Shown: positions 1-64,000 of the stretch, piece by piece
How the letters are laid out: each line of letters begins with the position of its first letter
How positions within the stretch are numbered: the stretch's first letter is position 1
Source of the DNA: Rebecca billardiae RCC1528
Taxonomy: Eukaryota > Protista > Haptophyta
Length of the DNA: 64,000 bases
Reading direction: 5' to 3'
Assembly (NCBI GenBank): GCA_965240325.2
Contig: OZ251244.1
Span: 744,001 to 808,000, forward strand
Translations under genes and position numbers: made by a program
Notes under the pieces: model-generated
What the model was told of the DNA's origin: nothing
What the model saw: the letters and a program-made list of their open reading frames with translations, nothing else
Database searches by the model: none

Positions 1-307
1 AGCTCGTCCTCCTCGTAGAGTACCGTTCAGTTCCGAGGCGTAGCCCTCGCTCAGAGTCGACCGACGATGGACTCGGATCGTCGCCGTCGGCGCGCCTGCT
101 CTCTCTCAAGAAGAGTTCTGGGAGACCCCGGAAAGGCATGGCAAGGGCGGCGCGTGGTGAAGTCGAAGGCTCAGAGATCGATCAGTCCGGCATCAGGCGC
201 CGCTGCCCCCGAGCTTGCGAGAGCCCGAACACAGGGCGGCGGCTGCGGCGCCGGCTCGCGGACGCGCCGGGGCCGCGCAAGGCCGCGCCGAGGCATCCGA
301 CAGGGCG

Positions 308-550
308 GCAGGGGCGGCGGGGGCGCGCGGAGTGAGCGGGGGCACGAACGCGATGTCGACGGCAGTCGGGACCCGCCGCAGCCGCGCGCTCCAGGCGCCA
401 TTCGCCGCGCGCACCTGCCCATCGCCGTCCTCACCCGTCGGTCGCTCGTGAGCCTCGTGCCCGTGGCTCGCCTCCAAACGCGGGCCGCCTTTGGTGGGCC
501 GCCGCCCGGGGCCGCGCGCGCGCCCAACCAAGTCCGTTCGCGTCAGTGAT
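308..550 (+). repeat. Dispersed repeat, copy 1 (copy 2 at about 20366-20550)
   Basis: GGGCGCGCGGAGTGAGCGGGGGCACGAACGCGATGTCGACGGCAGTCGGGACCCGCCGC aligns with the second copy; similarity is patchier further downstream. Confidence 0.75.
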
Positions 551-1147
551 AGTATTGAGATACGCCGAGCTTGGGCCCTCTGCTACTGACCCTTGCCTTG
601 TCGGCTCCTGATACAGATAGGGCGCGATTGAATAGTTGATCAACTGATTCAAGGGACGTACATTGTCACATCGGTTCGCGGCAATCTCACTATCAAACTA
701 AATCGCTCGTAACGAACCGTTATTTGAAAAGTCACGGCCGCTCACGTCCCGTCCATCGATTGAATAGGGCGGAATCTCGTGGACGCGGTTATTTCTCCGT
801 AATGCATGTGTAGAGAGGGTCTCAAAAATCGAAACTCGGTCTCCGCCAGCCCTAAAAATCGCCCCCCGTCCCTTTTTTCTTGATCAAAGATCTTTTTGAA
901 ACGTGGTTAGGGCCCACGGAGCGGGCTCCACGCTGCGCGTTCCGCCCGTGCCGCACCGCGGGCCATGATACCCATACTAATAATGATGAGTAAGACCGTG
1001 GCGATCCTCGAGCCAGATACTCATATATCCCGCGGTGCGACTCGCTTGATGATGATCGGACTGGCAGCTGGCCGGGCACATATCAGTCACTCAGATATCG
1101 TAAGTTCGCCGGCAACTTCATTCACTACTACATAAGTAGTCGGTCAC

Positions 1148-1149
<2 letters not shown>

Positions 1150-1179
<30 letters not shown>
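1150..1179. repeat. (AG)n microsatellite
   Basis: About 30 bp of pure AG dinucleotide repeat. Confidence 0.95.
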
Positions 1180-1183
<4 letters not shown>

Positions 1184-1872
1184 GACGATGACTGCATGCT
1201 CGGACGATGACGTCACGTACTGATATGTGACGACGTAACAAGTATCATCTATATATATAGTCGATCGAGTCCCGAGTATATTATATAAGCAGTGTTACGT
1301 ACAGTCCGGCCTCACTCCGAGCGCTGACTCAGTCAGTCAGTACGGGCAGACAGTAAGCTAGGCACCTTCAGAGTTGACTAATATTAATTCTACTCAGTAG
1401 TCGTAATAAGGGCGGCGTAAGGCTAGCAGTAAGCTACTACTGACGGCTGAAAAATTATTATTTATATTATTAATAATGAATATTGCGCGGACGACGATGA
1501 CTCGCGATGCCGCCCGCGCCGCGACTCGCCGCCACCCGCGGCGGACCCGCCGGCTCCGGGCCGGTATTCACGCAGCAGCTCGCTCCGTGAGCGGGTGACG
1601 ACGCGCCCCAGCTGCGACAAAACGTACGATTCCAGCGGTTCCCACCGCCTCAGCCGCACCGCGTTACGCCCACCGCGGGCAGAACGCGCTGCGCCGGAGG
1701 ACTCCGCGGACCAGCCTCGATCCACGATCGTGTGGGACCGTGGCGTGCGCCGCAGCTCTCGCCGCGCCGCGCGCAGCCGCTGCGCCGCGCCGCCGCGCCC
1801 AGTGGCCGAATGACTCACCGGGCGCAGGCAGCGCACGCGCAGCAGCGGCGCCATGCAACGCGCCGGCTGGCC

Positions 1873-4444
1873 TCAGCCATGCTTGCGCTTGTTGGCGCGC
1901 TTGGCGCGCGCCGTGATGTCGTCAGCCTCGGGCGCGGCAGCCTGCCTGGGGTGCGCCAGCTTGCGCCCGCCGTGCCTCCCGCCGCCCTTGCCGCCCGCCG
2001 CCCTGGTCAGCGCCGCGCCCTCCGGGTGCGAGCCGTCAACGTCCGGAGCGGCGGCGGGCGCAGCCATCATCAGGAGGCGGGTGCGCGGCGCGAGCGCGCC
2101 TCGACCGTCGGCGATGGCGGCACGGTCAATCAGAGCGGACGCCGCCTCCAGACCACCGCCGCCGAGCCCGCTCATCATCCCCGCTGACGAGACGGGCTGG
2201 CACGCGCGCAGCTGGGCGAGCACGGAGTTGAACGCGTCGGCGGCGCCGGCGTCGTGCCCGCTCGCCGCGCCGCAGACGAGGAGCTGCGTAGCCAGTGAGA
2301 GCGCGTGCGCGCGCGCCTCATCGGCGGGCGGCGCGTTGACCTCGTCCGCTTTCGGCACGCCCGCCGGGCGGCCGGCCAGCACGAGCCTCGCCTGGGCGGC
2401 GGGGCCGGCCAGGCTGTGCGCCGGCACCAGCCCTGCGCCGCAGTGCAGCTCCGCGCCGTACGCCAGCGGCGCGCTCTCGCCGTCGGCCGAGCCGCACGCG
2501 GCGCCCTCCGCCACGGCGCGCGTGTACAGGCGGCTTGTCCCGGCTGGCACGATGAGCACGTCCACCGCCTGGCTGGCGACAGCAGACAGCTTCGCCTGCA
2601 GCTCGCCGGCGCCCGGTGCGCTGCCCGGCGGCAGGCCGCCATTCGCCAGGTGGGCGGCGCCGTCCGCCCAGACCATGTGGGGCAGCGCGGGCGCGGCGCC
2701 GCCCGCGCCGAGCGCGCCCTGCTGCGACTGCATTGTGGACTTGTCAGCGGCGGACGTTGCGTAGCAGTGGGCGTGCGGCGGCGGCTGCGGCGTCCCCTGC
2801 GGCGGCGGCGGCAGCAGCCCCTGCATGCCCTGCGGGGGCAGCGGCAGATGCGGCTGCGCCGCCGGTGCGAACGGCGGTGCCGCGTACGGCGCAGGCACCG
2901 CCGCCGGCGCGTGAGGCGCCATGGGCGCCGCATGCGTCGGGACCAGCCCGCTCGAGTGCGCGAACGCCTGCTGCATCGGCGCGGGCCCTCCGAACGGCAC
3001 AGGGAGCATCGCCGCAGGGACGGAGGCCTGGAGCGGCGGCAGCGCCTGCGGCGGGGCGCCTGCGCCGCCGCCCGCGGCCGAGCCGAGGTAGCCTCCGGGA
3101 AACTGCCGGGCTGGCGCGGCCGCGACGCGGGATGCGAGCTGCCGGCTGTCGAAGGGTGCGGTCGGCGCGGCGGAGCACGAAGGCAGCGCGCCCGTGTGCG
3201 GGCATGGGCAGGCCGGCGAAGCCATGGTGCACGTCGGTGTGCCCGCGTACCCCGCGCCGGCCGGCACGGAGAACGGGAGCCGCGGCACGCCGAGCGGGTC
3301 GAGCGCGGACACGGGCAGCGCCGCCGTTGGAAGCGCCGCCGGAAGCAGCCCGCCCGTCGCCTGCACTTGCGAAAAGTCCGGAAAGGCCGGCGGGAACGGC
3401 GGCGCGACCGGGGCCGCGGTCAGCCCGTCCAGGCCTCCGGTGGCAGGCACCGCGGGCGGCGCCACGTACGGCTGCGAGAGCAGGAGGGGCGCGGCGCCTG
3501 ACGCGAGCGGCGCGCTCAGCGCGAGGGGCTGCACCGCCGCCGGCAGCGTCCGCGCCGCCGCCGCGTGCACCTGTCCAGCCAGGCCCGGCGGCGGCGGCGC
3601 GTACAGCGATTGCGACACCGGCAGGAGGGCTGGCACGGCGGCGGGCGGCACGCCCGCCGGCGGTGCGACCACCGCCATGAATGGCGCGCCCATCGGCTGC
3701 ACGTGCGGCGCGCCCGGCGCCGCGACTCGCGCCGGCCCATCGAGACCGTTACTCGGGATGCCGTTACTCGGGATGGCGACTATGGCCGCCGCCGCGATGG
3801 ACTCGAGGTCCTCGCCGCCGAGCTTGGTGCCCGTGGGGCCACCGGCGGGCCCACCGACCTGCTTCTGCCGCCGCGTCGCCGAGTAGTACCGGTTCTTGAT
3901 CGCGTGGTCCGTCCGGCCGGGCAGGCGCTTTGCGATCTGCGACCATGACTGTGGGCGGCCGCGGACGCGCACGCGCGCGGCGCACGCGGCGTTCGGCGAG
4001 CGCAGCGCGGTGGGGTTGCGGGCTGGGCGCGTGAGGGCGGTGGGTCTGCAACCGCGCCGTGCGGCCCAACGCACGTCCCCCTACCCCCCGCGCTGGCGCG
4101 CTGGTGGCCTGGCCGGCCGCCGCGCGCCGACGCCCCGGGGAAGAGCATCGTCGCGTGCGCGCGCGCGCTCAGATGTGGAGACCGGGCGCGGGGCGAGCGC
4201 GCACCGTGCCGAGCTCGGCGATGCTGGCGAGGATGATACGGTCCTCCTCGGGCGTCCAGTCGCCCTTCTTGACCTGGGGGCACAGGTGGTTGAACCAGCG
4301 CTCGCGGCACTGCTTATCCTTGCGGTCCTTCAAGCTGCGCGCGATCGAGGACCAGTTGTGTGGGCCCTCGCGCATCACCGCGGTGATGAGCTGGGCGTCC
4401 TCCTCGGCCGCCCACGCCCGCTTGGTGCATTTGGGCTTCGTCAT
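1873..4444 (-). CDS. R2R3-MYB transcription factor; exons 4444-4205 and 3948-1873
   Basis: Spliced protein reads KRAWAAEEDAQLITAV..GPHNWSSIA..RKDKQCRERWFNHLCPQVKKGDWTPEEDRII..ELGT|SWSQIAKRLPGRTDHAIKNRYYS, i.e. two MYB repeats. GT-AG intron 4204-3949. Long Ala/Pro-rich C-terminus. Confidence 0.93.
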
Positions 4445-4943
4445 CGCGCTCCAGCGCGAGACTTGGCGGCGCCGAGGCGGATTCCTCGGCGAGTGCCGAG
4501 GCGGTGTCTTTCGTGCACGCTTTGAAGAGGGTGCGCACGAGTGGATGTCGGTCGAGTTGGTTGCACCCCTGCACTTTGTGCGCGCGCACGATTTTACGAC
4601 CACCAATCGACGGTGCGTACCCACCACCACGCTCTGCAAGAATCTCAGCGAGTTGTGAACCCCCGCGGGGTCAGGTTTGACTGAACGTTCTGGTGACCGG
4701 TCGGGAGCCTCTGCAGGCAGCGCGCTGTGGGAGCCGATGGCGCTGCGTGCATGGCAGAAGGACGAGCAGAACGGTGGATCGCAACCGAATTCGCCTGAAT
4801 GTGCCAACCGCCACGAATCACAGGCGTACACTTTTCGCAACCGCCCTTGATATATGGTTCGGAACCGCTTCCCAACGAGATGTGGTCTGGTACGAACGAA
4901 GATGTGTTTCGGGATGTTTCTGAAGGGGAGAGTCCGCCTCTTA

Positions 4944-7264
4944 GGGCCATTCTGGACCCGGCGGAAAAATTTCCGCCGAGGGTATTCGGGGTAAAAGCCC
5001 GTTTTTTCTTGCCGGCATAGCTATGCCGGAAAAAAGTAACGAGCGTTTGGAAAAAATCTCAACTCGACCCCCAGATGAGATTTTTGCCGTATGTACTACT
5101 ATGGAAATTGTAAGCTCTATCTGGCGACCTGTCCTTTGTGAAGCCGAAGTTGGGGGGTCGTCGGAACCCGCCCCGCGGTACTGGCCTGCCCCCGCCGGCG
5201 CCGATCATGGTGTCCCGCCGCCGCACCCGCCCCGCTGCCCCGTGAGCTGGAGCGCGCGGGTGGGAACGGTGCGATCGCGGGTCCACCTTCCCCCACACCA
5301 AGCGATGTGCTGCGATTCGCTTTCCTCCGTGGTCACCAAGCGCGCGCACGCTCCTACTCTTGCGCCTCCGCGCCAAATGCGCAGATGTGCGACCGCACGC
5401 GACAGCGTACGCTGACGCTGCATCAGGGCTTGAAGTACGCACTGATACGGCATAATGCTCTGATTGCGCATACGCCGCGCTTTGCCCCCGCGCGCGTTAC
5501 CGTCATCGTGACGTGCATGCGCATCCGGAGGCATCGAGGAGTGAATCGGCACGAGAGCATGATGTTCACCCTTTTCTTGCGGCGTCGCCAGATGCCGTTC
5601 GCGGTGCCAGTGCGCGCGCCCACGTGTCCCGGCTTTTTGTTATCCACGCGCTACTCAGAAGCCTACGCCGCTTGGTGCTCCCCCTGCACGGGCATCAGCG
5701 TGCTGGCCTTCGTGCCACTCCCAAGGCCAGACGTGCGACTCAGATGGGGCGAATGCGCGACACGCCTTGTTTGTTACCTGTGATGGCATGTACGTTGAGC
5801 ACTCGACGTGCGGCTAGCGCGATTGGTGCTCATTAGGAGTCTTGCGGTGGAGAGCAGTCCAGAGCCTAAGTTGCCAGCGCTTACATCTACACCACCCCTG
5901 ATCGCGCGTGACAACTCTCAGCCTCAGGCTGTAAAATGTCATGCTGTGCACTCATGCCAGCTCATCTACTCAACGTCTCATGCGCCAAACGGCGTTTGGC
6001 CGCGACTGCGGCTCAGCGCTGGCGACTTTGCCCGGACGTGAGCAAACGTACATTCGCCCCCACAACCGCGCCAGCGCCATTCAAGATGCGCTGCTCGTGC
6101 CGACCCACTGTCTAAGTGCTCTAGTAGCTCACTGAGGACGTGCTCGCGCTTTTCATGCCGACACCAGTGTGCATTGAGCTAGGCGCTCTTGTCACTCGCG
6201 CGCGCAAGAGCGAAGTGAGTACGTACAAGGCCTGGCCAGAGACAAGGGCGGTAAGGGCTGTCAACTCCGAGTGGCGCCGAGTGGCGGAGGTTGGGCGCCC
6301 CTCAACTCGTGCGGCCTCGCGGCGCAGCGGCTAAGTCTCCTGGGGCGCAGCCCTGGAGGGCGCGTGGGGTGCGCACGCCGCGTGCTCCTGCGGCCGCGGC
6401 AGCGGCCGCGGACACGGCGCGCGTGGTTGGTCGTATCATCTGGCGCGAGGCGGCATGACGCGCGCCCATCATACGTGAGCCTCGCCCCGGGCGCGCGCCC
6501 GACCCGCGCCGACCGCGCCGCGCACCGCGCGCGCGCCGGCGGCTGGCGCGTGGCCACGGCTGGCTCTTGGTGCGGCGCGCGTGCGCGGCTGGCCTGAGGC
6601 GCGGCGAGGGCGCCGGCAAGCGCGGCGCGCGGCGTGAGAGGGTACTACGTGCTGTCTAGCAGGCGACCAACCACGCGCGCCGTGTCCGCGGCCGCTGCCG
6701 CGGCCGCAGGAGCACGCGGCGTGCGCTTCCCCACGCGCCCTCCAGGGCGGCGGCCCAGGAGACTTCGCCGCTGCGCCGCGAGGCCGCACGAGTTGAGGGG
6801 CCCAGAACCTCCGCCACTCGGCGCCACTGGGAGTTGACAGCCCTTACCGCCCTTGCCAGAGATCAGGTGTGGGAGCGCTGCACGCTGCTGCAAAGCCGTG
6901 CCTGGTGCCACATCTGCAAGTTGGCTGCCGTCCTCGCCGTGCTCGAGCACTTCGCCCAGCGCTAGCGCCCAGCGCGCAAGCACGCCCTTGACCCGCTCAC
7001 ACGCGCATGGCTCGCGCCGTGCGCCTCGCCGCTGCCCATCGCGACAGGTGTCTCCGGGCGGTGCGTGGGCGGCGCTTGCAGCACGGGCGATGGCTGATGG
7101 CGTTCTGCGACGAGCCCCGTTGCGACATCGGTCCGCGTCCTATGAGCTCGCGTTCGATCTGGCGACCTGTAAGTCGTTTCGTACGCGAACCGTCGGCAAG
7201 AAAAAACGGGCTTTTACCCCGAATACCCTCGGCGGAATTTTTTCCGCCGGGTCCAGAATGGCCC
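4944..7264. mobile_element. Non-autonomous PIF/Harbinger-like DNA transposon (2.3 kb)
   Basis: 71-bp TIRs (4944-5014 and 7194-7264, one mismatch) starting GGGCCATT, flanked by a TTA direct repeat (4941-4943 and 7265-7267). No transposase ORF seen. Confidence 0.9.
6243..6855. mobile_element. MITE with long TIRs (P/hAT-like termini) nested in the Harbinger-like element
   Basis: About 190-bp inverted arms (6243-6433 and 6664-6855) starting CAAGGGCGGTAAGGG. TSD CCAGAGA at 6236-6242 and 6856-6862. Confidence 0.9.
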
Positions 7265-7615
7265 TTAAAGTGCCGAACAACCAATCAGTCGCAATTTTTG
7301 TGCCATTTCCAAACCGCCCTAACCGTATTCCAATGATACAATTACTACCCCAAAACATTCAAGGTTCTCCGTGCCTTTTCATTAGGTATCCGCCGTCGAG
7401 AACTCGACCGGGTCGTAACTTAATCCGATCCATCTGTACCGTATGATGAGTAACCGAGCAGCAACCTAGTCACGTTAATAACTATGAATAAGAAGCTTCC
7501 AATGACAGAGAAGAAGCATCCATCGGGTCGTCATTTATGCACGACCGACTAGATGTCGTTCCATCCCATCAAAGCGAGCGGAACGGAAGTCGTAAGTCGT
7601 TCGCGGGAAAGAGTC

Positions 7616-8436
7616 CTGGCTAGTTCAGACCCGCCGCTCCTTTTGGGAGGCCGCTCCGCGGGCCCGCGGAGCGGCTAGCGATATCCAGTGGAAAAGCGTT
7701 TCGGTCTTCCCGTGGGTTAAATCCAGGATCGCCGAGTTCAGACCGCGTTGAACCTGGGTTGCTCGGCGGTTTGCCGTGTTCTCCGTCATGCCGGCAGGCA
7801 TGCTGCCCGTGCGCATCGCGCCTGCAGATCGCCAGTTCGCCCGCCTATATTGTTGGCTGCCGGTGCAGCGCGGTGCAGCGTGGCACATGCCTTCTTCGAG
7901 ACTCATCTGACGGCGGAAATGGCCGCCCAACCCGCTCTGATCCACCGGTACGTACACACGGACACGGGTCAGGACGGGCAGGGCACACAGCACGAAACGC
8001 GTGGCGAAAAAGGAGTGCGGGGCCCTCCGCGCTCGCACACGGGCAACCACTCAGCTCATGGTACACACTATCCCCCGCCATGCCAGCCAGTCAAAAGTGC
8101 TGCCATCGAAGGTTTTGCGAGGGCCCCAGCCACGCATACGCGCGGTGCCCTAAAGACCGCACTCTGGGACAGAAGCAGTGCGCGGCGAGCGCGAAGGGGG
8201 GGAGAGCGCCGCTCACCAGGTGGAGGCGCGGGCGAATACAGTTCCGCGTCCGCGCGACTCGCGCGAGAGCCGTGCGCGCGACCACTGACGCGCTATAGCC
8301 GCGAGCGCGACGGCGGGTCGGCACAAGGGCGAGCGGCACGCGGAGGCCCTCGTGGCCGGATCTCATTTCAGGCCCTTGCTGGACTTTCCCAGCCGCTCCG
8401 CACGGAGCAATTTATAAATTGTTCGTGGGTAGCCAG
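7616..8436. mobile_element. Putative non-autonomous element with very short TIRs and a 9-bp TSD
   Basis: CTGGCTA...TAGCCAG termini flanked by a GAAAGAGTC direct repeat (7607-7615 and 8437-8445). The boundary is ambiguous: the TSD could be 7, 9 or 11 bp. Confidence 0.6.
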
Positions 8437-8474
8437 GAAAGAGTCCTGCACACCTCCCGATCCAGGCCTCCAAC

Positions 8475-9800
8475 GGCTTGTCAGACAAACCCACAGGATG
8501 GGGCTCGGCGCGCGCACGGCACGATGGCGGCCTCACGCGGCGCGCTCGAACGCGCACCCACGGCCGCTGCGGGTGCGCGCGCGAGGTCGGCGCGGCCGAG
8601 GACACCTATGGGCCTCACGCCCGCGCGCTCCTGCCCGCCCTCGCCGCTCTCGCCGCGCGCAGGGCCCTGTTATTTTCGACGCGACATGTACACGATGCGC
8701 GCCCGCCGCGCGAGAACGCGCGCACGCAAGTGCCAGAGGCCTCCTAAGGACGAGTTACAGCGTCCGCCTGATGGGCCTAGGTGTTGGCGCGTCGGCGAGC
8801 CCCCGCGCACGACGATCCCCGTGCATACTCAGCGGAGTTGAGCGGTTTTGTTGCTTGGTGAGTACATTGTTCAAACACCTCAAATGCTCATGTTGCCGCA
8901 TGGTGCGTTCTCGGGCACCTGCTGGCCGTAGACAGCGCGCTCGACCTGTGAGCGATCGTCTGCAGGCTCGTGTGTACCTACGCTGGTAGCGTGTTGTGGT
9001 CTGATCTGGAGCAGGAAGGTGTCCACTGCTGCACGAAGAAGGCCGCCGGTCGTCAACACTGATGATGACTGAATCCGACTCCCACTGTCCCGGCGCCGCA
9101 AGCGAGCCGGGTGCCCATTCAGCCATTCGTCACAGGGAGGTCGAGGCATGCGCGACGAAGCAGACCGCAAGGTATCGGGAGTCGACGCAACACTTAATGA
9201 ACTGTGCGACGCGTGCCAACGGCGGCGCGAATGCCAAGTGACTCACTGGCCTGTCCGGGCTGTCAGTAGCACATGCCACATGGCGTGCGGTCTGACCGAT
9301 GCCAGCATGGCTCAAGACGCAGCGGTGATGTTCAGCACTCTCAGGCCCCTCGCGCTGTTCAGCACTCTCAGGCCCCTCGCACAGAAGCGAAAACCCCGAC
9401 CGTTGAATACCTCAGGGGCGCACGCGTGCCCTTCGTGCTCATCGGGCAGGCCTTCAAGTCCCTTCTCTCAAGGCCGCTCGTGCCAGTCAGCAGTCTCTGC
9501 GCGCAGAAAGGGTGGCGAGGGCGTCGACAAGGCGGCGGAAATGCTGCCACCGGGTCTTCTCGCCACCAAGAGGCGCCCGCGCACGGCCGTCAAGCTCGTG
9601 TGCCGCCTTGGGCGCGTGGCGCAAGGCGGGCCCTCGCGTCGCCTGTGAGCGCCATCCCGCCGTAGACCGGCGTCCGCGCACGCGCGACGCCTATTCGCTG
9701 CGCACCGGACGACACACCTTCCACTGGGCAGGTGTGTCGTCCGGTTGCTGATCTGCGCCTCCCGGACAATTGGCAATCCTGTGGGTTTGTCTGACAAGCC
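8475..9800. mobile_element. Non-autonomous DNA transposon with a 3-bp TSD (Harbinger/Zator-like termini)
   Basis: Perfect 25-bp TIRs GGCTTGTCAGACAAACCCACAGGAT (8475-8499 and 9776-9800). TSD AAC at 8472-8474 and 9801-9803. Confidence 0.88.
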
Positions 9801-9914
9801 AACGGCATCTCAGCCGGACCATGATCCTGACCACTCAGTCTTGAGTCAGTGGTGGCGATCGCGCCACTGAGCGCAAAGGTGTCCGCCGGCCCCGCCGTCT
9901 CAGGCACGGGCAGT

Positions 9915-12900
9915 ATGGTGAAGGTGGCTGCGCTGCGACAACGGCCGCGCCGCGCGGCGGAGACAACGCAGCTCGTGATCATCACCGACCCGGGGCCCGA
10001 TCCTGACGGTGCGCTCGACGCGGCGCCCCGCGCGCCCCGCGAGCTCGTGGTGCGGCGCCGCGCGTGCGGGCATAACGCCGTGCGCATGCACGCGCGCGAT
10101 GCCAACAGACGTGAAAGCCTTGCTCGTCGCGGCGACGCTTCACATGATGGGGCACGTCGTCCTCCGCGCCATCGTCGCCAACGGCGGGTGCCAGGCAACG
10201 GAGCGTGCTGTCCTCGGGCTCGCCATCCTGGAAGCTCTCGGCATCGAGGACGTTCCTGTTGGCGTCGGCTCTGACGGCAAGCAGGTGCGCTGCGCGTGCA
10301 TGCGTGCGCGAGCCGTGCGCGAGCCACGCGTGCACGCGCCGAACCTGCATCATGTGCACGCTGAATCGCTGCACGTCCAGCCCCCGCGGCTCATCTTGCG
10401 GCACGCTCCCTGTGCGCCCCCGCACGCGGAACGTGCGACCGCGCGCGCGCGCGCTCCGCAGTACGATGCACAGCCGCATGAGTTCAGATTGGATGGCTTC
10501 GATCGGGTGGACCGCACGCGGCTGTGGGACGGCGCTGAGTTGCTGCGCTCGCTCGTCCTCGGCGCGGAGCCGCGCTCGCTCACGATCGTGTGCATCTCCA
10601 GCCTGCGCGATTTCGCCGACCTAATTGCTGGCTTTCCGGATGAGGTCGGGAGCGCGGTGGGCGAAGTGGCCATCCAAGCCGGCCTCGAGGCGGCGGATGG
10701 GGCGGCGAGACCCCGAGCACGCGCAGGCGCGACCGTGTCTCCCGACGGCGCGCATGGCCCCGCTGCTGCGCCCGCTCGCGCCGAAGCTCAGCCCTGGGTG
10801 CCCGACACGAGGTGAGAGCTCGCCTCCGCGCCCAAGAGCTGACCCTAACCCTAACCTGTAGGATGCTCGCCTCGAATTTGGCGCGTGGCTCAATCCGAGC
10901 GCGTGCGCACCCTCACGCGCCAACGCCTGCGCGCAGCGTGAACAATGAGTTCGATCGCGCCGCCGCCGCCGCCGTCTACGCGTTCTGCTTCGCCCGCGGC
11001 GTGCCCATGGCCGTCGTCTCGCGCCACGCGGTGCCGCTCCTGCCGATGCGCCTCGCGCGCTCCTTCGCGCAGCGGACGAGCTGCCCGGTGATGCGCTACC
11101 TGGCGGACGCGCAGTTGCTCGGGCTGGAGGGGCTGTGGCGGAAGCTGTGCGGCGGCAAGCTGCCCACGCGCTGCACCAAGCAGTGGTACTTTGAGACCTT
11201 CTGCGGCGTGCCAGCCTCGGAGTTTGAGAGCCGCGGCTTTGGCGACTGGCTCGGAGCAGATGCGCGCATCGGCGACCACCTCAACGGGTTCGTCAAGCCG
11301 TATGACGGTGCGTGCGCTCGGCCGCGCTCGGGCACGCGCGCGGGCGAGCGGGCGAGGGGGCCGCGCACGCGCGCCTTCGGCCTCGCTCCGGGGCACGCGC
11401 GCGGCGCGCGTTCCAACCTGTGCGCGCCGGCTGACGGATGCTGGACGCATCCCCACACCCGCGCCCGCGGACCGCGCGACTGCGCACGCGCCCGGACCGC
11501 GCGTGCGCAGTCGTCGCGCTGATGGCCGTCCTCCCGCTCACGCGCGGCTGCTTCGACGGGCCCTGCCAGCTCGAGCCCTCGCGCGAGCCGCAGCTGCCGC
11601 ACCGCCTCTTCCTCAGCCCCGAGCACGCCATCAGCGTGGAGCCCGTCCTCCAGCTTCTGCGGGAAGCGTACCACGAGGTCGTGCTCGCGACGGGTGCGAC
11701 CGGCGACGCGAAGGAGAGGCGGCAGCTGCCGCCGCGGCGGCGCTCGGAGGCAGAGCCCGGCCTGCCCTGGGCGCGAGCGTGGTGCGCCACTCAGCTGCCA
11801 CGCGCGAGCGACGCGGACCCGCTCCGCCGCGGCGCGGAGGGCCTCCCGGAAAGCGCTCGGGTCGCGTCTGCCTCAACGCGGTCCAGCGCCTCGTCGGCGC
11901 CAGCGGGCGTCGCCGGGGCGGCCGCGAGTCCCTCCAGCTGCAGCCCGCCTGCGCATCGCGATCGGTTCTCGCTCGACGAGTGCGGCGGCGCGCAGCTTGA
12001 GGCGGACGCGAGGTTGAGCACGCACGGCGGCCGCGGCTCGAACGCGCAGGGCGGCAGGCCCACGCTTCGGCTGAAGGGGGGGCTGATGGCGGTGGCGCAG
12101 CAGTCAGCTGTTCGCCCGCCATCGCCGCACCGGCGCGCGCACCCGCCGCCGGCATCGGGCGGCTGGCGGCCGCGCGCGCGCTCTCAGGGCGAGCAGCGTG
12201 GCACCCGCGGCCTGAGCCGCAGCGCGGGCGCGACCTCCGAGCCGGCACGCGGCTTTGGCTGCGCGCTCCGGCCGGTCTCGCGCAGCTGCACCGTCGGGCA
12301 CAGCCCGGCGCAGGCGGCGACGGCTGCTGACTGTCGAGCTCAGGCGGCGGCGGCGACGCTGAGCACGCGGACACCTCCGCTGTGCGCACGCGCGCGCGCA
12401 CTCGGCTGTGCGAGTCACGGTGCGCACGCGCCGTGGCCCCGCCCCTCGCTGGCCACTGGCTCGGGTGGCTTGGACGACGCCAAGGCCGCCACAGAGCGCG
12501 CGGCGGTGCCGGTGACTCCCCGCTGGGCGGCGCTGGCGGCGGCGCGCAGCGGCGAGCGCGAAGCATCCAGCTCTGCGCAAATCAACGCGCGCACCGTCCG
12601 TGGTGCTTCGGGCGGCGGTGCGGCCGCGCCATCGGGCGGAGGGTCCCCGCTGGCCGCGCCGATGCGCCTGGCTATGCACGGGCGGAGCCCAAGCGGCGCG
12701 GCCGCGGCTGCGCGGGCAGGGCCAGCTGGCGCGCACGCGCGCGCGCCGGCGACGCGTGCGCCCGCCGCCGCCGCACTCGCGAGCGCTCCGGCGCGCGGCG
12801 CAGCAGCCAGCGCTGCAGCCAGCGCGGCGTGCGCCTCGCGCTCGCCGGCCGCATCGGCGGCCGAGCCGGCTCGGCCTGGGGCCCTCGACGACGCGCAGGA

Positions 12901-15900
12901 CGACGCGGCCGCGCGCGCCGCCAACGACGGCGAGCAGCGCCGCGAGCGCGCGCTCGGCACGATCGTCCGCGCGCTGGACGAGGCGAGACTGACGCACGTG
13001 CACTGCTCTGCACCTGTCCGCCTCGCGGCGTGCGCGGCGCTCGTCTGCGCGTTCCTCGCGCTCGCTGTGGATGCGCAGCTCACGGCGGCGGCGCTTGGGA
13101 TCCGGCCGGTCCTGCTCGCCGACGCGCAGAGCCCGGCTGCGGACGCGCACGCCTCGCGCCAGGCCGCGTACACGGCTGTGGTCGCGTGCGCGGCGCCGGT
13201 GCTGCTGCTTGCAACTCATCCAATGCACCGAGCGCGCACACACACGACCACGCTGGTCGTGCTCGTCGCGATCGGCGCGGCGGCCGGGCTGAACCTGCTT
13301 CGGCTCGGCGAGGAGACGGGCCTGCTGTTCGGCGGAGGGGACGGCGGCGGCGACGGGCGCCACCAACCCGACGCGGCACCGCCGAGCGAGCGCGCGGAGG
13401 GCGGCGGCGACGACGCCTCCAGCGCAGGGCTGGGCCTCGCCCGCCGCGCACTCCGCGTGTACTACTTGGCTGTGAGCTGTGCGCTCAGCGCCACGCTGTG
13501 CTGGGGCGCGCACGCCGCGCGGGCACACTGGCACTCGGCATGGGCGCTCCTCGAGATCGCGTGGCGACTCATTGCGATGAGCTTCGGCACGCAGGGCTGC
13601 GCGCGCACGGCGCGGATGGCGGCGTGGGCGGCTCTCGGCCTCAGCACGGCCGCGCCGCGCTCGGCCGCGCGCTGGACGGCCGACACAGTGACTGCCGGTC
13701 TTCTGCTGAGCGGAGGTGCCCTGCTCCTCGCCACCGGCCCGCGGAGCATCATCCACGCCCTCGCGCGCTGCGCGCACACGGCCGCAGGGGCGCACGCGCC
13801 GCTCGCGCCCCTGCTCGGATTTGGCGCGCAGCCGCCCGCGCCGCCGCGCGGCTGGCGCACTCGGCTACGCGAGGGGTTGCGCGGCGCGCGCTCCGCGCCG
13901 CCCGGGCGCCCAACGGGTGTCTGCGCCGCGGCAGGTGCCGCCGCACTGCGTGCGCCGTGGCCCTTCTCGCGCGGCCGCGGCCAGGGCCCACCGCGCCCGC
14001 AGCCCGCGGCAGCGCCCGCGGCCGGCTCGCAGCCGAGGCTGACCGAGGCAGTCTCAGCGCGAGCGCGCTCGCCGCCGGCAGCTGCGGCAGGCCGCGTGCC
14101 GCCGGTGCCGCGGAGCGGACCGACTTCAAGGTGGCTGGCGGCACCACCGTCAGCGGCCGCGGCGCTGGCCATGGCGCGACGACTGGCGGCGAGCGCCGGG
14201 GGAGCAGGCGGCGGCGGTCCGAGGCCCGGCCCACACGTCGGCTCACGCTCGCCGCCGCCGCCCAAGCAGCCGCGGCCGTCCAGAGCGTCTGCGCCCTGCG
14301 CGCCACTGCCGCCGCTGTCGGGCGGCAGCAGCAGCAGCAGACGCCGCGTCCGAAGCAGCGGCGTGAGCGCCGCAGCAGAGCTGGACCCGACCCTTCTCCT
14401 CTCGCGCGCCGAGGCGAGCTTCCGCCCGCGGCCGCTGTCGGAGATGCCGCTCGCGCTGGGAGCGCACGCGGCGCGCGAGGCGGCGCTGGCATGCGCAGCC
14501 GCAGCCGCAGCGGCACGGCCGGCCAGGCTCCCTCGTGGCAGCAGTGGGCGCGCGCGCAGCGGCGCCGCCGTGCATCCGCTGGCGCCGGATGCAGCCGGCC
14601 TCGAGATCGCGATCTCGGAGGAGATCGCGATCTCCGAGGAGATGGTGAGCGCAGCAGAGGAGAGGGCGATCTGCGCGGGGGCTCGCGGTTGCGCCCAGCC
14701 GGCGGCGCGGCACCACACGGCGAGCGCACGAGAAGACAGCAGCTTGGAGGCGGCGCGGCTGGCCGTGACCCGCCCCGCTGACGCGTCGCCGTTGGAGCCA
14801 CCCCCGCGCAGCGTTCGGCTTGGAGGCGGTTGGGGCTCCAACGGCGAGCAGCATGGCGGCGCCTGCGACGCGCCCGGCAGTGACCTGCCCGTGCCTCGGC
14901 GTGGCAGCGGCGGCGGCGTCGTCGGCGAATGCCTCGCGCGGGCGCGCTCAGCCAGCGACGGTGGCGAGGCAGGCTCGTGCGCGATGCAGCCGCGCGCACC
15001 GCGCGCTGCGAGCTCGGTGCATGCGGAGTCGCATCCTGCGGCGCTGCGCGCGCCACGGCCGGCCTGCGCCGCGCAGGCGCCATCAGCACCCTCGCCAGCA
15101 GCACTCGCCGCCGTTGCGCCGCCGCCACCGCGGGCGGCGACACCAGCGCGGCACCATCCTGCATCGGCCCGCCCGCCGGACCAGGGGCTCGGCAAAACAA
15201 CTCAACGGGGGCTGCTCGACAAAACAACTCGTCAACAGGGGGTCGACAAAAGAACTCAACGCGCCGCGGTCGAGCCGAGCGCTTCGGCCGCCGGCGCGTG
15301 TCAGGGGGAGCTGGCCGCGCTGGCTACCGAGCAGCGCACGACCTCGGCCTCCTCGGGGACCCTGCTGCTCGACGATCACGACGCGGCCTGCCTGGGTGCA
15401 GCCGGTCGAGGCGGCAGCGCCACAGCGCTCGACCCTGCGAGCCGCGACTCGCCCCCCGCGCGGCGCAGCGAGGCCGGCAGCAGCGGCAGGGGCGGTCGGG
15501 CGGTCTCAGACCCGCCGCCGGCCGTGGCTCGGAGCGGCCCACTCTCGCAGGCGCCGACGCCGCGCGGCCACGCGGCCGCTGCCCGGCCGCTGCCCGCGCT
15601 CTTCGACCGATGCCGCTCGTGGAGTGCCGGGAACGAGCACTCGGGATTGAGTGCCGCCGCGGCAGGCTTCAGCCACCAGCACACACGGCGCGTCGGCCGG
15701 CCGCGGGCGCCGAGGATCGCGCTCGCACCGCCGAGCGCAGCACCGCCGCCGCTGGCGGTGGCGCCGCCGCCGAGCGACGATGGCAGCCATGCCAGCTGTG
15801 CGCACTCGCGCGCGTCGAGCGACGTCGTGCGTGAGGGCGGCGGCACCGCAGCCAACGCGGCCCCAGCTGCCCTGCCCCGCACCGCCATGCGGCACGGGAA

Positions 15901-16672
15901 GTCAGTCCGAGGGCGCGCCGCGACAATGGCCGCCAGTGCGACGAGCGGCCTGGTGCCTGGTCGTGCGTCGGCGCAGCCGCCGGCGCGCGCGAGCGCCGGC
16001 AGCGCCGGCGTGGAGCTGCCGCGCCTCTCCTCGTCGACGGCGCCATCCCCGCCCCCGCTGGTCGCGGACTACTACGTGTGCCACTCGCCGCTCGACTCCG
16101 CGGCGGCCAAGCAGCGTGCTCTCGCCCGCTGGCTTTTCGCGCGCGCCGAAGCGCTCGGCGCGGCGCACGGCGGCGAGGTGGCGGAGAGCGCGCAGCCGAC
16201 GGCGTGGCTCGACGTGGCGTGCGCCGACGAGCGGCTCGCGCCTGCGGAGCAGCTCGCGCTCATGCCGTGCTACCTCGCGCAGAGCCGCCGGCTGCTCCTG
16301 CTCGCCGGCCCGTCCCTTGCCGATGACCTGCGCTGCTGCATCGAACTGTACGCGTGGCGAGCGATGGGCGGCTTGCTGGCGGAGGTCGACGTCGTGCCGG
16401 TGGTCGAGGACGAGGCGGGCGCGCGGCGGCTCGAGGCGAGCTTCGACGCGTTCCATGTGATGTGGGCGAAGGGGCTGCGCGAGGACGAGGTCTCGCGCAT
16501 GGTTCACTCGGTCGAGCTGGCAACCGTCGCACGGTTTAACGAGACGATTCGCGAGCACCTCGCGCCCGTGGCGCGCGCGACGGCGAGGCTATGCGCCGAA
16601 TGGGCCGATGATGCCGGCACAGCTGCCGCCGCCGCGCGTGAGGGCCCCGCGCACGGCACGCACCACGCCTAG
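9915..16672 (+). CDS. XopQ/HopQ1-like nucleoside hydrolase + ~6 TM helices + C-terminal TIR-like domain; exons 9915-10008, 10109-10284, 10462-10811, 10937-11307, 11511-16672
   Basis: Splicing rebuilds hydrolase motifs LVIITDPGPDPDD, PDTSVNNEFDRAAA, VVSRHAV, QLLGLEGLW, WYFETFCG and PYDVVALMA. Hydrophobic helices at about 13020-13740. C-terminal DYYVCHS..WLDVAC..LMPCYLAQSRRLLLLAGPSL..LRCCIEL. All four introns are GT-AG and restore the frame. The last exon may hide further in-frame introns. Confidence 0.8.
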
Positions 16673-16924
16673 GAGGCTCGACTTGGGCTTGGCATAGGTC
16701 GCGGCCGCGCCTGGCGGCCATCGCCTGTAGCTGCGCCCGGCAATCACTCTCGGCAACGGACGACGCATTTCGTCTCGACGGATGACGGGTAAAGAATCAC
16801 AAGCCAACACCGGACGGCTCAGAGAGTTGTCGGGCAGCGCAGAGACATCTCTCGACCGCGGCGGGCGCGCTGGGTGCGCCTTTGGCCGCGCGGTCGCGGA
16901 CAGGCAGGGAGCGCAGCTGGGGCC

Positions 16925-18470
16925 ATGCCGCCCGCCAAGCTGGCGTGCAAGGGCTGTAGCCTGAGCAAGGTGAAGTGCGACCTCGAGATGCAGACCTCGG
17001 GCACCTGCTCGCGCTGCAAGCGTCTTGGTCTGCAGTGCGTTGCGCGCGGCCCGAGCAAACGCGGGCGGCCACACCCGTCGCGCGACATCGCCCGGCTGGG
17101 CCCCGCGGTGCGCAAGCTGCTCGCGAAGGAGAGCACGCCGACGATCGGCACGGTCGCCACCTACGACGGCGACAGCCAGAGCGATACCGTCGCCTGCAAC
17201 TTCACCACGTTGCACATCGACAAGCTTGTCCACCAGCGCGACGTTCGCTCGGCCGCGTGCAAGACGCTGATGGCGCAGCTCGAGACGGCGTCGTCGCGGT
17301 GGGCGTGGCTGCGACACATCCTGTACATCACCCAGCGCGCGCGCTCCGTCGGTGCGCGCCCCAGCCGTGCCGCGCGCGCCGCGTGCGCGCACCACTGCGC
17401 GCGCCGCCTCACTGCGACCGTCGGTCTGTGGGGCACGCGCCGGCCGCCCACGCACCGCAGAGGGGATGGCGAACGCGATGATGACGGCGCACGAGATGGG
17501 CTTCTCGCTGGACGAGGTGCAGGCGGCCATCTCGATGGTCGACCCCGAGCAGACCGAGCCCGCCTTCGACCCGCTCCCGGACTTTGTGCGAGAGTGGTAC
17601 ACGGGGTCCCAGGTATCGCTCACGCGCACGCAGAGCGCCGGGTACGTGGAGTGGACGCCGTCGCCGGCGTTCGAGCGGCTGTTCGGCCTGTCGGGGAAGC
17701 AGGCGGAGGGGCTGATCACGATGCTCGACTCGTGCGAGGACCGCAAGCAGGTCGTCGAGGTCACGGGCAAGCTCTGGTCGCAGATCTCCGCGGACTCGCC
17801 CGACGGCGTCGCGCAGCACGTTCAGTACGAGTCGCCCAGGGAGATTTATATCTCCGTTCGGGGGCAGCGCATGGGCCCGCTCAAGCTGCGCGGGCGGCTG
17901 GTGGTGCGCGACTACTCGCTCAAGACGTGGTCGTGCATCAACCTCGCGCCGGCCAGCACGCCGCCGCTGCTCGACCCGCCCCACCCCGTCGCGACGACGG
18001 CGCCCCCGGGGCTGGCAGCCAGTGGCGCAGCCGGCGCGCCGCAACCTCCCGGTGGCGGCGTGGCCGGCGCGAGCGCCCAGGCATCGCTCGCACGCTCGGG
18101 CTCGCCGCCGATGTCCGCGGCTGCCTCCGCGGCGGATCGCTCCGACCAGGACAGCCCGCACTTGCTCGGTGCGGCCGACGCCCAGCTCCTCGCCGCCGCC
18201 GCCGCCGCCGCTTCGGCCGCCGACTCGGCCATGCCGCCCGCCGCGCGGCCAGACGAGCCAGTCGAGGAGGCGGACGATGCGGACGAGGAGGAGGCCGCCG
18301 ACGACGCGGAGAGCGCGCTCCCGCAGCTCACAGCGAGCGAGCTGGACGCGCTGCTCGGGCCCGACGGCCTGCTACAGTTCGGCACGGAGGTCACCGTGCC
18401 GCTCGACCAGTTGCTCGAGCTCGTTAGCGAGGCCGAGGCTGCCACCGCCGCCGCTGCTGGCACCACATGA
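16925..18470 (+). CDS. Zn(II)2Cys6 (GAL4-like) binuclear cluster transcription factor; exons 16925-17351 and 17461-18470
   Basis: ACKGCSLSKVKCDLEMQTSGTCSRCKRLGLQC fits CX2CX6CX9CX2CX6C and is followed by KRGRP. Acidic C-terminus. GT-AG intron. Confidence 0.88.
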
Positions 18471-19499
18471 ATGTCCCGACTCCCGGCCGCCCTCGCGACC
18501 CTGCAGCATGCATCCATCACAATATCTCCGATCTCGCATGCCGGCGGCTCTCTGACCGCGTCGTCGTCGCGATCTCGAGTCGACGGTCTATGTCCTCACC
18601 ACCGGCCCGTCTCGGGCACTCAGGCAGCAGCGCTTGGCCAGACCGGTGCGTACGCCCGGGCCCATACTGATAATACCGATATAACAGTCACTCTGCCCGT
18701 ACGGGCGTCGGGCGGCGACGTGATACTAAGACGATACTTCCGAAATAACATGCCACAGTGACAGGCACCGAGACTGCGTCGGCAGCGTCGCCGGCGGCGG
18801 ATAATCATTTACTCATACTATCATGACTGAGTACGTGCGTCAGGCACCCATGTGAACTCGCCACTCGGCAACGGACACCGCCTCGGACACGGTCCGATCG
18901 CCAATAGGCAATAATATAAGCGTATGTCGTAGTGCTGTAGTATGACTGCTGCATGGTGGCATCGCGAGCCGGGCCCGGAGCGTGCGCCGTCGCGCCGCGG
19001 GCCCGGCCCCGTGGCCCGCCCGCGGGCCGCCGCGGCCGCCCGCGCGGCCGCGCCCGCGGGCCGCCGCCTAATCCAGGCCCAGCAGGGGCCAGTATAGTAG
19101 GCCCCACTCCCCAGTGGCAGTAGCCAGACGAAAGGCGGCGCCGGAAATAACGATATAGATCGATATAATGACCGCGTTCCGCGGTCCTTCCGTACGGAAC
19201 GGAACCAACGCAGTTAGGGGCCCGCGGTGCACCCTCCGTCGGCTGCTGTAGATATATTAATGATATATATAATTATAATAATCGATATCGCGACTCGCGT
19301 CGTCACACTCCGGTCATCAGCACTATATAGTATATTATATAATGATCGGCTACGCCGATCTTCGGGTAGTAAACAACGAAGTTGAGGGCGCACGGCCCTG
19401 GTAGTTCCCTCGCGTTCTTCACCGAATCACGATGCGCGCGCCCGGCGCGTTGCCGTGCAGGAGGCGCGGCCGGCGCGGGCGCGAGTAATCGACGCGATC

Positions 19500-19960
19500 G
19501 ACGGACTCGGGGGGCTGCGCCGTGTCGAACTCGACGCCGCCGCAGCAGCCGCAGCGCCTCCGCCCGGTGCGCTTCGGGCAGCCCTGCTGTGGCCGCGCGC
19601 AGCGCAGAGATCGCGCTCGGCAGCTCGCCCGTCTCAGCCTCGCACAGCCTCGCGCGCTCGGCGGGATCGGCGCAGCGTCGGATGAATGAGCTCGCAGCTC
19701 TGAGCTCGCAGCTCGTCGGCCGGTCGGCGGCGGGAAAGAGCGTCGCGAGCAGCCGCGGCTCGAGCCTGTCTACGACCTCCCGCAGCCGCAGCAGCCGCTC
19801 CTTGCACGCCCTCGGCGTCTTCCCCTCGAATGCGGGCACAATGAGCTCCCCACGGCACGTGACACCCTGGATTGCGACCTTTGTCTGTCAGCCTCGCCGC
19901 CGCGTCGATCGATGCAGTGCGAGGGCCGCTCGGTGCGCGTCGGCGCCGCCGCGGGTGCTG
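19500..19960 (-). pseudogene. Possible degenerate Myb/SANT-like remnant
   Basis: Joining two frames across a G-run near 19850 gives IDAAARL..HVPWELIVPAFEGKTPRACKERLLRL, which resembles a SANT helix 2-3 signature. No clean start. Confidence 0.3.
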
Positions 19961-20365
19961 TCGGCCGACGGCCTGGAGCGCGAGGGCGACTGCGAGCACG
20001 GGCGAGAGAGGAGCACGGCGTCGCCCGTAGCATATGCCACCTCGCCATCGTCGCGGACTCGCCGCTCGCAGATCTAAGCCCAGCCTCGTCGCGAGCAAAA
20101 CAGATGTCCGCGCTCGCAGCCTCGTGCTGCGAGGACTGGCGCCCAGCCTCGTCGCCCGCAGATCTGCGCGCGCTGCTTGCCGCGCCGTCATGCGCAGCCA
20201 GAGAGAGAGAGGCTCACGGTCAGCACTCCGCACGCGGAGCCATCACAGCGCGGCCATGGTCATGGACGGCGCGAGCGTGAGGGCTTGGTCGAGCGACTTC
20301 CCGCGAACATGCCGAGAGTTCAGCTGCGCGGGCGTGCGGCGTGGCGCGCGCGGGCGCGCGCGCAT

Positions 20366-20550
20366 GGCAGGGCGGGGCGCGCGGAGTGAGCGAGGCACGA
20401 ATGCGATGGCGACGGCCGTTGGGACCCGCCGCGCAGCTGCGCGCACCAGCGCTGAGTCTTGTCGGATTGAACGATCGTGCCTGCGTCACGCATTCACGGG
20501 GCATTGCCCGCCTCAGAGGCTTTGCTCGAGCCCGCTCGTTCGTCAGTGTG
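20366..20550 (+). repeat. Dispersed repeat, copy 2 (copy 1 at about 308-550)
   Basis: GGGCGCGCGGAGTGAGCGAGGCACGAATGCGATGGCGACGGCCGTTGGGACCCGCCGC. Confidence 0.75.
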
Positions 20551-21663
20551 GCAGGGCTTTTGTAAAGTATCATCGCGCGAAGCCTTGTGATGAGCAGTAT
20601 TAATCGACGGGAGATATAACTATAAAAAAACGGACAGAGATGAGATAGGCAGAGAGCCCAGAAATGACGGTTCGTTAGCTCGTACCATTATAAAACTTTA
20701 CCACCTTGATAACCGTATGAACCAGGGCGCGCGGGAACGTCGATTCAAGCTACCCGCGCAATACCATATCGCGTCGCTGCCATCATTGTTGATGAGCGAA
20801 TTCAGGCCTCATCAACAAATGATCATATGGGTCGAGAGCGAGAATGTTCGCCTTCAGGCTGTGTCGTTCATCTGAAATACAAGAATTGGATTGCCACCGA
20901 ACCAAATGTTTGGTTCGCTTTATGCAGAATCTCGTTTCAGTTGAATGGCGGGCGATCGTCTTTCGTTGAAACGGTGTTTTTGAAGCGCAGTTCTCTTAAG
21001 AGAAGAGGGATGCGTCTAATCTAAAACGCTGTTTTTCAGAAGCGCGTGAATCAAAGCTGACGACCCAACCTATCGTTTCTATGGTTGGCGAGCTGTTTCA
21101 GGCTCTTACAATTCAGGCATCTTACTATGACGGAATGTTCTAACACACGGCTGGTGTTATGTGCTATTCCACCCTGCATTCCCCTAAGTGTTACTATCGT
21201 TAAAATTAAGGGGCAGTACAAACGCAATCATTGCGGCAGCGATATCCACTCATACGCGGTGGCCACCTACCGAAAAATCCCCAAAATCCTGCGCGCATCC
21301 TCTTTTTGATTTTGCGGAGCACGTGCGCCGCCCCCCCCCCGGCTTTCGCTCACGCTCAGACCTTTCGGGGGGGGGCGTGCGCCATAATCGTCACCGCGTA
21401 CTACTACGAGCTAGGCCCGTTATTTAGCTTTATTACTACGTACTGCTGAATCTGATGCTTTATATTATTATTCATGATCCGAAGCAGACAATGTTCGACT
21501 CCAGTCGATCGTCATCGTCAGGTCATGCAGCACCTAAAACTTCGAGTAGCCGCACTGCCGCCCGGCTCCGGCGACCGCCATCACTGGCGGCGGGTTGCTT
21601 GCGGGCCTGCGGCTGCGGCATGACCGCCGCGGCATGACGGACGACTGCGTGCGGACTACTCAT

Positions 21664-24600
21664 TCAGACGGCACGTGCCGCGCGCTGCGAGCGCGCCGCC
21701 GCCGGCTGCTGCGCTTTCGCGCCAGCCGCCTTGCCCGCGCCAGCGCGCGAGCCGCGCGAGCCGCTGCGCGCGCCGCGCGCGCTCGCCGGCGTCTGCGTCG
21801 GGCCACCGGGCAGCTCACTGAGCACACCCTCAAGGTTGGCGGCGCGGGCAGGCGTGGCGGCGGCGGCGGCGTGCTCGCGCGCCGGCGTCTCCGCCTCGTC
21901 GTCACTCGCGGCTCCGTCCGCGCGGAGCGCGCGCGCGCGGAGCTTGCCCAGCACCGCTTCGAACTCCTCCTGCGGGCGCACGCACCGGCGCGGGCGCGCG
22001 TGGGGGCGCGCACGCGCGCACGCGCGCATCGCGGCGGTAGGCGAGAGAGCACACGCGCGTGAGCCATCAAGCGTGCAGCAGGCCTGTGGGCCGGCAAGGC
22101 AGCCGGATAGGAACACGGGGGAAGCGCGGCTCGGAGCGCGGCGAGCGCGCGCGCGCACCGCCGTCTGCGAGAGCGCCGCCTTGCCCACGCGCCGCGCGCG
22201 CGCCGCCGCCTCGCACAGCGACGCGAACACGATCTCGTCGCCGAGACGGTGCGCGTACGACTCCTGACGCTCGAGCAGGCGGCGCAGCGAGCGCTCGGTC
22301 GCCGGCAGCCGCTCGAGGCAGAAGGCGATGGCGCGCGCGGTCTCGGGGACGTCCGCGTCCGCGGCGGCGAGCCGCGCGACGAGCCGCTCGCTCAGGGCCT
22401 CCGCCTGCCGGTCCTTGTCGATGAAGCCCAGCAGGTAGCCGAGGATCTCCTTGAAGCCCTGGCCGCCGATGCGCACCGGACGCCGGGCGCGATCGAGCGC
22501 GGAGGCGAGCGGTGTGAGAGGCGAGCGCCGGCGGCGCGTGGACGTGGGCGGCGCATGTGCGGGCGGGCGGGCGCGTGGCCGGCACGGCGCGCCCGGCGCG
22601 GCAGCACTGCGCGCACCTCGCTGCTCACGCCCGCCTCGGGCCGGCTGAGCCGAGAGAGCAAGTCCGGGAGCGCGTTGTAGACCGGAGCCGACGACTTGGC
22701 GGCGAGCTCGGTGAAGAGCGCGCGCGCGCGCGCGCGCACCTCGGGCTGCGGGTCGAGCAGGAGCAGCGCGGACTCGGCGATCCCGCCGCGCGCCTTTACC
22801 ATGTCGTGCAGCGTGAGGTGGCTCACCACCATGAGCGCGTGCGTGCGCACACACACGTCCGAGTCGCGGAGCGTGCGGTGCACGTGCGCCGTCCACGGCT
22901 CGAGCAGGTTGGGGTAGCGCACGCAGAGGTCGCCGAGCGCGACGACGAGCGTGGTGCGCACGGCCGCGGGCACGGCCGCGTGCGCGCCGTCGGCCGGTGC
23001 GCACGTCGCGCTGCCGCCGTCCTCGTCGGCGCACGCGGCGCCGCCATCCTTGGAGCCCGCGTCGCCGCCATGCTGACCGCCATGCTGGTCGGGCGCGAGG
23101 AGCAAGCTGAAGAAGAGCTGCAGCCGCGCCTCGCAGTACGCGGGCGAGGCGGCCATCAGCTTGGCGAGGGTGAGCGCCGCGGCGCAGCGCACGCGCGGCT
23201 GGGCACCCGCGCCCTCGCCGGCGCACAGCGCGTCCACCAGCGGGCAGTACGCGCCGAGCAGCCCGTCGGGGCCGGGGCCGTCGGGGCCGTCGCCGCTGCG
23301 CCAGCCCACCACGTCCCGATCGGCGAGCAGGCGGAAGTTCTCGTAGTCGGTCTCCTCCGCCTCGGCGCGCGCGCCGAGCTCCTTCTCCACGGCGGACTCG
23401 TCCTCACCGTCCGCCTCCGCGCCCGCCGCCGCCGCGCCGGCGGGCGGCGCGCGCGCGCCCGCGCGCGCGCGCTTGAGCGCGCGCTCGCAGCGCTCAATGT
23501 GCACGAGCTCCGAGATCGCGATCTGGCCGAGCGTGAAGAGCAGGCGGCAGAGGGCGTCGACGCTGGTGGCGTGCGAGACGGGCGGGTCCACGCTGCCGCC
23601 GCGCTCCACGCCATCCACCTCGCCCTCCGCGCCGGGCGGCGCAGCGGCGCTGCGCGCATCGTCGTCGGCGCCGCCGAGCGCATGCGCATGCAGTGCGCGC
23701 ACGACCGATGCTGCCTCGGCCTCGGGCGCGGGCGAGAGGGCGTAGAGCGCGCCGAGCGCGCGCTCGGCCATCTGCGGCCACGCCGCCGCGTCGGCACCAC
23801 CCTCCGCCGGCGCCCACGCGAGCAGCGCGCGCAGCTGCTGCAGCGCGCGCTGGCGCGGAATTGGAACCGCGCTGGCGCCTCCCGCGGCCTCGGCGTTGGC
23901 GCCGGCGGCGGCGCCGAGCACGGCGCACGCCGCCGAGGCGAGCTGCGCGTTGTAGGGCGGCGAGAGCGCGAGCGTGAGCATCCGGTCGATGCGCCCGCGC
24001 AGCACGTCCGCGTCCACCGCCGCGAGCATCAGCAGCAGCTCGAGCGACGCCGCGGCGCGCGGCGTGCGCGGCGGCGCGCCCTCAGGGCGCACGGCGCCGG
24101 GCTCGGCGTCGGCCGGCGGCTCGAGCGCGAGCTCCCAGAGCGCGCCGACGATGCCGGCGGGCAGCTTGGCGCCGGCCGCGCCGGCCGACGCCGCCGCGCC
24201 GCCCGCGGACGCGTCGCCAAGCAGCTGCGGCAGCAGCGCCTCCAGCGCCGCATGCGAATTCGGGCCGAGTTTTGCATAGAGCGAGACGAGCGAGCGCGCG
24301 CTCGCGGCGGCGGCGGCGTGCGCGCGGGGCGCGCGCGGCTTGGGGCCCTTGGCGGCCGCGACGTGCGCCTCGCCCTCCGCCTCCTCGCCCAGCGCCCCGC
24401 CCAGCAACGTGCCGAGGAACGCCTCGGCGAGCGCCGCGCGCACGGTCGGCTCGGGAGACAGGCTGAGTGGAAGGGTGCCGAGCAGAGAGGCCGGCGCGCG
24501 GCGCACGCCAAAGTCGGCGAGCGTGGCGAGCGTGCTGATGGTCTCGGCGGCGTCGGTGGCGGTGCTCGAGCTGAGCAGCTGCACCACGTCGTCGAGCGCG

Positions 24601-26349
24601 CCGTCAAGCGCGCGCGAGAAGCGCAGCGCGCCGTCACAGAGCGCGAGCGCGCGGCGCGCGCGCGCGCCGTCCGCGCCACCTCCCTCCGCCGCGCCCGCCG
24701 CGCCCGGCTCGTCTGTCTCCCAGAAGGCGGCGTCGGCGATCGCGGCGGGGTCGGGCTCGGCCGCGCCCTCCGCCTCGGCGCGCACCTCCTCCACCTTGGC
24801 CTTGAGCGTCGCGTGCGCGGCGGCATGCGCATTCGTGTCGAGCGACGGCGCGAACGGGTTGAACTGTGCGAGCTGCCGAAGTGTCACGAGCGCGTTCTTG
24901 CGCACGAGCGCGGCCTTGTCGCGCAGCCGGCCGAGCACCGCGTCGACCAGCGCGTCCCACACCGACGGCGGCACCGCGCGCGCCTGCACCGCGCGCGCCC
25001 ACGCCTGCAGCGCGCGCCCGCGCGTGTAGCTACTGGCATCAAGCACGCGCGCGAGCAGCACGTCCGAAATCGCTTCGGCCGTCTGCCGGAGGGCGTCGCC
25101 GTTGAGCTCGCCGAGCGCGTCGTCGGCGTGCTGCGCGAGGAGGGCACGGCGCTGCTCCTGCACGTGCACGAGCAGCCCGCCTGCGCGCGGAGCGAGCGTG
25201 CGCGCGCACGGCACGATGGGTGAGCGCGCGAAGCAGCGCAGAGCTGTGGTCGCGAGCGCGCGCTCGAGCGCGCGCGCGCGCACACGGCGCGCGGCGCGCA
25301 CCGAAGGCTTGGACGACGCCGGAGCGCACGGTGTAGTTGTCCGACGCGAGCTGCGGCATCAGCGCGCCCACGTTCGCGAGGAGCACCTCCGGAAGCCTCT
25401 CGGCCAGCTCGACCATGAGTGCGGCCGCGCCGCGAGCGCCGGAGGAGTCCGCGCCGGCCGCGCCCGCCGCGGCGGCCGCGGCGCCGACGTCGTGCACGAG
25501 CTCGCCGACGACCTGCACGCCGTCGTCGGCCGCCGTCAGGCGCACGGCCAGCTCCGCCAGGTACGGCGGCACGTGCTCGCACTTGTGCACGAGCTCGACG
25601 CACGACGTGACCACGGCGAGCCGCTGTCCGAATCGCGCAGCAGCGGTCGCGAGGACCTCGACTGCCGGCCGGCGGATCGCGGCGTTCTTGGAGAGGGTGG
25701 GGTGCTCGAGCAGCGCGCATGCCGCGCGGGTGAAGAGGTGCATGAACGACTCGTCGGGCGCCGAGAGCCCCCACAGCGCCGCGAGCTCGCACTCCAGCGC
25801 CGCGTTGAGCCGAAGCAGCATGTCTTCGAGCAGCGCCGCACGCTCCCAGCTGCCGGCCGCAGCGGCCTTGCCGCCCTTGGCGGTGGACGCGCGCGCGCCC
25901 TTGGCGGTGGATGCACGCGTCGGGGCGTCCTCCTCGCGCCCAAGCGCGGCGGTGACCAGCCAGCTCACGAAGAAGGCGTGCAGCTTGAGCGCGCTGCGCG
26001 GACCGACCAGCTCGGCGTCCGAGCGCGCCATGTCGAGCTTGGCGACGCGGCGCACGACGGCGACGAGCCGGTCGGTGCTCTCGGCAAGGGTACGACGAAG
26101 ACTCCCCACCGCCGCGGCGGGAAGCTCGCCGAAGCCGCACAGCGCGCTGTACACGGTGTCGAGCGTCGCGCGCTCGGAGAGTGCATCCTCCGGCGCCGCG
26201 TCGAACGCGCGCTCGCGCGCGTCCTCCAGAGCGGCAAGGACAGCCGCGGCGGGCATGGCGGAGACGTCGACGCGCTCGGCCACGCCGAAGCGGCCACCGC
26301 GCCCCTCGAGCTCATCAGCCCTCGCGGGGATGGCGAACTCGTCCTCCAT
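21664..26349 (-). CDS. NCAPD2: Condensin I HEAT subunit CAP-D2 (Cnd1/Ycs4); exons 26349-25302, 25180-22617, 22458-22159, 21969-21664
   Basis: Cnd1 C-terminal motifs AALTLAKLM..CEARLQLFFSLL, VRTTLVVALGDLCVRYPNLLEPWT, LRDSDVCVR..HLTLHDMVKARG and VYNALPDLLSRLS. Also RVLDASSYTRGRALQ and RLRDKAALVRKNAL. Three GT-AG introns restore the frame. Confidence 0.93.
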
Positions 26350-26591
26350 TGAGCCTGGACACGCAGCGGGCGGCGGGCCTGATGCCGGCTCTGGCGGCCC
26401 TTCTCGTTTGAAAATCGAGGTCCGGAAGTGCTCGTCGCGAGCGAGCGCCGAGCGGCCGAGCAGCGCGCTCGCGAGTCCGTCCCGCGAAAAACCGGGTGCT
26501 CGCGCCCGGACCCGCGCATCATCGGCAAGCAGGGTGGTGGTGTTGCCGGGAGCAGCGAGGTCGCGCAGCGAGCAGCACGCATATCGCAGCC

Positions 26592-27001
26592 ATGTCGTCG
26601 CCGCCGATGCCACAGTGGAAGCTCGGGCGGCTGTCGAAGGAGTCCGAGTTCAGCAAGACGTTCTACAACTTCTTCCTCAAGAGGAACTCGTCGTACGTCA
26701 CCACCATCTTCGCCGTCGCGGTTGTCGGCGGCATCGCGTTTGATAAGATGATGGACTCTGTGTGGGAGACGAGCAACAAGGGGGTACGCGCGCGCGGCGG
26801 CGGCGGGCGCGGCATCTGGCGTGGTCGTTGGCCATGCACCCCTGCCCGAGGTGCCTCCGGGTGGGCCGCCAGGCTGCTGCCCGCCTCAACTCACACGCGC
26901 GCGCCGCTGCGCTACGCCTACCGCGTGTTCTCGCTGCGGCGCTCGCGCGTGCGCAGAAGCTGTGGAAGGACGTGAAGGACAACTTCAGCGGCGAGGACTA
27001 G
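26592..27001 (+). CDS. QCR9: Cytochrome bc1 complex subunit 9; exons 26592-26783 and 26957-27001
   Basis: FYNFFLKRNSSYVTTIFAVAVVGGIAFDKMMDSVWETSNKG|KLWKDVKD is the UQCR10/QCR9 signature. Confidence 0.93.
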
Positions 27002-27542
27002 GCGTGCGGATAGGCACCTCGTGCGCGTGGCGATCGGCCGGGCGCACGCTATCGCTTCGTCCTGCAGCTGGGGCAGCGCGGGCGCCGCCTGACGGTCTCC
27101 GGACGCGCGCTGGCGCGGGCGTCGTCTGATCGGGCCGCCGCGCCGGGCGCGCGCGGCCCGCGCAGATGCGCTCAAGCGGTGCCTTCGCCGTGTGTGGGCG
27201 CAGCGGATGGCGCCGGCGCACGAGGCGCGGCCCGGGATGGAGACAGGGCGGCCGACCCGGGCCGGACACGGGGCCGCCTGAGCCGCGGGACGATTTGACG
27301 AAACACGCCTCATCCTGATAAGGGTCCGGGACGAATCCTGTGAAGTCATCTACAAGTCCGGATATTCCGGGCAGGAACCCCGGGACCGGCACGTCCACCA
27401 ATCAGAGGCGTCGACGCGGCCGGAATCTTGCTGTTTCCTGTCGCCGACCCGGCTTTCGGTGCGCCCGCGCCGGAGCGCCCGCCGCTCGCGAGCCGGTGGC
27501 CGCGTCCTGCCCTCCACCTCGCAGCTCAGGACTTGCCGAAGG

Positions 27543-29222
27543 ATGTCCGGCACCGGCGCGACGACGCTCAAGAGCGTGCTCGAGAAGCGCGCGAAATCCG
27601 CGGCGGTGCCCGCGCGCGAGGTGCTGCCGCCGGTGGACAAGCGCGAGTCGCTAGCACGCGCCCGCAGCCAGCTCACCCGCGCCGTCACCACCAACGAGTT
27701 CGAGCTGGCCGCGCTCAGCTTTGACAAGGTCCTCGACGAGCTCGCGCAGAGCGTCGGCAAGGACCACAGCATCTCCCAGGAGGAGGTGGACGCGGAGAGC
27801 ACGTGGCTTTGCGAGATGATCCATGCGCACCAGAACCGCTCCGCCCAGGGCGCCGCCGCCGCCGCCGCCGCCGTCGCCGCCGCCGCGACCGACTCGGGCG
27901 CGGACGTGACGATGACGCTCGTTCCCGCGCCGCCAAAGACGCCGACGCCGGCTGCGGCGAAGACGCCGGGCACCGGCGGCTCGTCGCAGCCGCGGAAGAA
28001 GCAGAAGACGTCCGCGGCCAAGTCGGACGGCGCGCCGAGCACCGAGAAGCGCGAGTCCACCGTCGCGTGGACCAAGTTCCACTCGCTCACGTCCGCCGAG
28101 ATGGGCATCGATCCGGAGAAGCAGGTCTCGACGGAGAAGGAGGTGCTGAAGGAGTGCGCGAAGAAGGCGAAGGACTACGTGACGAAGGTGGAGAACGCGC
28201 GCGAGGTGATCAAGGTGCTCAACTCCGCGTACCCCGACGTCGCCATCGAGCCCGACAGGATCACCACGCCGATGGTGACGACGCGCGACGTGAAAAGCGA
28301 CCATCTCAAGTTTTGGTACCTGAAGCCCAACTTCAAGGACAAGGAGGTGGAGCTGCTGCTGCGCGTGGCGCGGCACAAGACGGGGAACCTGTGGGACATC
28401 TCGTACGGCATCAAGCAGCCCACGCCCAAGCCGAACGTGCCCGGCTCCCTCCCGCTCGCGACCGACTCGCCGGCGGTGCCGCCCCTGCCCAACCTGTCCG
28501 CTGTCTCGCCGGCCCAGCCGCCAGCGCCGCCGTCGTCCGTCTTGCAGCCGGTGCCGCAGCGGCCGGCGGCGCCGCCCGTGCCGCAGCCGCCGCCGCCCGT
28601 GCCGCAGCCGCCGCCCGTGCCGCAGCCACCGCCCGTGCCGCCGCCTGTGCCGCAGCCGCCGCCCGTGCCGCAGCCACCGCCCGTGCCGCAGCCGCCGCCC
28701 GTGCCGCCGCCCGTGCCGCAGCCGCCGCCCGTGCCGCAGCCGCCGCCCGTGCCGCAGCCGCCGCCCGTGCCTCCGCCCGTGCCGCAGCCACCGCCCGTGC
28801 CGCAGCCACCGGCAGTGCCGCAGCCGCCGCCCGTGCCGCAGCCGCCCGCGGTGCCCCAGCCGCCCGCGGTGCCGCAGCCGCCACCCGCGCCGCAGCCGCC
28901 ACCCGTGCCGCCGTCCGCGCAGTCAGCACCGCCGCAGCCGGAGCCGGCGCCTGCGGTGCCTCAGCCGCCGCAGTCTGTGGCAGCGCCGGCGCCGCCGCCG
29001 CCGCAGCCGCCGCCGCTGCCAGTGGCGCCCCCGCCGCCGCAGCTCACGTCGCAGCTGGCGCCGCCGCCCGCGCCGCAGCCTCCCCAGCCGCCCCAGCCGC
29101 CGGCCGTCTCCGCCCCTCCACTGCCACCGGTGCCGATGCCGCCGGCCATCCCCACAGTCACGGACGTGACTACGACCGACCCGTCGTCTGTCGTCAAGTC
29201 CGTCATGGTCGACCACCCGTGA
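27543..29222 (+). CDS. Hypothetical protein: Lys-rich globular N-terminal region plus (PVPQPP)n tail
   Basis: Single-exon ORF with strong GC3 codon bias and no recognisable domain. Confidence 0.75.
   Translation: MSGTGATTLKSVLEKRAKSAAVPAREVLPPVDKRESLARARSQLTRAVTTNEFELAALSFDKVLDELAQSVGKDHSISQEEVDAESTWLCEMIHAHQNRSAQGAAAAAAAVAAAATDSGADVTMTLVPAPPKTPTPAAAKTPGTGGSSQPRKKQKTSAAKSDGAPSTEKRESTVAWTKFHSLTSAEMGIDPEKQVSTEKEVLKECAKKAKDYVTKVENAREVIKVLNSAYPDVAIEPDRITTPMVTTRDVKSDHLKFWYLKPNFKDKEVELLLRVARHKTGNLWDISYGIKQPTPKPNVPGSLPLATDSPAVPPLPNLSAVSPAQPPAPPSSVLQPVPQRPAAPPVPQPPPPVPQPPPVPQPPPVPPPVPQPPPVPQPPPVPQPPPVPPPVPQPPPVPQPPPVPQPPPVPPPVPQPPPVPQPPAVPQPPPVPQPPAVPQPPAVPQPPPAPQPPPVPPSAQSAPPQPEPAPAVPQPPQSVAAPAPPPPQPPPLPVAPPPPQLTSQLAPPPAPQPPQPPQPPAVSAPPLPPVPMPPAIPTVTDVTTTDPSSVVKSVMVDHP
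28546..28910 (+). repeat. Coding minisatellite, 18-bp unit CCCGTGCCGCAGCCGCCG with 12-bp variants
   Basis: About 20 tandem units encoding PVPQPP or PVPP. Confidence 0.92.
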
Positions 29223-29866
29223 ATCGCGCCACTCGCTCACGGCACGCACACACACACACACCAGCCGCCCGGCGCGGCCACGCCCGCAGTACACGTGCTC
29301 GGGCGATGCGCGAGCCATGCGCCCCCACGACCTCTCGCCAGCACAGCAGTCGGCGCCCGTCCAGTCTCCGCGCTCGCAAGCGCTGCCACAGCCGAGACAC
29401 CCGCGCAGCCTCGCTGCCGCTGCCGCCGCGATGCTGCCGCGCTGATGCCGGCCGCCCGCGACGCTGCGCGGCCCCGACGCGTCACACCTAGCCCAGTGGC
29501 GTGTGCGCGTCGAGCTGCCTGCGTCCGCATCGCCAACCCCTGCTCCTCTCGCTGCCTTCACGGCCGCTGCCGCGCGTCCCGGCGTCCGCACACACGGGCA
29601 CGGCCGCGACCCCGGGTCGTTTGCCCGGTGGTGGTGCGCCGACCGCTGGCGCCAGCGAGTCGCCGGTGACATCTGACATACGTCACCGCTCGCACGTGCC
29701 AGCGCCGCGCACGACGACGATGTCGATGGCAGCCGTAGTGAAACACGCGCTAGCTTAATAAATATAACGTTACTGAAATTCAACTCCGCTTCGGAGTCCT
29801 CTGCCAGTGCCGGCGGAGGCCGCGTCACGGAGCCTCGGACCGGCCGCCAGTAGTTCCCGGCATGAC

Positions 29867-30354
29867 TAGTGGGGTCAGAGCTCCGGCCGACCGTTACACT
29901 CTCGGGTGCCACAATCTCCCGAAATCTCTTAGCATGAACTATCACGACACGGGTATTTACTTGGACGAACTAGTTAGTAGGCGTTAAGGCTTAATTCCGC
30001 ATTGGGTGCCGTAGAAATAGAATCCGCCTCAGATGATGAGTGCCAAGATCATTCAGACTGCCAAAATGTGATCTAGACGGAGTGCGATTCTGGTGCAAAT
30101 AGCGAGATCACCTTGGCAGATCGTGTATCTCCCCTACTAATGTTGCCGAGATCGCGTCGAGATTGAGGTCGTATATATCTCCAGTATGTGACCTTTTTTC
30201 GCAAAACTTGATGTCAGCGTGACCCCAGCTCATTTCAGGCGAATAATATTGACATCCATCCCGAAGTTTGAGAGCCTCATCTCAAGACGACAGGAAGCAG
30301 TTTGAGTTGGATTTTGGGCCACGCACCCCCCACCGTGGGGCTCTGACCCCTCTA
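29867..30354. mobile_element. hAT-like MITE relic
   Basis: 18-bp imperfect TIRs TAGWGGGGTCAGAGCYCC (29867-29884 and 30337-30354), AT-richer interior, TSD not intact. Confidence 0.6.
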
Positions 30355-31116
30355 TTCCACGACCACTTCAGCTATACAGATTACAGTACTAGTAGTCGCG
30401 AGGACTAGGACGACCGTCAGCAGTATATAGCTAGCAGCAGTACATACAGTAGTATGTATACTACGACCGACGGTAGTGACTGCTGGCGGCGGCATTCCGG
30501 CGCCGGCGGCGCGCCGCCGCCGCCGCGCCGTCCCGGCCCGCGCGGACCGCGTACTCCGGTAGGCGGTACTCGTACTCGTAGGTAGGATTTACGTACTGAG
30601 TCAGAGTGTACTAGTCGTATCAGTGACTCAGTGTAAGCTGCGTACCGGTCACTCGTACGCCGACTACTCGGAGTCGAGTCTGCTACGCTGCTACGGCTAG
30701 CAGGCACGAGTCAGCTGATGCGCTATTGCGCCTATTGGCGCGGTATTCCGTATTCGGACTCAGTCGGTCCGCGGAGGCCGTCCGCTGACCGCTGCTGCGG
30801 CCGGTCTTGCCTCTTGGCCGGTCTGATGGTCTGATGGGCCGTCGCCGTCGGCCGCCGTCGCGGCCCCGTCGGCGTCCGGCCGGGCCGTCGGCCGGCCGGG
30901 CCCGGACCGCCCCGCCCGCGCCCCGGCGGCGGGCGACGGCCCACCTGGCGGCCCAGGCCGGCCACGCGGGGCAGGGTCCGGCCGCCCGTTCCGTTGCCCG
31001 TTAGGCGTCACGACGGCCGAAGTCGTCGGCCGACCAGCGGCTGCAGGCTGAAGGCGTCAGCGCGGTGCTCGGGGCAAAGCCAGCTCGTGGCGCCTGCCTG
31101 CGCCGGCCGTGACGGC

Positions 31117-32760
31117 TCACGCGGCGAACTGCCGAAGCACTTGGCTGGTCGCGAGCACCATGGCGACCGTGCCGGCGACAAGCAGCACGCACAGGCCGGC
31201 ACGCTCGACGAGCGAGCCGCCGGTGCCGCCGAATTCGCCACCGACGGCCGCGTCCGTGCCGGAGAGCGCACTCGCATCCGCCACGGCCGATGGCGACTGC
31301 GCGCCCCAGCCGAGCCCCGCGGCGCGCGCGCGATCGAGCCCGAGCCCGATCGCGGCGGGCAGGATGTAAGTAATCGTGGTGCCGAGCAGCGCGCCGCGGA
31401 TGGCCACCACGAAGAGAAGGTGCGACGCCGCGAAGAGGCCGAGACCGGTGGTCGCGCCGAAGAGGAGGAGCGTGAGCCGAGTGTCGATGGCGCGCGCGCG
31501 CTCGGCCGGCACGTCGCCCGGCTGCTCCTCGCCCACCAGCGCGCGGCCGATGCTCGCGCCGAGCACGCCGGAGGAGAGCACACCCTTCAGAGCAATCACG
31601 ATCAGGAGATAGGAGACCACCACGCCAAACGCCGTGGCGAGCTGCGCGACGCGGCCGAGCGGGTCGGCGGCGGCGAAGGCGTTGAGCGCGAACGGGGTGA
31701 CCGCGTCGCCGAACAGGACGTGCGTCGCGAGCATGATCACCCCGTAGCACGCGCTCGCGACGGAGAACGCCGCGAACGTCACCATGCTGAACTTGAGAGG
31801 CCCCGTGTCGCGCAGTTCCCGGAAGTATCGCGGGACGTCGACGTGGCACATGTAGGCCGTGCTCATCGCGCCGAGCAGGCGGAGGACGGACGAGCCCGTC
31901 ACGGCGGGGAGGGCGGTGCTCGCCGTCGCGGCGAGCGCCGCCGCCGAGTCCGCGAAGTACGCCCCGCCCTCCACGTAGGTGCCGTCGACCGCGCGGAGGA
32001 CGACAATGGCGGCGCTGGCAAATTTGGCGAGGACGCCGGCCGCCGAGCTCGGCGCGAGGCTGGCGATGTCGCGCCAGGTGAGCAGCGCGCTGAGGAGGAA
32101 GGGCGCGGTGGCGAGGACGGCGAAGCGCTTCGGGTCGGCCGCGAGCCAGGGCACGTGCGCCAGCGCGCCGCCGAGCGCGCTCTCCGGGCCGAGCGGCATG
32201 ACTGGCGCCAGCAGGTTGCCAAGCGCAATCTGGAGTTGCGTGATCACGCCGACTGTGTAGATGGTGATGAGGATCTGCGGCAGCTGGCGGGGCAGGTTGA
32301 GCGGTGGCCCTGCGCGCGTCCACAGCTCGTCCAGCGACCGCGCCCCCGTCCGCGCGCAGAACAGCCCGATCAGTGCGAACGTGATTGCGCCGCCGGCGCC
32401 AAGCCCACCGACGAGGCCAAGCTTGGCCGGTAGGGCGACACCGCTCGCGCTCGCGGGCAAGCAGTAGATGCCTGTGCCGATCATCATGTTGAAAATGACG
32501 CCTACCATGGCGAGCGACGAGATGCCCGGCGCAGCACCCTCGTCCGCCGCAGGCTTCTCCGCGTCCTCCGCGAGCGATACATGCGCACGCGTGCGCGACG
32601 GCGCGTGCGACACAGCACGGCGGTGGAGAGCGCGGCCAGTGACAGCCGTGCGACCGCTATAGAATGCTGGACGGACGAGCGACGGACGAAGCAGCGCGCT
32701 CTCGCATCCGCCCGCAGCGAGCACGACAACGAGCGCGGCGGCGAGTGCCAGCCGCGGCAT
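31117..32760 (-). CDS. Amino-acid transporter (AAAP/SLC38-like), probably plastid-targeted
   Basis: Signal peptide followed by an Arg/Ser-rich transit-like peptide. Motifs IFNMMIGTGIYCLPA and AYMCHVDVPRYFRELR. About 11 hydrophobic helices. Confidence 0.88.
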   Translation of the reverse strand: MPRLALAAALVVVLAAGGCESALLRPSLVRPAFYSGRTAVTGRALHRRAVSHAPSRTRAHVSLAEDAEKPAADEGAAPGISSLAMVGVIFNMMIGTGIYCLPASASGVALPAKLGLVGGLGAGGAITFALIGLFCARTGARSLDELWTRAGPPLNLPRQLPQILITIYTVGVITQLQIALGNLLAPVMPLGPESALGGALAHVPWLAADPKRFAVLATAPFLLSALLTWRDIASLAPSSAAGVLAKFASAAIVVLRAVDGTYVEGGAYFADSAAALAATASTALPAVTGSSVLRLLGAMSTAYMCHVDVPRYFRELRDTGPLKFSMVTFAAFSVASACYGVIMLATHVLFGDAVTPFALNAFAAADPLGRVAQLATAFGVVVSYLLIVIALKGVLSSGVLGASIGRALVGEEQPGDVPAERARAIDTRLTLLLFGATTGLGLFAASHLLFVVAIRGALLGTTITYILPAAIGLGLDRARAAGLGWGAQSPSAVADASALSGTDAAVGGEFGGTGGSLVERAGLCVLLVAGTVAMVLATSQVLRQFAA

Positions 32761-32973
32761 GGTTGTCGCCGTTCGCGCGCGGTCGGCGGAGCCGGCGATG
32801 ACAACCGATTGAACGGCCGTCCAATCGGAACGCGCGAATGTCTAGCTGCTGACTGCTCCGGAGGTTCGTCGAGGTTTGCTGAATGATTGCTGGTACTTAC
32901 ATGCAAGTCCGCGCCGGGACGATGGCGGCGGCAAGGTTGCGCGACGCGCTCTACCATCATCATGGCGCTACCG

Positions 32974-35096
32974 CTATGCCTTGACCGCTGACGGCGCTGT
33001 CGACGCGTCGCGTGGCGGCGGCGCTGTTGCGGCTGGGGGCACCGGCGGTAGCGCCGACGCATCGACCAGCTCATCGCCCTGCACGACGAGCCCGGTCACG
33101 AGCACGCCGTCGTCGCGGTACGGCGGCTCGCTGTTATCGTGCCAGGCGCTCGCACCCGCGATCGAGGCACCGCCATTGGTTGGCAGGCCCTGCGGCGCGC
33201 CCCTCGAGGATGGCAACGTTGGCTGGGCAGCCTGCAGCTGCAACGCGACAGTGCGGAAGGGTGCGCGCGAGCGAGCGTACGTGGGTGATGGTGAGCGCGA
33301 GGGTCTCTTCCCCGAGAGGACGCGTGTACTTCCCCGCGGCAGCGTCGAAGGCGCACGCGCGCGCGCACCTCCACGGCGGCGTGATTCCCGCCCGCGGCCG
33401 CGGCGGCGACCGTCGCTGCAGGTCGCCGCCTCGGCCTGGCGCGCGCGCGAGCGTACAGGGGACAGCGCGGCCAGAGGCAGCAGCACGCGAGGGCCGCTGC
33501 GACCGCGATGGCAATGGCGATGGCTGCGGCGACCACGACCCACTCTGCGGCCGTGAGGCCCGCGACAGTCCCCTCGCCGTGCGCGGCGGGCACGCGCGCA
33601 CCGTTCCCGTCGCTCCCACCGCCTCCGTCGCCACTGCCGCTGCCCGACCCTCCACGGCCGCCGCCACCGTCAGCGCTGCCGCCATCCGTTGCTTGCGGCG
33701 GCGACGGCGGTGGCCATGGCATTCCCTCCGACTCCTCGGCGTGGAAGCGGTGCTCGGTCACATTGGCCGTCTCCAGCACCAGCCACTCGGAGTCGGCGGC
33801 GGATGACCCGTCGGATGATTCCCAGTCTCCGCAGTTTCCCCAGTGCACGCCGGGCCTGCGCACGAGCGTGCGCGTCCGCGTGGCTCCGTCGACACCCGCC
33901 ACCGCCCAGCCCGCGCCGGCGCCGCTCAGCGGCGCGCCGCTCATGTTGCCAACCTGGTCGAGCAGCTGGCCACCCGCACGCCACACCAGCGCGATCGCGT
34001 CGGTACCGTCCCCGAGCGCTGCCCACACGACGTCGGAGACCGAGAGCACCTCGGAGGCCGCGCGGTAGTCGGCGAGAACGAACGTGGCGCGCGGCGCGAT
34101 CCGCGCTTGCGCTCGGATATTGAAGGCGCGCGTGGCGCCGTCGGCGCACCCGTCGCGGCACGAGAGGAGGCGCAGCTCTGAGGCGTCGATGGGCGCGGAG
34201 CAGCCGTTGTAGAGCTCGACGTACCGATCGTACCCACTCACTCCCGCAGCCTCCGTGGCATTGGGGCCAGACCCGCCACCGCCGCCGGCGTCGCCGCCCT
34301 CCGGCAGATCCGACCGGCCGAAGAAGAGTTCGGAAATGAACACGCAGCCCCAGGCGCACACGCCGGGCGGCGCGGGCGAGTGCGGCGGGAATGGCGGCGG
34401 CGAGGGCGAGCCGCCACCGTCGTGCGAGCCGAGCGAGCCTGCGAGCCGCGAGGGCTCGGCGGGCTGCAGCTCCCACTCCGAGCTCGCCGGGTCAGCGCCC
34501 GCCGATGCCGCCCAGTCGCCGCAGTTGCCGCCGGCCACGGCGGCACGGCGCACTGCAATCGCGCCTGAGAGGGCGTCGCGCACGCCACCGACGAGGATAC
34601 CGTCACGCTGGATGTCCGCGGGCTCGGGTTCGGGCTCGCCGATCGCGTCGAGCACCGTGGACGCGTTGAACTCGCCCTGATACAGAGCGAACGTGTCGGT
34701 GGCGTTGCCGGCGCCCAGGCCCTCCCAGAGCCCGTAACGAAACGGGAGCGCGGCCCTCACGGCCTCGCTCGCGTTGGCGTGGGCGAGCACGAACGACTGC
34801 CCCGGGTGCAGCTCGTACCCGTCGGGCAGCTGGACGGAGTCCTCGTCCACGCCAGGCGCGCGCGTCGGGCAGCCGCCGTAACAGACGCGCAGGCTGTAGT
34901 CCCCGAGATCCACCGTCGAGGCGCACACGCTGTGCAGCTCGAGCACGCGGTCGGCGCCCGCGCCGGAGTAGATCTCCGAGAAGAAGACGCAGCTGCGCGC
35001 CGCCAGCCCGCATGCGGGCGCTCCCGGGCGCGCGAGCAGCAACACGAGCCCCACGGCTGCCCTGATGTGGCTCAGGCGGCCGTGTGTCTCCGCCAT
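32974..35096 (-). CDS. Type I membrane protein with two lamin-tail-like (LTD) domains; exons 35096-33369 and 33237-32974
   Basis: Signal-like N-terminus. Two homologous repeats (VFFSEIYSG..RVLELH..LHPGQSFVLA and VFISELFFG..RYVELYN..IAPRATFVLA). TM helix WVVVAAAIAIAIAVAAALACCC. Phase-0 GT-AG intron. Confidence 0.8.
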
Positions 35097-35166
35097 TGCT
35101 CGCCGGCAAGGCGGCAACGCCTTCGCCCTCCGCTTGGGCGCGCCTCCGCCCACCTGCCGCGTCAGG

Positions 35167-36755
35167 ATGGCGGCTTCCAGCACCCACGATGCGCACGCGG
35201 CGCGCAAACCGGCGGCGATGTGCCTCGCGGACATGCCGGCCGAGGTCATCGAGCGCATACTGACGAGTGTGTCTGACCTGCGCACACTCATGGCCGCCAA
35301 CGCCACCTCTCGCCTCTTCCACGGCGCCCCTGGCGGCCGCTCGCCGGTCGAGCACGCGCTGCGCGAACGTGCGCGCGCGCGCGGGCATGAGCGCGCCCTT
35401 TTGGCGGCGCTACCCCCTGGCGTGTGCAGCTGGACGTCCGAGCTGTTCGCTCGCGAGCGCTTGCTTCAGCTCGCCCACACGCACCGCCATGTCGTCGCTT
35501 GCGGGCGGGCGGATCAAACAGTAGCCAGCGCCGCGCTGAGCGCGTTTGTGGACGCGGAGGGCGGGCTGCACACGTGCGGCGAGGAGGAGGCGCGGGACGA
35601 GGACACTGGGCGGTCGACGGGCGAGTACGGCGCGATGGCGGCACTGGGTCACGGAGGCGTACGCCCCACGTGCTCGTGCCCACGCGCGTCGCCTCGCTCA
35701 GCGCGGTGCGCTTGGTCGCGGTGGCCGCTGGCTGGGCCCACCTGCTCACGCTGAGCGAAGCTGGGACAGTGTACACGTGCGGCGAGAACGGAGCCGGCCA
35801 ACTGGGGATGCGTGACGTGCTGGAGCGGCGCACATTCTGCGAGGTCAAATTCACCGCGAGCGAATACCTCGTATGCATTGCCGCAGGCTTGGACCACAGC
35901 CTCGCGCTCACCGCCGCCGGAAGTGTGTACAGCTGGGGCCACAACAACCACGGCCAGCTCGGCCACGGCGACACGAAGGAGCGGTGGGAGCCGACGCGCG
36001 TCGAGGCGCTGGACGGCGTGCGCGTGGGTGGGCTCGTTGCGGGGGGCATGCACACGCTCATGCTGTCAGCAGGTGGTGCTGTCTACTCGTGTGGCAATGG
36101 CCGCTGGGGCCAGCTGGGCCACCGTGACGAGCAGGATCAGCTCACGCCAAGGCGCATCGAGGCGCTTGTGGGCGTGCGCGCCGTGCACGTGAGCGCGGGC
36201 AATGAGCACAACCTGGTGGTGGACGCGGAGGGTGGCGCATACTCGTTCGGTGGAACAAATAATAACTCTGAGCTCGGACACAATGGCGACGTTGGCGACG
36301 ATAGCGACGATAACGACGACGATGCTGCTGGTTTTTGGGCGCCCACTCGCATTGAAGCCTTGGCAGCCGTGCACGCGGTACGCGCGTGCGCTGGCCACTC
36401 TGGCAGTGCCGTTGTGTGTGCGCGTGGCCGGGTGTACGCGTTCGGAAACAACGGGTACGGGCAGCTGTGTGGCGGAGACTGCGACGACGACCGACCGCCG
36501 GCTCCAGTGCAGGTATTCCGGCGTGCGCGTGTGCTCGACGTTGCGCTGGGTGACGACGGCCACGCGCTGTACGTCACAGCGGACGGGGCAGTGTACTCGT
36601 GCGGCGAGCACACGGCTGCGCGCGGCCTCGGCGTGAGCGCTGCCGACTACGAGGATGAGCAGGGTGAACGAATCTACGCACAGCACTGGCTCACGCGCAT
36701 CGAGCAGCTGCCGCGCCTTGGCTCAGGGCCGCTGATGAGCAGCTGCTACTGCTAG
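35167..36755 (+). pseudogene. F-box-like + RCC1-repeat protein with a one-base frameshift near 35664-35667 (pseudogene or assembly error)
   Basis: N-terminal LADMPAEVIERIL. RCC1 repeats (AAGLDHSLALTAAGSVYSWGHNNHGQLGHG etc.) continue in a different frame after ALGHGGV, and no intron would rejoin them. Confidence 0.75.
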
Positions 36756-36996
36756 TGCCCAGGCATGTCGTGGAGGCAGGCATGTGTCTGTCATACATGA
36801 GCATAGAATGGTGATGAGATGGCGCCATGGCGGGTACCTAGCGGGCGGGCTAGCACCAGTTGATGACGACTGCCGCCGCCGACGGCTCCGGCCACGGGCG
36901 TGCGTGCTCCGGACGCCGCACGGCTGGCGTCCGCCGCAGTGCTTGCGTCGCGCGGACGAGCCAACGGACTCGCAAGAGGAGGGCTCGCCGATCGGG

Positions 36997-38640
36997 ATGG
37001 CTCCCGCGAGCGCGCCTTCGCCGCCGGGCGGGGCCGCGCGGCCGATCGTGCAGCTCGACGAGCTGACGATCAACCGCATCGCCGCGGGCGAGGTGATCCA
37101 TCGCCCCGCCTCCGCCGTCAAGGAGATGCTGGAGAACTGCATCGACGCCGGCGCGCGATCCGTGACGATCAGCGCGTCCTCCGGCGGCCTCAAGCTGCTC
37201 GAGATCGCGGACGACGGGCGCGGCATCGCGCGCGAGGACCTGCCGCTCGTGTGCGAGCGCTTCGCGACCAGCAAGCTGCACACGTACACCGACCTCGAGA
37301 CCATCGCCACCTTCGGCTTCCGCGGCGAGGCGCTCGCGTCGATCTCCCACGTCGCTCATGTCTCTGTGACCTCGATGCCCGAGGGCGCGCCGTGCGCGTA
37401 CCGCGCGACGTACGCGGACGGCAAGCTCGTGCCCGAGGCCGGGGGCGCCTCCGCCGACCCGCGACCGTGCGCGCGCACGCGCGGCACGACCATCACCGTC
37501 CAGGACCTCTTCTACAACGCGCCGGCTCGGCTGAAGGCGATGCGCTCCGCCTCTGAGGAGTATGGGCGCATCCTGGACGTGCGCGCGCGCGCGCGGGCTG
37601 TGCGCGCGCGCGGGCAGGCAGGCGGCGGCGGGGCTCGAGAGCGCCGACGCCCGCCCGCTAGCCTGCCCGCCGCCTTGCGCGCCGACGGCCCGCAGCCCTG
37701 ACCCTGGTCGCTTTGCGCCCGCTGCCCCGCTGGCACTTGCGTCCTGCAAACACGCGCGCGCCGCGCGCACACAAACGCGCGCGCCGCGCGCACACAGGTC
37801 GTGGGCAAATACGCGATCGCTTACCCGGAGGTGAGCGTCGCGTGCCGCAAGGTGGGCGCCGGCGGCGGCGCGAGCGGCGCTTCCGCCGAGCTGCACACGC
37901 GCGCGGCCGGCGACGCGACCGCGGCGGTGCGCTCTGTGTACGGCGCGGCGATCGCTCGCGAGCTGCTGACTGCGGCAGCGGAGTCCGAGCTCGAGCCATC
38001 CTCACTGCCGGTGCGCGTGGCGGGCCGCGGGGCGGCGGCGCGGCCCGGCGCGGCGCCGCCCACGCTGCGGCTACGGCTGCTCTGCACCAACGCCAACTTC
38101 TCCGCCAAGAAGGTCTCCACGATCATCTTCGTCAACGGCCGGCTGGTCGAGTGCGCGCCGGTGCGGCACGCGCTTGAGCGCGAGTACGAACCGTTCCTGC
38201 CGCGGGGCTCGCACCCCTGGGCGCTCGTCCAGATCGACGTGCCGCCCGAGCGGGTGCGCGCTGCACTGCACGCGCTGCTCTGCGCGCGCTGCGCGTGCGT
38301 GACGGGCGCGCGGGCCCGCGCGCCCGCGCCGCCGAGCGCCACGCGCCACGCCCCGCGGCGCAACCGCCAGTCTGGTGCGCGTCAGGCGGGGTGCCCTGAC
38401 AAGCACCGTGCCGCGCGCGCGCGTGCGGCGCGTGCCGCTCGCAGGTTGACGTGAACGTGCACCCGACCAAGGCGGACGTGCACCTGGCCGACGAGTCGGA
38501 GGTACGCGCCTGCGCCCGCGCACCGGCCCCAATGCACCTCTGCTCGCCCCTTCTGAGGAGAGTCTGCGCTTGCTCGCTCGCGGCTGGGTGTTACACATGC
38601 GTGTGACATGTGTGTGTGTGCGAGTGTTCGTGTGTGTGTG

Positions 38641-38680
<40 letters not shown>

Positions 38681-41139
38681 CATGTGTGCTCAAGAGAGAG
38701 AGAAGGGCGGGCGAGATGCGCATCTCCACGCGCGGCCGGCGCCTCGAGCGCGCGCGTGCACCCAGGGCGCGTGCGTGCGCACACGCGCGTGCCGGCACGC
38801 GTGGGCGCGCCCAGCGCATCAGCGCGGTGGTAACGCGCGCCGGCGCCGGCGCCGCGCGGCGCGCGCCGCGCTCCGCGCCCATTTGCGTGCGCACGCAGGC
38901 GGTTTCGCTGCTTCAGGCGACGCTGCGCGACACGCTGGCGAACGCCAACGCCTCGCGGACCTTCGCCACCGTCTCGCAGCTGCCACCGGCGCCGCAGCTC
39001 GTTCAGACCACTCTTGGCGCGGCCCGCAAGCGCCGCGCCGACGAGGCTGACGACTGCGGCACGGGCGCGGCAGTCGGGGCGTGTGCTGCCGCGGGCGGCG
39101 CTGGCGCGGCGGCGGCGTCGCGCGCGCTCGTCGCCCCGGATGGCGCCGGCGCTGCGGCTCTCGGCGCGCACGGCGGCGCGCGCGCAGGTGCGGTGGCGCC
39201 GAGCGCCGCCGGTGTGGCCGGCACGCCCCGTGACGCGCTGCTCGGAGCGCCGAGCGCCTTTCGGCGAGGCGACGACGACGGCTCGGCGACACCTGCGGAG
39301 GAGGAGGCCACGCAGGCCTCCTCCGCCTGCGTGCCGGACCCCGCGGCGTCGCAGCGTGGCGGCAGCGTGCCGAGTGGGCCGTCGCCCGGCGGCGGCGCGG
39401 GTCCGCCATCGCCGCCGCCCATGCTCACGATCGCCGAGCTCGGCGGCCTGGCGTTCGGCGGCGAGGAGTCCGGGGACGGAGACCCGTTTGCGCTGCCGAC
39501 CGGTGGCGCCGGCGATGGCGACACGTGGGCGGCGGACGAGGACGGTCGTGGCGGCGGCCGCTCGAAGAAGAAGACGCGGACGCTCGGGGGCGCGGACGGC
39601 GGCGCGCGCGCCGAGCCGCCGGCGCCAGTTTACCCGCAGCATGCCGTGCGCGTGAACCGAGCGTCGCAGCGCGGCGCGCTCGACGCGTTCGTCGTGCGCT
39701 CGCGCGCGGCGCCAGAGTCGCGCGCGGCGCCGGGGCCCGAGCACGGCGCGGCGCCAGAGCGCGGCGGCACGGCGGCGTGGGCGCACGCAGTCGAGCGCGT
39801 GGACGCCGACGATGAGCTACACGGCGCGCTCACCGTCGTCAGCGCCACGCCGCCAAGCGCCGCGCTGCCGCACGGCGCCCGCCACGGCAACGCAGACAGC
39901 GGAAGCCCCGGACTCGACGGCGGCGGCAGCGGCGGCGGCAGCGGCCTCGGAGGCGGCCGCGCTCCCGATGGGGCGGGCGACCGCGACGACGGTGACGCGT
40001 CCGCCGACGCCGCGGGCACGGGCGCGGAGGCCGCGCGTGCGGCCGCAGCCGGCCTGGCGCATGCAGCCAGCGGCCGGCGGGCGGCGGTGGTGCCCTCTGC
40101 TCACAGACTGGCGGGCGCAGCACCGGGCGGGGAGGCCGCGCGCAGCGGCGCCTGCGACGGCGCGGGGGATGGCGCGGGTGCCCGCGACAGCGGAGGCGGC
40201 GCGCTCCGCGTGGCGGACGTCTCCGGCTGTGCGAGCACGCGCAGCGCGGCACTCGGCTCGGCGATCGAGGCAGACTGTGGGCGCAGCGCGTGTCCGCTCA
40301 CCTCCATCCGCGAGCTCCGCGCCGCCGTCGACGCCCAGCGCCACGCCGGGCTCACCTCCGCCCTGGGCGCCTCCGTCTGGGTCGGCTCGGTCGACGAGCG
40401 CGCCTTCCTCACGCAGGAGGGTACCCGGCTTCTACTCATCAACGCGCAGTCTGTAACTGCCGAGCTCTTCTATCAGCTCGCGCTGAGCAAGTGGGGCGAG
40501 GCCGTACCCATTCACTTTGCAGCGCCCGTGCCGCTCGAGGCGCTCGCGACGCTCGCCGTGCGCGCGGCCGCGGGCGCGACGCACGGCGGCGCGCCCGCCG
40601 CCGCCGAGCTCGAAAGCGCCGGCGCGCCCGCCGCGCTCGAGCCGACGGCTGCGGAGGCGGCGCAGGTGCGAGCGATTGTCTCGCTGCTCGAGGCCAAGGC
40701 GGAGATGCTCCACGAGTACCTCTCCGTCGTGGTCGCGGGCGGCTGCCTCGCCGCCCTCCCCCAGCTCGTGACCGGGTACGTGCCGCCGCTCTCGCGCCTC
40801 CCCGAGTTCCTACTGACGCTCGCGACCGACGTGAATTGGGCGGAGGAGAAGCCGTGCTTTGAGGGCCTCGCGCGCGCTCTGGGCGCGCTGTACGCTGTGC
40901 GCATGCCGGAGCAGCGGCTCAGCGCGCGCGAGGAGCGCGAGGCGCGCGCGCGCGGCAGCGTGCGCGAGAGTGCCGCCGAGGGCGAGTGCGAGGGCGCCGA
41001 CTGGACGCTGCGGCACGTCGTGCTGCCGCGGCTCGGCCGCGCGACGTGCTACGCGCCGCCTTCGCGGCACGCGCGCGACGGCACGGTCACGCAGGTGGCG
41101 TGCACGCAGACGCTCTACCGTATCTTCGAGCGCTGCTGA
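36997..41139 (+). CDS. MLH1: DNA mismatch repair protein MLH1; exons 36997-37578, 37798-38253, 38445-38501, 38899-41139
   Basis: [55 protein letters not shown] and the C-terminal LYRIFERC diagnostic of MLH1. Confidence 0.97.
38609..38677. repeat. (TG)n microsatellite in MLH1 intron 3
   Basis: Interrupted TG run. Confidence 0.9.
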
Positions 41140-41453
41140 GCCTGGGGGCACAGCCAGCCGCGCGGCCGCTCGTCCAGCTGGTGGGGGCCTCGTGGCGGTG
41201 AGTCGGGCCTGCGCAACGATCGCCGCTAGTGGCGACCTGCCGTCGTAGTCCTGACTGTCGTCAAACTACGACTGTCGTCGCTGCTTCCTTTCATTGTTCG
41301 ATCCGTCTTTGACCATTGACCAACGTTTTACTGTAGCTTTGCACTGGAGCACCGCGGTGGGCGAGCCAGCCCACTTCGCCCGCAATGGCGGCGATCTAGC
41401 GACCGCCTGGGCCGAGCCAACCCCCCGGGACCCGCACGGTTTGCGGGCCGTCG

Positions 41454-44400
41454 ATGGCGGCGATCATGATGCAAATACAACGATCCATCGTCGAGAAGCG
41501 CTTGGCGAACCTCGACGACCAGCCCGGCGCGCGCGCCGCGGCCAAGCTCGCCGCCACGTGGCGCGCGCGGCTCGTGCGCAAGCGACGCGTCGAGCGGCGC
41601 GTGCCTGTGGGCGCGCTGCTCGCATCGATCCGCGTGAGCCGATTCCTGCGGCGCGGTCTGGTCTCGTTCGCGATCTACATCGCGTACGTCTTCGTCATCA
41701 GCTCCTTCATCGTGCGCTGGTCCGACCAGCAGGCCGTCCACCGGATGGAGCGGCAGTTACTGGACAGGATTGACGACGGCGCGCGCGAGCCGGCGCGCGA
41801 GGACGTGCGCGACCTGGACTCGATGTGGGGCTACCTCGGCGCGCTGAAGGAGGGGCTGTACGATGCGGGCCAGCCGCTGCGCGACGAGGAGCCCCTCAGC
41901 GCGCTGCTGTCCGGCGCGCTCTGTCCATTCGGTGCCGACAGCAGCGCCGCCGCCAACCCGTGCGCCAACCGCGTGTGCGCAGGCGTGCTCTCGGCGCTGG
42001 CGGCAGGCGGCGGCAGCGGGGGCAGCGACGGCGCAGGCGAGCCGGTCGTCTCCGCCGAGACCTCGGCGTGCGCGTCGATCATCGCCACGTACTGCGCCGC
42101 GCACCCTTCCGAGCCCGCATGCGCCGAGGCTTTGGCATCCCTCGGCCCCGGAGATCAGATGTGGCCGCAGCCGCCCGTGGGCGCCGGCCCGGCGGCGTGC
42201 GTGTTCGTGCAGAGCGGCCCAACGAACCCGTGCATGAACCCAGGTGCGGCGCGCGCGCATGCGGTGGCGGGTGACACGCCGGCACGCAGCCGCGCCCGGC
42301 GGCTGCACCCGCCAGTCGGAGTGCGCGCGCGGCCACCTCGCCCGCGGAGTGGCACCCATCCTGCGCCTGCTGACGCGCGCCGCGTCCTGCTCGCCCCGCC
42401 CCGCCCCACTGCGGCTGCTGCCGCTGGCATGACACCCCGCGCCCCCCCCTGTGCACACGGCGCCGCGCAGTGTGCGCGGGCCTCGTGGCGGGCGCCGTCT
42501 CGGCATGCGCGCCCGCCGGCACGGATGGCGACGCCGCCGCCGCTGCCGCCGCCGCCGCCAACGCAAGCGCAGCATCTGACAACTCGGACAATGCTACCAA
42601 CGCCACGGCAGACAGCGGCGCGCCCAGCGCGCCGCAGGCATCGCTGCCAGCAGCGTGCACGGCGGTGGTAGCAGCGCACTGCGCAGCATTCCCGACTGAG
42701 CCGGCGTGCGCGCAGGCGCCCGCCATGGCTCGCGCTCTGGCCGAGACGCTACCGACCCGCGGCGGGCGCGGCGGGCGCGGCGGTGCGCGCGCGCCGCACG
42801 GCGCGCCTAGGCGAGGGCTGGGCCAGAGCGAGGCCGCCATGAGCAGCAGCGCTGGCATGCGGGGCATGCTGGACGGCGCGAACCGCGTCATCGCCGCGCC
42901 GTTCGTGTGGCACGCCCGCACGCCGTTCGTGCCGTGCGGCACCCTGCGCCACTTCATCAGCGAGTGCCGCGCGCCGCCGAGCGGCGAGGGCGAAGACGAC
43001 GACGCGCTCGGCACCGAGTGGCGGCCGGCGCGCCTCGAGCTCGACCGCTCGACGTTCGAGGGCAGGGTGACTGGCACGCGGTACGCGCCGGGCGTGCTGA
43101 CCACGCCCGGCGGGAAGGTGGTGCGCCTGGGCGACCCCGTGCGGGTCGAGAGCAGCCTGCCAGGCATCTCCGCTCCGCGCACGCCCACGGTCGGCGGTCT
43201 CTCGATGGCGGATTTGTTCTTCCAGCCTCTGGACATTGGCTCGATGTCGGACGTGTCCTGGGAGGAGGGCGAGCTGCAGCTGGCGTCGCTGCGGGCGGAC
43301 GGCTGGCTCGACCGCACCGTCGCGCGCGTGTTTGTCACGACGAGCGTGTACAACGCCAACCTGCACCGCTACGGACTCGTCACCGTCGCGTTCGGTATCA
43401 GCCGAGGCGGGCGCGTCGAGAGCCGCGTCGATGTGCAGTCCGTGCCGGCACGGCTCTGGGGGCGGCGTGGGTTCCGGCAGCTCGCGGAGCTGGTCTTCGC
43501 GCTGCTGGTGCTGGACACGGCGGTGGTGCTGTGGCGCTGCGCGCGGCTGCTCTGGGCGGGCTCCGTGCGCGCGCTCGAGGCGCGTGTACGCGCCGCGTAC
43601 GTGCGCGCGCTCCGCGCCGCGCGCCGCGCGCTGCTCGGCGCCAGCCGGCCGCAGTCCTCCGCGTGGCTGCCGCACACGTTTTCGGCCGGTGGCGGCGGCG
43701 GCGGCGGCGGCAGTGGCACGGCGGTGCTGCGGCGGTGGGCCGCGCGCACCCCGTCGGGCGTGGCGCACGAGGGCCTGCGCCGCGTGCGCGACGCGGAGGA
43801 CGCCGCCTCTCACCCCGCGTGGCTCGGCGTCGAGCTCATCGCCGTCGGCTTCCTGTGGGCCTTCTTCGCATTCTCGATCGAGCTCGATGCGTTGGTCACG
43901 GCCGCGGGCGAGGTGTTCGCGGCGGTGGACGCGGAGTTCGGCAAGGACGGCGCGGTCACCGCGGAGAGCGACCTGCTGCTCCGCGCGACGGCGGATCTCG
44001 CCTTCTACGTGTTCGAGGCTTCCAACGTCTCCGAGCTGATGGCTTTCTCCGGCGGCGTCACCGTGATGATGCTCATTTTCCGCCTGCTCAAGTACTGCCA
44101 GTTCCACCGGCGGCTCGCGACGATCTCGTCCATCGTCGCGCACGCCGCGGCCGACCTGTCGTACTTCGGCCTTCTGTTCCTCATGATCACCTTCGGCTTC
44201 GCCGCGACGGCGAGCGTGCTGTACGGCGCGACCGACGCGAGCTTCGTCACGGTGCCCGCCGCCTTCTCGACGCTGCTGCTGCTGCTGCTCGGCGAGATCG
44301 AGCACGGCAGGTACACGGGCCTCGGCTCGGCCGAGCTCGGCCACTTCTTCTTCTGGGCGTACATCGTGATTGTGTACCTGCTGCTGCTCAACGTGCTGCT

Positions 44401-45316
44401 CGCGATCATCATCGACGCGTACATCCTCGCCAAGGCGGGCTCGAGCGACGAGCCCGACCTCAGCGCGATCGGCAGGGACGTGCTCGTCAACGCCGTTCAT
44501 GACGTGCTCGACGGCGCGCGCGTGTGCGCGCGCGTGGCCGAGCGAGCGCGCGAGGGCCGCGGCCGCAGGGTGGCTGCCGTGCGCGCGGAGACGGCGGCCG
44601 ATGCGCTCGGCGGCGCGGCCGAGGACGGCGGGCTCGGCGCGTCCCGGCCCGCGTCCCAGCCTGCGGCAGCGTCGAGCGCGCCCGCCGCGGGCAGCCGCAG
44701 CGGCCTGCGCGGCCGACTGCTGCGACGGGCGTCCAGCGGACGGCCGCCGCCGCGCGCGCCGCTCAGCGCCGAGCAGCAGACGAAGCTCATCCACGCGCTG
44801 ACCGCGGGCTCGTCGGCGCTCGACGACGCGCTGATCGCGCGCAGGCTCGCGCGCGCGCAGCCCGCGCTCCTCGCCAGGGGCAGCCACCTCTCCCTCGCGC
44901 AGCTCACCGAGCTCTTCGGCGCCGTCACAGCCACCAAGGTGATGAGTAAATACGGGCGCGAGTTTGGGGGCGGCTCTGCCGACGGCGAGGGCGAGGAGGC
45001 TGGCGCGGGCGGGCTTCGCGCGGACTCGTTCGGCGCGGCCGAGTGGGGCGGGACGTCGGCGTCGACGCCGCTGCAGCCGCAGCCGAGCGAGGACTCGCTG
45101 ACGCGCACGCTGCTGCGCATCGGCCGCGGCGTCGACCGCGCCAACGAGGCCCACAGCCGCGCGGCGGCGGAGCGCCGCGCGATGCGCGCCGAGCTCGCCG
45201 AGCTGCGCCGAGCCGCCGGGCTCGCGTCGCAGCCCGTGCCCGCGGCGCACGGCCACGCTGGTGCCGCCACGGGCACCGGCGAGGCTGGCTCTGCTGGCAT
45301 CGCGGGATGCCAATAA
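41454..45316 (+). CDS. Polycystin-2 (PKD2/TRPP)-like cation channel; exons 41454-42243 and 42471-45316
   Basis: S1 helix followed by a large luminal domain with LRADGWLDRTVARVFVTTSVYNANL. S4-S6 motifs IFRLLKYCQFHRRL, FGFAATASVLYG, AFSTLLLLLLGE and LLLNVLLAIIIDAY. Confidence 0.88.
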
Positions 45317-46439
45317 CGGATGACGGGTGATGAAGCTGCGGCTATCGCGACGTGTCCAACCAAGCAGCAGCAGCAGCCAGCATACCCGCGCATCGCAGCC
45401 CCGTGTCCGAGGTCGGGGGCGCGCCCCGCCCGGCCCGCCGCCGTCCTGCGACTCGTAGTTACAGAACTTGGCACTGTATCGTGGACTCGGTGTCGCGGGG
45501 CGACCGACGGCCCGGGCTCGGCCCGCGGACCGGCCTGCAGACCAGTGATGAATAATTAATTTATATATATATATATAACAAATATATAATAATAATATAG
45601 GCGGCGCGGCGGCAGAGGTGGCACACGAGCTGCGTCGCCGCAGCAATATAACTACTCGTCTGCGCGCGCGGCGCTCTCATCTCCGGCCGTGCCCGTAAGC
45701 GCTGTGCGTGCATCGTCCGCGGGCTATCTAGTCCTTCAGCGCCGACTGGCGCCGACGACGCTGCAGAGCCTCTGCCAGTGCCTGACGGCGGCGGCCGGGC
45801 GGCGGCCGCGGTGGCGGCGGCTAAGCATCGTCAAGCGGCCGGATCGGCACTCCTCTCACACTGCCGGTGGAACCCGCCTAGACACTAACTCTGAGTTACA
45901 GTAGGTCGCTGCTGCTTCGCGTTTCGGACTATACTGCTTCGAGTTTCGGAGTCGGACCCGCGGCGAGAGCATCAATGGTGGCTCGCTCGGCGGCGGGCGC
46001 GCCGGCCGGCGCCGCGGGCGCGCCGCACGGCAGGGCTGAGCCGAGCCTGTCGGCGCGACGGGTGACGTCCCGGCGTCCTGCCCGCGCCGACGAGTATGTC
46101 CCTAATCCATAATCGGGTCGCGGTGACTGCTGGCATCGTGCTCAGCCGCTCCCGCCGGCTCCGGCAGCTCGGGCGCTGCGCTGTCGCCGTCGGTACGGCC
46201 CTCATGGCTTACTGGCGTTGTGCGCGCTGGCCGGCGGCCGCGGCGGCGCCCGCAGCGCAAGCGCCTCGAGCCTGTCAATCAAAGGCGGCGCTATAATTAA
46301 CAGGGGCAGGGCGCCCCTTACTCCTTAGCGCCGTATCACTGGTGACGTATCGTCGCGTTATAATTATTACGCGTCGTATCAAGTTGGGGCAGTCTTCGAT
46401 CAGACTCAGAGAATAGTACATGGTCCGTATGTCCATAGG

Positions 46440-46552
<113 letters not shown>

Positions 46553-48050
46553 TGGTGAACACAGCTTTAAAATATTTTAATTCGTGACAAAGCCCTGGGA
46601 GACCCAGCTCCGACCCGCCCTTTAATTGGTGTCCAATACTGCTGAGGAAAGTAATACCGGAGTAGGAATACGAACAACGGGGCCTCAAACGTTTTTTTAA
46701 TTATTAGGCACACCTCGTGAATCGAGAACGCATGTCGTTCCTTTTTTGAGCGCGCGCCATAGGGATGTCGTTGCGATTCTCACATAGCCATAGGACCATT
46801 CGTGATCCGCTCCCAATTGTTGAGGAACCGCGACGAGGGCTTTCGCCGCCGCGCCGCGTGCGCTCGGCACACACGATTGAGTATGACGAACGAGCTCAGC
46901 GCGCTGCTGCAGGAGGCGAAGGCCGCGCGCGACACGCAGAATGGCGCTCAGCCGGCGTGGCTCGACGACGCTGCCGGCACTTGCGCTCGCACACACGTGC
47001 GCGACGAGGATCAGCTCCGCCGGCCGCTCCGCCGAACCCAGCGCCACAGATGCCGTCGTCGGCGTCGCAAGGTACTGCGCCGATCTGGCGGAGATCCGGC
47101 GGCACGTGGCGGCGATCAAGCAGCCGCAGCCGCATCAGATGACGTGCACGAACGGCCTCATGGAGAAGCTCGTGCTCCACAAGCCTACCATAAGCCACCC
47201 GCTCGCCGACTAGTGCCGCCGACTACTACTCGCGCTGGCTCGTCATCAACGGGCGCGGCCTTCGAGCCATCACCCGCGCCGCCCGCGGCTCGCGGCGCCA
47301 TCGCGGAAGTGCGTGCCCGCCGGCGCGAGCTGCATCCCAACACAACATGCACACCGACGCGAGCCGCTCGTACCACGTCGGGCCCGACGCCCTGCGCCGC
47401 TCGCCCCGCGCCTGCACGGACCGGTGGGCCATCCGCGGTGCGTGCCATTTTGCCGCGCCGTCGTTCCCGAGCGGCCGTGCGCAGCGACGACTGCATCGAC
47501 GCGCGCCTCGCCGTGCGCCTCGGTGGGCTGCGTTCAGCCACCGCCGACCGCGGTGCCGCGGTGCCCGGCGGTGCCGCGGTGCCGCGCCGCGCGCGCGCGC
47601 CTGCGGCGCGCCACCGGATGATCAATAGACAATAATATAGGTACCGTTAGTCAGCGCTGAACGGCCAACTCGTCCCATCGTCGTCGGGTCTGCCGGCCCT
47701 AACCAGCTTCTCCGTCGCGTCCTAGACGCGCTGTGTTCGACCGACCAGCCCCACCGGGACAAGGCCTCCAGGCGGCCCCGCAGTTTGTAATACTGTATTG
47801 TTCGTCGGAGAAGTAGCGCTATACTCTCATTCTATATATTAACGACGTGGCAGCATCCGACAAGCGTCAGGCTCAGAGTGCAACAGACACATAGAATGCG
47901 TCCGCGCCTTCCGTCCAGGTCAGACAGTGCGCCACCCGCAGCCCTGCCCCCCTACGGGAGCGGGGCCGGGATGGAGCACCGCCTCGGCCTGGGGCACGCG
48001 GCGGCGACGGCAGATGCCGCCGCGGCCGAGCGCCTTCCGGAGCACGTGTA

Positions 48051-50013
48051 AACTTTTCTGAGGATAGCGCACCAGCAAAATCCCTTGACCGCCATCCGGA
48101 TTTTACGGAGGCCGCGTTTGGACGCAGAAACGCGCGATGGCGAGGCCCGCCCTCGCACCACCGCTCTCGCGAGATCGCGACCGTGCGACCTGCGGCGTTG
48201 CGCTCGACGCGCTCTTTCTGCTCGGAGGCCGCGAGGACTCCCAGGTGCGCCAGCTCGCGAGCGCGCACCTTCCTCCTCGCCGCGCTCGCCGAGCACGAGC
48301 CGATCTGCAGCAGATGTGCAAGGAGCCGCATGTGGCCTTCCTCGCGCGCGCGGCACGGCTGCACACGAAAATCGTTAGAGGGCACTTCTCCGCGCATTCT
48401 ACATTTTGGGGAAAGAACGCCTGAACTGCACAAAAAGTGCCCTCTAACGCTTCCGCTCCTCGCCGTTGCGTGCACGCGCAAAGGAGCACTGCAAAGGGTG
48501 CGACTGGGAGCATTCCTTCTCCCGGGCGGCCACCACGGCCTCGGAGGTGGTGAGGAACGCGTCGGCGACCACGGCGTGGACCACCTCCGTCGCGCCGGAC
48601 ACTCCGGTCGCCCCTCGCCGGACTCCATCCTCGCTGCGCGCTGACCGTTTGCCGAGCGGGCTGCCCCGCCGCCTGCCCGGCGTGTGCCCGCGTGGTGACA
48701 CAAGATGGTCGAAGGCGTGGCAGCGCGGTGGTGCGTGCGATCGGGGGACCCCACCTGAGCTACGACACGGGCGCGCGCGCTCATCCGTGCTCATCACGGT
48801 GGTGCACGCGCGCGTCGCGCGCTGACGCTCGTCGGCTGTCGCGCGCTGACGGCTGGGCTGCTTTGGGGTGTCGGCGGCGGCCACAGCTCGCTGGTACGGG
48901 CGCGATGGTGGCTGCGAGTGGTACGCGGCGTTGCACCAGGTCCGTGTGCGTCACGCACGACGCTCGGCCGGCTCGCCCTCGGACCATTGGCTGAGCCCTA
49001 CTCGCCGCGCGCACTGCGCGCGGCAGCCGCTCCGCAGCTGCTCCGGGCACGAAGCGCGCCCCGCGCGCTGCACGTGGGCGCGACGAGGTGGTGCAGCGAG
49101 CATGCGCGAGAGTGTGCGCGTGATGGGCACCACAATGACGATACTTGCCATGCACATCTGCCTCTCGCCACGCCTTCGTCACGATAGCTGCGACTGCTGC
49201 CCGGAGGTGCGCTCGAGCGCTCGCGCGCGTTTGAATCTGGGCTCGGCGGCGATCGCGTGGACGAGGGGCAGCGCGGTGCACGGTGGCGGAGCGCGTGCGG
49301 AGCGCAGCCTACACCTCCTACACGCTCCATCCAGACACATCGCGCATGCTCGCGCGGCCTCCTCGGTCCATCACGTGCGCGTGCGCGCGCGAGCAGGTGT
49401 GCATTCGCCGGGCGCGTTCACGGCGCGCCGCGTTGGCGCGCGCGCACCGATACCCGTGCGCAGCTCGACGAGCGAGCGCGGTGTGTTTCGATGCGTATGG
49501 GGAGGCTCGAATTTACGCGCGCGCACGCGCCGGCCCTCGCCGCCCCTTCGCTCGCCCACGCCTCATCTGCGCGCTCGGCGTTTGCAGGCAGCTGCGCATT
49601 CTTTCCGACACGTGCGCAAACGAGCAGATGGCGCTGGGCGAGGTCGATTGGTGCGTCAGATATTCGGCAACGACCAGGCCCGCTTGTGTGCCGCCGCTCG
49701 TGCTACTCTCGACGACCACCTCTGGCTCGGTCGCGCGCACGAGGCTGCTCGCGGCCGAATCGTGCCGTGTACCGTCAAGCTGTACCGTGCGCAGCGAGGC
49801 GCACTCAGACGTCGGCATGGGCTCGCATGCGAGGGCCCGGCAGTGCGACGCGTCGATGGAGCATGCTCCGGATACGCTTCGGCGCACTTCCCGACGCGCA
49901 CGAGCCGCTCGAAGGCGCGGAAGGGCGCCCAAACGGGGCAACCGCCATTTTGCGCCACTTCGGCCCGGATGGCGGTCAAGGGAAATTGCTGGTGCGCTAT
50001 CCTCAGAAAAGTT
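48051..50013. mobile_element. Non-autonomous DNA transposon (about 1.96 kb) with a probable TA TSD
   Basis: 49-bp TIRs AACTTTTCTGAGGATAGCGCACCAGCAA(AA/TT)TCCCTTGACCGCCATCCGG (48051-48099 and 49965-50013), flanked by TA on both sides. Confidence 0.88.
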
Positions 50014-50427
50014 TAATCATATATATGATTGACGACGCGGGTCTCCTGATTCGTCGGCGGCAGTGCCCGATCGTACTTTAGGAATACTGTAGATGCCAAT
50101 TATCGTCACTGTATAGCTTCATTCATTAGCCAATAAGGCTGCTCCCCGGGTTTCGCTTCGCGTCGTCAATATCATCAGGAGGCCACATACGCCATCATCA
50201 CTACGACTATACTTTATCGCGGGGGCCGGGGGTCATCAAATCTCCTTGATGGCGGTGGGAACGATGAAACTATCGGGCATCGGCACGTATCAGCAAATAA
50301 TCAGCTTGATCCGTTACTCTGGCGCGTGCGGGTAAAGTAGCCCGCGCCTGTTCAGTTTAAGCTAGTTCGCGTAAGTCGCAGGCCTGGCGGGCCGCCCCCC
50401 CCCCGCCCCCCCCCTCCCGATACTGAT

Positions 50428-51829
50428 ATGATGCGTGGCACCGCCGCTCTCGGAGCCCTTCTCCTCGGCACGCTCGCGGTGGCCGCATCATCGCCGCTGG
50501 ATCCCGTCGGTGACGATCGTCGCGTCGGTGCGCCTCACTCACCGACGAGCTCCGGCGCCGCTCACCTCGTCGCCCTGCTCGAGGCAGACGAATCACCGCG
50601 CCGCAAGCTTGCGTACGTCAACTGCACCGAGCAACTTGCCAACGGGCCGCCTGGTGCGGAGAATTGCACGGGCACTGGCGACGACGACGTGATCTTCGCG
50701 CCTTTCATGCCCGATGGCTCCACAGACTACATCCTGACGCACGGTTTGGATGGCGACGACATCATCTACGGCCACGCGAATGCGGACACGCTCTACGGCG
50801 ATGCCGGCAACGACCACCTCCTCGGCTACGGCGGTAGTGATTGGCTCACTGGCGGGGCCGGCAACGATCTTCTGGAGGGTGGCGATGGCAGCGACTTGCT
50901 GATGGGCTGGGCCGGCAACGACACCCTCAACGCCGGCGACGGGGATGACGGTAACGACGATTTCCCCCTGAATGGTGGTCCAGGCGACGACGTGATTAGG
51001 GGCCAGGGCGGAGACGACTTTATTGAGGACCAGTTTGGCTCTGACATTCTGCTCGGTGGACCTGGCGACGACACGATATTCAACTATGAATTCGGGGGTT
51101 CCGCCACTCCGACGGGCGGCGACATCATCGACGGTGGTCCAGGTGCGGATACTTAAGCGCGACGCCCCTGCGCGCCAATACTTATACTGCTGCGCGCCGC
51201 CTCACTCACTCATGCGGCCACGCGCCGTGCTGATCACGCGCGTCGGTCCAGGTGCGGACATGATCTTTGCCGCGAACGGTGTTCAGGACAAGATCTACTT
51301 TTCTATGAGCGAGGGTGATACGATCAGGAGCTACGACATGGGCCTAGACCTGCTCTACCCGAACGCGCGCTCTATCTTCGCGACGACCCCATCGCCCACC
51401 CCCGAGCCCTCGCCGACCCCCGAGCCCTCGCCCACCCCCGAGCCCACGCCCTCGCCCGAGCCCTCGCCGACGCCCGAGCCCTCGCCCACCCCCGAGCCCA
51501 CGCCCACGCCCTCGCCCGAGCCCTCGCCCGAGCCCTCGCCCACGCCCGAGCCCTCGCCCACGCCCTCACCCGAGCCCTCGCCGACGCCCGAGCCCTCGCC
51601 GACCCCCGAGCCCTCGCCGACGCCAGAACCGACACCGACGCCAACACCAGAGGCCACACCCACGCCGTCTCCGAGCGTCACTTGCCCCACGGGTTGTGTG
51701 ATGAGCCGTCGTGCGCGGCAGCGGCGGCTGATGTTGGAGAGCAGCGCCCACTCGCTGCTTTTTGGCGCTTTCGGCGGCATGAAACATCATCGCAAGTGCC
51801 CAGCCGGTTGTGTCCCAGCCCGCCGCTGA
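50428..51829 (+). CDS. Secreted protein with RTX/hemolysin-type Ca-binding repeats, a PTPEPS stalk and a Cys-containing tail; exons 50428-51142 and 51252-51829
   Basis: Signal peptide, many GGxGxDxL nonapeptides ([33 protein letters not shown]), and a GT-AG intron that restores GPGADMIF. Confidence 0.87.
51385..51675 (+). repeat. Coding minisatellite encoding (PSPTPE)n
   Basis: Tandem 18-bp units of the CCCTCGCCCACCCCCGAG type. Confidence 0.9.
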
Positions 51830-52204
51830 TCACGATCACGATCAGTGGTCGGCGCGGGCCGTGTGCATGCCGGTAGGTGTGCATGCTCCTACTTAGAGCC
51901 GTGCGTGGGCAAACCAGCAGACTCACTAGTATGATACCATTACCAGAGTCAAGAAGTGAAGTGGATATGGGTACGGTAGCTATGACGTTACCTCCCGAAC
52001 GGGTATCAAGACACCATCAAGTCACATACTGGATTGTTACCAGCGCGCTACGCCGGTACCTGTACCGCATGAACCGGACCGCCGTTTTGGATATTCAAAG
52101 AGCCGGGACCCTAGGCATCGTCAAAAAGTACCGAAGCTGCGAAGCAAGACAAAAGTTCGTCATCCTCAACGTGTACTTCCGTAGATAGCATACCCTCCGT
52201 GACG

Positions 52205-54892
52205 ATGTCAGAGCTTGATGCCCCCCCGGCAGACCGCTCCGAGTCGGCGGTGCGTGCGCTGCTGGAGCGTGCGGCGGCGGACGGGCGGCGACGACGAGCG
52301 CTGGTGCGATGGCCGCTGCTCGTTCTCGGCTCCGTGTGCATCGTCACAGGGCTCCCGCTCATCGTTCTCACGGTTTCCGATCTGACTTGGGCGCCGCCGG
52401 CCGCCCGGAACATCCTCTCGCCCATCGCGAACGGGATGATGATGACAGGCGGCTGGTCCTTCGTGTGCGCGGTCGTGCCCGGCGATGCAAACGCGCCTTA
52501 TCACGTCGCTGCGCTCACCATGTGCGTCACGCTCGTGCTCTTCGTGCTCGACGTCGGCTCGAGTGTTCGCTTCGCGGGCCGCCTGGCAGCAGAGTGTAGC
52601 TCAGAGCAAGAGCTCACGCCAGAGTGCCGCCTGACAGCCATACACCTGGCGAGGACGGTGTCCGACACGTGCCTCGCCGCCATCGCCCTCGTGACGTGCG
52701 CGAGGATCTTCATGAGCCGCTGTCACGACGGCAGGCAGCCGCGCCGAGCGCGGCGGCAGGTGATTGCACTGCTGCGGCTTCTACTCGTTGGTTACACGCT
52801 CGGCGTCGTGCTGATCGCGCTGAGCGTGCTGGCGAAGGGGGTTGGCGCCGGGCGGTCGATTGTCGACGCCATCCCCACGCTCCTGCTCCTCGCCTACGCC
52901 CTCCTGCTCACCGTCCTCGGCATGTCGCCGGGCGGCATCGAGGCGCTGCACCGCTCGCTGGTGAAGCGCGGGCTGACGGACGGCGCGAGCTCGGCCGCGG
53001 TGATCGCGTGCCTGATCGGCGAGGGCCGCTCGCCGGCCGAGACGATGTCGTCGGCCCTCGCCACGCTGCGCTGCGTACCGCTCGACCGGCTCACGCGGCA
53101 GCACCTCGAGCCGCCAAAGCTCTCGCGCACCTCGAGCGGGACGAAGCGCAGCTCAAGCGGCTCCAACCTGAATCGCAGCTCGGCCACCACCACCAGCTCG
53201 ATCTACACGGCGCTCTCGCGCGTGCTCCCCGGCGAGATGGAGGGTAGCTTCCGACGCGCGACGAGGAGCACCAAGCGCTCGAGCGGCCGCAGCGCCGAGG
53301 GCAGCAGTGTGCCCTCGAGCACGCGCACGTCTGTGCGCCCCGGCGCGAGCATCGCCGCCACGCCTGTCGGCAGCACGCGCTCGCTGCTCGGCAGGTTCTG
53401 CGAAGAGCCCTCCCCGTGCAGGCGCAGCGCGGCGTCCAGCGAGGCGAGTCTGCCTGCGAGTGCCTGCCTCTCCCCGCCACACGATACGGCCTGCCTGACA
53501 CCGCCACGCGAGGGCGGGTTGCTCGCCGTGCCCGGCGCTGCGGCCTGTGAGAGCCTGTCATGGCCGAGGCACTCGGACGGTGGCCTCCGTTCCGTGGTGC
53601 GAGTCGACAGCGGTGGCCTGCCCCCGAGCTCGCGCGCCTCGTGCGCCTCTGTGCGCGCCGCTTCCGTGTGGCCGGAGGAGGCGTGCGCCGGGACTGCGCC
53701 TACCGAAGCCGCCAAGGGCCAAGCCGGCGCGCCCGCGGCCACGACCAACGGCGCCCCGCATGAGCTGGAGCAGGCCTGGGTGCCCGCCGAGTACGGCCGC
53801 ATCGACGCGTTCGTGAGCCACAGGCACGCGCCCCGCGCCGCCGCCGCGGCCGGCCGCGAGCTGCGTGCGCCCCGTCCGCCACCACGCGCGCGCTCACCCT
53901 GCCCGCCGCCCCCGCTGCCGCCGCGGCGCGCCCGCAGCTGGTCGGACGACCCCGACGCGAAGTGGGCGGCGCTGCAGCGCTGGCGCGAGCGCTTCAAGGC
54001 CAAGAACCGGCGCGAGCCGACCATCTGGCTGGACAGGCTGTGCATCGACCAGTCCGCCATCAGCGAGTCGCTGCAGATGCTCCCCGTCTACCTCGCGGGC
54101 TGCCGCTCGCTGCTCGCGCTCGTGGGCGACACCTACACCGAGCGGCTGTGGTGGTGAGCGCCACCACTCGGCCGCCCACCGCGCGAGTGCGCTGCGTGGC
54201 TGTGCCGCGCGCCGCGCGCCGCGCGCCGCGACGCCGCCTCGCCTGAGCCGGCCGCCCCGCACCCCGCCCCACCCGCCCCGCGCAGCGTGATGGAGCTCGC
54301 CGTGTTCACGATGGCGGGCGCCGAGCCGGACGAGATCGAGTGGGTGGGCCTCGACGGCGCGAGCACGGTGGACGTGCGATCGTTCGACGTTCAGCACGCG
54401 CGCTGCACGCTCCAGGCCGACTCGGACCGCCTCCTCTCGACGATCGACGCGACTTTCGAGGGCATCGACATGTTCAATGAGCGGGTTCGCAAGCTGCTCG
54501 GCAGCGCGGTCGAGCGGGCCGAACTGGCGGCGGTGCGCCGCTCGCCGCACGCAGCGCCCCTCCTATCGCCCATCTCGCGTCGCTCGCCGCAGACTCAGGC
54601 CTGGGGCGGGGTCCGCGGCTGCGGCACGCTCTCGACCATCCTCTCGACGAGAAGCTCCGCCAGCTTGCCGTTCTCGCCCGCCGGGACGCCCAATTCTGTC
54701 CGGCGCGGCGCGGCATCCGTCGTCGGGCGGATGCTCGGCGCGAGCGGCGACTGGACACCTGGCAGCGTCGACGCCACTCATCCCGGCCAGGAGGGCGAGG
54801 CGGGCGACGGGTCGCCGTCCACGGCGCCGTGGGCGGAATCGCGGCGCGAGGAGTCGCAGCGCGCGAGGCGTAATCGCCACGAGACGATGTAG
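52205..54892 (+). CDS. ~6-TM membrane protein with a C-terminal TIR-like domain; exons 52205-53823, 53938-54153, 54286-54892
   Basis: Six hydrophobic helices. Spliced TIR reads IDAFVSHSWSDDPDAKW..PTIWLDRLCIDQ..SLQMLPVYLAGCRSLLALVGDTYTERLWCVMEL. One GC-AG and one GT-AG intron. Confidence 0.85.
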
Positions 54893-55130
54893 GACTCAGC
54901 TACATATATATATATATATATGTATGTACAGCAGCTAGCTCGCCAGCCGGCCATCGCTGGTCCAGCGCGCGGCCAGGGTAGTTTTGCCGACCGTTGGTGG
55001 TCGGCTGTGCATGCGCACGCACTACTACAGTTTACTACAGCTGCTCAGGCAGGCGAGATTAGTGAAGAAATATTCCGGTGCGCCGGCGGCGGCGTCCGGC
55101 CTTGTGCCTTGAGCGCTCGGCTTTTTGAGG

Positions 55131-57401
55131 ATGGCGCGACCGCACTCCGCTCCTCGCGTGGATCGGTCCAAGCCGTACGCGCACGTGAATGCGGTCGACG
55201 GCACCGGGACCTTCGCGGTCTGCGGTGTGGTTCCGAAGCGTAGCGGGAAGTACCGCATCCACATCCTCCTCGTGCGCGCATCTGAGGGCGTGCGGGTCAG
55301 CACGATCTCCGACGACCAGGCGACCGACTACTACGAGTTCGAGGGGAAGTCGGCGCACCACGCGGTGCAGGCGCACGTGAGCCTGGCCGACGCGTATCAC
55401 CTCTTCGTCAAGCCCGCCGTCGAGCGCCACGAGGGCCCGCTCGCGCCCGACGAAGAGGTGAACGTTGCGTTCTTCCGATCGCACGCGCCGCCCGAGCCGT
55501 CTGAGACCGCCAGGCGGCTCGCGTGGCAGCTGCCGGCCGAGGTGGCGGACACGCGGCCGATGGGGAGGCAGTTCGAGGCGTTCATGATGCACACCTTCCC
55601 GCGGTGGGACCTCGCGCAGACCAACCGCATCCGCGCCGAGCTCGCGCACATGGAGCTGGCGGCCATGTGTTGGTATATTGAGCAGTCGGAGTGCGTCGAG
55701 CTGGCCGCGCTCATGGACGGGTGCGACGAGCGGCAGCGCGAGATGATGGCGTTCGGCAGCCGCGAGCCCGTGGGGCCGGGCGGGCGGCTCACCTGCTGGC
55801 GCAACCCGCAGCTCGTCAGCGGCCTCCTCGCCAAGTCGAACCACCATGCGCGCCGGATCGCCGCGATGGTGAATCACATGTCGCAGCTGTATGACCTGGC
55901 CGGGGACGCGTCGCGCGCCAAGCTGTGGCGCAGTCAGCGCGCGCGCGTGCTCGAGGCGTGCGCGTTCTGCGAGATGACCGTCTTCATCGCGACGAACACC
56001 AACCGCGTCTTCGACCACCTCGCCGCGCACGGCAACCTGCCGCCCGCGACGCGCCCGTCCGCGCGCGCGCCAGACAGCGCCTCCTTGCTCGCAAAGATTC
56101 CGTTTGGAAGCACGCGCCCCGACGAGCTGGCGCGCGGGCAGGGGCTGATGGCGGACCCGTGCACGGAGGCGCACGTGACGAAGGCGGTGTGGATCGCGCA
56201 CGCGCTCTACGCCTCGATGAACGACAGCGGCCCGTTCGCCATCCCCAAGCTGCCGCTCGGCCAGTACCTGAGCGCCCTGCGCGAGATCGAGGGAGATACA
56301 GGCACAAGCGCGCTGAGCCGCTGGCTGATTGTCGCGCAGGGCGCGGTGGTGCGCGCGTGCGTGCTGGTGTTCGAGCACATGCGCACGCGGCTGCCCGGCG
56401 GGAACAGGTCGCGCGAGAGCGGCGCGTTCGACCACGCCGCCCACGCGCTCATCGAGCGCATGATGCCCTCGCCGGACGCCCGCGAGGCCGCACAGAGGCC
56501 ACGCGGGCAGAACGCGCCGCCTCTCGTTCACATCGTCGACGCCAAGGAGGCGGCGGAGGCGCTCCGGACGGCGCTGCGGCGGGAGGGCATGCCGCTCGAG
56601 CACGCGGCGCCGGTCGCGGAGGCCGCGGCCATCGGCTTCGAGCGCGTGCAGCGCGCCTCGCTCAAGCAGCTCGCCGAGACGCGCGCGCGCGCGCGCAGCC
56701 CGGCAGAGGCGCTCGGCGCGCTTGCCGTCGCGATCGTCACGACCGCGTGCCTGGCCATTCCGCAGGTCGCCTTCGGCCGGATCATCAGCGGCGCGTCCGC
56801 GCCGGCGCTGCGCCGGACGTTCGCCGGTATGCGCCCGGCGCGCGGGGAGGAGGACGCCGCGCACGAGGTCCTCGTCGACAGCGGCCACTTCGAGCGCGCC
56901 GCCGGACCGGACGGTGACTTGCAGCTGAGCGAGCGCACCGCGGCGCAGATGGAGGCGGCGGTGTCCATGTCTCTGGTGGGGTCCGCTGATGGTGGCCATC
57001 CGACGGTGACCGTGGGCGAGTGGCGCCCGTCGACGGACCACGTCTTCGCGCACGTCTTCCTCCCGCTCGCCCGCCGCGCGCCGCTCACCTGCCTCGCCGC
57101 GGTCGCTCGCCTCTTCTCCACAGCCGAGACGATGGCAGACCGCGACCAGCACGCGCGCGACCGCGTCGCCGCGCGCGCCGAGGCGTCTGCCGCGCTCACG
57201 TGCATGGGCTGCGGGAAGACGGCGAGCGAGGCGGGGCTGGCGCAGCTGCTGCGGTGCAAGTGCCGCCTGCCCGACGCGTACTTCTGCAACCGCGAGTGCC
57301 AGAAGGCCGCGTACAAGGAGCACAAGGCAGCGTGCCGTCCGGCCGTGGCCGCGAGGGAGGCAGCAGCCGGCGCCTCGGGCTCGTCGTCAACAGCAGCATG
57401 A
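55131..57401 (+). CDS. MYND-type zinc finger protein with a large unknown N-terminal region
   Basis: C-terminal CMGC..LLRCKC..YFCNRECQKAAYKEHKAAC. Single long ORF with coding codon bias. Confidence 0.85.
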   Translation: MARPHSAPRVDRSKPYAHVNAVDGTGTFAVCGVVPKRSGKYRIHILLVRASEGVRVSTISDDQATDYYEFEGKSAHHAVQAHVSLADAYHLFVKPAVERHEGPLAPDEEVNVAFFRSHAPPEPSETARRLAWQLPAEVADTRPMGRQFEAFMMHTFPRWDLAQTNRIRAELAHMELAAMCWYIEQSECVELAALMDGCDERQREMMAFGSREPVGPGGRLTCWRNPQLVSGLLAKSNHHARRIAAMVNHMSQLYDLAGDASRAKLWRSQRARVLEACAFCEMTVFIATNTNRVFDHLAAHGNLPPATRPSARAPDSASLLAKIPFGSTRPDELARGQGLMADPCTEAHVTKAVWIAHALYASMNDSGPFAIPKLPLGQYLSALREIEGDTGTSALSRWLIVAQGAVVRACVLVFEHMRTRLPGGNRSRESGAFDHAAHALIERMMPSPDAREAAQRPRGQNAPPLVHIVDAKEAAEALRTALRREGMPLEHAAPVAEAAAIGFERVQRASLKQLAETRARARSPAEALGALAVAIVTTACLAIPQVAFGRIISGASAPALRRTFAGMRPARGEEDAAHEVLVDSGHFERAAGPDGDLQLSERTAAQMEAAVSMSLVGSADGGHPTVTVGEWRPSTDHVFAHVFLPLARRAPLTCLAAVARLFSTAETMADRDQHARDRVAARAEASAALTCMGCGKTASEAGLAQLLRCKCRLPDAYFCNRECQKAAYKEHKAACRPAVAAREAAAGASGSSSTAA

Positions 57402-57488
57402 TGCTGACTACTACTACGACAATTGAGATGATGAGATGATGCATGGATGATGCATCAGCATGATGTCGTATCCTAGCTTACATATCAG

Positions 57489-58565
57489 CTGATGTGCGAA
57501 TCAAGGCCTATATGGCCGGCCATGACCGATGATATTGGCCGCTAGGCGGCCATGGCCGATGGAAAGCGGCCAACCAGCCATCACTGGCCGATGGGTATTG
57601 GCCGATGCCGATGGCGGTCCGGCGGCCGGACCGCCCCGCGGGGAGGCCGCGCCGGACGGCACTCGCACTGCCACGGCGCCGGCGCGTGGCCTCGCGGCGC
57701 GTGCGCACGCCGCCACGCTGGCTGCAGCACTGTCCGACTCTGCACGGTCGTAGTCCGAGAGGGCGGCCCCGGGGCTCGGCCGAGCCCCAGTGGCGGTCTC
57801 TGACCGAGCGTGGCAGGTGGGTCGTGTGTGTGTGTGTTAATCTGATATAAGATAAATTAAGATATCCAGACTACTACGCGGCATGTCTATTGTAGCTATC
57901 TGGCGCGCCGGCCCGGCGAGTGAACTGTGAAGGACGCGAGGTGCAGGCGGCGAGCCCGGTGAGACTCCGAGGGCGAGTCAGCGGCCGCACCCGCGCCCGC
58001 GACCCCTACTTCTGCCACGGCTGGCGCTTGCACTGCCAGCAGCGCCGTCGTCTGCCGACGCGGCGACTGCGGCAGCCTCGCGGCGAGCGGACGAGCTGTG
58101 GCTGCCGCAGCACAGTATTCGGCTGCAAGCACCTTCTGCGACGAGATCATGCCCATACAGAGTCGACGAGCCGACCTCGTTGGGGTCGACCATACGACGT
58201 TGACTTTCTGCCCGACGAGTGGTGAATCAGGGGCGTTCCCCGCATCGGTCATACGCCAAATTGAACCGGCTTCCTATTGGAACGGGCTTCGTCCATTTGA
58301 AGCGGGTACATTGAATACGGAAAAAGGCAAAGCCCCCCCAGGGGGGGCTTTGCTTTTCGGGAGCGTGTGGCAGGATCCCGGGAACGCCCTTGATATTGCG
58401 CCGAAAAAGAAAATAAATTATGAATATGTAATGAATACAGCGCATCGTCATCCTTATTTATTCATTTATTCGTCGTAGTCGGCCACTGGCCGATGAACGG
58501 GCGAAAGTGGGCATCTCGTGGCCGACGGGTTGGCCGACGCCCGTCGAGGCTTGATTCGCACACAG
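57489..58565. mobile_element. hAT-like non-autonomous element with an 8-bp TSD
   Basis: TSD CATATCAG (57481-57488 and 58566-58573). Imperfect TIRs CTG(A)TGTGCGAATCAAG(G)CCT. Subterminal TGGCCGA arrays at both ends. Confidence 0.8.
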
Positions 58566-58576
58566 CATATCAGTAG

Positions 58577-58579
<3 letters not shown>

Positions 58580-58647
<68 letters not shown>
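58580..58647. repeat. (AT)n microsatellite followed by short (AC)n and (AG)n tracts
   Basis: Pure TA run directly after the TSD. Confidence 0.95.
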
Positions 58648-58655
<8 letters not shown>

Positions 58656-58946
58656 TACATGTATATACATACAGCTTGCTGACTCTGACCGCCTGCCCGT
58701 TGCATGACCATAACGTCGTTAAGTATATAGAGAGAGAGAGAGAGAGATATACTGATGCTGTATTGTAGAGGCGCGGAGTGCGGGTCTGAGTAGAGGCAGG
58801 TCTGGCCTTAGACACGCGGCCGCGCCGCGCCAGCATCCGGCCCTGCCAATGTTGCCATATTATATATTATAGTGCACGCCGGCTGCTGTGCGCTCTGTCG
58901 CCTGTGACATGCGCAGCGCGTCCCCGGGCCCGGCCACGACGCCAGC

Positions 58947-59708
58947 TCACGGCATGGGGTACCCCTCCAGGAGCTCAAAGCGAGAAGGGCTGCTGAGCAC
59001 GCCCTCGTCAGAGATCGAGAAGGTGGTCGAGAATGGGTGGTACTTGAGAGAGCAGGGGCACACGACACGGCCTGAGCCGCGCTTGCAGTTCGGCCCACCC
59101 AACCACCAGTTGTTGTTTGTGAGAGTCGATCCCTGGCCAATCACCATGTTCTCGCATGTAGCCAGGTTCAGCGTGCCGCTGCTGCCCACACCCTTGATCA
59201 AGAAGTTGAACGTGCCCCTGAGCATGAAATTGAGCGAGCTGGGCGCGTCGCCCATTGCGTCGATACCATAGGCTGCCCCCGTGCCCACCGCGGCCTTGAA
59301 GTCATTCGCCACTCGCTCCGTCTTCCACCGCTCAGCGAGAATCCTGAGCGCATACTTGCCAGGCTCCACGTCGTACACGTTGAGCGATTTGGCGACGAGG
59401 CGGCACCCGTCAGAGACGGAGAAAGAAGCCATCGTAAAGTTCATGTCCTGCAGCAGCCCCCCTGTCGGAGTTCCATGCGAGTCTTCGCCGTCGCAGCGTA
59501 CCATGCACCACTGGAAGGTTGCCACGTTGTCCGCCAAGAACAAGTCGTCAAAGATGCGGGAAGGCATTTCCCCCGAAGATCCAGTCGTGGTGACCAGAGC
59601 AACTGTCGCGGCTGCTGCTAGCGCGGCGAAAACGATCACGCCGACGACAAGGCGCTTGCGCTTGTTACCCGGGAGAACAGCCTGTTCCGTCGAGGGCATG
59701 GCCATCAT
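58947..59708 (-). CDS. Hypothetical type II membrane protein
   Basis: KRKR plus one TM helix (LVVGVIVFAALAAAATVALV), then a Cys-containing globular domain with GQGSTLTNNNWWLGG. Coding-like codon usage. Confidence 0.7.
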   Translation of the reverse strand: MMAMPSTEQAVLPGNKRKRLVVGVIVFAALAAAATVALVTTTGSSGEMPSRIFDDLFLADNVATFQWCMVRCDGEDSHGTPTGGLLQDMNFTMASFSVSDGCRLVAKSLNVYDVEPGKYALRILAERWKTERVANDFKAAVGTGAAYGIDAMGDAPSSLNFMLRGTFNFLIKGVGSSGTLNLATCENMVIGQGSTLTNNNWWLGGPNCKRGSGRVVCPCSLKYHPFSTTFSISDEGVLSSPSRFELLEGYPMP

Positions 59709-59987
59709 CGCGTGGCCGGGTCGCCGGGTGGGCGGAGTGATTTGGCCGGCCCGGCCGGCCGCACCTGCGCACCAAAGAAATAGAGGGGCCGCACCACCAG
59801 TCCTGTCGCGCCCGCGCACACGGCGCCCGGGCCTGGAGTCCCGGATCCACAGGAAAGGCCGCAGAACACGCGTCTTGACTCGTGAATCTTGATGACTGAT
59901 GTGATGATAACGAGTAACGACGGCGGACTGCATCAGCATGCAGTCGACGCACACGGACGGGGGCTGGCATAGGCAGGCCAGGCGCCA

Positions 59988-62420
59988 CTACAGGCGCAGC
60001 CCCTTCGGGCCGGTCAGATGCGTGGTGTGCGCCCGTGAGCCGTAGTAGAACGCCTCGTCCACGCCCGCCCGGCTGCCAGCGCCCCTGCTCGCTCCGCGCG
60101 GACGGCCGCCCGACGACGACTCCGCGGGCCTATTAGCCCCGGTGCCAGGCTCAGCCCGCACCGCGGCGGTGCTCGATGCCGCCGCGCCTGGTGAGGCGGA
60201 CACCGGCGGCGGCGCGCCCGGCGCTCCTTGCGCTGATGCCGAGGCGCTGCCGGCGCGCGCGACGCACGCAGCACGGGGAGAGTCGCCCGGCCGCCGAGCC
60301 GCCTGCCGCCGCGCCTCGCCGAGCGCTGCCCACTCGTCGTCACGTGCTGCGCCGGCTAGCACACCCGCCGCGCTCGATGGCTGGGCACCCGCCGGGCTGC
60401 CAGACGCCATCGCGCCGGCCACGGACGGCGGAGGCCCGACCGAGATGAAGAAGATGGACTGCGGGGCGGTGGGCTGGTGCGAGGGCGGCCGGTCCCACGC
60501 TGGCGGCAGCGGGGTCTCCGCCCGGCCCGCGCGCGCCGGCGGCGCGAGCGCGCTCGCGCCCCCTGCTCGCACGCCGAGCAGGCCCTGGCCGGAGCCGTTG
60601 GCCACCGCGTCCGCAAGCTCCTCCCAGCTCTGCGGCGTCTCGGCCGAAGCGAGCTCGGCCGCTGAGCCCGCGAGCTCCGCCGCCGGGCGCTCGGCTGCCG
60701 GCGGCGTGGTCCCAGCCGGTAGCTGGGCAGGTGGCTGGAGTGGCGGCTCAGGCAAGGGCAGTACTACCCTTGGCTCAGGGGCGGAAGCGCTGGCCCCAGG
60801 GGGCGGAGCGCCGGCCGCTGCGGAGGGCGTCGTCGCAAGAGCGGCCATCGCGACGCCGTCACGGGGCCACGCGCAGGCTGGCAGCCGCTCGCCGCCCGCA
60901 GCGAGGCACCCCGCGCCGCAGCCCGCGCGCGCGCGCGGCGCGGGGTCGCGAGGGGCGGCTGAGGGTGCGCACGCATCAGCCACAATGCCAAGCGGTGGCC
61001 ACAGCGGCTCCTGCTCCGGCTCAGCCGCGCGTGTGGTGGCGGCGCCGCCACCGTGCCGGCCGCGCGCACTGGCTCGCGAGCCGCCAGGCGAAGGGCCGGG
61101 GCTCGGAGCGCTCTCCCGGCCCACACCACCGTCGGCGTGGCCACGCCAGCGGGCGCGCTCCGCGTGCATGTGCAACACCGCCTCCGCGCCAAGCCGCGCG
61201 CACTCGCGCGCGTGCACGCGGCGCAGCGTCTGGTGTGCGCCGATCTCTGAGGGTAAGGAGGGCGGCGGCGGCGGCAGGAGCGGCCCCGTCGGGAGAGCCC
61301 CCAGCGGCTCGGGGCAGTGCCGGAACTGCGGCGGCGGCACCCGCCACGGCAGGTCGGTGCCGGAGAGCGCGAGCGTGTGCAGCCGCGCCATGCCAGGCGC
61401 GCAGAGCAGCGCGCACACTCCCGACTCATCCGCAAGGTCCAAATTGTCGGACAGAAAAAGATGGCGCAGGGAGAGCGTCGGCGGCCCGAGGTGCGCCGTC
61501 TCGGCGGGGCTCCCCGTGGCGCGCGCGAGGTGCTGCAGCGCGCCGTTGGTCAGTCCGCAGCCGCAGAGGCTGAGGCTCGTCAGCGGCAGCGGCGGGCCCT
61601 CGGGGCGCGCCTTGGCATCGCGCGCCGCCTCGCACAACTTGCGCACGGCCTCGTCGCCAACGCCCGTCCGGTCGAGCGTGAGCGAGCGGAGCGCCGGCGC
61701 GAGCACGCCGAGCAGCGACGCGTAGCCGCACGAGGCGTGCACCACCGGCCTCCACTCGCTCGCCGCGCCGACGCGCGGCGGCGGGCTCCGTGCGGGCGGC
61801 GACAGGTGCGCAAGCCCAGTCACGTCCAGTCGTTCAAGGCGCGGACAGAACTCCCCGAGCGCCTCCGCCAGCGGTCCACGGATCTGGCGGCAGTCTGCGA
61901 GGCAGAGCTCGCGCAGGCCGGGGCCCGCGGAGGAGCGCGCAACACCCGCGGCTTGGAGCATGCCGACGAGCGCGGGCCTGCTCAGCCCGAGGCATCCGCG
62001 CAGCGAGAGCGAGCGCACGGCGCCGTGTGCGCTCGCCGCGCGCGCGAGCAGCTGCGCAGAGCCGGCGCTGAGGCGGGAGCACGCGTCGAGACGGAGGGCG
62101 AGCTCGAGCGGCGGTGCGCCCGGGTGAGCGGTTCCAGGATGCCGGCGCAGGAGCCGCACGAGCTGCGCGCTCGTCGCGTCGTCGAGCGTGGTGCAGCCGG
62201 AGAGGTCGAGCAGCGCCGTCCGCGCGTCGACGCAGAATGGCGACGTCGCGTCGACCGCGCGCGCCCACGCGCGGCAGACCCGGCGGCATCGGCCTGCGCG
62301 GGCGGCGGGCATGAACCTCGACGAGAGGATGTGCGCGAGCACGTCGTCGTTCAGCGCGGGCTGGATGGTGGCAGGCTCCTCCTCCTCCACCTCGCCACGA
62401 CCACTACCATCGTTCGCCAT
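59988..62420 (-). CDS. F-box/LRR (FBXL-like) protein
   Basis: F-box ALNDDVLAHIL..CRRVCRAW and LRR units (LDLSGC, LSLRGC, LRELCLADC, LERLDVTG, LTSLSLCGC, LRHLFLSDN). Confidence 0.85.
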   Translation of the reverse strand: MANDGSGRGEVEEEEPATIQPALNDDVLAHILSSRFMPAARAGRCRRVCRAWARAVDATSPFCVDARTALLDLSGCTTLDDATSAQLVRLLRRHPGTAHPGAPPLELALRLDACSRLSAGSAQLLARAASAHGAVRSLSLRGCLGLSRPALVGMLQAAGVARSSAGPGLRELCLADCRQIRGPLAEALGEFCPRLERLDVTGLAHLSPPARSPPPRVGAASEWRPVVHASCGYASLLGVLAPALRSLTLDRTGVGDEAVRKLCEAARDAKARPEGPPLPLTSLSLCGCGLTNGALQHLARATGSPAETAHLGPPTLSLRHLFLSDNLDLADESGVCALLCAPGMARLHTLALSGTDLPWRVPPPQFRHCPEPLGALPTGPLLPPPPPSLPSEIGAHQTLRRVHARECARLGAEAVLHMHAERARWRGHADGGVGRESAPSPGPSPGGSRASARGRHGGGAATTRAAEPEQEPLWPPLGIVADACAPSAAPRDPAPRARAGCGAGCLAAGGERLPACAWPRDGVAMAALATTPSAAAGAPPPGASASAPEPRVVLPLPEPPLQPPAQLPAGTTPPAAERPAAELAGSAAELASAETPQSWEELADAVANGSGQGLLGVRAGGASALAPPARAGRAETPLPPAWDRPPSHQPTAPQSIFFISVGPPPSVAGAMASGSPAGAQPSSAAGVLAGAARDDEWAALGEARRQAARRPGDSPRAACVARAGSASASAQGAPGAPPPVSASPGAAASSTAAVRAEPGTGANRPAESSSGGRPRGASRGAGSRAGVDEAFYYGSRAHTTHLTGPKGLRL

Positions 62421-62568
62421 CGCTGTCCGCTCCCGGACCAAAAGGTCAAGCCGTCAAGCCTGGGAAGCAGCGGTCCGGCTCGTCCCCGCTCGGCGCTCGC
62501 AAGGCCCGGCGTGCTAAGAGGCTGCTCTGCTCGCTGCTTGAAGGCCGTAGCGGGCGCGCGCCGCGGCC

Positions 62569-64000
62569 ATGGCAGCCGAGGAGAACGACTCGGAGCTGCT
62601 GCCCATCGCCATCCTGATCGATGAGCTCAAGAACGAGGACATCCAGCTGCGCCTCAACTCGATCCGCCGGCTATCCACCATCGCGACCGCGCTCGGCGCC
62701 GAGCGCACGCGGTGTGAGCTCGTGCCATTCCTGAACGGTGCGCGCCGCGCAGGGGCGGGCGCGCGTGCGCGGCAGGGGGGACGGGCCGGCGTCGGGCGCG
62801 CACGCGCGCCCTCGTCTCCCCGCGCGCCGCGCCAGCCGCCGCCGCTCGGCCGTCCCGAGCCTCAGCCGCGCTGCTGCGCACGCCGGCCGGGCGCGCACCG
62901 CGCACCGCGCAGAGTCCATTGATGACGAGGACGAGGTGCTGCTGGCGATGGCGGAGGAGCTGGGCAAGTTCGTGCCGTTCGTTGGCGGCGCGGTGTACGC
63001 CTCCTGCCTCATCCCGCCGCTCGAGACGCTGTGCACCGTCGAGGAGACCTCGGTGCGCGAGCGCGCGGTCGAGTCACTCTCCCAAGTGGCGAGCGCACTC
63101 TCGACCGAGCACCTGCTCGCACACTTCGTGCCGCTGGTGAAGCGGCTGGCGACGGCGGACTGGTTCACCTCGCGCATATCCGCCTGCTCGCTCTTCACCG
63201 TCGCATACCCGCGGCTCCACGCCGGCGCGCGCCCCGAGCTGCGCGCGACGTTTAAAGGCCTTTGCCGCGATGACACGCCGATGGTCCGGCGCGCCGCCTC
63301 GTCCGCGCTCGGCAGCTTCGCCGGCGTGCTGGAGACGGACGTGCTCAAATCGGAGCTGATGCCGCTGTTCGTCTCGCTCTCCTCCGACGAGCAGGACTCC
63401 GTGCGCGCGCGCGCGCCGATCGACCTGCGCCGGGCGCGCCGCGCGCGCTCCGGGCGCGCAGGGCGCCGGTCGGCCGCGCGGTCGGCCAGCCGACTGGCAC
63501 CGGGACGGTCGGGCGGCGTGCGTTGGTGGCGCGCGCGGCTCGCGCGCGGGCCGCACGCGCGGCAGCACGCGCGCGCGCTCACGCGCGGCAGCACGCGCCG
63601 CCGCGCAGGTCCGGCTCCTGGCTGTCGAGAACTGCGTCGCGCTGGGCAAGCTGCTGGCGCCCGAGGACGCGCTGGCCGCCGTGCTGCCGGCGACGCGCTC
63701 GGCCGCGGCGGACAAGTCGTGGCGGGTGCGGTACGTCGTGGCGGAGCAGTTCGTCGAGCTGTGCGAGGCGCTCGGGCCCGCTGTGCTGCAGGTGCTGCGC
63801 CGCGCAGAGCCGCCCTCCGCCCCGCTCGCCGCGCGCTGCGGCGCCTCGCCGCGCGCCGCGCGGCCGCCGCCTGCGCAAGCCGCCGCCGCCCACGCGCTCT
63901 GTCGGTGCCACACCGCCGGCCTGGTTGCTGGGCGGCCCACTCGCCGCCCCCGTGCTCACACCATCCGCTCCGCGCGCGCCCGGCCGCGCGCGGCGCGCAG
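62569..64000 (+). CDS. PPP2R1A: Protein phosphatase 2A scaffold (A/PR65) subunit, 5' part; exons 62569-62737, 62913-63400, 63609-63791, continuing beyond the window
   Basis: [79 protein letters not shown] and DKSWRVRY. Confidence 0.97.

Follow-up and report, generated by a model that had tools for sequence, protein, structure and literature searches.

Six predicted membrane helices link a XopQ-like hydrolase to a predicted TIR domain in one reading frame of the haptophyte Rebecca billardiae

Overview

In the genome of Rebecca billardiae RCC1528, a single reading frame encodes a XopQ-like hydrolase followed by six predicted membrane helices and a domain predicted to fold as TIR. The gene is located at positions 9915–16672 (+) of the window, the 64,000-nt stretch of contig OZ251244.1 that was analysed; its 6153 nt of coding sequence encode 2050 amino acids and have a single stop codon. 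Judging from sequence, we tentatively interpret the product as a writer-eraser receptor: the TIR domain would make a messenger and the tethered hydrolase would destroy it. With a little less assurance the interpretation may be extended to a family of Pavlovales membrane receptors, where the TIR domain would make a cyclic ADP-ribose messenger and a host XopQ-type enzyme in the same chain would destroy it.

Algal HopQ1-like proteins and algal TIR domains are each already known. A fusion of this hydrolase with TIR was not found in our literature searches, in agreement with the initial annotation, which knew the architecture from no described system; the earlier description of algal HopQ1-like proteins (PMC6019455) had escaped it.

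Gene structure

The features of the gene are listed in Table 1. The exons, once joined, form one frame; their boundaries rest on genomic DNA and on transcript-derived homologues from relatives, four of which align without gaps across all four exon junctions. The initial annotation had proposed four frame-restoring introns and an uninterrupted run into the membrane and TIR part, and this structure was recovered. Every motif that it quoted was located in the assembled frame: TDPGPDPDD at 9984 (split by intron 1), NNEFD at 10941, SRHAV at 11019, GLW at 11130, WYFETF at 11184, PYD at 11298 and RCCIEL at 16331.

Exon 5 has no stop in 1720 codons; the other five frames have 9–19 stops, the mean after shuffling is 19.9, and none of 300 shuffled sequences was stop-free. 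The stretch named in the initial annotation as the place of a possible split (11720–12898) has no stop in 393 in-frame codons and 2–6 stops in other frames, with 8 of 300 shuffled sequences stop-free.

Table 1. Coordinates of gene features in the window
Feature	Position	Strand	Description
Exon 1	9915..10008	+	Start codon, first strand, most of the DXXXDXDD Ca2+ motif (D25, D29, D31)
Intron 1	10009..10108	+	GT-AG, 100 nt, phase 1, interrupts the D32 codon
Exon 2	10109..10284	+	HopQ1/XopQ-like hydrolase domain
Intron 2	10285..10461	+	GT-AG, 177 nt, phase 0
Exon 3	10462..10811	+	Hydrolase domain, including a ~30-residue Ala/Pro/Gly insertion
Intron 3	10812..10936	+	GT-AG, 125 nt, phase 2
Exon 4	10937..11307	+	Hydrolase core: NN, matches of XopQ L342/L345/W361/F366, PYD catalytic Asp D330 (= XopQ D399)
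Intron 4	11308..11510	+	GT-AG, 203 nt, phase 1
Exon 5	11511..16672	+	Last exon
Exon 5 start	11511..11705	+	C-terminal end of hydrolase domain
Linker 1	11706..12898	+	Low complexity, ~400 aa, in-frame stop-free, likely disordered
Membrane block	12899..13822	+	Six predicted helices, then a short helix; matches no known fold
Linker 2	13823..16060	+	Low complexity, ~740 aa
TIR-fold domain (predicted)	16061..16615	+	Glu1942 at 16343-16345, helix after third strand
Stop codon TAG	16670..16672	+	

The hydrolase domain

By sequence, the N-terminal domain is HopQ1/XopQ-like rather than a classical IU-NH, as the initial annotation had supposed. In a comparison of the family profile with PDB, XopQ was matched with E 6e-34 and the best classical nucleoside hydrolase with 1.5e-8; a second comparison gave 1e-27 for XopQ versus 3.5e-5. 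The best PDB match of exon 4 was XopQ 7jlu_B (E 4e-6), and the homologue P0032 matched a sole plasmid record, annotated as xopQ (E 1e-13). Pfam searches with single exons of this gene gave nothing useful. The Ca2+ motif DPGPDPDD (residues 25–32) fits the DXXXDXDD pattern of HopQ1-like proteins, not the DXDXXXDD of canonical hydrolases (PMC11685791).

Residues D29 and D330 correspond to the XopQ catalytic pair D120/D399; Asp is present in 23 of 25 and 29 of 32 family members covering these positions, and the metal motif together with the C-terminal Asp is intact in 21 of the 25 covering the motif. The ADP-ribose contacts of XopQ (Y279, L342, L345, W361 and F366, a second-hand list in PMC11185476, citing Yu 2014) were placed on this gene by sequence alignment. 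Matches of L342, L345, W361 and F366 are retained in 33, 32, 33 and 33 of 33 members, and all four in this gene. The Tyr279 position is Val in the Rebecca protein, which thus keeps four of the five reported contacts, and Tyr in only one of 29 members. Conservation in the family is highest in the hydrolase, with a mean pairwise identity of 45% versus 31% for TIR and 21% for the membrane block.

The hydrolase domain begins ∼18 residues after the initiator Met, without the ∼80-residue N-terminal secretion extension of the XopQ/HopQ1 effectors, and exon 1 has no signal-peptide-like stretch. The missing extension and the spliceosomal introns rule out the identity of the Rebecca gene as a type III effector.

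The TIR domain

The C-terminal domain models as a flavodoxin-like TIR fold keeping its Glu (pLDDT 90.5). In a Foldseek search the top three matches of the model were RUN1 TIR (E 3e-4 to 7e-4), and all matches listed were TIR-containing entries. VIA-align placed TIR structures at ranks 1–15, from Z 8.9 (rmsd 3.7, 123 aligned) down to 7.3, followed by nucleoside deoxyribosyltransferases at Z 6.9 or less; these TIR values (7–9) are just above the background reported by the tool. A library of viral structures gave weak TIR matches only (Tetraselmis virus 1, E 3e-3).

Glu1942 falls in the same alignment column as the WCxxEL Glu of P0209; in the model it is residue 102, in helix 97–108 after strand 82–89, a placement made by secondary structure rather than by superposition. 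The Glu is present in 24 of 33 covering members and replaced in nine; in a quick TIR tree, the losses fall on about four distinct branches. None of the 33 family TIRs has the CIDQ motif of hydrolase-less haptophyte TIRs. Pfam TIR and TIR_2 had no match in this gene, and none at E 0.1 among 24 alignment members; the only bridge to TIR_2 goes through P0209, matched by the family TIR profile with E 7e-34 and itself matching TIR_2 at a sub-threshold E 0.0012. The TIR-like domain and its WCxxEL Glu, both claimed in the initial annotation, are supported for this gene. The degeneracy of TIR across the family, evident from the alignments, had been missed.

Membrane block, linkers and topology

AlphaFold2 predicted six long helices in the product of 12899–13822 (mean pLDDT 86.8), near 13013–13069, 13160–13216, 13244–13300, 13445–13501, 13538–13633 and 13673–13729. 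Family-averaged hydrophobicity also has six segments. The six helices previously suggested are thus supported by the model and by the family, but only two segments of the Rebecca copy pass a strict single-sequence hydrophobicity cut-off, and helix 5 is polar in this copy. Searches of the block against known folds had a best E of 0.68 (Foldseek) and a best Atlas score of 0.83. Assignment as a BAR domain was rejected, the best VIA-align hit (Z 9.3, rmsd 3.5, 127 aligned) being within the helical background.

Both soluble domains are predicted to be on one side of the membrane, in the cytosol. This agrees with the even helix count argued for earlier; Lys and Arg are commoner on the side of both termini in 25 of 28 members (12.3 vs 5.2). 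The Rebecca copy itself lacks the positive-inside bias (8 vs 9).

The linker between hydrolase and membrane block (450 aa) is the second longest of 28, and that between membrane block and TIR (742 aa) is the longest of 28. Since both are of low complexity and unusually long, they may contain extra stop-free in-frame introns. One short stretch of linker 2, ELDPTLL...AEASFRP (from 14378), is conserved in the family; in compact relatives it is near TIR.

Distribution in relatives

The order hydrolase, six membrane helices, TIR defines an expanded family in Pavlovales haptophytes, complete transcripts included; the fusion is conserved in relatives. At least 10 loci were found in Diacronema lutheri. 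A TIR is carried by 22 of 23 profile matches of at least 790 aa, from which the profile was partly built, and by 15 of 44 further proteins of at least 500 aa left out of the profile.

P0076 is, as judged from its sequence, a second junction of hydrolase and TIR domains: a different, canonical-type TIR precedes the hydrolase by ∼50 residues, and the intervening stretch has no helix. It is a single record with an apparently truncated C-terminus. Proteins lacking TIR have this hydrolase too: in some it is fused to WD40 and membrane helices, and in dinoflagellates it is found in tandem pairs. Two short metagenome loci, L002 (2.9 kb) and L003 (1.3 kb), have hydrolase sequence only. A viral-contig match, L001, was judged spurious (42 residues in DNA of 55% GC; its profile match, of 21 residues, is circular).

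Comparison with known systems

XopQ/HopQ1 effectors (PDB 4KL0, 4P5F, 7JLU) are the closest structural relatives by sequence, sharing the metal motif, both catalytic Asp residues and four of the five reported ADP-ribose contact positions. Unlike them, the Rebecca protein is not a secreted effector; it is encoded by a host gene with introns, carries a membrane block and TIR on the same chain, and has Val at the Tyr279 position. Piechocki et al. 2018 (PMC6019455) placed haptophyte and heterokont HLPs in a clade apart from bacterial and fungal HLPs; the main text of that paper has no occurrence of ‘TIR’, and we met no domain fusion described there.

Haptophyte and dinoflagellate membrane TIR proteins (P0209, the gene at 52205–54892 of the window, and ESM Atlas haptophyte clusters, with scores of 0.94–0.95) have several helices followed by a TIR_2-like domain; they lack the hydrolase and keep the CIDQ that the fused family has lost. 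In the pair of Roq1, a TIR-NLR, and XopQ, a TIR that makes 2′cADPR meets an enzyme that destroys this messenger; there, however, host receptor and pathogen effector act in trans, whereas in Rebecca one host polypeptide without NB-ARC or LRR carries domains of both kinds. The class of NLRs with integrated decoys was rejected (no NB-ARC, NACHT or repeat Pfam match in any exon, the rest of the frame being of low complexity), as were Toll-like receptors (no LRR, and six predicted helices rather than one).

In GGDEF-EAL and RelA/SpoT proteins, a single sensor governs both a synthase and a hydrolase of the same nucleotide messenger. Their likeness to the Rebecca protein is an analogy of design only, as folds and messengers are unrelated.

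Proposed function and alternatives

XopQ was reported to cleave the TIR product 2′cADPR near the diffusion limit and to leave 3′cADPR uncleaved, the D120/D399 double mutant being inactive (bioRxiv 10.64898/2026.06.15.732069). Because of this cleavage, the writer-eraser interpretation is the best reading of the gene. The initial annotation had offered a writer/eraser of a nucleotide signal, citing hydrolysis of 2′,3′-cNMP by XopQ; that activity was not reproduced in the same preprint, so the proposal now has a better basis in 2′cADPR, but is weakened by the degenerate TIR of the family.

The fast-evolving membrane block would sense a cue and cluster the TIR domains, which would cleave NAD+ to a cyclic ADP-ribose-type messenger. 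The tethered Ca2+-dependent hydrolase would degrade the messenger, holding its resting level near zero and ending each pulse; a signal would escape only if synthesis exceeded hydrolysis or if the hydrolase were blocked. By analogy with XopQ, our best guess for the messenger is 2′cADPR; another ADP-ribose isomer is possible because of Val at the Tyr279 position.

Several observations count against the writer-eraser interpretation: the drift of TIR in the family, the Tyr279 position, a published TIR clade including haptophytes in which one member makes 3′cADPR, the occurrence of the hydrolase without TIR, the balanced Lys and Arg of this copy, and TIR Z values barely above background.

A close rival, though a rather unlikely one, is a membrane-anchored brake: the hydrolase would be the sole active enzyme, brought as an eraser to other, active TIR assemblies by the docking of a silent, degenerate TIR. 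The higher conservation of the hydrolase than of TIR and the repeated loss of the TIR Glu favor it, as do at least four members where the Glu is lost and the hydrolase motif is intact (P0018, P0024, P0033, P0073). A possible partner, such as the hydrolase-less six-helix TIR gene with a full motif set at 52205–54892, is present in the same window. Against it, the Rebecca gene retains the Glu; moreover, retention in 24 of 33 TIRs at ∼31% mean identity suggests selection on this residue.

It is less probable still that the XopQ-like domain is mainly a sensor or amplifier rather than an eraser, binding an ADP-ribose-type nucleotide and thereby activating or silencing TIR. XopQ does close a helical lid over bound ADP-ribose (PMC8910321, PMC8196651), and four members (P0102, P0109, P0127, P0154) have lost metal-motif Asp residues while keeping the hydrophobic pocket. 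Most members, however, have the intact motif and C-terminal Asp, and hundreds of variable low-complexity residues separate hydrolase and TIR. The four degenerate members look like cases of decay: three of them form one long-branch clade, and the TIR Glu is missing in three as well. The hydrolase tree is a quick one of our own search matches, with XopQ and classical nucleoside hydrolases outside it. The TIR Glu is lost in 3 of 4 members with hydrolase Asp loss versus 4 of 20 others; this co-loss was set aside as evidence because of the single clade.

An integrated decoy, with the hydrolase as bait whose engagement by a pathogen protein triggers TIR, was another suggestion of the initial annotation, and the expansion of the family and the known ligand–receptor pair of XopQ and Roq1 would suit it; it is nevertheless very improbable, as the supposed bait is the slowest-evolving domain with catalytic Asp mostly kept, Pfam found neither NB-ARC nor LRR in the exons, and in the Roq1–XopQ pair the hydrolase belongs to the pathogen and is not bait. 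Equally improbable are two genes at the locus (hydrolase and membrane-TIR) or linker introns altering the product: the gene model comes from genomic DNA and the long linkers have donor-like sites inside, but exon 5 is open throughout, complete transcripts of relatives (P0006/P0049, P0014) carry all three domains, and the hydrolase, membrane and TIR blocks are all matched, in order, by P0041, the closest protein from D. lutheri.

Implications

How TIR nucleotide signals are switched off is largely an open question, and the sole 2′cADPR hydrolase that we met in the literature is from pathogens. In the family described here, a host genome repeatedly pairs the XopQ type of enzyme with TIR. If the writer-eraser interpretation is true, the family would provide the first TIR circuit that resets itself and the first eraser of 2′cADPR-type signals encoded by a host; an activity of plant-pathogen effectors would have its native regulatory equivalent in eukaryotes, and a block of the eraser could in itself serve as the alarm. 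The hydrolase domain should reveal which messenger haptophyte TIRs use. The algal HopQ1-like clade, described in 2018, also gains a possible function, and the family may help in the study of signalling or immunity in a group of algae used in aquaculture.

Gene model and genomic setting

The predicted ORF was assembled by removal of four GT-AG introns. These frame-restoring introns, first proposed from the bare sequence, are supported by comparison: all four junctions align gap-free with four transcript-derived homologues, and every motif quoted in the initial annotation is present in the spliced frame. Exon 5 has no stop among 1,720 codons (9–19 stops occur in the other five frames), and none of 300 shuffles of this exon was stop-free; a split gene, with hydrolase and TIR parts separate at the locus, is highly improbable. 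Of the 26 window frames scanned with Pfam, those that gave a match represent genes of the usual chromosomal kind (Myb, Zn2Cys6 factor, condensin Cnd1, amino-acid transporter, RCC1, MLH1 and polycystin channel). The GC content of the window is ∼70%; that of D. lutheri is 73% (PMC8379373). Together with the named homologues, this composition points to a Pavlovales haptophyte as the source.

Coordinates of the gene under study and of other features in the window
Feature	Position	Strand	Remarks
Short direct repeat	9330–9380		∼27 bases, 5' to the gene; noted by eye
Predicted ORF	9915–16672	+	ATG 9915, TAG 16670–16672; 2,050 residues
Intron 1	10009–10108	+	GT-AG
Intron 2	10285–10461	+	GT-AG
Intron 3	10812–10936	+	GT-AG
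Intron 4	11308–11510	+	GT-AG
Modelled membrane block	12899–13822	+	pLDDT 86.8
Modelled TIR domain	16040–16615	+	AlphaFold2, 24 sequences; pLDDT 90.5
Zn2Cys6 binuclear cluster transcription factor (Pfam)	16925–18470	+	starts ∼250 bases downstream of the gene's stop codon
Weak membrane-block profile match	38450–38830	+	E 0.0055; chance possible
Second TIR gene	52205–54892	+	∼813 aa
Second TIR gene, intron	53824–53937	+	GC-AG
Second TIR gene, intron	54154–54285	+	GT-AG

The XopQ-like hydrolase

The N-terminal domain had been likened to XopQ/HopQ1 rather than to classical IU-NH enzymes, and profile searches bear this out. With exon 4 alone, XopQ was the top solved relative (E 4e-6); a profile built from 22 family sequences matched XopQ at E 6e-34 versus 1.5e-8 for the best classical nucleoside hydrolase. 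A search of 72,556 plasmids with one homologue returned a single matching record, annotated as xopQ. The metal motif, DPGPDPDD, is of the HopQ1 type, DXXXDXDD (PMC11685791).

Residues were mapped to XopQ by sequence alignment (offset 81), in agreement with every residue identity given in PMC11185476. By this mapping D29 and D330 correspond to XopQ D120 and D399, and L270, L273, W290 and F295 to L342, L345, W361 and F366, described there as ADP-ribose contacts. Conservation was counted in a hand-chosen fusion set (n = 34) among the members covering each position: D120 is kept in 23/25, D399 in 29/32, L345 in 32/33, and L342, W361 and F366 each in 33/33. The position of XopQ Tyr279 is Val in the gene and Tyr in 1 of 29 covering members. 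Left out of the set were same-cluster duplicates (P0049–P0051, P0053), records with short TIR matches only (P0005, P0045, P0046, P0088, P0186) and partial records that lack the hydrolase (P0002, P0052, P0054); P0001 gave no hydrolase profile match and hence is outside the 33.

Membrane block and TIR domain

The modelled membrane block has six long helices, in agreement with six segments in family-averaged hydrophobicity, so that the earlier estimate of about six transmembrane helices holds at the level of prediction. Structure searches with this model matched no known fold. Across 28 members the hydrolase is the best conserved part, at 45% mean pairwise identity, against 31% in the TIR and 21% in the membrane block. 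With six helices assumed, Lys+Arg are in excess on the side of both termini in 25 of 28 members (12.3 versus 5.2), the gene's own copy being without this excess (8 versus 9). The N-terminus shows no signal-peptide-like stretch on inspection. On these grounds hydrolase and TIR are both predicted to be cytosolic, on one side of the membrane as had been supposed.

Pfam makes no TIR call on the C-terminal domain or on members of the family alignment. Foldseek placed the RUN1 TIR first for the domain model (E 3e-4), with three matches at E ≤0.001, and all rows displayed were TIR-containing entries. TIRs also hold ranks 1–15 in VIA-align at modest Z scores (MyD88: Z 8.9, rmsd 3.7, 123 aligned; SARM1: Z 8.7, rmsd 3.8, 122 aligned), deoxyribosyltransferases beginning at Z 6.9. 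The family TIR profile matches P0209, a canonical-type membrane TIR protein without hydrolase, at E 7e-34; P0209 itself has a Pfam TIR_2 match below threshold. The Glu recognized earlier at the WCxxEL position is placed by the model on the helix following the third strand. It is present in 24 of 33 covering family members, and a quick TIR tree (three partial TIRs left out) places its losses on some four branches. CIDQ, a motif of haptophyte TIRs without hydrolase, occurs in 1 of 34 fusion-set members, solely in a separate TIR (that of P0076). Thus the model-based TIR fold assignment is good, but it is uncertain whether the TIRs are catalytically competent throughout the family.

Distribution and variant architectures

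The exon 4 search yielded 46 proteins, 23 of them at least 790 aa long. The membrane profile recognizes every one of these and the TIR profile 22 of them, both profiles being partly built from these same proteins. They include nine gene models of D. lutheri (a tenth came from a further search) and five proteins of Pavlovales CCMP2436. Also among them are transcript ORFs that are complete and contain hydrolase, membrane block and TIR (P0006/P0049 from Pavlova gyrans, and P0014). The architecture is real, conserved and expanded. The named fusions, a minority of the records (30 clusters looked up), are all from Pavlovales.

When the profile was run against 1.84 billion representatives, 338 matches were obtained at E 1e-30. 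Among the best 150 of these, 44 new proteins had at least 500 aa: 15 carry a TIR, four carry WD40 repeats (three with membrane helices behind) and many have tandem hydrolases. Tandem hydrolases with a species name are from dinoflagellates and form a separate branch of the hydrolase tree.

P0076 (947 aa) has four helices, a canonical-type TIR, a hydrolase ∼50 residues on and the start of the family membrane block. Its hydrolase is nested within the fusion family but its TIR clusters with P0209 (support 97); in this single record, by sequence, hydrolase and TIR meet at a second junction.

Several further architectures were observed. P0092, P0115, P0121 and P0129 join a XopQ-like hydrolase to WD40 repeats, the three long ones having a C-terminal membrane block without TIR; the P0115 cluster contains a Pavlova sp. 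transcript. Tandem XopQ-like hydrolases occur in P0089, P0098, P0103, P0153, P0169 and P0170 (named clusters: Polarella glacialis, Noctiluca scintillans), P0153 and P0170 having an additional sulfotransferase domain. In P0182 (2,341 aa), lectin-like and cadherin-like domains precede a single predicted helix and then a XopQ-like hydrolase, an order suggestive of a single-pass receptor whose output is the hydrolase. The second TIR gene of the window has a canonical-type TIR (CIDQ, WCVMEL), no hydrolase and a membrane block weakly resembling that of the family (E 0.0025); it is a candidate ancestor type or partner.

Novelty and possible function

Algal HopQ1-like proteins (PMC6019455) and haptophyte TIRs were already known; what would be new is their combination. 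No description of the fusion was found in the mostly open-access literature searched, nor in passages of PMC8910321, PMC8196651, PMC8379373, PMC9503650 and PMC9806590.

According to a preprint (bioRxiv 10.64898/2026.06.15.732069), XopQ acts on 2'cADPR, a TIR product, to yield ADP-ribose, and leaves 3'cADPR, cADPR and 2',3'-cNMP uncleaved; the last result is at odds with the cyclic-nucleotide activity ascribed to XopQ in the initial annotation. The preprint has no occurrence of 'alga' or 'eukaryot'. On messenger identity the main caution is that a Chlamydomonas member of a TIR clade that includes haptophytes makes 3'cADPR (bioRxiv 10.64898/2026.04.20.719644). A member of the fusion family could be among the 154 tested TIRs tabulated with these preprints.

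In the simplest reading, the TIR product would be the substrate of the tethered hydrolase, since the latter is of XopQ type, has a conserved pocket and shares a chain and a predicted membrane side with a Glu-bearing TIR. We favor this writer-eraser reading tentatively, at somewhat short of even chances. GGDEF-EAL and RelA/SpoT proteins offer an analogy in design only. A brake, in which the hydrolase erases and a silent TIR serves for docking, is less likely but a close rival, the catalytic Glu being absent from nine of the 33 covering members. A hydrolase domain acting as ligand sensor is improbable, and one acting as decoy hardly credible. Common to the writer-eraser and brake readings is that the hydrolase of these proteins would erase a TIR-type messenger.
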